DNA from: an uncultured bacterium
GTDB taxonomy: Bacteria > Auribacterota > JACPWU01
NCBI GenBank assembly: GCA_964640155.1
Contig: CAZXEQ010000002.1
Coordinates: 450,001 to 482,000 of the forward strand
Length of the DNA: 32,000 nucleotides
Reading direction: 5' to 3'
The position numbers and the translations under genes are program-made. A model generated the notes under the pieces. The model was given only the letters and a program-made list of their open reading frames with translations. It was not told the DNA's origin and did not search any database. Shown here piece by piece: positions 1 through 32,000 of this stretch; position 1 is the stretch's first letter, and each line of letters opens with the position of its first letter.

Positions 1-524
1 TATTCATCATTGAAAGATTTAAAACGATCAATGTCAAAATGAGCAATAGCGAAGGGCTCTTTATTCGAAAGTCGAGTCGCAATCTGTTTTTGAATGGCAT
101 TATTGCCAGGGAGTTTTGTGAGAGGATTTGCATCCAAAACATTATTCGTTCGATTGAGAATCATCCAAATACGAGCGAGTAATTCTTCTGGCTCAAAAGG
201 TTTGGTGATATAGTCATCTCCACCACTTTTGAGACCTGTGAGTTTGTCTGGGAAGTCACCTCTGGCAGTGAAATAGACGACGGGGATATGCCAAAGTTTT
301 TTATCTTCTTTGACTTTATTGCAAACTTCATAGCCACTCATGCCAGGGAGCATGACATCAAGAATGATGAGATCGGGTTTGCTTTCGCGAATAAGGCTTA
401 AACCCTTTTCTCCATCGGAAGCCCCAAATACATCAAAACCACGGCGACTGAGAAAAGCTTTAGTTACTTCTAAAATATCCTCATCGTCATCGACAATCAC
501 AAGCTTGGGTCTTGGAGCTTCCAT
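1..524 (-). CDS. Response regulator, CheY-like receiver domain followed by the start of a GGDEF-like output domain (partial; C-terminus lies off the left edge)
   Basis: Reverse-strand translation from ATG (522-524): MEAPRPKLVIVDDDEDILEV...PDLIILDVMLPGMSGYEVC...DDYITKPFEPEELLARI, the receiver-domain acidic pocket/Asp/Lys pattern. It continues as PLTKLPGNNAIQKQI...FAIAHFDIDRFKSFNDE, typical of a GGDEF domain N-terminus. GGAG lies about 8 nt upstream. The frame is open to position 1. Confidence 0.8.
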   Translation of the reverse strand, partial: MEAPRPKLVIVDDDEDILEVTKAFLSRRGFDVFGASDGEKGLSLIRESKPDLIILDVMLPGMSGYEVCNKVKEDKKLWHIPVVYFTARGDFPDKLTGLKSGGDDYITKPFEPEELLARIWMILNRTNNVLDANPLTKLPGNNAIQKQIATRLSNKEPFAIAHFDIDRFKSFNDE

Positions 525-610
525 GTAAGATTCTCCTGAGCGACCTCTCTATTTTAAGGCAATAGGGGGTGAATTTGCAACATAAGATCATTCTTAATAA
601 ATTGGAGAGT

Positions 611-745
611 CTCGTATATAAAAGTGTATTCTTTTGAAAAGTGGCGGGTCCTGCCACTCGTCAGCCCCATCGTGCTCACAAAAAGTTGCGCTCGACGGGG
701 CGCCCCGCCGAGTGTCACCCGCATCTATAAAGGACACACTTTTTT
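611..745 (-). repeat. Family-1 GC-rich inverted-repeat element, copy A (MITE/REP-like, unclassified)
   Basis: The reverse complement aligns along its full length with 5127-5266. It has 14-nt terminal inverted repeats (AAAAGTGTGTCCTT/AAGGACACACTTTT type) and a central G/C hairpin CTCGGCGGGGCGCCCCGTCGAG. Confidence 0.8.
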
Positions 746-753
746 GAACACGA

Positions 754-1941
754 TCAAATCGGATGTACTTCAAAGAAAAGACATTTAAGGTATTGTGTTT
801 CTGGGATATTGGGAAGGATAGGATGATCAAGCCCTTGTGTCCCACGATGAATTAGCTTTAATATTTTTTTCGCATCACGAGCTGCATCCAAAAGAATATC
901 CTCAAATAGAGATTCTTGAATATGATGAGAGCAGGAAGCGCTGATCAGGACCCCTCCAGCGCGAAGCATTTTCATGGCTCTTAAATTGATTTCCTTGTAT
1001 CCGGCCAATGCTCCCTCAATTGAATCTTTTCTTTTGGTGAAAGAAGGAGGATCCAAAATAATCATGTCGAACTTTTTCCCTTCTCGATCAAATTGCTTTA
1101 GAAAATCAAATCCGTTTCCCAGTAAACCTTCCCATCGTGTCTCAACATGATTCAGGGCTGCGCTTTTCTGAGCGATTGCGAGTGCTTCTTCAGAAATATC
1201 AATGCTCAATACTTTTTTTGCTCCTCCCTTCAAACAAGACATAGAAAAGCCACCTGTATAAGAAAAGCAATCCAAGACTTCCTTGTTTTTTGAAAGCGAA
1301 GAAGCCATTTGTCTATTGTCTCTCTGATCCAAATAAAAACCTGTTTTATGCCCATGAAAAACGTCCACCCAAAAATGAATTCCATTTTCTTCTATTTCTA
1401 AAAATTCTGGCGGAGAATTTCCATCCAAACACCCCTGAATTAAAGGAAGACCTTCTAAAGCGCGTGCTTGGAAATCATTTCTTTCATAAATTCCTTTGGG
1501 TTGGAAAATACTTTTTAGTATTTCCACAACCAGGGATTTATGGATATCCATCCCGAGCGTGGTTGTTTGGATAATCAAATAATCTTGATATTGATCTACG
1601 ATAAGACCTGGAAGTCCATCTGATTCACTGTTCACCCAGCGTAGACTTGAAGCTGAAGGAAGATAGGTTTTTCGCCATCGGAGGGCTTCTTTAATGCGTT
1701 TTTCAAAAAAAAGCACATTGATTGCTTCATCTTGTTGGCGAGTCAATAATCTAATAGAAATGGTGGAGAGAGGATTAAACCAACCGATGCCTACCCATTT
1801 CTTTTGATCCGTATAAATGGCAACAGGTTCTTCAGATCGGATTTCTTTATCTACATATTTAATTTGAGACTTGTAAATCCAAGGGTGTCCGGCTTTGACA
1901 CGATCAAAGCCTCTTTTGGAATCGACGATGATTTTTTTCAT
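754..1941 (-). CDS. rlmI: Class I SAM-dependent rRNA (cytosine-C5) methyltransferase, RlmI/YwbD-like (PUA-like N-terminus plus methyltransferase domain)
   Basis: 395-aa ORF. Motifs: GHPWIY N-terminus, DGLPGLIVDQY, GHKTGFYLDQRDNR, VLDCFSYTGGFS (SAM-binding loop) and FDMIILDPPSF. Confidence 0.8.
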   Translation of the reverse strand: MKKIIVDSKRGFDRVKAGHPWIYKSQIKYVDKEIRSEEPVAIYTDQKKWVGIGWFNPLSTISIRLLTRQQDEAINVLFFEKRIKEALRWRKTYLPSASSLRWVNSESDGLPGLIVDQYQDYLIIQTTTLGMDIHKSLVVEILKSIFQPKGIYERNDFQARALEGLPLIQGCLDGNSPPEFLEIEENGIHFWVDVFHGHKTGFYLDQRDNRQMASSLSKNKEVLDCFSYTGGFSMSCLKGGAKKVLSIDISEEALAIAQKSAALNHVETRWEGLLGNGFDFLKQFDREGKKFDMIILDPPSFTKRKDSIEGALAGYKEINLRAMKMLRAGGVLISASCSHHIQESLFEDILLDAARDAKKILKLIHRGTQGLDHPILPNIPETQYLKCLFFEVHPI

Positions 1942-2066
1942 GTTTCAGAGCATATCTAGCTTTTTATAAATACGCAATAGTGATTCAAATGAAAGATGAA
2001 GTCCATTCTAATTAAAATCAATTGTAAAAAAAGTTTGATGTGTATTAAAATCTAGCTTTCATTTAC

Positions 2067-2807
2067 ATGGAGCTTTTAATGAAAATCAAAATATCTATAA
2101 TTATATTTGTCCTTACTTCGATCATAACAGTGGCTCAGGATTTTAATGAAGAACCATTATTACAAGGGGAGAAGGCAGAAAGAAAAAGGATGATGAATGA
2201 TATGCATAACAAATTAAAAGAAAATGCTACAGCATATCTTGAGGCTCTTAAGGAAAATAACTATTTGAAAATGGTTGAGTATTTACATCCTGCTGCTCTA
2301 GAGTCGATGGGAGGGAAGAAGCAATTTATTAAAGTTATGAAGCAATTCTCTAAGGAAGCTGCCGAAAAACAAGATAAAACACACATGTTGCAATCAATAA
2401 AAATTGAAGATATTGGCCAAGTTAGGGAAGTTGGTGATACAAAGATCAGTAGAATCAACGTTTCTTATCCAATTTTTTGGCAGAACACTTGCGTGGCCCG
2501 AGTTATTGCGCCCACGTTTGCAATTAATAGAAAGGATGAAAGGCAATGGTATTTTATTGAAGGGAATAAACAGGGACGTTCCATTCTTATTCAGTTTGAT
2601 AAAATTCCTCGTTCTACTCTACCTCCATTAGAAATAGGGGTAATTGTTGACGAGAAAAAAATCATATTGTGTCGATCAAAAAAGACTCTCAAAAAGGCGT
2701 TAGTAAAAATAGCAAAAAAGTTCGAAGATTCTACCACCGAAGGGTTATTTGAAGGAGAGGATATTGAAGAAGCCTTTGATCAAACTGCATCCCGCTTTTT
2801 CTCTTAG
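2067..2807 (+). CDS. Hypothetical secreted protein (N-terminal signal peptide)
   Basis: 246-aa ORF with a hydrophobic N-terminus MKIKISIIIFVLTSIITVAQD. The true start may be ATG at 2079. No recognisable catalytic motif. Confidence 0.65.
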   Translation: MELLMKIKISIIIFVLTSIITVAQDFNEEPLLQGEKAERKRMMNDMHNKLKENATAYLEALKENNYLKMVEYLHPAALESMGGKKQFIKVMKQFSKEAAEKQDKTHMLQSIKIEDIGQVREVGDTKISRINVSYPIFWQNTCVARVIAPTFAINRKDERQWYFIEGNKQGRSILIQFDKIPRSTLPPLEIGVIVDEKKIILCRSKKTLKKALVKIAKKFEDSTTEGLFEGEDIEEAFDQTASRFFS

Positions 2808-2906
2808 TAATAGAGAATGTTGTAGAAAAATCTTAATTGACTGTTTTTGATCATTCAAACCTGCCTCGCTTGCTCTGATTACCTAGCTTTAATTTTAACC
2901 TTCTTC

Positions 2907-2940
2907 AAGAAAGAATTTGGACTGTTTCAGTCCTTTCTTT
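2907..2940 (+). terminator. Putative intrinsic terminator downstream of the 2067-2807 gene
   Basis: Hairpin AAGAAAGAA(TTT)GGACT-GTTTC-AGTCCTTTCTT followed by T-rich sequence. Confidence 0.35.
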
Positions 2941-3057
2941 GTGAATCTACTTTAAAAAAATTCAGCTGGGTTTTTTGAGGAATTTTTCATAGCAATAGCC
3001 GATTGAGGCTAAATGCGGTATATTATTCTATCTCAAAACTTGATGGAAGGAGTTCCT

Positions 3058-3510
3058 ATGACTGAAAATGTGTCTTTAGCACAAAGAATTCAAAACGATA
3101 TTAAATTAGCGATGAAGTCTGGAGAAAAAAGAAAACTAGAAACTTTGCGTATGGTGTTGGCGGATATTAAAAAAGAAGAAATTCAAAAAGCTCAATTGAA
3201 AGATGAAGATGTTCTGACTTTGATTAAACGTAATGTTAAAACACGTCAAGAATCTATTGCTCAGTTTGAAAAAGGGGGTCGCCCTGATTTAGTTGAGAAA
3301 GAAAAAGCGGAGATAGAAATCTTAAAAATTTATCTTCCTTCCCAATTAACACCAGAGGCTTTAAAAGCTGCTGTTCAGGAAGTCATTGGAAATCTGAAAG
3401 TAACTTCCAAGAAAGATATGGGACTTGTGATGAAAACGGTATTGGGGCAGTATGGGTCACAAGTAGATGGGAAACAGGTTCAAGCTGTGGTCATGCAGCT
3501 CTTAAATTAG
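3058..3510 (+). CDS. GatB/YqeY domain-containing protein
   Basis: The track ORF is 3013-3510. I prefer ATG at 3058 (MTENVSLAQRIQNDIKLAMKSGEK...) because GGAAGGAG sits 5-8 nt upstream. The length and the LAMKSG/LRMVLADIKK/QYGSQVDGKQV pattern are typical of the YqeY family. Confidence 0.8.
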   Translation: MTENVSLAQRIQNDIKLAMKSGEKRKLETLRMVLADIKKEEIQKAQLKDEDVLTLIKRNVKTRQESIAQFEKGGRPDLVEKEKAEIEILKIYLPSQLTPEALKAAVQEVIGNLKVTSKKDMGLVMKTVLGQYGSQVDGKQVQAVVMQLLN

Positions 3511-3514
3511 ATCA

Positions 3515-4504
3515 ATGAATACCAAAACTCTTTTACTCACCTCCAGTGATCTTGAGCATTTGATTGACGAAAAAGATGCCTTTGATGCCATGCGCGAAGT
3601 TTTTCAGGCACATGCATTAGGGCAAACGCAAATGCCTTCTAAGATTTATCTAGATTTGCCTGTGTATCATGGAGATTTAAGGGCCATGCCCGCGCATGTA
3701 GAATCTCTGAAAATTTGTGGCTTAAAATGGGTGAATGCTCATCCTGATAATATTCGTTCGGGCCGATATCCAGCTGTGATGGGGACATTAATTTTGAATG
3801 ATCCCAAAACTGGATTCCCTATGGCGATCATGGATGGAACTCGAATCACTCGCTTAAGAACAGGAGCTGCAGGCGCTTTAGCCTCTTTTTATTTGGCCCG
3901 ACCTAATTCAAAAATTTTGGCTCTTATCGGGTGTGGTGTCCAGGCAGAATCACAGTTATTGTCTCATTTAAAAGTTTTTGAATTTTCGGAAATAAGAATT
4001 TGGGATTTAAGAATTGTTGAAGCCCAGTCTTTTAAAAAGAGAATGGAACCCCATTTTCAAAAAATTCGTGTGTGTGAAAATGTGAGAGATTGTGTCAAGG
4101 ATGCTGAAATTTTGTGTACGACCACACCTGCTAGAGGGCCTATTATTTTTAGGCCATGGATCAATGCCGGCGTGCATATTAATGCAATAGGTGCAGATGC
4201 CAAAGGGAAACAAGAACTTGATCCTGCTATTTTAAAAGAAGCAATTGTCGTTGTAGATGAAATAGATCAGGCCATTCATGGAGGAGAATTAAACGTTCCT
4301 TATTCGCAGGGACTGATTACAGAGAAAAATATCAGTGCAACTTTAGGAGAAATTATTGCTAAAAAGAAGATGGGACGACAGAAAGAAAAAGACATCACTG
4401 TTTTTGATTCAACCGGTTTGGCCATTCAAGACATTGCCTTAGGAGCTAAAGCCTATCAGAAGGCTCTTCAGAAGGGGATAGGGCAGCAAATTCAATTCAT
4501 TTAA
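3515..4504 (+). CDS. Ornithine cyclodeaminase/mu-crystallin family enzyme (archaeal-type alanine dehydrogenase-like)
   Basis: 329-aa ORF with DLRAMPA, KWVNAHPDN, TRLRTGAAGA and the Rossmann motif IGCGVQA. It starts 4 nt after the yqeY-like stop. Confidence 0.8.
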   Translation: MNTKTLLLTSSDLEHLIDEKDAFDAMREVFQAHALGQTQMPSKIYLDLPVYHGDLRAMPAHVESLKICGLKWVNAHPDNIRSGRYPAVMGTLILNDPKTGFPMAIMDGTRITRLRTGAAGALASFYLARPNSKILALIGCGVQAESQLLSHLKVFEFSEIRIWDLRIVEAQSFKKRMEPHFQKIRVCENVRDCVKDAEILCTTTPARGPIIFRPWINAGVHINAIGADAKGKQELDPAILKEAIVVVDEIDQAIHGGELNVPYSQGLITEKNISATLGEIIAKKKMGRQKEKDITVFDSTGLAIQDIALGAKAYQKALQKGIGQQIQFI

Positions 4505-4630
4505 AATCAGTGAATTGTGGATCGAGAAGATCGATTTCCTGAAGACAACTAATGGTTTTTCTCCCCCCACAATCCTTCTACACACTATCAACCATCCACA
4601 TTTTTAATTGTCCATTTTTGAACAATTTTG

Positions 4631-4659
4631 TTGATTTTCTGTTTTTATTTTGTTATATT
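4631..4659 (+). promoter_or_regulatory. Putative sigma70-type promoter (TTGATT-17 nt-TATATT) for the small ORF at 4746
   Basis: -35 TTGATT at 4631-4636, a 17-nt spacer and -10 TATATT at 4654-4659. Confidence 0.4.
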
Positions 4660-4745
4660 TAACTTGGAAATGGTGAGCCTCAGTACGATGGGATTAACAT
4701 TGTAACCATCTCTCGCTAAATGAGTTGTAATTGGAGGTGAGTTAT

Positions 4746-4892
4746 ATGCGCTTGGACATGAGCTTACTGTTTGGAATGCTACTAGGACTCGTGCTAGGGA
4801 CTTTTTATGCGACGCAACTAACAGGTTTTCTTCCTCTCTTAATCATCGCATCTTTGGCGCTTGTTTTTGGGCATTTCCTTCATATCAAATAA
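4746..4892 (+). CDS. Small hydrophobic (two-helix?) membrane peptide, 48 aa
   Basis: ATG preceded by GGAGG (4733-4737, 8-nt spacing). Product: MRLDMSLLFGMLLGLVLGTFYATQLTGFLPLLIIASLALVFGHFLHIK. It has its own promoter-like sequence upstream and a strong terminator downstream. It falls below the length cutoff of the ORF track. Confidence 0.45.
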   Translation: MRLDMSLLFGMLLGLVLGTFYATQLTGFLPLLIIASLALVFGHFLHIK

Positions 4893-4931
4893 TCTTGCAA
4901 CCAAAAGGGCAAGGGTTGAAGTTTACAAACT

Positions 4932-4969
4932 CTTAAAGCCCCAAGGTTCATTTTGGGGCTTTAAGTTTT
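4932..4969 (+). terminator. Intrinsic terminator
   Basis: 12-bp perfect stem CTTAAAGCCCCA/TGGGGCTTTAAG (4932-4943 and 4954-4965), a 10-nt loop, then TTTT. Confidence 0.6.
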
Positions 4970-5126
4970 CATGATAGAGTTCAACTTTAAATTTTTTGTA
5001 GGGACTGCAATTGGAGTTGCGCTAGGAATTCTTTATTCCAAATTCATTCATCATTTCTTCCTTTATTCCTTCTAAATTGTAGAGGACTCCTAAGTATTTT
5101 CTTCCCGCATCGTGTAATCCATGTGC

Positions 5127-5266
5127 AAAAAAGTGTAGCCTTTACAGATACGGGTGACACTCGACGGGGGAGAGGCCCCGCCGCGCGCAATTTTTCATGA
5201 GCACGGTGGGGCCTGACGGGTGGCAGGACCCGTTTCTTACTTGAAGGACACACTTTTATATACGAG
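5127..5266 (+). repeat. Family-1 GC-rich inverted-repeat element, copy B
   Basis: Aligns with the reverse complement of 611-745 at about 80% identity by eye, with long identical blocks. Terminal repeats are AAAAGTGTAGCCTT...AAGGACACACTTTT. Confidence 0.8.
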
Positions 5267-5294
5267 ATCAGTGTGTACAACGATTTTTCTAAGA

Positions 5295-5323
5295 TTGTCG
5301 CTTATTTTGATCAATGTTATAAT
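5295..5323 (+). promoter_or_regulatory. Putative promoter TTGTCG-17 nt-TATAAT placed 7 nt upstream of the epimerase ATG
   Basis: -35 at 5295-5300, -10 TATAAT at 5318-5323, ATG at 5331. There is no Shine-Dalgarno sequence in between. Confidence 0.45.
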
Positions 5324-5330
5324 TAATTTA

Positions 5331-6221
5331 ATGATATTCCTCACGGGTTCTACAGGTTTTGTCGGTCGAAATTTGCTTCCTCATCTGGCGCAAAAAGGGT
5401 ATTCCGTTCGCTGTTTTATTCGTGAAAATTCTCCCACAGAACATCTTGGCAGTGACTGCTTTGACAAGGTGGTAGGAGATATTTTAGACGAATCTTCCTT
5501 GCGATATTCCATGAGGGGGGTAGATACCGTTATTCATTTGGCGGGTGTTCGAATGGAAACAGGAGCTTCAAGTTTTGAAAGTGTTTTTTATTTGGGAACC
5601 CGACATGTGATTGATGTTGCAAAAGCTGCAGGTGTAAAACAATTTATTTTATTTAGCACTTATGGAGCTCGTCCCAAAGCCAGTAGTAAATTTCATCATT
5701 ACAAATGGTTAGCAGAGGAATATTTAAGGCATAGTGGTTTAAAATTTACTATTTTTCGCCCAACACTTATTTATGGACCCTATGATCATTTTGTAACAAG
5801 ATGGATCCGAAAGTTAAAAATACTTCCAATCGTTCCTATTCTAGGAAATGGTTTAAATCTTTTACAACCGGTCAGTATTTTCGATGTTATTGAGTGTATT
5901 TTACGATCTTTAGAAGACTCCACAAAATTAGGGATGACTTATGAATTGGGGGGGCCTGACCGCTTGACCTTTTCTGCAATTATTAGAAAGATTGGAAAGA
6001 CGATTGGTAAAAGAAAGCCTCTTTTTCATTGGCCTCTAGGGATGGCAAAAGTATTTGCCTATTTGATGGAAATAGGTTTTTCTTATCCTGCCTTCACTCC
6101 AGATGAACTTCTGCGATGGATGGAAGATCGTACGTGTGATCATTTACTTGTTGAGAAAGAATTCAAGATGAAGCTGATGCATTTTGAGGAAGGGCTTCAA
6201 AAATATTTTGCTCCGAAATAA
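5331..6221 (+). CDS. NAD(P)-dependent epimerase/dehydratase-type SDR (NDUFA9/NmrA-like)
   Basis: The track ORF starts at 5220, but that extension runs through repeat copy B. ATG at 5331 gives MIFLTGSTGFVGRNL (a GxxGxxG Rossmann motif at the N-terminus); a YKWLAEEY (YxxxK-like) motif follows. Confidence 0.8.
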   Translation: MIFLTGSTGFVGRNLLPHLAQKGYSVRCFIRENSPTEHLGSDCFDKVVGDILDESSLRYSMRGVDTVIHLAGVRMETGASSFESVFYLGTRHVIDVAKAAGVKQFILFSTYGARPKASSKFHHYKWLAEEYLRHSGLKFTIFRPTLIYGPYDHFVTRWIRKLKILPIVPILGNGLNLLQPVSIFDVIECILRSLEDSTKLGMTYELGGPDRLTFSAIIRKIGKTIGKRKPLFHWPLGMAKVFAYLMEIGFSYPAFTPDELLRWMEDRTCDHLLVEKEFKMKLMHFEEGLQKYFAPK

Positions 6222-6243
6222 CTCGCGCAGTGCTCAAATTTGT

Positions 6244-7851
6244 TTACGAACTTTGATCTGCATATTCCCCAAATACTTCTTTAAGAGTTGAAACCATTTC
6301 TCCTAAAGTAGCTTCAGATTGAATCGCTTCCATAAAAGTGGGGATGAGGTTTTCAGTTGATTTAGCTTGCCGACGGATTTTATCTAAAGATTTTTGAACC
6401 TCTTTATTATTTCTATTTTTCTTTAGTTTTCTCAATCGATCTTTTTGAAGTTTTTCTGCCTTAGGATTAATTTTAAAAATTTCGGGGTTGAGTTTCTTTT
6501 TTTCTTGATAATGGTTAACTCCAACAATAATACGTTCCTCAGTTTCCACTTGTTTCTGATATCGGAAAGCACTATCTGCAATTTCTTTTTGAAACCAACT
6601 CTGTTCGATGCCAGCCTCAACTCCTCCCAAATTTTTGATGGTTTGAAAAATGGTATTTACCTCTTTCTCAATGGTGTTGGTTAGATTCTCCACTAAAAAA
6701 GATCCTCCCAAGGGATCATTTACCATGGCGACATTACTCTCATGAGCAATGATTTGCTGTGTTCTTAGGGCTATCTGAACTGCTTTTGGTGTGGGCAGAC
6801 TCAAAGCTTCATCCATGGAGTTTGTATGAAGAGATTGCGTGCCTCCCAAAACTCCTGCAAGGGCTTGCAAGGTTGTTCGTACAATATTGTTTTCAGGTTG
6901 AGTAGCAGTGAGACTACAACCGGCAGTTTGAACATGAAGTCTTAAAAAAAGAGATTTCAAATCCTGAGCTCCATATTCTTCTTTCAAGATTTTGGCCCAA
7001 AGGCGACGCGCTGCACGGTATTTAGCAATTTCTTCAAAGAAATCATTATGAGCATTGAGGAAAAAACTGAGTCGGTGGGCAAACTCATCGATTTTTAATC
7101 CTCGTTCTAAACCTAAGTCGATATAGCGTTTGGCATTGGCCAGAGTAAATGCCAATTCTTGTACAGCGGTAGCCCCTGCTTCACGAATATGATAACCACT
7201 GATAGAGATGGGATACCAACGGGGGACATGATGATGAGAAAATTCGATCATGTCTCCAATCAGGCGCAAAGCCGGTTTGACGGGGAAAATATAAGTATTT
7301 TGCGCCATATACTCTTTCAAAATATCATTTTGCATCGTTCCTCTTAGGCGTTTCCAACTTCCTCCATTTTTTTGAACAATCACTAAAAACATAGCCCAAA
7401 TAATGGCTGCAGGTGCGTTAATGGTCATAGATGTGGAAATATGGTCCAGAGTGATTCCTTTAAAAAGTTCATCCATGTCCCAAATAGAATCAATGGCGAC
7501 GCCGTCTTTTCCAACCTCTCCATGAGATTGAGGATTATCTGAGTCAAACCCCAAAAGGGTGGGGAGATCAAAAGCGATGGATAAACCTGTTTCTCCATGT
7601 TTCAATAAATATTTCAAACGTTGATTAGATTCTTTAGCTGTTCCAAAGCCGGAGAATTGGCGCATAGTCCATAATTGCCCGCGATAGCCTGTAGATGAAA
7701 GCCCTCGAGTAAAAGGATATTCTCCTGGAATCTCAGGTAGAACAGATGCATCTTTGCTAGAGTAATAGGGTTTCAGAGGAATTTCTGAATATGTTTTGAA
7801 TTTATCCTCTGGCATAGGGCATCTCTTTAAGAAGTTTTTTTGCTTCTTCAT
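6244..7851 (-). CDS. Coenzyme-B12-dependent acyl-CoA mutase, large substrate-binding subunit (MCM/ICM family; Phe/Gln ICM-type signature)
   Basis: 535-aa ORF with PFTRG, WTMRQFSGFGTAKESN, GLSIAFDLPT, MQNDILKEYMAQNTYIFP, ISISGYHIREAGA and HTNSMDEALSLPT. It has no C-terminal B12 domain. An alternative start at 7815 (MPEDKF) still overlaps the upstream gene. Confidence 0.9.
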   Translation of the reverse strand: MKKQKNFLKRCPMPEDKFKTYSEIPLKPYYSSKDASVLPEIPGEYPFTRGLSSTGYRGQLWTMRQFSGFGTAKESNQRLKYLLKHGETGLSIAFDLPTLLGFDSDNPQSHGEVGKDGVAIDSIWDMDELFKGITLDHISTSMTINAPAAIIWAMFLVIVQKNGGSWKRLRGTMQNDILKEYMAQNTYIFPVKPALRLIGDMIEFSHHHVPRWYPISISGYHIREAGATAVQELAFTLANAKRYIDLGLERGLKIDEFAHRLSFFLNAHNDFFEEIAKYRAARRLWAKILKEEYGAQDLKSLFLRLHVQTAGCSLTATQPENNIVRTTLQALAGVLGGTQSLHTNSMDEALSLPTPKAVQIALRTQQIIAHESNVAMVNDPLGGSFLVENLTNTIEKEVNTIFQTIKNLGGVEAGIEQSWFQKEIADSAFRYQKQVETEERIIVGVNHYQEKKKLNPEIFKINPKAEKLQKDRLRKLKKNRNNKEVQKSLDKIRRQAKSTENLIPTFMEAIQSEATLGEMVSTLKEVFGEYADQSS

Positions 7852-8728
7852 AAGGATTCATATCGGGTTCTTCTTTTATTTTTTTAAGAGATTTATTCAA
7901 TTGATGTGATGTGATGGAAAGAGCCCAAAGCATGCATTCTAATTTTTTCTTATTCCATTGATGATGTTTAGCATCATCGCTGATTTTAAGAAAATGATGA
8001 TGCTTTTCAATCGTCTCTAATAATTTTTCAACACCTTCTCCAGATTGAGCTGTAGTCAAAAGAATAGGGGGCTTCCAGGTAGATGAGTTTTTCCGATGAT
8101 GAAGTTCTCGGGCTAGAGCTAATTCTAATTGTTTTGCTCCGGGCCTATCCATTTTATTGATAACAAAAATGTCGGCCCATTCAATGAGACCTCTCTTCAT
8201 CATTTGAATTTCATCTCCAGACTCGGGGGAAAGTACCAAAATGGTTGTATCTGCTAATTCATGAATGCCCCATTCTGCTTGGCCTGTTCCAATCGTTTCA
8301 ATTAAAGCACAGCCGAAACCAAATGCACCAAAAGCACGAGCCATTAATTTTGCGGTAAGATAACCTGTCATCGTAAGACCATGGGGTGCAAAACTTCTAA
8401 AAAAAATTCTAGGATGATGGGCGTTTTTCCCCAATCGAATCCGATCTCCCAAAAAAGCTCCATTTGAAATCCAACTGCGAGGATCCATCGCAATAATTCC
8501 CAAGGACTGATGTGTAGCCAAAGGTTCGGCCATTTGAGCAATCAAACTACTTTTCCCTACACCGGGCGGACCGGTAAGAGCAATGGTATGAATTTCAGAG
8601 TCAGAAGAATAAATTTTTTTGAGGAGAGCATCCTCTTTTTCTCCTTCTTCAATAGAAGTGAGAATTTTGGAGATCGCTGCTTTATCTGCCTTAAGTGCCT
8701 TTTTAAAATATGTCAAAAGTGAGTTCAT
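7802..8728 (-). CDS. meaB: MeaB/ArgK-like G3E-family GTPase (mutase chaperone)
   Basis: 308-aa ORF with P-loop GPPGVGKSS and an NKMD (NKxD) motif. It sits between the two mutase subunits and overlaps both neighbours. Confidence 0.85.
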
Positions 8729-9144
8729 GAGGAGGATAGAGATAAAATTTTATTTTGAAGATATGAAATAATATCTTGGGTAGAAGTATCGGGACCCCAT
8801 AATTTGTGAACCCCCAGTTGTTCTAATTTTTCCATGTCTTCTTCAGGAATGATTCCTCCTCCGATTAAAAGGACATCTTTAAGCCCTCTTTTTTTCATGA
8901 GGCGGGCAAGCTTGGGGAAAAGGGTCATATGGGCTCCTGAAAGAATGCTAATCCCAATGGCGTGAACGTCTTCTTCTAAAGCAGCTTCCACAATGCCCTC
9001 TGGGCTTTGTTTGATCCCTGTATAAATCACATCCATTCCTGCATCGCGCAAAGCACGGGCTATGACCTTAATACCACGGTCATGGCCGTCGAGCCCAACT
9101 TTGGCTAAAAGGATTTTTATTTTTCTTATATTTTTTTCAACCAT
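8725..9144 (-). CDS. Acyl-CoA mutase small subunit, cobalamin-binding domain
   Basis: 139-aa ORF with the B12-binding DxHxxG motif ([11 protein letters not shown]), SILSGAH and LIGGGIIP. An ATGA overlap links it to the meaB-like gene. Confidence 0.9.
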
Positions 9145-10388
9145 TGGTTGACCTTATAAAAGGTGGGATCACGTGTTTCTTGAAAGGCTCGAATAAACCA
9201 TATTTTGGCTTCTTTGGTTTTCCCTTTTTTTAAAAGCTCATCTCCTATCTTCGCATAAACCCAAACTAAATTCTGTTGAAATCCTTTCTCATGAGGGAAA
9301 ATTTTTTGAGCCTGTCGATAAACTTTTAGTGCTTCATGCCATATTTTTCGATCAATAAGACTTTTCCCCCATTCGTAAAAAAGAACTTTTTGATTATGAA
9401 AAACCAAAGATTTTAGTGTGCCTAGCTTTTCGGCTTTTTGAAGGAGAGATTGAGCCATAAGCCAATCTTTTCTTTGCATATGAGTATTGGATTGATTAAT
9501 CCATGCGGCGGCGAGGTTCTGAGTAAACGCATTCTGACTTAAGCGCTCTCCTTGTTTAAGAAAAGGAAGTCCTTGCTGGTAAATAGAGGCAGCTTTAGAG
9601 TATTCATGATTTTCAAAAAATTGATTTCCTCGGCAAATATACAAGTCCAGAATCAGAGAAGCTAAATCAGGAAATTCAGGATCCAATCGGTACGCTTTCT
9701 GATAAAAGGGAAGGGCCTTTTCATAATTTTTTTCTCGAATCCACCTGAGTCCGCGATTGTAATAAATGACTGCCATTAGCGAAACTGGGTTGACGAAACG
9801 TTTCCCTTTCCATTTTTGAATGGAAGGATTGTAAATAAATTCATTGAGCTGGGAAAGATTTGCCAAGAATCCATTGGGGGTTGTTGTCTGAACTTCAAAA
9901 TTTCGAGAAGGTGTTTTAAGAATGGAATAAAGATGAGTCGGTACTTCTACACTCATCGTTGAAAGCCCTAATCGTGTGCAAAGAATATTGAAGAGGAGGG
10001 TGGATGAAACACAATTATATCTGCCCGTATTTAAAGTAATTTGAATCTCTGTGGCAGAAGTATCATAAATTTTAAAAACATTTTTATGGAGAAAACTTAA
10101 AATCAGAAATCCTTTTCGCAAGTCCGATAGATTTTTAATTCGATATTGTAAAACCATTCTATTATAAAGAGCATCAATCTTGGAAAGATAAAGAGGTAAT
10201 TCTTTTTGAGAAACTCCGGAAGCAATCAAAACAGAGTGTTCAAGGCTAAGACGATGGAATTTCCCATCTGCAGCATCTTCAAATAAAGCCTGTTCCAAAG
10301 AGTCAGAAGGAACACAGAGCCCAGAATGGGCCGCGTGTGATAAAACAAAACAAAAGAGGAGAGTAGATAGTCCCACCCGTATTTTCAT
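9126..10388 (-). CDS. Secreted TPR-repeat protein with a putative N-terminal transglutaminase-like Cys/His core
   Basis: 420-aa ORF. Signal peptide [43 protein letters not shown]...VPTHLY resembles a transglutaminase-like core. The C-terminal half has TPR-like A/Y/L periodicity. Its 3' end overlaps the B12-subunit start by 19 nt. Confidence 0.7.
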
Positions 10389-10415
10389 TGGATTTCGAGT
10401 TTACCTCCTATGCTT

Positions 10416-10444
10416 ATTAGAATAGAATGGCAACCCAATGTCAA
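10416..10444 (-). promoter_or_regulatory. Putative promoter TTGACA-17 nt-TCTAAT for the TPR/mutase operon
   Basis: On the minus strand: TTGACA (10439-10444), a 17-nt spacer, TCTAAT (10416-10421), with AGGAGG downstream. Confidence 0.45.
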
Positions 10445-10465
10445 TTGAGATAGTGAGGTTAAAGC

Positions 10466-11077
10466 ATGTTGGTTTCTGAAGAAAATTCTCAAAGTATACT
10501 TATTGATTATGAAAGGCTTCATCTTTTCGAAAATTGGTTTCAATTTTTTGGAAATGATCATCCTCTTAAAATTGAAATTGGATGCGGAAAAGATGATTCT
10601 CTTGTTGAAAGAGCCCTACATGAACCCCAAAGCAATTTTGTTGGAATTGAAAGCGATGTAGGTATTGCATATCGCCTTCAAAAAAAGGTGAAAAGAAGTA
10701 AAGCTCCAAACCTTAAAATACTTCTTTTTCAAGCAGAGTATGCCTTAAATCGGTTTTTTGAAAACGAAAGCATTCAAGATTTTTTTGTTCAATTCCCAGA
10801 TCCTTGGCCCAAGAAAAGACATGCCAAACGCCGAATCTTTCAAAAAGAATTCATTACTCTTTTGCAATCAAAACTTATTTCTAAAGGGGGTCTTTTTATT
10901 GCAACGGATGTAAAAGATATGGCTGATTTGGCAATTCAGGTAATTCAGGAAGCTGGTGGTTTTAAACCAATGGACTGTCAGGGGCAAAAACCATTTCCTT
11001 TTTTTACACTTTATGAGAAAAAGTTTTTAAAATTAGGTTTGCCTATTTATTATTTAAAATATCAAAAGCAGAGTTAA
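10466..11077 (+). CDS. trmB: tRNA (guanine-N7)-methyltransferase
   Basis: 203-aa ORF with EIGCGKDDSL (SAM-binding loop) and the hallmark FPDPWPKKRHAKRR. Confidence 0.85.
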   Translation: MLVSEENSQSILIDYERLHLFENWFQFFGNDHPLKIEIGCGKDDSLVERALHEPQSNFVGIESDVGIAYRLQKKVKRSKAPNLKILLFQAEYALNRFFENESIQDFFVQFPDPWPKKRHAKRRIFQKEFITLLQSKLISKGGLFIATDVKDMADLAIQVIQEAGGFKPMDCQGQKPFPFFTLYEKKFLKLGLPIYYLKYQKQS

Positions 11078-11093
11078 GTTATAAGGATTAGAG

Positions 11094-13133
11094 ATGAAGG
11101 TCCAAATCAAAAATCGTTCTATCATGATTGATGGGGAAGCTGTGCCTCTCATCTCCGGAGAAGTACACTATTGGCGTTTAGATCCTTCGATGTGGAGAAA
11201 GATTTTGGAAGAAGTACGCAAGTTAGGTTTAGAAATGATTTGTACTTATGTCCCATGGGAATTTCATGAAATTCAACCGCGCGTTTATGATTTTACTGGG
11301 AAAACAGATCCACGTCGCAATTTGAAAGCTTATTTAGAACTTTTAGAAGAAATGGGTTTTTGGATTCTGATTCGTCCAGGACCTTATATTTACAGTGAAT
11401 GGAAAAATTTGGGAATTCCCGATAGAGTTGTTCAATATCATCGAACACATCCTAAGTTGGTGGAAGAAGCTCGACATTATCTCCAAGCCGTTTTTAAAAT
11501 TTTAAATCCCCATTTAGCATCTCATGGTGGCCGCATCCTCATGATTCAGCCGGATAATGAATTGGACCCTGCTTTTTATCAATATGAAGATCAATTGGGA
11601 TTGACAGGAAAGAAAGGACTCTTTCAAGAATTTTTAAAAGAGAAATATAAAAATGTTTTATCTTTGAATCGTGCTTGGCAAACAAAATATAAAAGTTTAG
11701 ATAGCGCTAAACCTACATGTGATCTTGTGTCCTATAACAAAAATCAATGGCCTCGATTCAGAGATTTTAAAGAATTTATTTATTGGTTGGTCGAAAAAAT
11801 GGGGCAAGTTTGGTGTGATGAATTTCGTTCTTTAACAAAAAACATCCCTCTTTACTTCAATATGTATGGTTTTTATGAAATACAGCCATGGAAAGTATTG
11901 GCTCGACAAGCTGATTTCTCTGCTTTGGATCTTTATCCTTCACAAGAATTTGAATTTGAAGCAAGTGAGCATCGGGATTTTTTAGAAAAAATTAGAGCTC
12001 TACGTACAGTCAGTTCTGTTCCTTTCATTGCTGAATTTCAATGTGGGACTTGGCATGGTTATCAAAATCGCAGTGGACTTTTAAGCCCTAATCACTATCG
12101 AATGAGTGCGATATCAGCACTTTTAGCAGGCTCAATTGGTTGGAATTGGTACATGCTGGTCAATCGCGACAATTGGTATTTGTGTCCGATTGACGAAAGA
12201 GCTCAAAGGCGTGAAGAGCTAGCTTGCGTTTTTCAAGAGCTTATTCGCGTCTTTAAAGAAATTAGACCGCAAAGCCTCAATAAAAAAACAAATATAGGCG
12301 TGACTTTCTATCCGCTTCATTCTACGACCCGCGCTCTTTCTAAAGAAGATCCCATTTTAAAAAGCCTTTATGAGGGAGATTTAGATTATGAATTTGTGGA
12401 TGTTGAAGAAAGTATTCCAAATAAAAAAGTGATTTTTTATTCGGGAGCTTCTTGGCTTCCTGAAAAGGCTCAAAAGAATTTATTAAAATATGTTCAAGCT
12501 GGTGGGATTTTAATTTCTTTTCTTCACTATCCTCATCAAGACGAATCTTTGAATTCTTTGACTCTTTTAGGATTTCAAGAACCCACTTCTGTTTTAGGTG
12601 AGGGAGGTGTTATTTTTTGTGAAAAGTTTTTGGAAATGCGATTAGCTGATCAAACCATTGATATTCGAAGCCCATTCTTTATTTTTGATAAAGTTCTAGG
12701 AACTGTTATTCAAGCGCAATCAAAAACGCATTCTACTTATGTAGGCCAAGCCAATTTGTTAAAAGATAAAAAATATACGATTGGATATATTCGCAAAAGT
12801 GGGAAGGGGAAAATCATTCACATTGGGACTTCACCAACACCGGCGCTCATACTTGCTTTAATGAAGTCATTAAAAATTGATCTTTATTCCCATGCTTCTA
12901 CACCTCAAGTTCAAACAGCCCTCTATCAAAGAGGCAAAGACTTTTATCTCTTTATAGTTAATTCTGGAAGAGAAACGAAGTCAGCCAGCATCGAACTTCA
13001 TGGAATAAAATCTTTAAAGAAAGCCACAGATCTATTTTCTAAGAAAGAATATTCTATCCGAATGTTTCAAGGGGTTTCAACCTTACATGTTTCTTTAGAA
13101 AGAAAGAGTGGGACAGTGTTGAAGTTAAATTAG
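11094..13133 (+). CDS. Glycoside hydrolase, GH35-like beta-galactosidase
   Basis: 679-aa ORF whose N-terminus matches the GH35 pattern: IDGEAVPLISGEVHYWR...TYVPWEFHE...YDFTG...ILIRPGPYIYSEW, followed by QPDNEL (candidate acid/base Glu). Confidence 0.7.
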   Translation: MKVQIKNRSIMIDGEAVPLISGEVHYWRLDPSMWRKILEEVRKLGLEMICTYVPWEFHEIQPRVYDFTGKTDPRRNLKAYLELLEEMGFWILIRPGPYIYSEWKNLGIPDRVVQYHRTHPKLVEEARHYLQAVFKILNPHLASHGGRILMIQPDNELDPAFYQYEDQLGLTGKKGLFQEFLKEKYKNVLSLNRAWQTKYKSLDSAKPTCDLVSYNKNQWPRFRDFKEFIYWLVEKMGQVWCDEFRSLTKNIPLYFNMYGFYEIQPWKVLARQADFSALDLYPSQEFEFEASEHRDFLEKIRALRTVSSVPFIAEFQCGTWHGYQNRSGLLSPNHYRMSAISALLAGSIGWNWYMLVNRDNWYLCPIDERAQRREELACVFQELIRVFKEIRPQSLNKKTNIGVTFYPLHSTTRALSKEDPILKSLYEGDLDYEFVDVEESIPNKKVIFYSGASWLPEKAQKNLLKYVQAGGILISFLHYPHQDESLNSLTLLGFQEPTSVLGEGGVIFCEKFLEMRLADQTIDIRSPFFIFDKVLGTVIQAQSKTHSTYVGQANLLKDKKYTIGYIRKSGKGKIIHIGTSPTPALILALMKSLKIDLYSHASTPQVQTALYQRGKDFYLFIVNSGRETKSASIELHGIKSLKKATDLFSKKEYSIRMFQGVSTLHVSLERKSGTVLKLN

Positions 13134-13140
13134 TAAAGAA

Positions 13141-13174
13141 AAACACAGAGCGGGTTTTAATCCGCCCTGTGTTT
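13141..13174. terminator. Hairpin between convergent genes (candidate bidirectional terminator)
   Basis: AAACACAGAGCGG-loop-CCGCCCTGTGTTT, a 13-bp stem with one mismatch and A/T runs on both sides. Confidence 0.5.
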
Positions 13175-13189
13175 GGAGCCTTCTACTGA

Positions 13190-14851
13190 TTACTGCTTTA
13201 AATTCTCTGATGCTTTTTCTTGAATGATTTGCTCAACCTTGTTATCTGTCTCCAGAGTATTTAATACATCTGGACTAAGCTCTTGAAAATCCTTATTAAA
13301 TTCTAGTTCTTCTGGCCAAGGTCTTGGATCAATATCATCAGGAAATACAGGAGGGCGATGGTAGATGATCCAAGGAAAGAATAAACTCTCTGCTGGAGAA
13401 GTTCTCGGGAAAAGCGTTTCACCAAAGATAATATATAACCAAGCAGTATCATTTCGAGAAGAAGAAGTAGAAGTAGGAGTATAACTAAAATTAAAACCAT
13501 CAAACCCAATAGCGATATCATCAATACCACCGTTATTGATATCTCCTACAAAACTTAATGCTCCAGTAACAACATCTCGCGTATCTCCGATAAAACGAAC
13601 AGCATACGTGGTATTAATATCTACAGTTGATCCCCAGCTGGATCTTCTCCCAAGTAGTAAATGTGTTCTACTTGGCTGCAATGGTGTACCTGGATGTACT
13701 GGCATGGATATTGAAAACAAAAGATCTGAGATTCCATCTCCATTGATATCTCCGTACCCTGAGAACACCATAGATGTTGAACCAGATGTACTAATAAATG
13801 AAGTGTTTACTCTAACTCTTGATAAATCTGAGGCTCCTTGAATAAGATCATAAAGTGCAGAGGGTCGACTGTCCCCAAATTCTCTAAGACGCTCTATTAA
13901 AAAATCAATGTATCCATCTCCATTAACATCGCCAACTTTTAACGGACCTTCAAAGGTATCACCATTGTTATGATGTGAAGATAATGCGATGGGAGAGTCA
14001 AAGTTTCCAAGTCTATTACCTGCAAATATATTAGTAATAGTTGTTGTGCCAGAACTTAGAGAAGGATATGTTACTACGACGATTTCTTCGAACCCATCAT
14101 GGTTCATATCTCCCACAAACTGAGGCTTTCCCATTAAAAATCCTGTAGGAGGAGTCCAAGTACGGTTGGCATCAGATGCGAGAATAGAAGATGGAAATCT
14201 TTCAGATCTTCCTAAAAACAAGTACATGTGAGTAGGGCGAGGATATCCTCGATAAATCAAAAGATCTTTATAGCCATCACCATTAAAATTACCGATACTA
14301 ACGCTCATACTGGGAGATGAATCTGGTAGCCCGGTATAGGTGGTATCAGCTAACATGTCTGCAGCGCCGCTGTGCCAAATTGTTTTTCCATAGAATATAT
14401 AAATTTTACCTCGTATAATTCCACCTGACTGATAAAGAGGCGCTGTCACTGCAAAGTCACTGATGTTGTCTCCATTAAGATCACCTGCAGAAATGATTTG
14501 ACCAAAATCACCAGCTAAAATACCTATATCCAATCTGTGCTCTGAGCGAATGACGACATTGGCATTATCCATTGTCAAAGAACGCATCCAAGACATAGAA
14601 TCTCTTTTCCCAAAATAAATTGCAATTCCACTACCGCCAGTCTCTCCTGATTGTGTGGCTGCGGCAAAATCAGGAATCCTATCCCCATTGATATCGCCTA
14701 ATGGGGTTACGAGTTTTCCAAAAGCGACTACATTTTCTGATAGGTCAATTCTTACAGGAGCATTCTCAAGTCGAAAATCAACCGCTTTAGATGAACTCAC
14801 TTGAAACAAGCTCAAAACAAATAAAATAACTAGCAATTTAATTGTTTTCAT
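13190..14851 (-). CDS. Secreted FG-GAP (integrin-alpha-like beta-propeller) repeat protein
   Basis: 553-aa ORF with signal peptide MKTIKLLVILFVLSLFQVSSSKA. Seven Ca-binding-type repeats: GDINGDRIPDF, GDLNGDNISDF, GNFNGDGYKDL, GDMNHDGFEEI, GDVNGDGYIDF, GDINGDGISDL, GDINNGGIDDI. Confidence 0.85.
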   Translation of the reverse strand: MKTIKLLVILFVLSLFQVSSSKAVDFRLENAPVRIDLSENVVAFGKLVTPLGDINGDRIPDFAAATQSGETGGSGIAIYFGKRDSMSWMRSLTMDNANVVIRSEHRLDIGILAGDFGQIISAGDLNGDNISDFAVTAPLYQSGGIIRGKIYIFYGKTIWHSGAADMLADTTYTGLPDSSPSMSVSIGNFNGDGYKDLLIYRGYPRPTHMYLFLGRSERFPSSILASDANRTWTPPTGFLMGKPQFVGDMNHDGFEEIVVVTYPSLSSGTTTITNIFAGNRLGNFDSPIALSSHHNNGDTFEGPLKVGDVNGDGYIDFLIERLREFGDSRPSALYDLIQGASDLSRVRVNTSFISTSGSTSMVFSGYGDINGDGISDLLFSISMPVHPGTPLQPSRTHLLLGRRSSWGSTVDINTTYAVRFIGDTRDVVTGALSFVGDINNGGIDDIAIGFDGFNFSYTPTSTSSSRNDTAWLYIIFGETLFPRTSPAESLFFPWIIYHRPPVFPDDIDPRPWPEELEFNKDFQELSPDVLNTLETDNKVEQIIQEKASENLKQ

Positions 14852-15374
14852 TTTTAATCTCTCTTTTCTCCCCCGAATCTTAATAGTTTATATACCACAT
14901 GAAATTTACTTACCCAAATTTTTTCTGTCTAAACTAATCCAATCCTCTGTATTAGAAAGGCTTAAAATTTTGTAGTTATTTATCACCAATACATATTCTA
15001 TTTAGCCATAAACTTATGGGCCAAGCTTTGCTTCCTAGGGTATGGGGGCAACCTTTTGGAAGAAAACTTGGCCCTTGTAAAAAATCAAAACTTTAAAATG
15101 TAAATTCCTTGAAACTATTTCTTATCTGTCAAATTCCAAGACTTACTTTCTTTGCGATCCATCACATTTAAAGCAGTAAACAGTATTCCAAAAAAAACCA
15201 TCAAATCACCCGGTATCATATTTTTCCCTTTCATTCTTTGACTGCTAATAAAGCATCTTTTATGCCAACATTTTTAGAAAAGCTTTAATATGTTCTTGTG
15301 CAATAAGATATGTCATTTCATGAAGTGCATAAAGGAAGGTTGTTTTTGAATTTTGTTTCGAAACGGAACTTTAT

Positions 15375-15403
15375 TTGACACATTTTTAAAAATCTTTTAT
15401 AGT
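15375..15403 (+). promoter_or_regulatory. Near-consensus promoter TTGACA-17 nt-TATAGT
   Basis: -35 at 15375-15380, -10 at 15398-15403, 17 nt upstream of the ATG at 15421. Confidence 0.5.
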
Positions 15404-15420
15404 GGTCTTGAGGAAACAAA

Positions 15421-15660
15421 ATGAACAGAAAATCACTCTTGATTGGTTTGGGTTTTGACGCAAAGGATAAACATGTGCGTATCACTCGCGGTGAGAACTT
15501 CCAGCTTTATGGAGGTTCAGAAAAGACACATGCCTATATGCAGGAGAAAGCTATTTCCTTTAATGAAGAACTTACCAAAAGACAGAAAACCCTTGAAGAT
15601 ATCAGTCGCGAAGAGTTTATTGATATTGCCCATGATATCGGATTGAAGAATAGGAAGTAG
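15421..15660 (+). CDS. Small conserved hypothetical protein (79 aa)
   Basis: ORF MNRKSLLIGLGFDAKDKHVRITRGENFQLYGGSEKTHAYMQEKAISFNEEL..., with a strong promoter upstream and a hairpin downstream. The overlapping +2-frame ORF 15443-15646 is disregarded. Confidence 0.6.
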   Translation: MNRKSLLIGLGFDAKDKHVRITRGENFQLYGGSEKTHAYMQEKAISFNEELTKRQKTLEDISREEFIDIAHDIGLKNRK

Positions 15661-15694
15661 TGTGATGAAACCATCTTATATTTTTTCATCACAC
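15660..15694. terminator. Hairpin between convergent genes (candidate bidirectional terminator)
   Basis: GTGTGATGAAA-loop-TTTCATCACAC, an 11-bp perfect stem, with a T-run inside the 3' arm region. Confidence 0.5.
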
Positions 15695-15714
15695 TAACGA
15701 TCACAATAAATAAT

Positions 15715-16368
15715 CTATTTTAAATTTCCTGAAAACTTTTTTAAATCTTCCAGTTTCACAGCCTTCGCAAATTTTTCTACTTCTTGAAAATCTTCAACTC
15801 CAGAACTTTTGACTTGAAGCATCAAGTCTCCATAAAAAAGCATAATCTGGGTTTCTTTTTGAGTGGTATTCATCACTTGTGCTCCTTCAAAATCTCCAAG
15901 TTTATAGGCTTCCATTTTTTCTTGAGGTTGTCCTTCCTGTTGCATTTTGGAAAAGAAAGGATTTGAAAGGAGTTGCATTCCTGCTTTTGCAATTTGAACC
16001 ATGTGAGGGATATTCAAGATAGAAACCGTAACTTTTTGAGAGGGTTCCTTCTTATAATTTACTTCTACAGAATAGGCGTTGGATGAAATAAGACCAAAAG
16101 TTGCTTCACTGCCAAGATTTGAAGCGGGTTCAGTTCTTTGCCATCCATCCATGGTGCCAGGTAAACACTCAATCACCTGTTGACTGACAAGTTTTTGAAT
16201 TTGTGTGAGGCCTTGATTTAGAAATTCGATGGCCTTGAGATAATTTTTATCATTATAAGCCTGCTTGGCTTGATCCAGGGTATCTGTGACTTCATCGGAA
16301 AAACAAAGATTAGATTGAAGTGTGACCGAGAGAATTCCTGTTAGCAAAAGTACGCTTATTTTTTTCAT
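15715..16368 (-). CDS. Hypothetical secreted protein
   Basis: The track ORF runs to 16389. ATG at 16368 (MKKISVLLLTGILSV...) has GGAG about 10 nt upstream, whereas the longer form would contain that SD. It has a signal-peptide-like N-terminus and no recognised domain. Confidence 0.65.
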   Translation of the reverse strand: MKKISVLLLTGILSVTLQSNLCFSDEVTDTLDQAKQAYNDKNYLKAIEFLNQGLTQIQKLVSQQVIECLPGTMDGWQRTEPASNLGSEATFGLISSNAYSVEVNYKKEPSQKVTVSILNIPHMVQIAKAGMQLLSNPFFSKMQQEGQPQEKMEAYKLGDFEGAQVMNTTQKETQIMLFYGDLMLQVKSSGVEDFQEVEKFAKAVKLEDLKKFSGNLK

Positions 16369-16525
16369 ATAATAAATCTCCTTTTTCAAATGTGGATGCA
16401 GGCTAACATAGATTTTGAATAGGATTCAAGTTCTTTTGGGAATAAATCAGTACAAGCTTGTGTTATCAAGGATGTATGAAATTTTAGGGACAAATTCTTA
16501 AAGTCTTTTTAGAAGGGAGGGTTAA

Positions 16526-17140
16526 ATGAAAAAAATAGTTGGAGCAGGTATTTTGATTGTAAGTCTTTTAATAGGTTCTATTTTGGTTTTGGCTCAAGCA
16601 GATCAAAATCAAAGCCATTCTTCTCCACGAATGGATACAACTCAACTTCCTTCTGTCTCCGATAGGGAAGAAGACGCAATGATGTCCGAATTAGATCCTT
16701 TTATAGAAATGGAGAGAATGCATCGTGAACTAGAGCGGTTAATGCATTCCAGAGCTTGGGGAAGCCCTCATCCTAGAGGACATCTGACTTCGCATGGATA
16801 TTTAGAACCTCGTATTGATTTGGAAGAGACCACACAGGAACTTGTCTTAAGATGCGATCTTCCAGGTTTAGACAAGGATAAAATATCTATTAAATTAAAA
16901 AATGACGTTGTAGAAATTCAAGCTAAACGTGAAATTGTACGTGAAGACAAGCAGGATAGAAAAGGTACACGTTTTTATCGTAGTGAAAGAAGTGTAGGTT
17001 CTTTTTATCGTGCAATTCCGCTACCGGTTCATGTGGATCAAAAAAATGTAAAAGCTTCTTATCAAAATGGAGTTTTAACCCTTCGTTTACCTAAAATAAT
17101 CAAAGAAGAGGAAAAGAGTGTTCAAATTCCAATAAATTGA
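16526..17140 (+). CDS. Hsp20/alpha-crystallin family small heat-shock protein with N-terminal signal peptide
   Basis: 204-aa ORF with GGAGGG 6-8 nt upstream. N-terminus MKKIVGAGILIVSLLIGSILVLAQA. The C-terminal alpha-crystallin domain reads PRIDLEETTQELVLRCDLPGLDKDKISIKL...GVLTLRLPK. Confidence 0.85.
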   Translation: MKKIVGAGILIVSLLIGSILVLAQADQNQSHSSPRMDTTQLPSVSDREEDAMMSELDPFIEMERMHRELERLMHSRAWGSPHPRGHLTSHGYLEPRIDLEETTQELVLRCDLPGLDKDKISIKLKNDVVEIQAKREIVREDKQDRKGTRFYRSERSVGSFYRAIPLPVHVDQKNVKASYQNGVLTLRLPKIIKEEEKSVQIPIN

Positions 17141-17145
17141 TTGAG

Positions 17146-17210
17146 AGATAGCGTTTAGTAAAAACCGCTGGGAAAGTGCCCCCTCATTTTTCCAAAACTA
17201 AACGCTATCT
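17146..17210. terminator. Long hairpin between convergent genes; the 3' arm overlaps the stop codon of the minus-strand gene
   Basis: 14-bp perfect stem AGATAGCGTTTAGT (17146-17159) / ACTAAACGCTATCT (17197-17210) with a 37-nt loop. Confidence 0.45.
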
Positions 17211-18118
17211 TCTTTTTGTGAGTTAGTTTTAGCCTTATAAATGTCAAGAATCTCATGATAAGGATGTTGAATAGAAGTACAATTGTCATAGAGACGCTTG
17301 GCATATTTCCCCCAGGTCAGGAAAATAGCCGGATTGAGAGTGTGAGACTTTGTAGAGAGGTCCTCAAAATTTCCATGATCGCTGATTAAAAGAACGGTTG
17401 TTTCTAAAAGATTCATTTCAGAAAGAAAACTGATCAGAAATTCTTCTAATTTATTCAGTTCAGATTTAGCCCGATTCATATCTTGGGCATGACCAATAAA
17501 ATCGGTCAGAAAAAATTCGAATAAAACAAAATCATTTTGAGTAGAACTTTGAGCTAGAATTTCCCCAGATTGGGAAGGTGTAAAAAGAGGGGCTTCAAAT
17601 CCTTGATCTATAAAAACTTGATTGGTCAAATCATGGCATATTGAAATCCTATCAAAGAGATCTTTCTGAGCATGAAAATTAATCCCAGCTGCAAGAGTCG
17701 TAATCGTAGAGCAAGAAACTCTTCTGAATCTTTCTTCGATGGGTTTGTCGAAAAAAATAGGACGATAGGTGTTTAGAAAGTCGACGGTGTATCCTTGCTC
17801 TTTAAGTTTTTTAAGAATAGAGCGTTCAAGTAAAATTTCTCGAAGTTTTGTGTTTGGAAATCCATTCAGATGATATCCAAGGGTTTGAGCTGCATTAACC
17901 CCTGCAAAGATAGCTGTTTGTCCTGTTGCACTTTGTGGAAGGCCCTGGATTCCTAAGCAGGCATTTAATCCCTTAAACAGGCCATTAAAGGGAAGAGGAT
18001 GGGCTCTTTTTTCATTAGAAAAAATATTAAAAAATTCTTTGCTCTGAACGCAAGGGTTAAACAGAGGATTTTTTAACCCGATTCCTAAGCCATCGACAAA
18101 AATCATGACAAATTTCAT
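17198..18118 (-). CDS. Alkaline-phosphatase-superfamily metalloenzyme (cofactor-independent phosphoglycerate mutase/phosphopentomutase-like)
   Basis: 306-aa ORF with metal and nucleophile motifs in the expected order: FVDGLGIG, PQSATGQTAIFAG, DFIGH, ISDHGN. Confidence 0.65.
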   Translation of the reverse strand: MKFVMIFVDGLGIGLKNPLFNPCVQSKEFFNIFSNEKRAHPLPFNGLFKGLNACLGIQGLPQSATGQTAIFAGVNAAQTLGYHLNGFPNTKLREILLERSILKKLKEQGYTVDFLNTYRPIFFDKPIEERFRRVSCSTITTLAAGINFHAQKDLFDRISICHDLTNQVFIDQGFEAPLFTPSQSGEILAQSSTQNDFVLFEFFLTDFIGHAQDMNRAKSELNKLEEFLISFLSEMNLLETTVLLISDHGNFEDLSTKSHTLNPAIFLTWGKYAKRLYDNCTSIQHPYHEILDIYKAKTNSQKEDSV

Positions 18119-18246
18119 GAAAATCTCCTTAACATCCTATCTGCCTGAGTGTTAACTATACTAGGGGGATTCAGGGATTACAATGAATCCATGCTCCGGA
18201 AAAAGAAGCAAAGCATGAAGTATTTCCTAAAAGAATAAAATTATTT

Positions 18247-18275
18247 TGACATTCAAATCATGGAATGGTATAGTT
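18247..18275 (+). promoter_or_regulatory. Near-consensus promoter TTGACA-17 nt-TATAGT for the csp transcript
   Basis: -35 at 18247-18252 and -10 at 18270-18275. This predicts a leader of about 175 nt. Confidence 0.55.
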
Positions 18276-18379
18276 AACCAGATTTGAGATTTATTTTTAA
18301 GGAGCAGACTGCTTAAGAGTCTTTTAAGCGGCTGAAGAATAGTTTGAAGAGTAATGTATTTTACAAAAATTTTTTGTTT

Positions 18380-18423
18380 AAACCGCATGGATCTATATCG
18401 ATGGGATCTAGTGCGGTTTTTTT
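18380..18423 (+). terminator. Intrinsic-terminator-like hairpin plus U7 inside the csp 5' leader (candidate attenuator)
   Basis: AAACCGCATGGATC-loop-GATCTAGTGCGGTTTTTTT, about 12 bp with one bulge and one G-U. It lies 36 nt upstream of the GTG start. Confidence 0.5.
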
Positions 18424-18458
18424 ATGATTAATCATCGAGATAATCAAGGAGGTTTCAA

Positions 18459-18665
18459 GTGGCTCGTGGTAAAGTAAAATGGTTTAGCGACAAGAAGGGT
18501 TTTGGTTTTATTGCGAAAGATGATGGAGGAGATGTTTTCGTTCATCATTCTGCAATTCAAGGTGCAGGCTTTAAGACATTAGCTGAAGGCCAAGAAGTCG
18601 AATTTGAAGTTGTCGACGGAGAAAAAGGTCTTCAAGCTCGTAACGTCGTTAAAGTCGGAAAATAG
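18459..18665 (+). CDS. csp: Cold-shock domain protein (CspA family)
   Basis: 68 aa with a GTG start and AAGGAGG 6 nt upstream. RNP1/RNP2 motifs are KGFGFI and VFVHHS. Confidence 0.9.
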
Positions 18666-18685
18666 TAGTATCTATTTTCTTTAAG

Positions 18686-18746
18686 AAAAGGCCTGTTGTG
18701 CCAGCCCGATTTTCAAAATTTGGGTTTGTGCCAATAGGCCTTTTTT
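18686..18746 (+). terminator. Intrinsic terminator after csp
   Basis: Long composite hairpin AAAAGGCCTGTTG...CAATAGGCCTTTT with an inner CCCGATTTT/AAATTTGGG helix, followed by T6. Confidence 0.6.
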
Positions 18747-18798
18747 GTCAACATTCATATCTATTTGGATCTAATATTTTTTAGAAAAAGAGGTTTTT

Positions 18799-20586
18799 AT
18801 GCCAGGTGTAACTATTCAGGAAACAAGGCAAGGAATTACACAAAATAAACATGTTTTGGGCTGGGTTAATGAAATGGCCAAGTTGTGTAAGCCTGATCGC
18901 ATTTATTGGTGTGATGGCTCTGAGAGCGAAAATAAAAATCTTCTTCAGGAAGCGTTACGTATCGGAGATTTAGAAGAACTCAATCAAAAAAAACTTCCTG
19001 GATGTTACCTTCATCGTTCTGCCTTGAATGATGTTGCAAGAACCGAAGAGCTTACCTTTATTTGTACTCAAAAAAAAGAAGATGTTGGCCCCACCAATAA
19101 TTGGATGAGTCCTCAAGAGGCGTATCAAAAATTAAGTGATGTTTTTGATGGCTCTATGAAAGGGCGTACAATGTTCGTTGTTCCTTTTATCATGGGCCCG
19201 GTGGGTTCGCCTTTTAGCAAGATTGGCATTCAGATTACAGACAGTGTGTATGTGGTTTTGAATATGCGTATTATGACGCGTATGGGACAAGTGGCTTTAA
19301 ATGAGTTAGATGAAAAAAATGATTTCACGCGTTGTCTTCATGGTAAGGCCGATTTAGATATGAAGCATCGCTTCATTTGTCATTTCCCAGAAGATAATAC
19401 GATTTGGAGTGTGGGCTCAGGTTATGGTGGGAATGCCCTTTTAGGGAAGAAATGTTTGGCGCTTCGTATAGGAAGCTCTCTGGGGCGCCAACAAGGATGG
19501 TTGGCTGAGCATATGCTGATTTCAGGGATAGAAAACCCTCAGGGAGAAATTACTTATATTGCAGCTGCTTTCCCAAGTCAATGTGGTAAGACAAATTTAG
19601 CCATGATGGTTCCTCCCGAGTCTCTCAAAGGTTATAAAGTTTGGACAGTAGGAGATGATATTGCTTGGCTCAATGTAGGGCCGGATGGTCGTTTATGGGC
19701 CATTAATCCAGAAGCTGGATTTTTTGGTGTGGCCCCTGGAACGAACAGTAAATCTAATCCCAATGCACTCGCTACTATTCAGAAAAATACCATTTATACC
19801 AATGTTCTCAAAAGAAAAGATGGAACAGTGTGGTGGGAAGGTTTGGATGGAGAAGTCCCCAGCGAAGGGATTGATTGGAAAGGAGAAGAGTGGACTCCTA
19901 AAAAAGGTGAAAAAGGAGCTCACCCAAATAGTCGTTTTACAGCTCCAGCTTTTCAATGCCCATCGATTAGTCCTGAATGGCAGAATCCAAAAGGAGTTCC
20001 TATCAGTGCAATTATTTTTGGAGGACGCCGTTCGAAGCTAGCACCTCTTGTATATGAATCATTGAATTGGGCTCATGGCGTTTTTTTGGGAGCAACGATG
20101 GCTTCTGAGACAACAGCAGCAGCAACTGGAAAGGTCGGCATCATACGACATGATCCTATGGCTATGCTTCCATTTTGTGGATATAACATGGGGGATTATT
20201 TTGGGCACTGGCTCAACATGGGATCCAGGCTGAAGCATCCTCCTAAAATTTTTCATGTGAATTGGTTTCGTACAGATGCTCAAGGGAAATTGATGTGGCC
20301 AGGATTTGGTGAGAATTTGCGTGTTATTCTTTGGATGTTGGAGAGATGTAAGGAAAAAACAAAAGGCATGCTTTCTCCCATTGGGTATCTTCCAGCAGTT
20401 GATGGCATTGATATTTCAGGATTGAATATTACTTTGGGAATTTTAAAAGATTTATTGAATATTAATGTTCAAGATTGGAAAGAAGAATTGAAAGATATTC
20501 GAACTTTTTTCGAAAAATTTGCAGACCATCTTCCAAACGCGTTGTGGGAAGAATATGAAGCTCTCGAAAAAAGATTATCTGAATAA
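18799..20586 (+). CDS. pckG: Phosphoenolpyruvate carboxykinase (GTP)
   Basis: 595-aa ORF with GSGYGGNALLGKKC, the kinase-1a motif FPSQCGKTNLAM, GDDIAWL and NWFR. Confidence 0.92.
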   Translation: MPGVTIQETRQGITQNKHVLGWVNEMAKLCKPDRIYWCDGSESENKNLLQEALRIGDLEELNQKKLPGCYLHRSALNDVARTEELTFICTQKKEDVGPTNNWMSPQEAYQKLSDVFDGSMKGRTMFVVPFIMGPVGSPFSKIGIQITDSVYVVLNMRIMTRMGQVALNELDEKNDFTRCLHGKADLDMKHRFICHFPEDNTIWSVGSGYGGNALLGKKCLALRIGSSLGRQQGWLAEHMLISGIENPQGEITYIAAAFPSQCGKTNLAMMVPPESLKGYKVWTVGDDIAWLNVGPDGRLWAINPEAGFFGVAPGTNSKSNPNALATIQKNTIYTNVLKRKDGTVWWEGLDGEVPSEGIDWKGEEWTPKKGEKGAHPNSRFTAPAFQCPSISPEWQNPKGVPISAIIFGGRRSKLAPLVYESLNWAHGVFLGATMASETTAAATGKVGIIRHDPMAMLPFCGYNMGDYFGHWLNMGSRLKHPPKIFHVNWFRTDAQGKLMWPGFGENLRVILWMLERCKEKTKGMLSPIGYLPAVDGIDISGLNITLGILKDLLNINVQDWKEELKDIRTFFEKFADHLPNALWEEYEALEKRLSE

Positions 20587-20634
20587 TGAGCCCTTCACTT
20601 TTTATTCTTTTTTTTTGCTATCATTATCTTATCT

Positions 20635-21276
20635 ATGAAACCCTCTTCTTCTGAAAAACGATACGCTATCGTTGGAATGTTTCTTGTAGTTTTTCTGATA
20701 GGGATTGTTTTTGTTTTAAAATCTTTCCAACCTCATCATGTCGTTCCTTTAGAAGGAGGAAAAGTCAAAGGTCCGATTAACGCTCCTGTTTGGATTCAAG
20801 AATTCAGTGATTTTCAATGCCCTTCTTGCCAGAAAGCCACTCAAATGGCTCATGAGATTTTTGATAAATATCCTGGAAAAATTCGTTTGATTTTTTATCA
20901 TTTCCCTTTGATGAGAATGCATCCTTGGGCCAATCTTGCCCATCAATGTGCAGAATGCGCTTTTATTCAAGGGAAGTTCTGGCCTTATCACGATATTTTG
21001 TATGGGAAGCAATCTGACTGGGTGAGTCAGTCTAATCCTAAAGAAACATTGGTTCAATATGCTATCTCTTTGGGGATGAATGAAGCAAGCTTTCGCCAAT
21101 GTGTTGATACAGGCCAAGGTGGGATTCAAGTGATGGGAGATATGCAGCGAGGGCAGTTTCAGCAAGTTGACTCGACTCCTACTTTTTTTGTGAATGGAAA
21201 GAGGATTTTGGGTGGAGTGACTTTTCAACAAGAGTTGGAGAAAACCATTCAACAGGAATTAGGAAAAAGGTCATGA
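20635..21276 (+). CDS. DsbA-family thiol:disulfide oxidoreductase, membrane-anchored
   Basis: 213-aa ORF with an N-terminal TM segment, the thioredoxin-fold active site CPSC and a conserved TPTFFVNG. Confidence 0.8.
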   Translation: MKPSSSEKRYAIVGMFLVVFLIGIVFVLKSFQPHHVVPLEGGKVKGPINAPVWIQEFSDFQCPSCQKATQMAHEIFDKYPGKIRLIFYHFPLMRMHPWANLAHQCAECAFIQGKFWPYHDILYGKQSDWVSQSNPKETLVQYAISLGMNEASFRQCVDTGQGGIQVMGDMQRGQFQQVDSTPTFFVNGKRILGGVTFQQELEKTIQQELGKRS

Positions 21277-21785
21277 TAAGTTTATTAGCATTCACAGCTA
21301 GAGTAATGGTAGGTTTTGTTTTTGCTTACGCCGGTTTAAGTAAGCTTTTAGAACCTGTTGAAAATTTTCAAGCTATTTTAAGCAATTACGCATTGATTCC
21401 TTCTTTTTTTGAGCCGATGATTGCACGGGTCTTACCATGGATGGAATGGATTGGAGGAAGTTTTTTAATTTTAGGGTATGCCCCTCGAAAAACTTCTTTT
21501 TTGTTGGCTTGTGTGAGTTTTACTTTTTTTATTTCTTTAACTGCTAATTTCGTTTTGAGAGGAAGTTTGATTCGAGATTGTGGATGCTTTGGCGCAAGAG
21601 GTTTGCACTTAAGCTCAATTCAGATGCTCGCGATTGATGTTTTTAATCTTATGATTTTGACGACACTTATTTTTATTAAAAAATTTCCTTTTAGTGTAGA
21701 TCAGTGGTTAAAGAAGGGGGTAGATCATCAATCTTCTACAGAAGAGAAACATTATCAGAAAATGAAGAAACATTCGAAAAAATAA
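21273..21785 (+). CDS. DoxX/MauE-like integral membrane protein
   Basis: 170-aa ORF with four hydrophobic segments and a CGCFG motif. An ATGA overlap links it to the DsbA-like gene. Confidence 0.6.
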   Translation: MISLLAFTARVMVGFVFAYAGLSKLLEPVENFQAILSNYALIPSFFEPMIARVLPWMEWIGGSFLILGYAPRKTSFLLACVSFTFFISLTANFVLRGSLIRDCGCFGARGLHLSSIQMLAIDVFNLMILTTLIFIKKFPFSVDQWLKKGVDHQSSTEEKHYQKMKKHSKK

Positions 21786-21823
21786 TCCCTATACACAATC
21801 TCTTGTCCACGAACCCCAAATAT

Positions 21824-22027
21824 TTATCCCCCTGAAACAGCTCGAACAAGTTCCAAAGAATCTCCATCTGAAAGGAGAATTTCTGTATATTCTTTTTTGG
21901 TCAATGCTTTCCCGTTGAGTTCAGCAACAACCCATTTGGAATCAAGGCCCAGTTGTTGAATAAGAGCGTCAATGGTCTGACTTGTTTTGATTTCCATTTT
22001 TTCTCCATTGACAGAGATTCTAGGCAT
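21824..22027 (-). CDS. thiS: Sulfur-carrier protein ThiS
   Basis: The track ORF extends to 22063. ATG at 22027 gives MPRISVNGEKMEI...DGDSLELVRAVSGG, the ThiS length with a C-terminal GG. It overlaps the thiH stop by 8 nt. Confidence 0.8.
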   Translation of the reverse strand: MPRISVNGEKMEIKTSQTIDALIQQLGLDSKWVVAELNGKALTKKEYTEILLSDGDSLELVRAVSGG

Positions 22028-23132
22028 TGAGCGTTGCCTCCCAATCCTTCCAAACAGGTTCATACCCTGATTTATAAATCACTTGAGCAATTTCTTCGGG
22101 GGTGCGTTTGTCTTCGATTTGAAATTGTTCTTCAGCCCCTTTTGGGTTTTCATAACCACCAGGCTCTGTTCGAGAACCTGCGCTCATTTGTGTAATTCCA
22201 AGACGCATGAGTCCATCACGTAAAGCAGGTTCTTCACGTGTTGAAAGAACTAAGCCAATATCTGGGAAAGTTAATCGAAGGGCACAAATCAATTGTGTAA
22301 ATTCTCTGTCTGAAATGGAATATTTTGGGGAAAATTCTCCCGCAGCTTCTCGAATGCGAGGAAGACTGATGGTGAGCATGGTTTTCCAGCAATTCTTAAG
22401 TAAATATTGTGCATGGGCAGCCAAACAAAGCGCATCTTTTCTCCAATCAGATAACCCCAAAAGAATTCCAATGCCAATGCGTTTCATTCCTGCAGCGGCA
22501 GCTCTTTCAGGTGTTTCAAGCCGCCATTCATAATTTTTCTTTTTACCTGCGAGATGAACTTCGGCGTATTCTTGCTTTTGATAAGTTTCTTGATAAACCA
22601 CTAATCCCTCAGCGCCAGACTCCACCCACATTTTATAAACAGCTTCTGTTTGAGGAGCAAGCTCTAGAGAAATAGAAGGGATTTCCTTGTGTAAAAGTTG
22701 AATCACTTCAGCGACATATTCAGGAGGTGTATGACGCGGGTGTTCTCCTGAAACAAGTAGCAAATGACGAAATCCTTTCTTGAGAAGAATACGTGCTTCC
22801 ATTAATACTTGTTGAGGGGTTAAGGTAAGACGAGCAATTTTATTTTCTCGACTGAAACCGCAATAAGTACAAGTATCAACACATTCATTTGAAAGATAAA
22901 GGGGAGCATAAAGTTGAATGACTCGGCCAAATCGTTGTAGAGTGAGTTGATGAGAGGCATGAGCTATTTTTTCTAAATGAAAAGAAGCTCGAGGAGAAAT
23001 GAGTACGGAAAAATCTTCTAAGTTTCTTTGTGATTTTTGAAGACTGCGAGTGACAGCTTCATCATTGGCAGATAAAGAACGTTCTTGAAGAAGTGATAAG
23101 GGAATACGTTCGAGTTCTTGGGTAAAGCTCAT
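22020..23132 (-). CDS. thiH: 2-iminoacetate synthase ThiH (radical SAM tyrosine lyase)
   Basis: 370-aa ORF with the radical-SAM cluster motif CVDTCTYCGF. It lies between thiG and thiS. Confidence 0.85.
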   Translation of the reverse strand: MSFTQELERIPLSLLQERSLSANDEAVTRSLQKSQRNLEDFSVLISPRASFHLEKIAHASHQLTLQRFGRVIQLYAPLYLSNECVDTCTYCGFSRENKIARLTLTPQQVLMEARILLKKGFRHLLLVSGEHPRHTPPEYVAEVIQLLHKEIPSISLELAPQTEAVYKMWVESGAEGLVVYQETYQKQEYAEVHLAGKKKNYEWRLETPERAAAAGMKRIGIGILLGLSDWRKDALCLAAHAQYLLKNCWKTMLTISLPRIREAAGEFSPKYSISDREFTQLICALRLTFPDIGLVLSTREEPALRDGLMRLGITQMSAGSRTEPGGYENPKGAEEQFQIEDKRTPEEIAQVIYKSGYEPVWKDWEATLNA

Positions 23133-23134
23133 GT

Positions 23135-23917
23135 TTATACTCTTTCAAGAAATCCTGTCAAGGGACTAGAGGCTTGAGCAATGACTTGGGTGGATGCAAG
23201 GCCAGATTCATAAGCGAGTCTACCGGCTTCAACTCCTAATTTAAAAGCTTTTGCCATTTGAATAGGATCTTGCGCAGTTGCAATGGCAGTATTAATGAGG
23301 ACTGCATCGGCTCCCATTTCCATTGCTTCGGCGGCGTCGGAAGGAGCGCCTAATCCGGCATCGATAACGACAGGAACAATGGCTTGTTCAATGATGATTT
23401 GAAGTGCTTCTTTTGTTTTAATCCCTTGATTGGATCCAATCGGAGATCCTAAAGGCATGACAGTGGCTGTTCCTACTTCGGCTAATCTTTTCGCTAGAAT
23501 GGGATCTGCATTGATATAAGGAAGGACAATAAATCCTTCTTTGACTAAAATTTCAGCTGCTTTGAGCGTTTCAATGGGGTCAGGTAAAAGATAGCGAGGA
23601 TCGGGTGTAACTTCGAGTTTAATCCAATTTGAAATTTCTGCAGTACGAGCTAAACGAGCAAGTCGAACAGCTTCTTCAGCTGTTTGTGCGCCTGAAGTAT
23701 TAGGAAGAAGCTGATATTTTTTCGAATCAATGAAATCTAAAATGTTTTCATGCGGTTTAGTTAAATCGACACGACGAAGGGCAACAGTGACCAGTTCAGT
23801 CCCTGAAGCTTCTAAGGCTTGAGACATGATTTTCCCAGAAGCAAATTTCCCAGTTCCAAGTAAAAGTCTAGAAGCAAAATTTTTTCCTGCAATGGTTAAG
23901 AGATGTTCAGAGCTCAT
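23135..23917 (-). CDS. thiG: Thiazole synthase ThiG
   Basis: 260-aa ORF with [13 protein letters not shown] (Schiff-base Lys), [13 protein letters not shown] and [21 protein letters not shown]. Confidence 0.92.
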
Positions 23918-23940
23918 GAAGTCTATCCTTTAAAAGGCTT

Positions 23941-23969
23941 AATATACGCTTGAGTACAGGCATTGTCAA
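23941..23969 (-). promoter_or_regulatory. Putative promoter TTGACA-17 nt-TATATT for thiGHS
   Basis: On the minus strand: TTGACA (23964-23969), a 17-nt spacer and TATATT (23941-23946). Only about 15-20 nt of leader, containing AAAGGA, precedes the ATG at 23917. Confidence 0.5.
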
Positions 23970-24018
23970 TGTTGTGAGGAATAGAGTTTTATCCTGTCGA
24001 TAGACATATCATACATTT

Positions 24019-24444
24019 GAATTGTCCAATAGAGTGTTTATCAAGAAAGGGTCCTGCCCAACGAATCATGATTTACGATCTTCTCTCGTACGCATTCCAG
24101 CGACCGTAAAGAGATAATATTTAGTTTTCGTTTGTTAAAGCAGGAGATGAGTTTCGAAGAGGGGTGTCTTTTCCTTCGTTGCTTACACTCGCGTGCGATC
24201 GCTCATCATTAGGATTCGTTGGTCACCCTCATTTATTTTTATGAATTGTTCAACGGAGTGTGAAGACCATTGGAAATCGAGTGAGCGCGGACCCCGATTG
24301 ATCGGGGGAACGAGATTTCCGTTGAGTTAGTTTCCCTCGCAGGGGGAAACTAACGTGTCTGAACGCTCTGTTGGACGATTCATCCATACGAGACAGTCTA
24401 AGACGCTAGAGTGAGTGATGAAAGTTGTGCAGGACCCTTTTTCT
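24019..24444 (+). repeat. Composite GC-rich structured region built from family-1-like and family-2 repeat modules (possible large structured RNA or nested MITEs)
   Basis: Outer 12-bp inverted repeat AAAGGGTCCTGC (24046-24057) / GCAGGACCCTTT (24429-24440). It encloses a 165-nt hairpin domain (closing stem 24058-24072 / 24205-24222) and the family-2 element 24243-24381. No credible ORF is present. Confidence 0.6.
24243..24381 (+). repeat. Family-2 structured element, copy C
   Basis: 25-bp closing helix (24243-24267 / 24357-24381) around a core homologous to 28884-28982. Shared hairpins are CCCCGAT..ATCGGGG and GTTTCCC..GGGAAAC. Confidence 0.7.
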
Positions 24445-24458
24445 ATGAACAATGGTCA

Positions 24459-25235
24459 TTACTGGGTGTTCAGATCTACCCTTAAAGCCTTTTCAAATTC
24501 AAGGCGAACGGTGTTCGTAAGTTTATCAAATTCATTCATTTGAAAAACAGAAGTATCAATGGGGGGAAGCACTCGAAGAGAGCCAGAAACTTTGGCGCTG
24601 AAAATCCAATCTCCTTTGGGGATGGCGTCTCTTGTTCCTGTGATAACAATGGGAAGAATCGGTCTCTTCTCTTTGAGGGCCAACTTGAAAGCCCCATATT
24701 GGAAGAGATTCATTTCATTTGTATGGCTTCGTGTCCCTTCAGGAAAGAAGATGACAGACATGCCTGCTCTGAGATATTCTGCTGCTTCACGATAAATTTT
24801 CTTGATGCTTCCATAATTACCTCGTTCAAGTTGAATATGTTTGATGAGTCTTAAGCACCATCCAACCAGCGGGAGTTTAAAGAGATCGCTTTTGGCAACC
24901 CATTTAAACTGCATTTTTGTTTTGTATAGGACAATGATGTCGGCCAGGCTTTGATGATTTGCGACCACAACATAAGTTTCTTTGTGATCAATATTCTCGA
25001 GCCCTGTGACTTTTAGTTTCCAATAAGGATTTAATCTGATAATGGTGCTGGCCCACCAATAACATTGTTGGTGGGTTACTCTTTTTTGTTTGTCGAAGGG
25101 GCATAAAATGATGGTCAGAAAGAGTACAACAAGGAACAAAATGAATGTCGTAAGAACAAAAAGGGACCAAATAATAAGGGATAACAGTCCCTCTTTGAAT
25201 CTGGGTTTTCTTTTCCCTTCTACTTCAGTAGACAT
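24459..25235 (-). CDS. plsC: 1-acyl-sn-glycerol-3-phosphate acyltransferase
   Basis: 258-aa ORF with an N-terminal TM segment and the acyltransferase motifs NHQSLADI (HxxxxD) and FPEGTRS. Confidence 0.85.
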   Translation of the reverse strand: MSTEVEGKRKPRFKEGLLSLIIWSLFVLTTFILFLVVLFLTIILCPFDKQKRVTHQQCYWWASTIIRLNPYWKLKVTGLENIDHKETYVVVANHQSLADIIVLYKTKMQFKWVAKSDLFKLPLVGWCLRLIKHIQLERGNYGSIKKIYREAAEYLRAGMSVIFFPEGTRSHTNEMNLFQYGAFKLALKEKRPILPIVITGTRDAIPKGDWIFSAKVSGSLRVLPPIDTSVFQMNEFDKLTNTVRLEFEKALRVDLNTQ

Positions 25236-25459
25236 ATCGCTCTCTTTTCTGATCGATTAAGAAAATTCTTGCTAAGAATATATACTTTTCTTGTAAAAGA
25301 AGAGTATAATTATTTTATATGTTCTCCTTATTGAACTTTTTGTTCATGCAGTTTAGGGGGCTTTTTCAGTCAGGGGAGATCTTCCCATTTTTTCTTTTTT
25401 CTTCTTCTTGTCCTTTCCATTCTGATGTTCATTCTCAATTCCAAATCGGGAGGTAGGTT

Positions 25460-28400
25460 ATGAAACGATTGAGCGCTATTTCTGTCTTCAAATCTTTTTT
25501 AATAGGAATATTTGTCTTCACTCAAGTTTATGCGGACAATTCTCCAAATACCTCCAGCGCGGCTCGAGTTAGAAATCCAAGAATTTCTTCTTCTCAAATT
25601 TCTCCTGTTTTTGCAAAGCTAGATTCAGAAGCATTGATTCTTAGAAAAATAGGAACTGAAAATATATTGGCCAAAGGAAGTTTGGCTCAAATGGGAAACA
25701 AAATGGTGGTGGTAGGTAAAAATAAAACCATGAGTTTGTCGAGTGTGGTTCAAAAAACTTTTATAGAACAAGATACCCTTCAAAATGAACTCCGAAGTGT
25801 GGGCGTTTCAAGTCAGGCTTTAATACAACCTCCTGAAATGACAAGTGAAGTTTTTGAATTTCAAAATTCTTTTGTGGTTGTAAAAAGTACGAGCTTTGTT
25901 GTTTCTAAGCCTCAACAATTGGCTCAGAATTCAAATATTTTTAAAAAATATAAGGGAAAACGTAAAGGAAGTCAGCCGGTCAATGTTGCTTCTTTAGATC
26001 GTGAGAAATTAAAAGGGTTTCGATCCTTTATGCAAAATGAGCTGAGGCAACTTCCTGATAATGATCCTTTGAAAGTGGCAGCAGCTCAAGGCGAAGATGC
26101 TGTTCTCCAAGCAGTAGCAGAAGGTAAGGGTAAATATGAAGTCATTGATACGTTATTTGTTCCAAAGGCGGTTTTACCAGAAGTCAATGGACGGGTTCAA
26201 TTGCCTTTTCCAACCAAACATTTGCAATCCATGGATTCTGAAAATTTGGATCAAGGGGTAGAAGAACGTGTAGTGGTTGAAAAGCCTAGCATGCATGAAA
26301 GTGGTAAAGCTACTTTTCATACTGAATTTATGTCGGGGTTTACCAAGGGGAATTCATGGGAATGGGAACGTCGTTGGAATTTTCCTTCTGGTTTTTTTCG
26401 CATTACTTTAGGAGCAAGCTATGGTTTGGGTTTGAGAATTCCCATTGATTTAAAAGGAGAGGTTTCTCCCACTGAAATTTTGACAAAAGATGTAGAAGAT
26501 AAACCTCGAAATGTGAATACAAAAATGGAAGTTGATACTTTAGATGCAGGTGCAGATTTTTATCGACGTGTGGGACTTCCTCAAAGTAAGATTTTTGAAG
26601 GGAAAGAAGCTGTATTTGAAGCCAAGTTTGGCTATGGCTATAAACTTCGTGCGCTTTGGGATGATTTGCTTCATCATCCTTTTTCTTATATAGGCATTGA
26701 TGAAAGCCAACATTTTAAACCTCCCATGGGACGGGGCCATGATGGGCCTATTATTCCGATTCCTGCGGAAGCAACACAAACAAAATTTGAGGGTGGAATT
26801 TTAAATGGATTTGCACAAATTGGAATTAGAATTACAGGAAAAGGGACTGTGTTATTAGATTTTCAACCTTTTCTGGGGGCTAAAGAGTTAAAGAAAGAGG
26901 AGATTAAATTTCCTAATACAAGTTCTCAGACTCAAGAAAATGAGCGCCCTAATGCAAATTCCCAGACTAAAAAAAGTGAACTTCCTGCCATTTCTGGAAA
27001 TGGAGACAAATTGGAAAAACCTTTTGGTTTCACGCTCGGTAATCCACGATATAAAATTGATTTGACGCTTGTTCCTGTTGTGCGCTTGGAGGCTACGGTT
27101 GGCGTGGATTGGTTAAGCAGACATTTTAGTACTGGATGGATTGATTTGAATGCTTTAAGCGTAGATATTGGGAGTGTTTCCTTCAGTCGTCATAGTGGGA
27201 CGCGCAAAAATTATAAATTTTCGCAAGGGAAAAAGAAGTTTGAGAAAATTGGTAGTAACTATGCTGAAAATATTAAAGATGGAGATATTGTTGGAATCCA
27301 GTCTGTTCCCAGTGGGAAATTTGTACGTGGAGGGCTTCCAAATGCAGTTGAATGTGGTCTTGGCGCAACCAGTCCACATTGTCATCTTTGGGAGGCCTTT
27401 AAATTTCATGATTTAGGTGGGGGAAAAGTGGCACTTCAATTGATTAAAAATGCGCAATATATTCGTGCAGGTTTGGGTGAAAAAAAGTTTCTTGCTGCGA
27501 TTAGCCCTCATAAACAAAGTTGGGAAACTTTTAAAATGGTGAAGTTGGGAGATGGAAAGGTCACATTTCAAGCTATTAACAGTGGAAAATATGTTCGTGT
27601 CAATTCAGCTGAAGGAGATCGTTTGACTTCAGATAGTGCTAGAGCGGGCGCTTCTGAAACTTTTAGATTTTGGCCAGCTTGGGAAGTGGTGAATGAACTT
27701 CCTGTGACTGCTAAGAAAGATATAGTAGGAATTGAATGTGTTAAAAACGGTAAATATATTCGAGCTGGTATGGATGAAAAATCTCGACTTGCTGCAGTGA
27801 GTCCACACCTTCAAGTCTGGGAAGCATTTAGAGTCAAAGATCTAGGAGATCGAAAAATCGCTTTGCAATCTGTGAAGAGTAACAAGTATGTGAGTATCTC
27901 TTATAATATTCCTCGTATGGATGTGATGGCTCTTAGTTCCGATATTGGACCTGAAGAGACGTTTAAGAAAGTAGATTTGCGTGATCATGGGAAAGTGGCT
28001 CTTCATTCTGGGGTTTTGGGAAAATATATTCGTGCAGGAATGGGGCAGAATTGTTTTTTAGGAGCAGGTAGTACTTCTCCCGGAGAATGGGAGGAATTTC
28101 GTTTTCATAGAGTGCCTCAGACAGAAACAACAGCTCGTTCTCAGTGGCAGAGTCAGCCCCGTCGTGAGAATGCTCAAGAAGAAACTGATGAAGAATCTAG
28201 GATACAAGATCAACCAGAAGAATCAGCCTCTGAAGAAAATGCAAGTCAGGATGCTTCCGAGAATAAGGAACAAGCTCCTTCTCGTGCCCAAAGTGCAAAT
28301 GACAATGCTTCTTCAGAAAATTCTGCAGGAAATAATCCCATCGATTGGAATTCAATCTCACAAGGGATATCAGGATTAACCCCAAATAGAGGAAATACAC

Positions 28401-28855
28401 AAGCTTCTGATGAGGATTCTGATTCTACTTCGGGGCAGACTTCAAATCCTTCTTTGAAACCACCCAAAAAGCCAGGTATATCTTCAGGGAATAAGCCGAG
28501 CACAGGAAATAATTTCCCTGATATCAATCCTAATTGGAAACCATCTCCTTCAACGGGGAGGAAACCGGGGTCGAGTAAACCTCCTATTGTTTTAAAACCA
28601 GGGAAGGTGAATACAAAACCAAATGTTTCTTATCCTGTTACCAAAAAACCTGCTACAACAAAACCCCCCATAACATTAAAACCTTCAAAAACGCTTAATA
28701 ATAAAAACATGAATTGGGGAAATTTTAAATCGAATAAGGCAACGGGATCTTCTTCTCAAATGAATCAGACCAGATTATCTTCTAAAAAAAGTGCAGCAAC
28801 TCAAGGATCAAATTTTACATTGTTAAATGCAAGGTCATCAAATTCGCAGTCATAA
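25460..28855 (+). CDS. Large secreted multidomain protein: beta-rich N-terminal region, two fascin-like beta-trefoil domains, and an S/N/P/K/T-rich disordered tail
   Basis: 1131-aa ORF with GGGAGG upstream and signal peptide MKRLSAISVFKSFLIGIFVFTQVYA. Six ~45-aa subrepeats of the type GKYIRAG...L.A.SP....WE.F.....GD.K.ALQS fall roughly at nt 27278-28115. The C-terminal ~250 aa are low complexity, with KPPIVLKPGK/KPPITLKPSK repeats. Confidence 0.85.
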   Translation: MKRLSAISVFKSFLIGIFVFTQVYADNSPNTSSAARVRNPRISSSQISPVFAKLDSEALILRKIGTENILAKGSLAQMGNKMVVVGKNKTMSLSSVVQKTFIEQDTLQNELRSVGVSSQALIQPPEMTSEVFEFQNSFVVVKSTSFVVSKPQQLAQNSNIFKKYKGKRKGSQPVNVASLDREKLKGFRSFMQNELRQLPDNDPLKVAAAQGEDAVLQAVAEGKGKYEVIDTLFVPKAVLPEVNGRVQLPFPTKHLQSMDSENLDQGVEERVVVEKPSMHESGKATFHTEFMSGFTKGNSWEWERRWNFPSGFFRITLGASYGLGLRIPIDLKGEVSPTEILTKDVEDKPRNVNTKMEVDTLDAGADFYRRVGLPQSKIFEGKEAVFEAKFGYGYKLRALWDDLLHHPFSYIGIDESQHFKPPMGRGHDGPIIPIPAEATQTKFEGGILNGFAQIGIRITGKGTVLLDFQPFLGAKELKKEEIKFPNTSSQTQENERPNANSQTKKSELPAISGNGDKLEKPFGFTLGNPRYKIDLTLVPVVRLEATVGVDWLSRHFSTGWIDLNALSVDIGSVSFSRHSGTRKNYKFSQGKKKFEKIGSNYAENIKDGDIVGIQSVPSGKFVRGGLPNAVECGLGATSPHCHLWEAFKFHDLGGGKVALQLIKNAQYIRAGLGEKKFLAAISPHKQSWETFKMVKLGDGKVTFQAINSGKYVRVNSAEGDRLTSDSARAGASETFRFWPAWEVVNELPVTAKKDIVGIECVKNGKYIRAGMDEKSRLAAVSPHLQVWEAFRVKDLGDRKIALQSVKSNKYVSISYNIPRMDVMALSSDIGPEETFKKVDLRDHGKVALHSGVLGKYIRAGMGQNCFLGAGSTSPGEWEEFRFHRVPQTETTARSQWQSQPRRENAQEETDEESRIQDQPEESASEENASQDASENKEQAPSRAQSANDNASSENSAGNNPIDWNSISQGISGLTPNRGNTQASDEDSDSTSGQTSNPSLKPPKKPGISSGNKPSTGNNFPDINPNWKPSPSTGRKPGSSKPPIVLKPGKVNTKPNVSYPVTKKPATTKPPITLKPSKTLNNKNMNWGNFKSNKATGSSSQMNQTRLSSKKSAATQGSNFTLLNARSSNSQS

Positions 28856-28864
28856 AGCTAAAAG

Positions 28865-29001
28865 AAGAAGGATTTATTTTTAGGACCGTTGATGAGGCTT
28901 GTGCTCATGGTCCCCGATATTCATCGGGGAAACAAGCCGAATCACCGAGCGAAGTTCCATCGGTGGGGGAACTGAGCGTGTCCGAAAAATAAATCCTTCT
29001 T
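28865..29001 (+). repeat. Family-2 structured element, copy D (fills the gap between convergent genes)
   Basis: 22-bp closing helix AAGAAGGATTTATTTTTAGGAC / GTCCGAAAAATAAATCCTTCTT around a GC-rich core homologous to copy C. Confidence 0.7.
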
Positions 29002-29005
29002 GCTA

Positions 29006-29761
29006 TTACTTCTCTTTGACAGAGCTAAATAATTTCTTTCCTACAAAAAAGGGCCCCATCGACTCTATATATTTAGCTGTTTGCTGGGTTTTTCTCATTT
29101 CTTGAATGAGTTTAGAAAGAGGATAGAGTTCTTGTCCCATTAAACCAATGACAAATTCATTGTTGCTTATATCAAGGCCATGGCAGACCAGTCGAACATC
29201 ATGTGCAAAATCAGCCGCTCCAAAATTCATACCGATTTTGGCATGTTCCATTAGAATTCCCCGTTGTTCATCTTTTGAAAGAAGTTCAAATTCTGCTTTT
29301 CTTTTGAGAGGATACCAGATTGCCCAAGATGAGGACAGATTAGAGAGATTACGTCGAGGTTTCCATAAGAGCCAATCTTCTAAATTCTGTTCATGTCCAC
29401 TGGAATAAGTTCGTCCAAACATGGTGAATTCTGGACGAGCCTCAAGATTGATAAAGGGTTCAGATAAGAGTAAAGCTCTAAGCTCTTCGGCAAATAGAGC
29501 CGGGTTTTCACTTACAGTCACAAGCCCTATTCCTCGTGCATCATTGACATCAGAATAAAGCACACATTCAAAAGCAGCTTTTTTTAGGGTTTCGATAACT
29601 TCTTGTGTTTGAAGACATTCTGTAAAAGCTAAAAACTGAATAAAAAGTCTCTGATTTAAAGTCTGAGGAACGCCATCTTTAGCAGCTCCGAATTCACGTA
29701 TTTCTGGCAGCTCCATAGGAGGCCTGGATGTAGGATGAGAATGTGTTTTTGTTTCACTCAT
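29006..29761 (-). CDS. Chlorite dismutase family (Cld/HemQ-like) haem-binding protein
   Basis: 251-aa ORF with WYPLKRK, ILMEHAKIG (candidate proximal His), HGLD...EFVIGL and GPFFVGKKL, the characteristic pattern of this family. Confidence 0.75.
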   Translation of the reverse strand: MSETKTHSHPTSRPPMELPEIREFGAAKDGVPQTLNQRLFIQFLAFTECLQTQEVIETLKKAAFECVLYSDVNDARGIGLVTVSENPALFAEELRALLLSEPFINLEARPEFTMFGRTYSSGHEQNLEDWLLWKPRRNLSNLSSSWAIWYPLKRKAEFELLSKDEQRGILMEHAKIGMNFGAADFAHDVRLVCHGLDISNNEFVIGLMGQELYPLSKLIQEMRKTQQTAKYIESMGPFFVGKKLFSSVKEK

Positions 29762-29842
29762 AATGGAGGAAATTTATCACTCTTAAGATTGAAATACAAT
29801 GAATATTGATCATCTTTGAAAAGGGAATGAGAAACAAATTTT

Positions 29843-31072
29843 TTAACGAAAGAATCTTTTTCTTCCACCGCCACCGCGGCGTTTGTGACTTGAGAAAACA
29901 ACTTTTGCAGTTGTCTCTTCGAAGCGTTCTGGAGGCATTTCAGGGTGTTCAGAAATGGGAAGAGCTGTTCTCATTACTTTTTCGATGTCTTTTACTTCTC
30001 TTTTTTGATCCGGAGTTGCAAATGAAATAGCATGCCCGGGTTTCCCCGCGCGGCCTGTTCGTCCAATGCGATGTACATAATTTTCAGAATCATCAGGCAA
30101 GTCATAATTAACGACGACTTCAATCCCTGAAACATCAATTCCTCGAGCTGCAATATCGGTCGCTACGAGAATGCGATATTTGCCAGAACGAAATCCTTCT
30201 AAAGCTTCTCGCCTTTGTGAAAGAGATCGATCTGAATGGATTTCGTTTACACGATGTCCCAATTGTCTGATAAATCTTGAAATTTTTTGAGCTCCGATTT
30301 TGGTTCTTACAAAAAGTAATACGGTCCCAGAATATTGAGTTAAAATTTTTTCGAGAATGGTTTTTTTTGCATCTTTGCTTACAACAAATAATTCTTGCGT
30401 CACTCGATCAGCGATCATCCCTGATTTTGCAATTTCTACAGGAATGGGCAATTTCATATGACTTGCAGCCAAGGTCATCACTTGAGGGGGCATCGTTGCA
30501 GAAAAGAAAAGGGTTTGACGATCGCGTGGCATAGCGCGAAGAATGACTTGGATTTGTGGAGCAAAACCCATGTCGAGCATACGATCCGCTTCATCCAAAA
30601 CCAATATAGAAACATCTTTAAGTGACACATATCCTTGCTGCATATGGTCAATCAAGCGTCCCGGGGTTGCCAGAAGAATAGAAGGGTGTTGACGAAGAGA
30701 CTGGATTTGCTCATGCATGGATGCGCCTCCAATCAAAACAGCCATCTTTATTTTTGGATTTAGAGAATGAAGACTTTTATAAATTTGAAGTGCCAACTCT
30801 CTTGTGGGAACAAGGGCTAGACCACGACCTCCCTTTTGAGCAAGGCGTTGCATCATAGGAATACCAAATGCAAAAGTTTTCCCAGTTCCCGTTTGAGCAA
30901 TGCCAATGACATCTTTGCCTTCAAGTGCCAAGGGAATCGCTTTTTGTTGAATAGGCGTAGGGGTGTGAAACTTCATCTTTTCTAAAGCATCAAGAAATTG
31001 AGGTGCAATCCCTAAACCGTAAAACCCATTGTTGGGGGGTGTTAGCTGTGTCATGTACATCCAATATAACAT
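29843..31072 (-). CDS. DEAD-box ATP-dependent RNA helicase (RhlE-like)
   Basis: 409-aa ORF with a Q-motif region (FHTPTPIQ), AQTGTGKT, DEAD, SAT, HRIGRTGRAG and an Arg/Gly-rich tail. The start could instead be ATG at 31054. Confidence 0.9.
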   Translation of the reverse strand: MLYWMYMTQLTPPNNGFYGLGIAPQFLDALEKMKFHTPTPIQQKAIPLALEGKDVIGIAQTGTGKTFAFGIPMMQRLAQKGGRGLALVPTRELALQIYKSLHSLNPKIKMAVLIGGASMHEQIQSLRQHPSILLATPGRLIDHMQQGYVSLKDVSILVLDEADRMLDMGFAPQIQVILRAMPRDRQTLFFSATMPPQVMTLAASHMKLPIPVEIAKSGMIADRVTQELFVVSKDAKKTILEKILTQYSGTVLLFVRTKIGAQKISRFIRQLGHRVNEIHSDRSLSQRREALEGFRSGKYRILVATDIAARGIDVSGIEVVVNYDLPDDSENYVHRIGRTGRAGKPGHAISFATPDQKREVKDIEKVMRTALPISEHPEMPPERFEETTAKVVFSSHKRRGGGGRKRFFR

Positions 31073-31243
31073 GAGTTAATTTAAAAAGCGAATTAATCTT
31101 AAAATTTGATTTTGTAGGTCTTTGTTTAAGTTTGAGAAAGAACTTTCAGATTTCGGATTAAACTGATAGTGTAATGAACGATTTGTATGGTTTTGAATCG
31201 TTTAGATGCTGCCCACTTTTAAAAATTACATACTCTCTATCAT

Positions 31244-31972
31244 ATGACAATTTTTTTTGGTTTTGCTGCTTTTCTCTCAATATTTTTGGGTGGATTGCTG
31301 GCTTTAAAATTTCGAGATAAACTCCATTTGTTTATAGGGTTCAGTGCTGGGGCGGTGATAGGTCTTGTTTTTTTTGATTTATTACCAGAGGCTATCGAAC
31401 TGGGAAGTCCGTTTTATCCTATATCCTTTCTTACTCTGATGAGCAGCATTGGCTTTATCGTATACATGTTTTTAGATCGCATGGCCCTTTTGCATTCTCA
31501 TGTAGACGAGGTATGCCAAAATCCAGGACATGGACGTGTGAGGGGTTTTCTTGGCGCAGGAAGTTTATCCTTTCATAGCCTTTTAGACGGGATGGCGATT
31601 GGTTTGGCCTTTCATGTATCTACAAATGTTGGGATTGTGGTTACGGCTGCAATTGTTGTTCATGGTTTTTCAGATGGTATTAATACGGTCAGCATTATTT
31701 TAAAAAATGGAGGAGAAAAACGTTTGGCGTTTCGCTGGCTTTTGACAGATGCCGTTGCCCCTATCTTAGGTGTTCTGACAACGTTTTTTTTTACAATACC
31801 AGAAAAGTTTTTAGGATTAATGTTGGCGATTCTTTCTGGATTTTTTCTTTATATTGGGGCCAGTGATCTTTTGCCTGAAAGTCATCATGCTCATCCTACC
31901 AAATGGACAACATTTGCCACTCTTTTAGGGATTGTGGTCATTTATGTTGTTGTGTGGATTGCAGGTGTATAG
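31244..31972 (+). CDS. ZIP-family divalent metal (zinc) transporter
   Basis: 242-aa polytopic ORF with a His-rich loop (HSHVDEVCQNPGHG), the HSLLDGMAIG and HGFSDGI motifs, and LPESHHAH. Confidence 0.85.
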   Translation: MTIFFGFAAFLSIFLGGLLALKFRDKLHLFIGFSAGAVIGLVFFDLLPEAIELGSPFYPISFLTLMSSIGFIVYMFLDRMALLHSHVDEVCQNPGHGRVRGFLGAGSLSFHSLLDGMAIGLAFHVSTNVGIVVTAAIVVHGFSDGINTVSIILKNGGEKRLAFRWLLTDAVAPILGVLTTFFFTIPEKFLGLMLAILSGFFLYIGASDLLPESHHAHPTKWTTFATLLGIVVIYVVVWIAGV

Positions 31973-32000
31973 GTTGTTCTTTAGCTTTTCTCAGAAAATT

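Follow-up and report, generated by a model that had tools for sequence, protein, structure and literature searches.

Does the gap between plsC and thiG in the genome of this uncultured bacterium hold one large structured RNA, or is it a place where small repeats have come together? The question arises in a 32,000-nucleotide stretch of chromosomal DNA with housekeeping genes (38.5% GC; hereafter the window), in which a first-pass annotation made from the letters alone had drawn the region 24019-24444 as one coherent nested multi-helix architecture and had taken it for either a pile-up of related repeat modules or a large structured RNA that shares modules with them. On the evidence presented here, the gap is probably a cluster of small, non-coding, palindromic repeats of the MITE type and not one RNA gene, and the repeat families that make it up appear to be undescribed. 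The features on which the argument turns are collected in Table 1.

Table 1. Positions in the window of the plsC-thiG gap, its component segments and the related repeats.
Feature	Position	Strand	Remarks
Family-1 copy 1	608-755	+	9-bp direct repeats 599-607 AAATTGGAG / 756-764 AAATCGGAT
Family-1 copy 2	5117-5268	minus	9-bp direct repeats 5269-77 / 5108-16, TACACACTG / TACACGATG on the element strand
thiG	23135-23917	minus	followed by thiH and thiS
plsC-thiG gap	23918-24458		between two minus-strand genes
Promoter-like site for thiG	23941-23969	minus	TTGACA-17-TATATT, 11/12; unique sequence; consensus scan
Arm a1 (GAATTGTCCAATAGAGTGT)	24019-24037	+	direct repeat of a2, 16/19; complementary to a3, 16 Watson-Crick + 3 G.U
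Family-1-like left end (left arm of outer inverted repeat)	24035-24076	+	local alignment; GGGTCCTGCC at 24049-58
Domain 1	24058-24222		15+10-bp closing inverted repeat 24058-72 / 24205-22 around a 132-nt interior; position of the family-1 P3/P4 core
Family-1-like right end	24222-24242	+	GTCACCC-T-CAT-T-TAT...; without the terminal AAAGGACACAC block of family-1
Family-2 copy 1 (domain 2)	24243-24381	+	a2 24243-61; three-way-junction core 24262-24362; a3 24363-81
Hairpins of family-2 copy 1	A 24292-24307; B 24327-53	+	within the core
Linker	24382-24409		unstructured; CATACGAGA at 24385-93
Inverted second copy of family-1-like left end (right arm of outer helix)	24410-24451	minus	ends 8 nt from plsC stop codon; no GTCACCC partner
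plsC	24459-25235	minus	PlsC-type acyltransferase gene
Family-2 copy 2	28865-29001	+	stands alone; copy-1 core fold; 17-bp closing stem unrelated in sequence

The gap has no credible ORF and holds a thiG promoter candidate

The block contains 45% GC, compared with 42% in thiG, 40% in plsC and 26-37% in other intergenic DNA, so that the earlier description of the gap as much more GC-rich than its flanks is right in comparison with other intergenic DNA, but against the neighbouring genes the difference is modest. The claim that the gap has no credible ORF was borne out: the longest ORF is 45 aa and corresponds to no database protein, and a protein search with the block translated in six frames brought up no relative. 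Exact look-up of ten small ORFs lying over the repeats likewise found none of them in the protein collection. No transposase gene is encoded in the 32-kb window. Among relatives, synteny around the orthologous plsC-thiG spacer is lost at 75-76% identity, and the relative at 86% is represented by an 815-bp contig.

At the thiG end of the gap, a near-consensus sigma-70-like promoter ends only 24 nt from the thiG start codon; since this promoter-like site sits between the repeat block and thiG, the block would lie outside the thiG leader. The leader gave no Rfam match to the TPP riboswitch (RF00059) even at E ≤ 10, and a thiamine biosynthesis operon without a detectable TPP riboswitch is unusual. 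At the other end, 8 nt separate the edge of the block from the stop codon of plsC. The sequence after the outer stem is TTTTTCT on the plus strand and TTTCTT on the minus strand. A terminator consensus scan, whose stem and loop limits do not suit a 400-nt hairpin, called nothing inside the block, and a consensus scan for plus-strand promoter-like sites found none in the region.

Elsewhere in the window, two other gaps (14852-15714, 863 nt; 18119-18798, 680 nt) have no ORF longer than ~80 aa, no Rfam match at the gathering score and no copy of a repeat family. The direct repeats at multiples of 45 nt at 13719-14698 fall within a gene for an FG-GAP repeat protein and are protein-repeat periodicity, not a DNA element.

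The fold signal of the block comes from inverted repeats and the family-2 core

The helices of the nested drawing are all present in the DNA at the places given for them (outer helix 24046-57 / 24429-40; closing stem of domain 1 24058-72 / 24205-22), and the same is true of the family-2 element (24243-24381) and of the 47-nt linker (24382-24428). Folding 24019-24444 with RNAfold returned essentially the same nested drawing on the plus strand, with a minimum free energy of -154.9 kcal/mol (shuffles: -117.8 ± 6.2 kcal/mol; z -6.0). This structure, together with the G.U pairs that favour the plus strand in domain 2, speaks for a single large non-coding RNA of ~400 nt, transcribed from the plus strand across 24019-24444 and sharing modules with the repeats. 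Against such an RNA, the minus strand folds nearly as well relative to its shuffles (z -5.6), and the signal is unevenly spread over the parts of the block. The family-2 element is the strongest (z -9.3 on plus, -4.0 on minus), with its core alone at z -3.9 and -3.8, respectively, and domain 1 with its closing stem reaches z -2.6 on plus and -3.9 on minus. The 132-nt interior of domain 1 (24073-24204) folds as expected by chance (z +0.19 on plus, -0.91 on minus), and so does the 3' linker (z +0.54). The inner helices proposed for domain 1 (CGATC/GATCG, GTACGC/GCGTGC and CGAAG/CTTCG) lie in that interior and are thus at chance level themselves. What remains of the nested architecture, and of the fold signal of the block, is three long inverted repeats and the family-2 core.

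The outer helix and domain 1 resemble family-1 ends

The outer inverted repeat was 28 nt at 82% by a repeat finder and 42 nt by local alignment (score 37; shuffles 17.3 ± 3.0), and the 42-nt arm sequence has the form TGTTYAT..AAAGGGTCCTGCMCAAC..TCAT. Its left arm, 24035-24076, aligns with the left end of family-1 copy 2 (score 32; shuffles 14.5 ± 2.8; none of 500 shuffles reached 32), and 24222-24242 aligns with the family-1 right end (score 25; shuffles 12.8 ± 2.3; none of 500 reached 25), so that the likeness of the domain-1 edges to family-1 ends, noted in the first reading, is significant on both sides. The motif GGGTCCTGC of the outer helix is found in the 32-kb window at 646 (+), 5223 (-), 24049 (+) and 24429 (-) only, where ~0.24 occurrences are expected; as the first-pass annotation had said, it thus also occurs inside both family-1 copies, at 646 and 5223. 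Three of the four occurrences have GTCACCC downstream on the same strand (646>714, 24049>24222 and 5223>5152), and the fourth, at 24429 (-), has no such partner downstream. By these alignments, the outer helix is a 42-nt family-1-like left end present in two inverted copies.

In domain 1, the family-1 clamp (GGGTCCTGCC ... GTCACCC) encloses an interior unrelated to family-1. In the clamp of domain 1, GGGU and ACCC are paired and CCUGCC and GUC are unpaired; the variable stem that follows the clamp is CAACGAAUC/GAUUCGUUG in domain 1 as against CACUCG/CGAGUG in family-1. No second copy of the domain-1 interior was retrieved, and its multi-copy status comes solely from the assembly break points described below.

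The 19-nt arm is present three times in the block, as a1, as the direct repeat a2 and as the inverted repeat a3. Pairing between a1 and a3 is as good as that between a2 and a3, and it crosses the proposed outer helix. The last 7 nt of a1 (AGAGTGT) are similar to AAAGTGT of the family-1 left ends, and the CATACGAGA of the linker is the reverse complement of the 8-mer TCTCGTAT that starts both family-1 copies. For the block as a whole, the best candidate target duplication was TCATACATT at 24009 with TCATCCATA at 24380, a 7/9 match that is expected by chance given the positional freedom.

Segments that recur two to three times in both orientations, with pairings that exclude one another, suggest adjacent or nested repeat insertions and rearrangements rather than a single folded RNA, and all of the well-folding parts of the block being repeat-derived argues in the same direction. 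A single large RNA also has to contend with an outer helix that is a duplicated repeat end, with a family-2 element that exists alone elsewhere, with an a1-a3 pairing in conflict with the nested model, and with the lack of a plus-strand promoter-like site in the region, of an Rfam relative and of a homologous block in the collections searched. We consider it very improbable.

Family-1 behaves as a mobile element

Family-1 is a non-coding element of 148-152 nt with terminal inverted repeats AAAAGTGT.../...ACACTTTT. Each of the two copies in the window is flanked by 9-bp direct repeats that are 7/9 identical and stand at the same offsets from the AAAAGTGT/ACACTTTT arms, and these matching offsets set the limits of the element as listed in Table 1. 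The six-frame translations of family-1 and of family-2 copy 2, used as protein queries, gave one match, P0121, a 733-aa class A penicillin-binding protein (PBP) encoded outside the window on the 501,885-bp contig to which the window belongs. P0121 carries family-1 in frame, containing ...DKSVSFTDAGDTRRGAPSRATFSEHVGADEWQDPPLFKGPHFY..., an open reverse-strand frame of the element. When 1.84 billion representative proteins were searched and the homologues aligned, this 52-aa linker insert was missing from five homologues, including P0122 (79% identical), which comes from a Candidatus Auribacterota MAG (gene at 727-2772 of contig L018) and has the empty site ACA CAA CAA AAT GTA TTA. In P0121, T-Q-N-V precedes the insert and H-Q-N-I follows it; set against the empty P0122 DNA (CAA AAT GTA), the QNV/QNI residues indicate a 9-bp duplication of CAAAATGTA at the insert.

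This MAG, 'Candidatus Auribacterota bacterium SZ_szas25bin.51' (JAYRIK01), is the nearest relative identified and shares family-1 as well as the PBP ortholog, which is 79% identical. It has three family-1 copies (L008 ~538-676; L011 ~1710-1834; L018 613-713, just upstream of the PBP gene), whose core is ~90% conserved with the window copies and whose outer arms differ, without the AAAAGTGT/ACACTTTT ends. Across five DNA copies, the ~90% conserved core has 27 predicted pairs, of which three are compensatory. A scan of a genome contig collection with the family-1 core pattern gave two real matches, in one Auribacterota MAG, and four chance matches. The known copies are therefore three on the contig of the window and three in JAYRIK01, with one orthologous site seen both filled and empty. 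The 9-bp target duplication and the presence or absence of the element at an orthologous site in two related genomes show family-1 to be mobile. The copies of family-1 do not agree in their outermost 11-12 nt, which is unusual for DDE-type elements.

Resemblances of the family-1 core to Y RNA, SRP RNA and HDV-like RNA were considered and none fits; there was no Rfam match. The listed GTG start (5220) of a 333-aa epimerase ORF falls within family-1 copy 2. Residue 39 is the first that the Pfam match covers, and translation probably starts downstream of the element.

Family-2 keeps its fold between two copies with different closing stems

Family-2 elements are 137-139 nt long, with closing stems of 17-19 bp that differ between the two copies. 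The copies are ~67% alike in the core, where 29 of 29 pairs are common to both, eight being compensatory and none broken; the closing stems are unrelated between the copies, and both are fully paired. The two conserved hairpins are CCCCGAT..ATCGGGG and GTTYCC..GGGGGAAC. Copy 2 fills nearly the whole 150-nt gap (28856-29005) between the stop codons of two convergent genes, one for a 1131-aa DUF7910 protein and one for a chlorite-dismutase-family protein. Such a convergent-gene gap is the expected place for a two-way terminator. A hammerhead-like UGAUGAG...CGAA in copy 2 was rejected, as it forms a symmetric internal loop, is missing in copy 1 and has no Rfam support.

Copy 1 folds to -75.0 kcal/mol on the plus strand and to -48.6 kcal/mol on the minus strand, a difference of 26 kcal/mol in favour of plus. 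On the plus strand, G.U pairs occupy all four non-Watson-Crick positions of its closing stem as well as the three positions at which a1 departs from perfect complementarity to a3, and all five arm differences keep the pairing on that strand; the strand-specific G-U asymmetry pointed out in the first reading of the block is thus real for the closing stem of family-2. Selection on an RNA of the plus strand, or on single-stranded DNA, could account for it. A neutral route is an alternative: all of the differences are C>T or A>G on the plus strand, which is enriched in G and T (GC skew of the window +0.075; skew at third codon positions +0.28 for genes on the plus strand and +0.09 for those on the minus strand).

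A covariance model found no further family-2 copy in 81 kb, and a three-motif family-2 pattern had a single match in metagenome contigs, a chance match inside a coding region. For the copy-1 subtype, no second copy was retrieved, and its multi-copy status, like that of the domain-1 interior, comes solely from the assembly break points. Family-2 is the least MITE-like part of the block.

These properties bear on the idea that the repeat modules are functional folded units, above all the family-2 three-way junction and perhaps the family-1 core, with the block being their juxtaposition and not a remnant of selfish DNA; bidirectional terminators or insulators, small RNA genes and single-strand DNA recognition sites are candidate functions. 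The idea draws on the 29 shared core pairs of family-2 with their eight compensatory changes and no broken pair, on the fully paired but unrelated stems, on the exact fit of copy 2 to its convergent-gene gap and on the better plus-strand fold of copy 1. It also draws on the ~90% conservation of the family-1 core, with its three compensatory pairs, between genomes in which the PBP orthologs share only 79% identity, and on outer stems that are flanked by A-runs and T-runs, as two-way terminators are. However, with only two family-2 copies, compensation is inseparable from the independent birth of perfect palindromes, and the covariance model supplied no other copy within the 81 kb; insertion of family-1 into a coding gene, with duplication of the target, is what mobile DNA does; the consensus scan called no terminator in the block; and a G/T-rich plus strand would alone favour G.U pairs on that strand. 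On balance, we regard functional units as unlikely. A more specific proposal is that family-2 is an undescribed structured RNA or single-stranded DNA element, a three-way junction of which the fold and not the sequence is kept, that the family-1 clamp (GGGUCCUGCC / GUCACCC) is likewise a conserved recognition module, and that the plsC-thiG block is a functional assembly, e.g., a two-way terminator or insulator made from domesticated repeats; this we regard as quite unlikely.

The closing stem of family-2 copy 1 also invites a comparison with integron-type attC recombination sites, as its left arm has GTTCAAC (RYYYAAC) and its right arm GTTGGAC (GTTRRRY), in the R'' and R' positions (24243-24261 and 24363-24381). 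Copy 2 is without these motifs, the stem has no extrahelical bases, and the window lacks both an integrase and a gene order resembling cassettes, with housekeeping genes as neighbours; moreover, at about the 1% level a degenerate 7-mer can be expected to turn up by chance in an inverted repeat of 19 bp. The attC-like motifs are probably a coincidence, and it is extremely improbable that copy 1 is an attC site or the remnant of one.

Short-read assemblies break inside the block

The exact PlsC protein is encoded on the 501,885-bp contig and on short Logan contigs. All four short-read contigs that encode the exact ThiG or PlsC protein, from three samples, end inside the block: those reaching in from thiG at 24077 and 24107, and those from plsC at 24355 (two samples). 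The short-read contig covering the interval from family-1 copy 1 to copy 2 stops within each of the two, at 714 and 5204, and a 21-kb contig passes unbroken through family-2 copy 2. Such breaks would be expected if stretches of at least 30 nt in the block and in family-1, but not in family-2 copy 2, were shared with other loci; the evidence is indirect, since strain variation also breaks contigs.

Wider searches added no relative of the block. Logan contigs extended the genome sequence by 3.9 kb and brought no new copy, blastn of the block against plasmids and phages gave no match, and four scans of viral contigs returned nothing or chance matches only; no homologous block was found in any collection searched (genome, metagenome and viral contigs; plasmids and phages). 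Rfam 15 had no match at the gathering score in the window, and the gap and family-1 produced only noise (E above 3).

A cluster of MITE-like repeats

Between the two possibilities raised at the outset, the evidence favours the pile-up and not the single RNA: the modules stand separately elsewhere (family-2 alone at 28865-29001; family-1 alone at 608-755 and 5117-5268 and three times in JAYRIK01), segments recur within the block, and family-1 is insertion-polymorphic with target duplications. The elements also have the build of MITEs. They are small (family-1, 148-152 nt; family-2, 137-139 nt; block, ~430 nt) and contain no ORF longer than 45 aa; inverted repeats bound the block (28-42 nt), family-1 (its arms) and family-2 (its stems, which differ between copies); target duplications accompany family-1 at the two window sites and at the PBP site; and the 52-aa insert in P0121, with the frame open, is an in-frame insertion of the kind known from Rickettsia palindromic elements (RPE).

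Read as a cluster of MITE-like repeats, the block would begin on the left with a family-1-like element, made up of a left end with GGGTCCTGCC, a long hairpin and a right end with GTCACCC. A family-2 element would adjoin this right end or be inserted at it, followed by the short linker and by one more family-1-like left end, solitary and inverted; pairing on paper between the inverted-repeat ends would yield the nested drawing. We infer that the elements may have been moved in trans by a transposase making 9-bp staggered cuts, and that the block may have been built up step by step, through insertion or rearrangement, at a single permissive site between the plsC stop codon and the thiG promoter. 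The only likely effect would be on plsC read-through transcripts, which would end in very stable hairpins with U-rich flanks; a terminator or stabiliser effect of the block on plsC transcripts is plausible.

Several observations count against a MITE cluster. The different family-2 stems, with eight compensatory and no broken pairs, are what one would sooner expect from selection on a folded single strand than from terminal repeats bound by a transposase. In addition, all five arm differences keep plus-strand pairing, no significant target duplication flanks the block, family-1 varies in its outermost 11-12 nt, and the window contains no transposase.

The closest parallels are found among MITE-type repeats of bacteria. 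RPE are palindromic, non-coding elements of ~150 bp found between genes and, in frame, inside genes (PMC10969869). Family-1 in P0121 is also in frame, with the frame open through the element, but only one such case is known for family-1; it differs further in its host phylum (a relative of a Candidatus Auribacterota MAG) and in its clear 9-bp target duplications, and no relationship to RPE in sequence was seen. The BOX, RUP and SPRITE repeats of Streptococcus pneumoniae are clustered in intergenic DNA, insert into one another and form very stable predicted hairpins, some of them terminator-like (PMC10969869). The plsC-thiG block likewise bunches several small repeat families with stable predicted hairpins, whereas its sequences are unrelated to these and the modular boxA-B-C organisation was not seen in it. 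QMITE1/2 of Coxiella burnetii have direct repeats of 7-9 bp and terminal repeats of 23-29 bp (PMC10969869), and the present elements resemble them and classical MITEs such as Correia and ERIC in being small and non-coding, in having a transcript that folds strongly, and in their terminal inverted repeats (20-30 bp) and direct repeats (7-9 bp) (PMC10969869). In contrast to QMITE, Correia and ERIC, family-1 is conserved in its inner clamp and core and not in its outermost ends, and the closing stems of family-2 are wholly unlike between copies.

Recognizing the block as a repeat cluster keeps it from being mistaken for a large non-coding RNA. It also brings out two families of small repeats, apparently undescribed, in an uncultivated and little-studied relative of Candidatus Auribacterota. 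One of them, family-1, duplicates 9 bp and can sit in frame in a PBP gene, as RPE do in genes. Short-read assemblies of this organism break up at the repeat elements, a point of importance for MAG quality. Should further copies of family-2 show its fold-conserving pattern too, this family would be a candidate for a new structured element.

Follow-up and report, generated by a model that had tools for sequence, protein, structure and literature searches.

The window considered here is a 32,000-nt stretch of DNA from an uncultured bacterium (GCA_964640155.1, CAZXEQ010000002.1:450001-482000), and all coordinates are positions in this window. Its gene content is housekeeping only, and its G+C content lies between 34 and 43% in 1-kb steps. 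Pfam and NCBIfam scans revealed no transposase, mobile-element, integrase or reverse transcriptase gene in the window, and the related loci that were fetched carry no transposase either. The structured element that we analyzed resides in a 541-nt spacer (23918-24458) flanked by two minus-strand genes, for which the relevant features are as follows.

23135-23917, minus strand: thiG, followed by thiH and thiS (operon including its promoter, 21824-23969)
23941-23969, minus strand: thiG promoter-like site from a promoter scan, TTGACA-17-TATATT, near-consensus (11 of 12 positions)
24459-25235, minus strand: plsC-like gene for a 1-acylglycerol-3-phosphate acyltransferase, from gene and domain annotation

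The thiG promoter is located approximately 25 nt upstream of the thiG start codon. All repeat elements in the spacer lie past the plsC stop codon and upstream of this promoter, and the plus strand of the element that we call copy C is antisense to both plsC and thiG. Promoter scans of the spacer give only the minus-strand thiG promoter and no promoter-like site on the plus strand. A TPP riboswitch upstream of thiG was considered and discarded, because the window contains no match and the promoter leaves a leader of only ~25 nt. Small open reading frames do not explain the spacer either: those present encode 20-45 amino acids and overlap on both strands. Beyond plsC, positions 25460-28855 (plus strand) encode a protein of 1131 amino acids with only a weak DUF7910 match. 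This protein has just 18 homologues at E≤1e-20 in a database of 5.8 billion proteins, and on this comparison it appears to be a large protein restricted to the lineage.

Copy C spans 139 nt and can be drawn as a three-way junction closed by a long helix, P1.

24243-24261, plus strand: left arm L of P1, with 19 of 19 positions paired to 24363-24381, including four G·U pairs
24262-24267, plus strand: 5' side of a GA/GA loop (24262-24263) and of the adjoining helix (AGAC, 24264-24267), whose partners are GA (24361-24362) and GUCU (24357-24360)
24268-24324, plus strand: hairpin A of the three-way junction, comprising CA/UG, UGGAAAUC/GAUUUCCG, a second GA/GA loop, GU/AC and the apical CCCCGA-UUGA-UCGGGG
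24326-24354, plus strand: hairpin B, a near-perfect palindrome with a 13-bp helix, GUUAGUUUCCCUC/GGGGGAAACUAAC, and a conserved U·G pair
24357-24362, plus strand: 3' side of the AGAC/GUCU helix and of the GA/GA loop, within the conserved motif CGUGUC(Y)GA
24363-24381, plus strand: right arm R of P1, which also pairs with an upstream arm, S

The initial annotation had paired 24243-24267 with 24357-24381, and this pairing is correct base by base, consisting of 19 bp, the GA/GA loop and 4 bp. It had also drawn attention to four positions read as T-G, T-G, G-T and T-G. A base-by-base listing shows that each of these is a G·U wobble when read on the plus strand and A·C when read on the minus strand, and that P1 has no other non-Watson-Crick pairs (T24247-G24377, T24250-G24374, G24255-T24369 and T24259-G24365, at helix positions 5, 8, 13 and 17). 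Over the whole of copy C there are six G·U pairs, and A·C pairs are absent.

The predicted RNA fold of copy C has a free energy of -73.3 kcal/mol on the plus strand (z -8.2) versus -48.6 on the minus strand. Among 1593 sliding windows of 139 nt, copy C has the most stable fold. The difference between its strands, -24.7, is the most extreme value among these windows (mean -2.7, sd 6.8), although G/T-rich coding windows reach -23.5. The P1 duplex alone gives -26.8 on the plus strand versus -11.4 on the minus strand. With DNA energy parameters a similar asymmetry is obtained (-33.6 versus -23.9), and thus RNA is not singled out over single-stranded DNA (ssDNA) by these energies.

The core of copy C recurs once in the window, and we term the resulting family Family 2.

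28865-29001, plus strand: Family-2 paralogue X, which shares the three-way-junction core of copy C, is closed by an unrelated, perfect helix of 17 bp and is located between convergent genes
24262-24263/24361-24362, 24279-24280/24312-24313, 28894-28895/28939-28940 and 28951-28952/28974-28975, plus strand: GA/GA loops of C and X, at four non-homologous structural positions

Both copies, which measure 137-139 nt and are the only two in the 32 kb, consist of a conserved core of ~100 nt inside a long inverted repeat that differs from copy to copy. The cores align and have in common the motifs GACC-UUG … CCCCGAU/AUCGGGG … GGGGGAA-N5-CGUGUC, whereas the closing arms are unrelated (GAATTGTTCAACGGAGTGT in C and AAGAAGGATTTATTTTT in X). 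Family 2 is represented by three sequences only, namely the two paralogues and one orthologue of X, and these provide few independent events. Among them, 9 of 36 core pairs have changed on both sides. Core cells are paired in 90.6% of cases, versus at most 48% with slid partner columns, and these slid controls contain at most one double change. The observed covariation was reached by none of 500 shuffles. The apical stem of hairpin A is invariant in all three sequences, its lower stem covaries with that of paralogue X, the U·G pair is conserved in three of three sequences, and the GAC/GUC helix next to P1 is retained in X.

Every one of the four 2x2 internal loops of C and X, including the second loop of hairpin A (24279-24280 with 24312-24313), is 5'-GA/5'-GA on the plus strand. 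Where X has GA/GA, copy C has UA/UA, or the converse. Exchange between these two forms requires transversions on the same strand, and therefore it is not the product of a DNA process that copies palindromes or of deamination bias. Copy X, whose arms are perfect, folds with only slight strand asymmetry (-64.1 versus -58.3) and has no third arm. It starts 10 nt past the stop codon of the plus-strand gene that precedes it. With convergent genes on its two sides, X would have its top strand in a 3' untranslated region in either orientation, which is not so for copy C.

The sole close relative found is a metagenome-assembled genome (MAG) labelled Candidatus Auribacterota (GCA_041906865.1; contig JAYRIK010000199.1), with ~84% nucleotide identity over the shared stretch. 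Its corresponding locus, L056, is syntenic (thiS-thiH-thiG-plsC-DUF7910). However, the thiG-plsC spacer measures 299 nt in the MAG versus 541 nt in the window, and the two share only the 64 thiG-proximal nt that bear the promoter (23918-23981; 95% identity). Neither S, nor the intervening element M, nor copy C is present in the orthologous spacer, which instead holds a Family-1-like element, a related but longer copy at positions 2352-2566 of L056. The absence or replacement of elements in the MAG indicates that this spacer is a site where structured repeats land or accumulate.

In contrast, X is present in both genomes (window 28865-29001, L056 6923-7059), and in the MAG its ~103-nt core is reverse-complemented between the arms while the flanks remain collinear. 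The two cores are 88.3% identical when one is reverse-complemented and 59.8% identical as they stand. This in-situ flip was seen in a single assembly; the orientation in the window is confirmed by an independent Logan contig. The 17-nt arms are identical at 34 of 34 bases, versus 70.6% and 90.4% identity in the coding flanks, and thus the arms are at least as conserved as the neighboring genes. By our own arithmetic, the chance of 34 of 34 identical bases at 84% average identity is ~0.003. All 12 differences between the cores fall in the 5' half, and the 3' ~50 nt are identical. The top strand of the flipped copy starts ~5 nt past the stop codon of the convergent gene.

The remainder of the spacer contains other repeats, one of which is related to a second structured family in the window, Family 1.

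610-756, minus strand: Family-1 copy a, a different structured repeat whose end module recurs around copy C
5122-5267, plus strand: Family-1 copy b, inverted relative to copy a
24018-24040, plus strand: upstream arm S, contiguous with a Family-1-like end sequence
24035-24062, plus strand: left copy of the Family-1-like terminal module (…AAGAAAGGGTCCTGCC…), forming an outer helix with 24424-24451 (inverted repeat I5, 82% complementary)
24049-24228, no strand assigned: palindromic element M, between S and L, closed by CCAACGAATCATGAT/ATCAT..GATTCGTTGG
24424-24451, plus strand: right, inverted copy of the Family-1-like module, ending 8 nt from the plsC stop codon

The two Family-1 copies are inverted with respect to each other and ~4.4 kb apart. 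Their more stable strand tracks the orientation of the element and not the genomic strand, being the minus strand for copy a and the plus strand for copy b. The open reading frame at 5220-6221 is listed with a GTG start that overlaps copy b, and its true start is probably a different one. The module at 24035-24062 resembles window positions 5222-5238. Element M has no strand preference (-52.2 on the plus strand versus -52.9 on the minus strand). The segments TCTCGTACG (24088-24096) and CATACGAGAC (24385-24394) resemble the Family-1 termini TCTCGTATAT … ATATACGAGA and are inverted around M and copy C; this similarity hints that they might be a further degenerate element boundary in the composite.

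Arm S had been described as a second copy of the left arm at 24019-24038, and the identity to L is indeed 16 of 20. Tandem duplication was rejected as the origin of this repeat, because the similarity stops at the 20-nt arm. S runs directly into the Family-1-like terminal sequence AAAGGGTCCTGCC, which itself has an inverted partner at 24424-24451. The fallback offered in the initial annotation, that the upstream arm is a solo arm of another element, is therefore favored, since S is joined to a Family-1-like end that has its own partner. S is best read as the leftover terminal arm of a neighboring element that is able to compete thermodynamically, and not as a designed competitor. The spacer is thus a patchwork of a Family-1-like outer shell, element M, copy C and a solo arm.

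Searches for known families and for further copies extended well beyond the window. Rfam 15 gave no match at the gathering threshold across the window, and at E≤10 only noise (E≥3.7) around C and X. An exact scan of a genome collection with the core pattern returned 29 matches, of which 28 are chance occurrences in G+C-rich genomes and one is the X orthologue in the Auribacterota MAG. The same pattern produced 17 chance matches and no family member in metagenome contigs. Two pattern scans of viral contigs gave no real match, and the plasmid and phage collections gave none, so that a plasmid or phage origin was rejected on the basis of these searches. A covariance model of the core found no additional copy in ~250 kb, comprising the window, searched with filters off, and related loci, including those of relatives with 47-79% protein identity. 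Outward look-ups with exact proteins reached only contigs that are 100% identical and represent the same strain. Among the genomes reached by these sequence searches, Family 2 appears to be confined to the source species and its sister. The literature searched describes no non-coding element in Auribacterota, a candidate phylum without cultivated members.

Two classes of known RNA were examined and rejected. The hammerhead ribozyme combines a three-way junction with the core CUGANGA … GAAA and is cleaved at a UH site. Copy X contains UUGAUGA…GAAU and lacks the essential C3, copy C has no equivalent, and no Rfam ribozyme matches at E≤10. A reading as a bacterial Y-RNA-like molecule, with a long closing stem and a tRNA-like module, finds no Rfam match, and Ro/TROVE and RtcB are absent from the proteins of the window as judged by Pfam and NCBIfam.

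Short-read assemblies provide a separate view of these elements. Logan contigs from four other samples match the window at 100% identity, and their assemblies end at 714 (Family-1 copy a), 5183 and 5204 (Family-1 copy b), 24077 and 24107 (element M) and 24355, whereas copy X is crossed. The break at 24355, just past hairpin B, occurs in two independent short-read assemblies. This pattern suggests that the genome contains further copies of the sequences at the break points, or that these sequences tangle de Bruijn graphs.

Family 2 is a small, previously undescribed family of structured repeats in an uncultivated Auribacterota bacterium. We estimate at roughly 0.5 the probability that copy C itself is a lineage-restricted, non-coding structured repeat of the ERIC/bcr1/MITE kind, with bcr1 and ERIC as its closest counterparts. 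The most likely mechanism, which we infer from the patterns described here, is that the fold of Family 2 is selected on one strand and that the element acts or spreads in single-stranded form, which could equally be RNA, for example as a 3'-end structure behind a gene as in the case of X, or ssDNA on the lagging-strand template. On this view, the four G·U pairs of helix P1 would be transitions that occurred after insertion and kept the helix of the top strand. Such a pattern would fit weak purifying selection on the top strand together with a mutational skew in the same direction. The combination of a conserved core with variable arms could reflect either insertion into pre-existing palindromes or long maintenance of pairing.

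How much weight the G·U pairs carry depends on mutational bias. Comparison of S, L and the complement of R yields five inferable substitutions, and all five are of the G·U type on the plus strand, in agreement with the pairing-preserving transitions noted earlier. The accompanying premise that each transition would favor either strand with equal chance does not hold, because the plus strand is rich in G and T: the TG/CA ratio at 4-fold degenerate sites is 1.65 overall, 1.72 in plus-strand genes and 1.56 in minus-strand genes. Since the skew is present in genes of both orientations, the bias is linked to replication and not to transcription. We take the G/T-rich strand, which is the top strand of both copies, to be the lagging-strand template. 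By our estimate, which assumes a transition-only equilibrium, the skew gives a probability of ~0.51-0.61 per event in favor of G·T on the plus strand. Five of five events then have p≈0.06, for a feature that was chosen because it is conspicuous.

These values bear directly on the rival explanation that survives best, which is that copy C is purely a DNA-level palindrome and that its G·U pattern results from chance and replication-associated deamination (C→T and A→G) on the G/T-rich strand. The TG/CA ratio of 1.65 whatever the orientation of genes and the rising cumulative GC skew, which climbs steadily along the window, are as this explanation would have them, and so is the shift of the window-wide mean energy difference, E(+)-E(-), to -2.7, with coding windows extending to -23.5. 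The small asymmetry of copy X, the lack of any in element M, and the lone one-sided pair change of the flipped MAG copy, which is A·C on its top strand (pair 8-66), point the same way. However, with the skew taken into account five of five events still have a probability of only ~0.06, the GA/GA loops at four independent positions need same-strand transversions, and the stable strand of Family 1 follows element orientation. We therefore regard a purely DNA-level origin as the less likely account, at something over one chance in five.

The proposal in the initial annotation that selection acts on a plus-strand RNA helix can be sustained in part. The one-strand features, namely the G·U pairs, the conserved U·G, the GA/GA loops and the covariation, stand; RNA specifically is not singled out, and the wobble pattern has p≈0.06. 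For copy C alone this pattern is suggestive and not decisive, and the strand signature of the family as a whole is the better argument. There is reasonable evidence that Family 2 has evolved as a folded single strand, of RNA or ssDNA, and that for both copies in the window this is the plus strand.

A further explanation is that the elements are 3'-end structures, such as terminators or mRNA stabilizers, and that copy C with its shell serves plsC on the minus strand. The composite begins 8 nt past the plsC stop codon, and the scan gave no other terminator-like site behind this gene. X lies 10 nt past the stop codon of a plus-strand gene and, when flipped in the MAG, ~5 nt past that of the convergent gene, and its arms are conserved at 34 of 34 bases against 71-90% identity in the coding flanks. 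Effects of ERIC and REP elements on mRNA stability (PMC3184786) offer a precedent. However, the strand of copy C that plsC transcription would produce is the weak one (-48.6), with four A·C mismatches in P1. A terminator scan found no intrinsic terminator (a G+C-rich stem with a T-run) at C or X on either strand. In addition, the sister genome lacks copy C and has a different element in the spacer. This explanation is accordingly unlikely, although it retains slightly more credit than the regulatory reading that follows.

The initial annotation also raised the possibility of a plus-strand regulatory RNA in which R toggles between L and S and selection keeps both pairings through G·U transitions. 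Its observation that the upstream arm can pair with the same right arm is borne out by a mismatch-free helix of 23 bp (24018-24040 with 24360-24382) that includes four G·U pairs, compared with the 19 bp of L:R. The S:R duplex has an energy of -28.5 on the plus strand versus -16.8 on the minus strand; like L:R (-26.8 and -11.4), it pairs without mismatch on the plus strand and only poorly on the minus strand. When each conformer is forced on 24010-24395, S:R gives -134.6 and L:R -132.7 kcal/mol, a gap of 1.9 kcal/mol, so that the two are nearly isoenergetic. The near-equal energies and the five of five G·U-preserving substitutions among S, L and R are what such a switch would show. However, a fold of the whole spacer forms L:R and leaves S unpaired, S is contiguous with a Family-1-like module whose partner is elsewhere (24424-24451), X has no third arm, and the substitutions have p≈0.06 under the measured skew. 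The promoter scan found no site for the plus strand, which is antisense to both neighbors. Because S, M and copy C are missing from the sister spacer while the promoter block of thiG is 95% conserved, a conserved regulatory switch for plsC or thiG is unlikely. Thus, of the two-conformer proposal the energetic balance stands, and the functional part is improbable, with perhaps one chance in ten.

Equally speculative is the idea that the Family-2 core is a mobile module active as a single strand, which would home into pre-existing hairpin loops or flip as a heritable invertible cassette. If this were true, the same three-way-junction RNA could be presented at the 3' end of either of two convergent genes, and the wobble-only decay of the arms of copy C would be the footprint of selection on that strand.

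Returning to copy C as a structured repeat, which we prefer, the family as it stands is a well-documented object of an ordinary kind. Repeats of this structured type can give rise to terminators, change the stability of mRNAs and interrupt assemblies, and here four independent short-read assemblies are fragmented exactly at these elements. If the top-strand bias were general, Family 2 would constitute a new and compact motif of structured RNA or ssDNA in which tandem G·A loops recur, and it would offer a clean natural case in which selection on a folded strand can be separated from replication-linked skew, with the flip of X as a built-in control.

Among known systems, bcr1 of the Bacillus cereus group and ERIC (IRU) of Enterobacteriaceae are the most similar. 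These elements are ~127-155 bp long, have a non-conserved genomic distribution, are transcribed, and exhibit compensatory changes at the RNA level (PMC3184786). Like them, Family 2 consists of intergenic imperfect palindromes of 100-160 nt with a stable predicted RNA fold, its positions vary between relatives, as the lack of copy C in the sister genome shows, and 9 of 36 pairs carry compensatory changes across its three sequences. However, bcr1 and ERIC have conserved termini and tens to hundreds of copies, whereas Family 2 has unrelated arms and two copies in 32 kb.

Flanking duplications are typical of these repeats, being 5-bp direct repeats for bcr1 and TA for ERIC. Inspection of the flanks by eye revealed 'AT' at C and an offset 'GCTA' near X, neither of which is shared or convincing as a target-site duplication, and no empty site was recovered among the loci compared.

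Miniature inverted-repeat elements (MITEs) such as Correia/CREE, RUP and Nezha resemble Family 2 in being small and non-coding, in having long terminal inverted repeats, and in nesting or clustering in intergenic regions. They also occur as dispersed copies that are present or absent in close relatives, as C is absent from and X is present in the MAG. MITEs, however, conserve the terminal inverted repeats on which a transposase acts, whereas C and X share the core and not the ends, and no parent insertion sequence for Family 2 was found in the window or the fetched loci.

REP, BIME and REPIN elements and IS200/IS605-type hairpins act in a strand-specific manner as ssDNA (PMC3333891, PMC3116915), and some insertion sequences insert into pre-existing palindromes, so that a conserved insert is framed by host-specific arms (PMC1525189). 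The location of both Family-2 top strands on the G/T-rich strand is reminiscent of the IS200/IS605-type hairpins. REP elements, which occur in high copy number together with a RAYT gene, differ in being 20-40 nt long and G+C-rich with a conserved head, whereas copy C has 139 nt and an A+T-rich closing helix. Neither a RAYT or Y1 transposase gene in the window nor an empty hairpin site was seen.

Integron attC sites, which carry R/L core sites and lie in cassette arrays beside intI, differ in the opposite sense, since they conserve structure with variable sequence, whereas Family 2 conserves its center and varies at its base, and it is accompanied by neither an integrase nor an array. With two-state regulatory RNAs such as riboswitches and attenuators, copy C shares the ability of R to pair with either of two upstream strands at near-equal energy, which is a thermodynamic possibility only. 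Unlike the leader of a riboswitch or attenuator, it is antisense to its neighbors, lies upstream of the -35 box of thiG and is absent from the orthologous locus, and unlike a riboswitch it has neither an Rfam match nor a conserved aptamer resembling a ligand-binding site. The closest likeness of copy C is therefore to bcr1 and ERIC, with which it has in common its size, its intergenic palindromic form, its stable predicted fold and its variable position between relatives.

Follow-up and report, generated by a model that had tools for sequence, protein, structure and literature searches.

A structure-constrained repeat lodged in locus-specific inverted repeats, and inverted at an orthologous site, in an uncultured bacterial lineage

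Two intergenic copies of a GC-rich repeat, here called Family 2, share a core of about 100 nt and are found in the window (the whole 32,000-nucleotide stretch analysed) as copy C (24241-24383) and copy D (28865-29001). A third copy occupies the site orthologous to D in a sister species, where arms and flanks stay colinear but the core runs in the opposite direction relative to the genes. These are all the Family-2 copies known, and two of the three are orthologues. The explanation that we tentatively favour is that Family 2 is a non-autonomous repeat, restricted to its lineage and constrained in structure, which occupies the apex of inverted repeats particular to each locus, flips between them, and caps the 3' ends of the transcripts of its neighbours; with three copies in hand, this reading is a lead and not a result. 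The 3'-end role is predicted from modelled structure, and mobility is suggested by the presence and absence of copies, since no transposase, target-site duplication or empty site was found.

The window has a GC content of 38% and encodes only housekeeping genes (thiGH, PEPCK, methylmalonyl-CoA mutase and a DEAD helicase, among others), with no transposase, recombinase, reverse transcriptase or RAYT gene within it; none of the genes around the copies is related to mobile elements or to RNA. The closest named homologues of its proteins come from metagenome-assembled genomes (MAGs) labelled Chlamydiae bacterium (66-75% identity), and the identical strain is present in three public read sets (SRR8893623, SRR19881398 and SRR31893870); look-ups with the Cld and DEAD proteins for further same-strain assemblies across site D returned nothing. 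Copies C and D had been picked out by a sequence-only reading, whose coordinates and sequences for them were all correct on re-check. Its statement that D fills a 150-nt gap between convergent stop codons also stands, since the two open reading frames end at 28855 and 29006. The features of both loci are as follows.

24035-24451, + strand: Family-1-type repeat enclosing copy C, with a terminal inverted repeat (24035-62 / 24424-51).
24241-24261, + strand: C 5' outer arm ATGAATTGTTCAACGGAGTGT, forming 21 contiguous pairs with 24363-24383.
24263-24362, + strand: C core, with P2 helix 24271-24282 / 24310-24321, hairpin 24292-24307 and P3 24326-24354; 110 bits with covariance model R1.
24363-24383, + strand: C 3' outer arm.
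25460-28855, + strand: upstream convergent gene, 1131 aa, DUF7910, with 9 nt between its stop and the D arm.
28865-28881, + strand: D 5' outer arm AAGAAGGATTTATTTTT, forming 17 Watson-Crick pairs with 28985-29001; identical in the sister species and locus-specific.
28882-28984, + strand (sense): D core, a GC-rich three-way junction; 128 bits with R1.
28883-28886, + strand: 5' half (GGAC) of the D closing stem, pairing with 28980-28983 (GUCC); conserved in C, D and the sister-species copy.
28887-28947, + strand: D arm P2, with a 13-bp helix (28890-28902 / 28932-28944), an internal loop and the conserved hairpin (28911-28930).
28894-95 / 28939-40, + strand: tandem G.A in the D P2 helix.
28949-28977, + strand: D arm P3, hairpin GC GA AGUUCC...GGAACU GA GC, inside a 50-nt block that is 100% identical in the sister species.
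28985-29001, + strand: D 3' outer arm AAAAATAAATCCTTCTT.
29006-29761, - strand: downstream convergent gene, chlorite-dismutase family (Cld), 251 aa, with 4 nt between the D arm and its stop.

The CCCCGAT..ATCGGGG hairpin occurs at two places in the window, 24292-24307 and 28912-28929, and not once in 100 shuffles, and a pattern search of the window places GGGGGAA-N5-CGTGTC at 24342-24359 (C) and 28965-28982 (D). Both copies fold into the same three-way junction, made of an outer helix, a 4-bp GGAC/GUCC closing stem and the arms P2 and P3, with P2 laid out in each as a long helix, an asymmetric internal loop and a CCCCGAU hairpin cap. At equivalent positions the inner helix of P2 reads GGAAAUC/GAUUUCC in C and GGCUUG(U)/(A)CAAGCC in D, and the ungapped P2 helix is 12-13 bp long in both copies, its sequences unrelated and its pairing kept, as the sequence-only reading had proposed; each P2 helix holds one tandem G.A/A.G, at differing positions. 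P3 shows a paired one-base indel (AGUUUCC/GGAAACU in C, AGUUCC/GGAACU in D), and two more pairs are compensated between the copies, one at the base of P2 (A-U/G-C) and one at that of P3 (U-A/C-G). The companion proposal, that the outer helices are unrelated in sequence and still paired, is borne out as well: with the closing stem included, the D arms (28865-28886 / 28980-29001) are 22 nt long and 95% complementary, C has its 21 contiguous pairs plus AGAC/GUCU, and GGAC/GUCC are the sole termini shared. As pairing is kept despite changed sequence, a single-strand structure is under constraint, and the alternation of conserved blocks with variable complementary ones goes beyond what one simple insertion would give and thus likewise argues for a constrained single-strand fold.

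Folding statistics agree for the two copies, with z-scores on the + strand of -7.0 for D and -9.4 for C (0 of 200 shuffles equally stable), and the fold is unchanged under DNA folding parameters. In a three-copy alignment (C, D and the sister-species copy), 89% of the pair cells are paired, against 33-50% with slid partners. Pairs changed on both sides number 15, against 0-2 with slid partners, and 0 of 500 shuffles match this, although part of the 15 are register shifts in the sister-species P2b hairpin and the structure was derived from the same three sequences. The two strands also differ. All non-Watson-Crick helix pairs of the sense strand are G.U, six in C and one in D, the other strand having one and zero; in the outer arm of C all four such pairs are G.U on the + (sense) strand, with zero other mismatches. 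By our estimate this last count would arise by chance about 1% of the time, assuming that about one third of unselected substitutions give G.U per strand. The bias suggests a function of one particular strand, in single-stranded form, with arms and core working as a unit. The folding energy of C is -76 kcal/mol on the + strand versus -52 on the - strand.

The sister-species contig, JAYRIK010000199.1 (GCA_041906865.1; hereafter L018), was reached through a 78%-identical homologue of the 1131-aa protein and is fully syntenic with the window from 21.6 to 32 kb, at 82-85% nucleotide and 78-97% protein identity. Searched with R1, which was built from copies C and D, it gives a single match (6933-7047, minus strand, 94.6 bits), located in the gap, orthologous to that of D, where the DUF7910 and Cld genes converge. 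The arms at this site are the same as in the window, AAGAAGGATTTATTTTT(T) / (A)AAAAATAAATCCTTCTT, identical at 34 of 34 positions, and the D arms belong to the locus, not to the family. The core between them lies on the plus strand in the window and on the minus strand in L018, with a single orientation per assembly, so that at a single locus the segment enclosed by one pair of inverted repeats is found facing either way, as in a flip-flop.

Aligned in sense orientation, the D elements of the two species are 88.9% identical. The 3' half of the core, a 50-nt block running from AAGCC to GTGTCC, is identical at 50 of 50 positions; identity in the P2 region is about 80%, with a compensatory change of G-C to A-U at one pair. 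For comparison, the two species share 73-91% identity across other intergenic spacers and 57.7% at the 4-fold degenerate sites of seven flanking genes (n=1142). Judged from these alignments, the complete identity of core half and arms against 58% at neutral positions resembles the effect of purifying selection on a host function; it would also follow from a recent spread.

At site C the comparison differs in kind. No Family-2 copy was found between thiG and the acyltransferase gene in L018, where the 496-nt segment of the window has as its counterpart 245 nt containing a GC-rich, Family-1-like element with 18-bp arms of its own; since the whole segment differs, site C gives no clean empty site. 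Two Family-1 motifs lie at the C locus, GGGTCCTGCC (24049-58; p ~0.003) and GTCACCCTCATTTAT (24222-36; p ~0.013), colinear and in the same orientation as in Family-1 copy A, and copy C begins 5 nt past the second of them and is thus nested in another repeat. The recurrence of GGGTCCTGCC had been considered as a link between the families and was rejected, because the C locus is itself a Family-1-type element; the region 24035-24451 folds as layered hairpins. In three relatives at greater distance, the sequence upstream of thiG holds other structured elements rich in GC, or none, and this spacer is a dumping ground for such elements. The 10-mer ATTTATTTTT abuts the C arm on its 5' side (24231-24240, +) and makes up the inner portion of each D arm as well. 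It occurs four times in the window, against a chance expectation of 1.09, and three of these occurrences are at Family-2 copies (24231-24240; 28872-28881; 28985-28994 on the - strand); at C its first six bases lie within the Family-1 motif, so that it may mark a preferred target and not a part of the element.

Two observations on the surrounding repeat are added here. The Family-1-type element of the thiG spacer appears in opposite orientations in the two species (24035-24451 in the window, 2335-2590 in L018), a possible second flip. Between its 5' end and copy C lies a separate hairpin-forming segment of 168 nt (24058-24225, with 18-nt arms at 24055-72 / 24208-25), with nine G.U pairs on the + strand and three on the - strand.

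At D, the GC-rich core is set apart from the U-rich tails by 9-10 A.U pairs, and the structure is flanked on both strands by A-rich 5' and U-rich 3' sequence, so that it would cap both convergent mRNAs. The arrangement of an intrinsic terminator, with a GC stem followed directly by a U tract, is absent at D, and the outer arms are pure A/U, unlike the canonical terminators of the host genome, which are GC-rich stems with A/U tracts; a genuine terminator in the window is the GC-rich 16-bp stem with U tail at 13141-13174. A simple terminator scan of 28600-29200 gave none, though its loop limit of 3-8 nt would miss the D structure anyway. Scans of loci C and D for promoters and terminators gave nothing on the sense strand, and the sense strand of C points away from both neighbouring genes, being antisense to each.

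In the explanation that we favour, the core sits in every copy at the exact centre of an inverted repeat of 17-21 bp owned by the locus and not by the family, and folds as a single strand, either RNA or single-stranded DNA, with a GGAC/GUCC stem, a P2 free in sequence but paired, an invariant hairpin and a second hairpin. As the flanking arms are inverted repeats, the core can flip in place; alternatively, it may enter a symmetric site in either orientation. The arms may have arisen either from a pre-existing hairpin or by fold-back or template-switch copying of one flank. When either neighbour is transcribed, arms and core would form one very stable hairpin ending U-rich, on both strands. At D this would most likely act as a bidirectional 3'-end cap, barrier or processing structure for two convergent mRNAs, serving the host or tolerated by it.

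A cargo-like, mobile-type repeat fits better than a conserved small-RNA gene, given the locus-specific arms conserved across species, the turnover and nesting of copy C, the flipped core at D and the existence of a second family with the same layout. The sequence-only reading had offered either a structure-selected hairpin or an insertion into the loops of palindromes. The structural constraint is supported, while the two options are not cleanly separated, with the turnover and nesting of C, the D flip and the second family favouring a mobile core in stable arms. The inversion had not been anticipated by that reading. As for its view of the arms as pre-existing palindromes or terminators, ownership by the locus holds, given their identity in L018, but those of D do not form a canonical terminator stem. 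Relatives were also searched for empty sites retaining the AT-rich palindrome, as that reading had suggested, and no such long palindrome was found; distant relatives have other neighbours of Cld, and the C locus is fully rearranged in L018.

Searches for relatives of Family 2 gave little. Rfam 15, hammerhead, twister, HDV-like, Y RNA, 6S and SRP families included, has zero matches at gathering threshold over the window, and permissive searches (E<=10 on the D region, E<=5 on the window) returned nothing relevant. R1 run over about 140 kb of related loci (L004-L007, L014-L017, L020, L022, L024 and L025) found no copy beyond that of L018, and neither two viral-contig scans nor blastn against plasmids and phages gave a match. 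A metagenome scan with the 3'-domain pattern gave six matches on GC-rich contigs, due to chance. A scan of genome contigs for CCCCGAT..ATCGGGGRAAC..GGGGGAA found solely tandem REP-like hairpins in a Bryobacteraceae MAG, judged to be unrelated. The hairpin pattern would miss the sister-species copy (CCCGAUG), so that absence elsewhere is valid for near-exact cores only. As far as could be searched, Family 2 is confined to one genus-level lineage. The Bryobacteraceae MAG itself (L001 4400-5200, L002 1-140 and L003 1260-1450) contains a 27-nt hairpin unit, GCGGCCCCGAYGCAAGCRTCGGGGGAA, repeated in dense tandem arrays with spacers of 10-15 nt; the arrays are REP-like and too tightly spaced for CRISPR. 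These arrays resemble the P2b hairpin, but the Family-2 unit is a 100-nt three-way junction and no RAYT gene lies in the window; from sequence comparison, the stem they have in common with P2b is probably a chance likeness.

Several other identities were considered and rejected. The UGAUGAG-stem-CGAAU bases of a hammerhead are paired in the fold of D, and their equivalent is absent in C. Strings like GTTCAAC/GTTGGAC of an integron attC occur in the arms of C only, D being without GTTRRRY, the layout reversed and the context housekeeping. A 27-codon open reading frame in the D core has no counterpart in C and loses its frame in L018. A loop-loop pseudoknot in D (AUGG/CCAU) is uncompensated in C, and an alternative helix in D (CACCGA/UCGGUG) is not retained there.

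Four other accounts of the same data can be set against the favoured one. A serious rival, though in our judgement less likely than the favoured account, is a host-functional structured RNA, either a small RNA or a 3'-UTR module, whose junction, loops and hairpins bind a partner, whose variable helices need only pair, and whose long, near-perfect outer helix serves as a double-stranded processing site (for RNase III, for example) that releases or stabilises the core, with paralogues gained and lost like small-RNA genes. Completely identical blocks alternating with unrelated complementary ones are a classic signature of functional RNA, and the sense-strand G.U bias, the greater stability of C on its + strand and the invariance of 3' domain and arms beside 58% at 4-fold sites all agree with it; convergent transcription at D, moreover, would yield the sense RNA whichever way the core faces. 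The orientation to the neighbouring genes is not conserved at D, however, and copy C is missing in the sister species, is nested inside another repeat, and has a sense strand antisense to both neighbours with no promoter or terminator detected. Against an RNA gene also count the lack of any Rfam match even at E<=10, the failure to find it in more distant relatives of the clade, and an unrelated second family whose arms behave in the same way, a sign of some generic process at the DNA level. Such a process is the substance of another account, which we consider improbable: a functionless quasi-palindrome, in which the GC-rich hairpin provokes intra-strand template switching during replication, one flank is copied to the other until the arms extend to coding sequence, and the same process makes paired changes and indels and inverts the spacer. 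The near-perfect arms do have a host-like composition, and those of D end 4-9 nt short of the stop codons; the free intergenic space at C is entirely taken up by inverted repeats in successive layers. The paired indel of P3, the inverted core at D (to which the Family-1 element of locus C can probably be added) and the same behaviour in another family would also follow. It gives no account, though, of identical blocks in old paralogues whose P2 helix has been fully replaced, of 84 invariant positions (the 50-nt block and both arms) against 58% at neutral sites, or of the one-sided G.U pairs in the C arms, and template switching itself was not observed at Family-2 sites. It could explain the origin of the arms, not the conserved blocks.

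The opposite orientations between identical inverted repeats of 17-22 bp in two close species, together with a size within the range of known invertons, would suit a site-specific inverton, in which a recombinase flips the core between its arms and so changes which of the convergent transcripts carries the sense structure or terminator. No recombinase gene lies in the window, the core has no promoter-like site, and each assembly shows a single orientation; because the arms differ wholly between loci C and D, one invertase could not recognise both, and we regard this account as very improbable. Least credible is an ordinary MITE or REP-type element with diverged terminal repeats, to which the small size, repetition, intergenic position, long-hairpin fold and polymorphism of site C between species would be suited. 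Conserved terminal inverted repeats are missing, with just GGAC/GUCC common to C and D, and direct target-site duplication is missing too, the flanks being inverted repeats with no duplication beyond the arms. The arms are conserved between species at one locus and unrelated between loci, and an internal helix varies as well, yet stays paired. The earlier judgement that this is no ordinary MITE bounded by terminal inverted repeats is thereby upheld, the arms being unrelated between copies and GGAC/GUCC alone shared at the ends.

Family 2 has partial counterparts among known systems. The integron attC site conserves its structure while its sequence varies, and is recognised as one folded strand, with conserved outer R''/R' boxes and a variable centre. 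The layout of Family 2 is opposite, RYYYAAC/GTTRRRY-like strings being found only in the C arms, and no integrase or cassette context is present. Rickettsia palindromic elements (RPE) and the Correia/NEMIS elements of Neisseria are selfish palindromic repeats of 100-150 nt in intracellular or host-restricted bacteria, and form long hairpins when transcribed, those of Correia being RNase III substrates. They have conserved terminal inverted repeats, in Correia with a TA duplication; Family 2 has neither. RPE and NEMIS are both listed in PMC3184786. The same source summarises bcr1 of the Bacillus cereus group as a dispersed intergenic repeat of about 150 nt whose structure is kept by compensatory changes and whose genomic distribution is not conserved between close strains (PMC3184786). 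Family 2 is likewise a repeated intergenic element with helices kept paired through compensatory changes. It has no sequence in common with bcr1, which possesses conserved ends and 5-bp direct repeats; Family 2, unlike bcr1, shows no target duplication, has a locus-specific closing helix and is inverted at an orthologous site.

SPRITE elements are structured repeats at convergent 3' ends (PMC3184786). They have a terminator-like motif of their own, whereas the simple scan found none at D, and copy C is not at a convergent junction. In the hairpin-loop flip-flop of plastids, a segment between inverted repeats of 18-19 bp occurs in both orientations in close relatives (PMC6342102), which matches the D core between its arms of 17-22 bp, but the plastid loops are 5-50 nt of ordinary sequence and Family 2 is a conserved structured repeat. 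Insertion sequences such as ISPa11 and ISPpu9/10 target REP palindromes and end up flanked by palindrome halves (PMC1525189). These are autonomous and use one conserved REP target, in contrast to Family 2, where every flanking palindrome is different and the cargo carries no gene. Family 2 is best filed among the small structured intergenic repeats, set apart by its locus-specific closing helices and the flip in the sister species.

A third family, the second family referred to above, with three copies in two Chlamydiae MAGs (contigs L016 and L004), has the same architecture: a conserved core, ...AGCTTGAGCCAGA...GAAGAAAACGTAGGC[variable hairpin]GTCGAGGCTTTCTGAAGG.CAAGATGGCCAAGATC..., enclosed in each copy by a long closing arm of unrelated sequence, with lengths from 19 bp to over 30 bp. 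Covariation is seen in one internal helix (GACGCAA/UUGCGUC versus GACGAAA/UUUCGUC). The family has no Rfam match, and the G.U strand bias was not seen in it. Its copies are rod-like repeats of about 150-200 nt with a variable apical hairpin (L016 8895-9125 and 15365-15550; L004 4455-4695).

A broader proposal, which we think rather unlikely, is that these families represent an undescribed class of mobile cargo defined by structure, namely small GC-rich folded modules of several unrelated families, located at the apices of locus-specific palindromes. Such modules would recognise structure and enter the tips of hairpins or cruciforms in either orientation, or duplicate one target flank as an inverted copy, and would then flip as invertible 3'-end modules of convergent genes. 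Should the favoured reading hold, small bacterial repeats need not bring their own terminal repeats, and a conserved folded core would use or generate a different long palindrome at each site and be invertible within it. This would be a new mode of persistence for selfish or regulatory DNA at gene ends, without disruption of genes, and a source of strand-switching RNA structures between convergent genes. Environmental Chlamydiae-like genomes have barely been studied for non-coding elements, and several unrelated families with the same architecture occur in them.

Three genomes of the clade contain Family 1, a GC-rich repeat of about 145 nt whose ends (AAAAGTGT.../...CACCCGCATCTATAAAGGACACACTTTT) are conserved as in a classical MITE, unlike those of Family 2. 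It is found in the window at 610-750 (+) and 5122-5267 (inverted), in L016 at 9320-9348 and 15765-15795, and in L018 at 2355-2565. Short-read (Logan) contigs of the same strain break exactly at Family-1 copies A and B (L025). A further element in L016 (15555-15755; 61% GC) has a 135-nt core in near-perfect arms of 26 bp, with a z-score of -9.3, and adjoins copies of the third family and Family 1 upstream of thiG.

Some minor features of the window may also be recorded. Between the convergent HSP20 and metalloenzyme genes, 17146-17210 forms a hairpin whose 14-bp stem encloses a conserved loop of 37 nt and is followed by a U tail, and the stem shows two compensatory pairs relative to L020 (~1165-1235), from GCGTTTAGT to GCGCCTAGT; this is probably a terminator with an unusually large loop, overlooked by the simple scan. 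In L020, from the sister species, about 160 extra nt with hairpins (CTCGACTCTCCCGACGTTACGTCGGGA...) follow on the 3' side of the HSP20 terminator (1240-1380) and are absent in the window. A small open reading frame for a hydrophobic peptide of about 48 aa (4746-4892, +) lies in the 715-nt spacer upstream of Family-1 copy B and is followed by a canonical terminator (4932-4965). A weak match to the cspA thermoregulator (18401-18715, +; 26 bits against a gathering score of 78) spans the 5' leader and coding region of the gene for a 68-aa cold-shock protein (18459-18665), which is identical in five public contigs.
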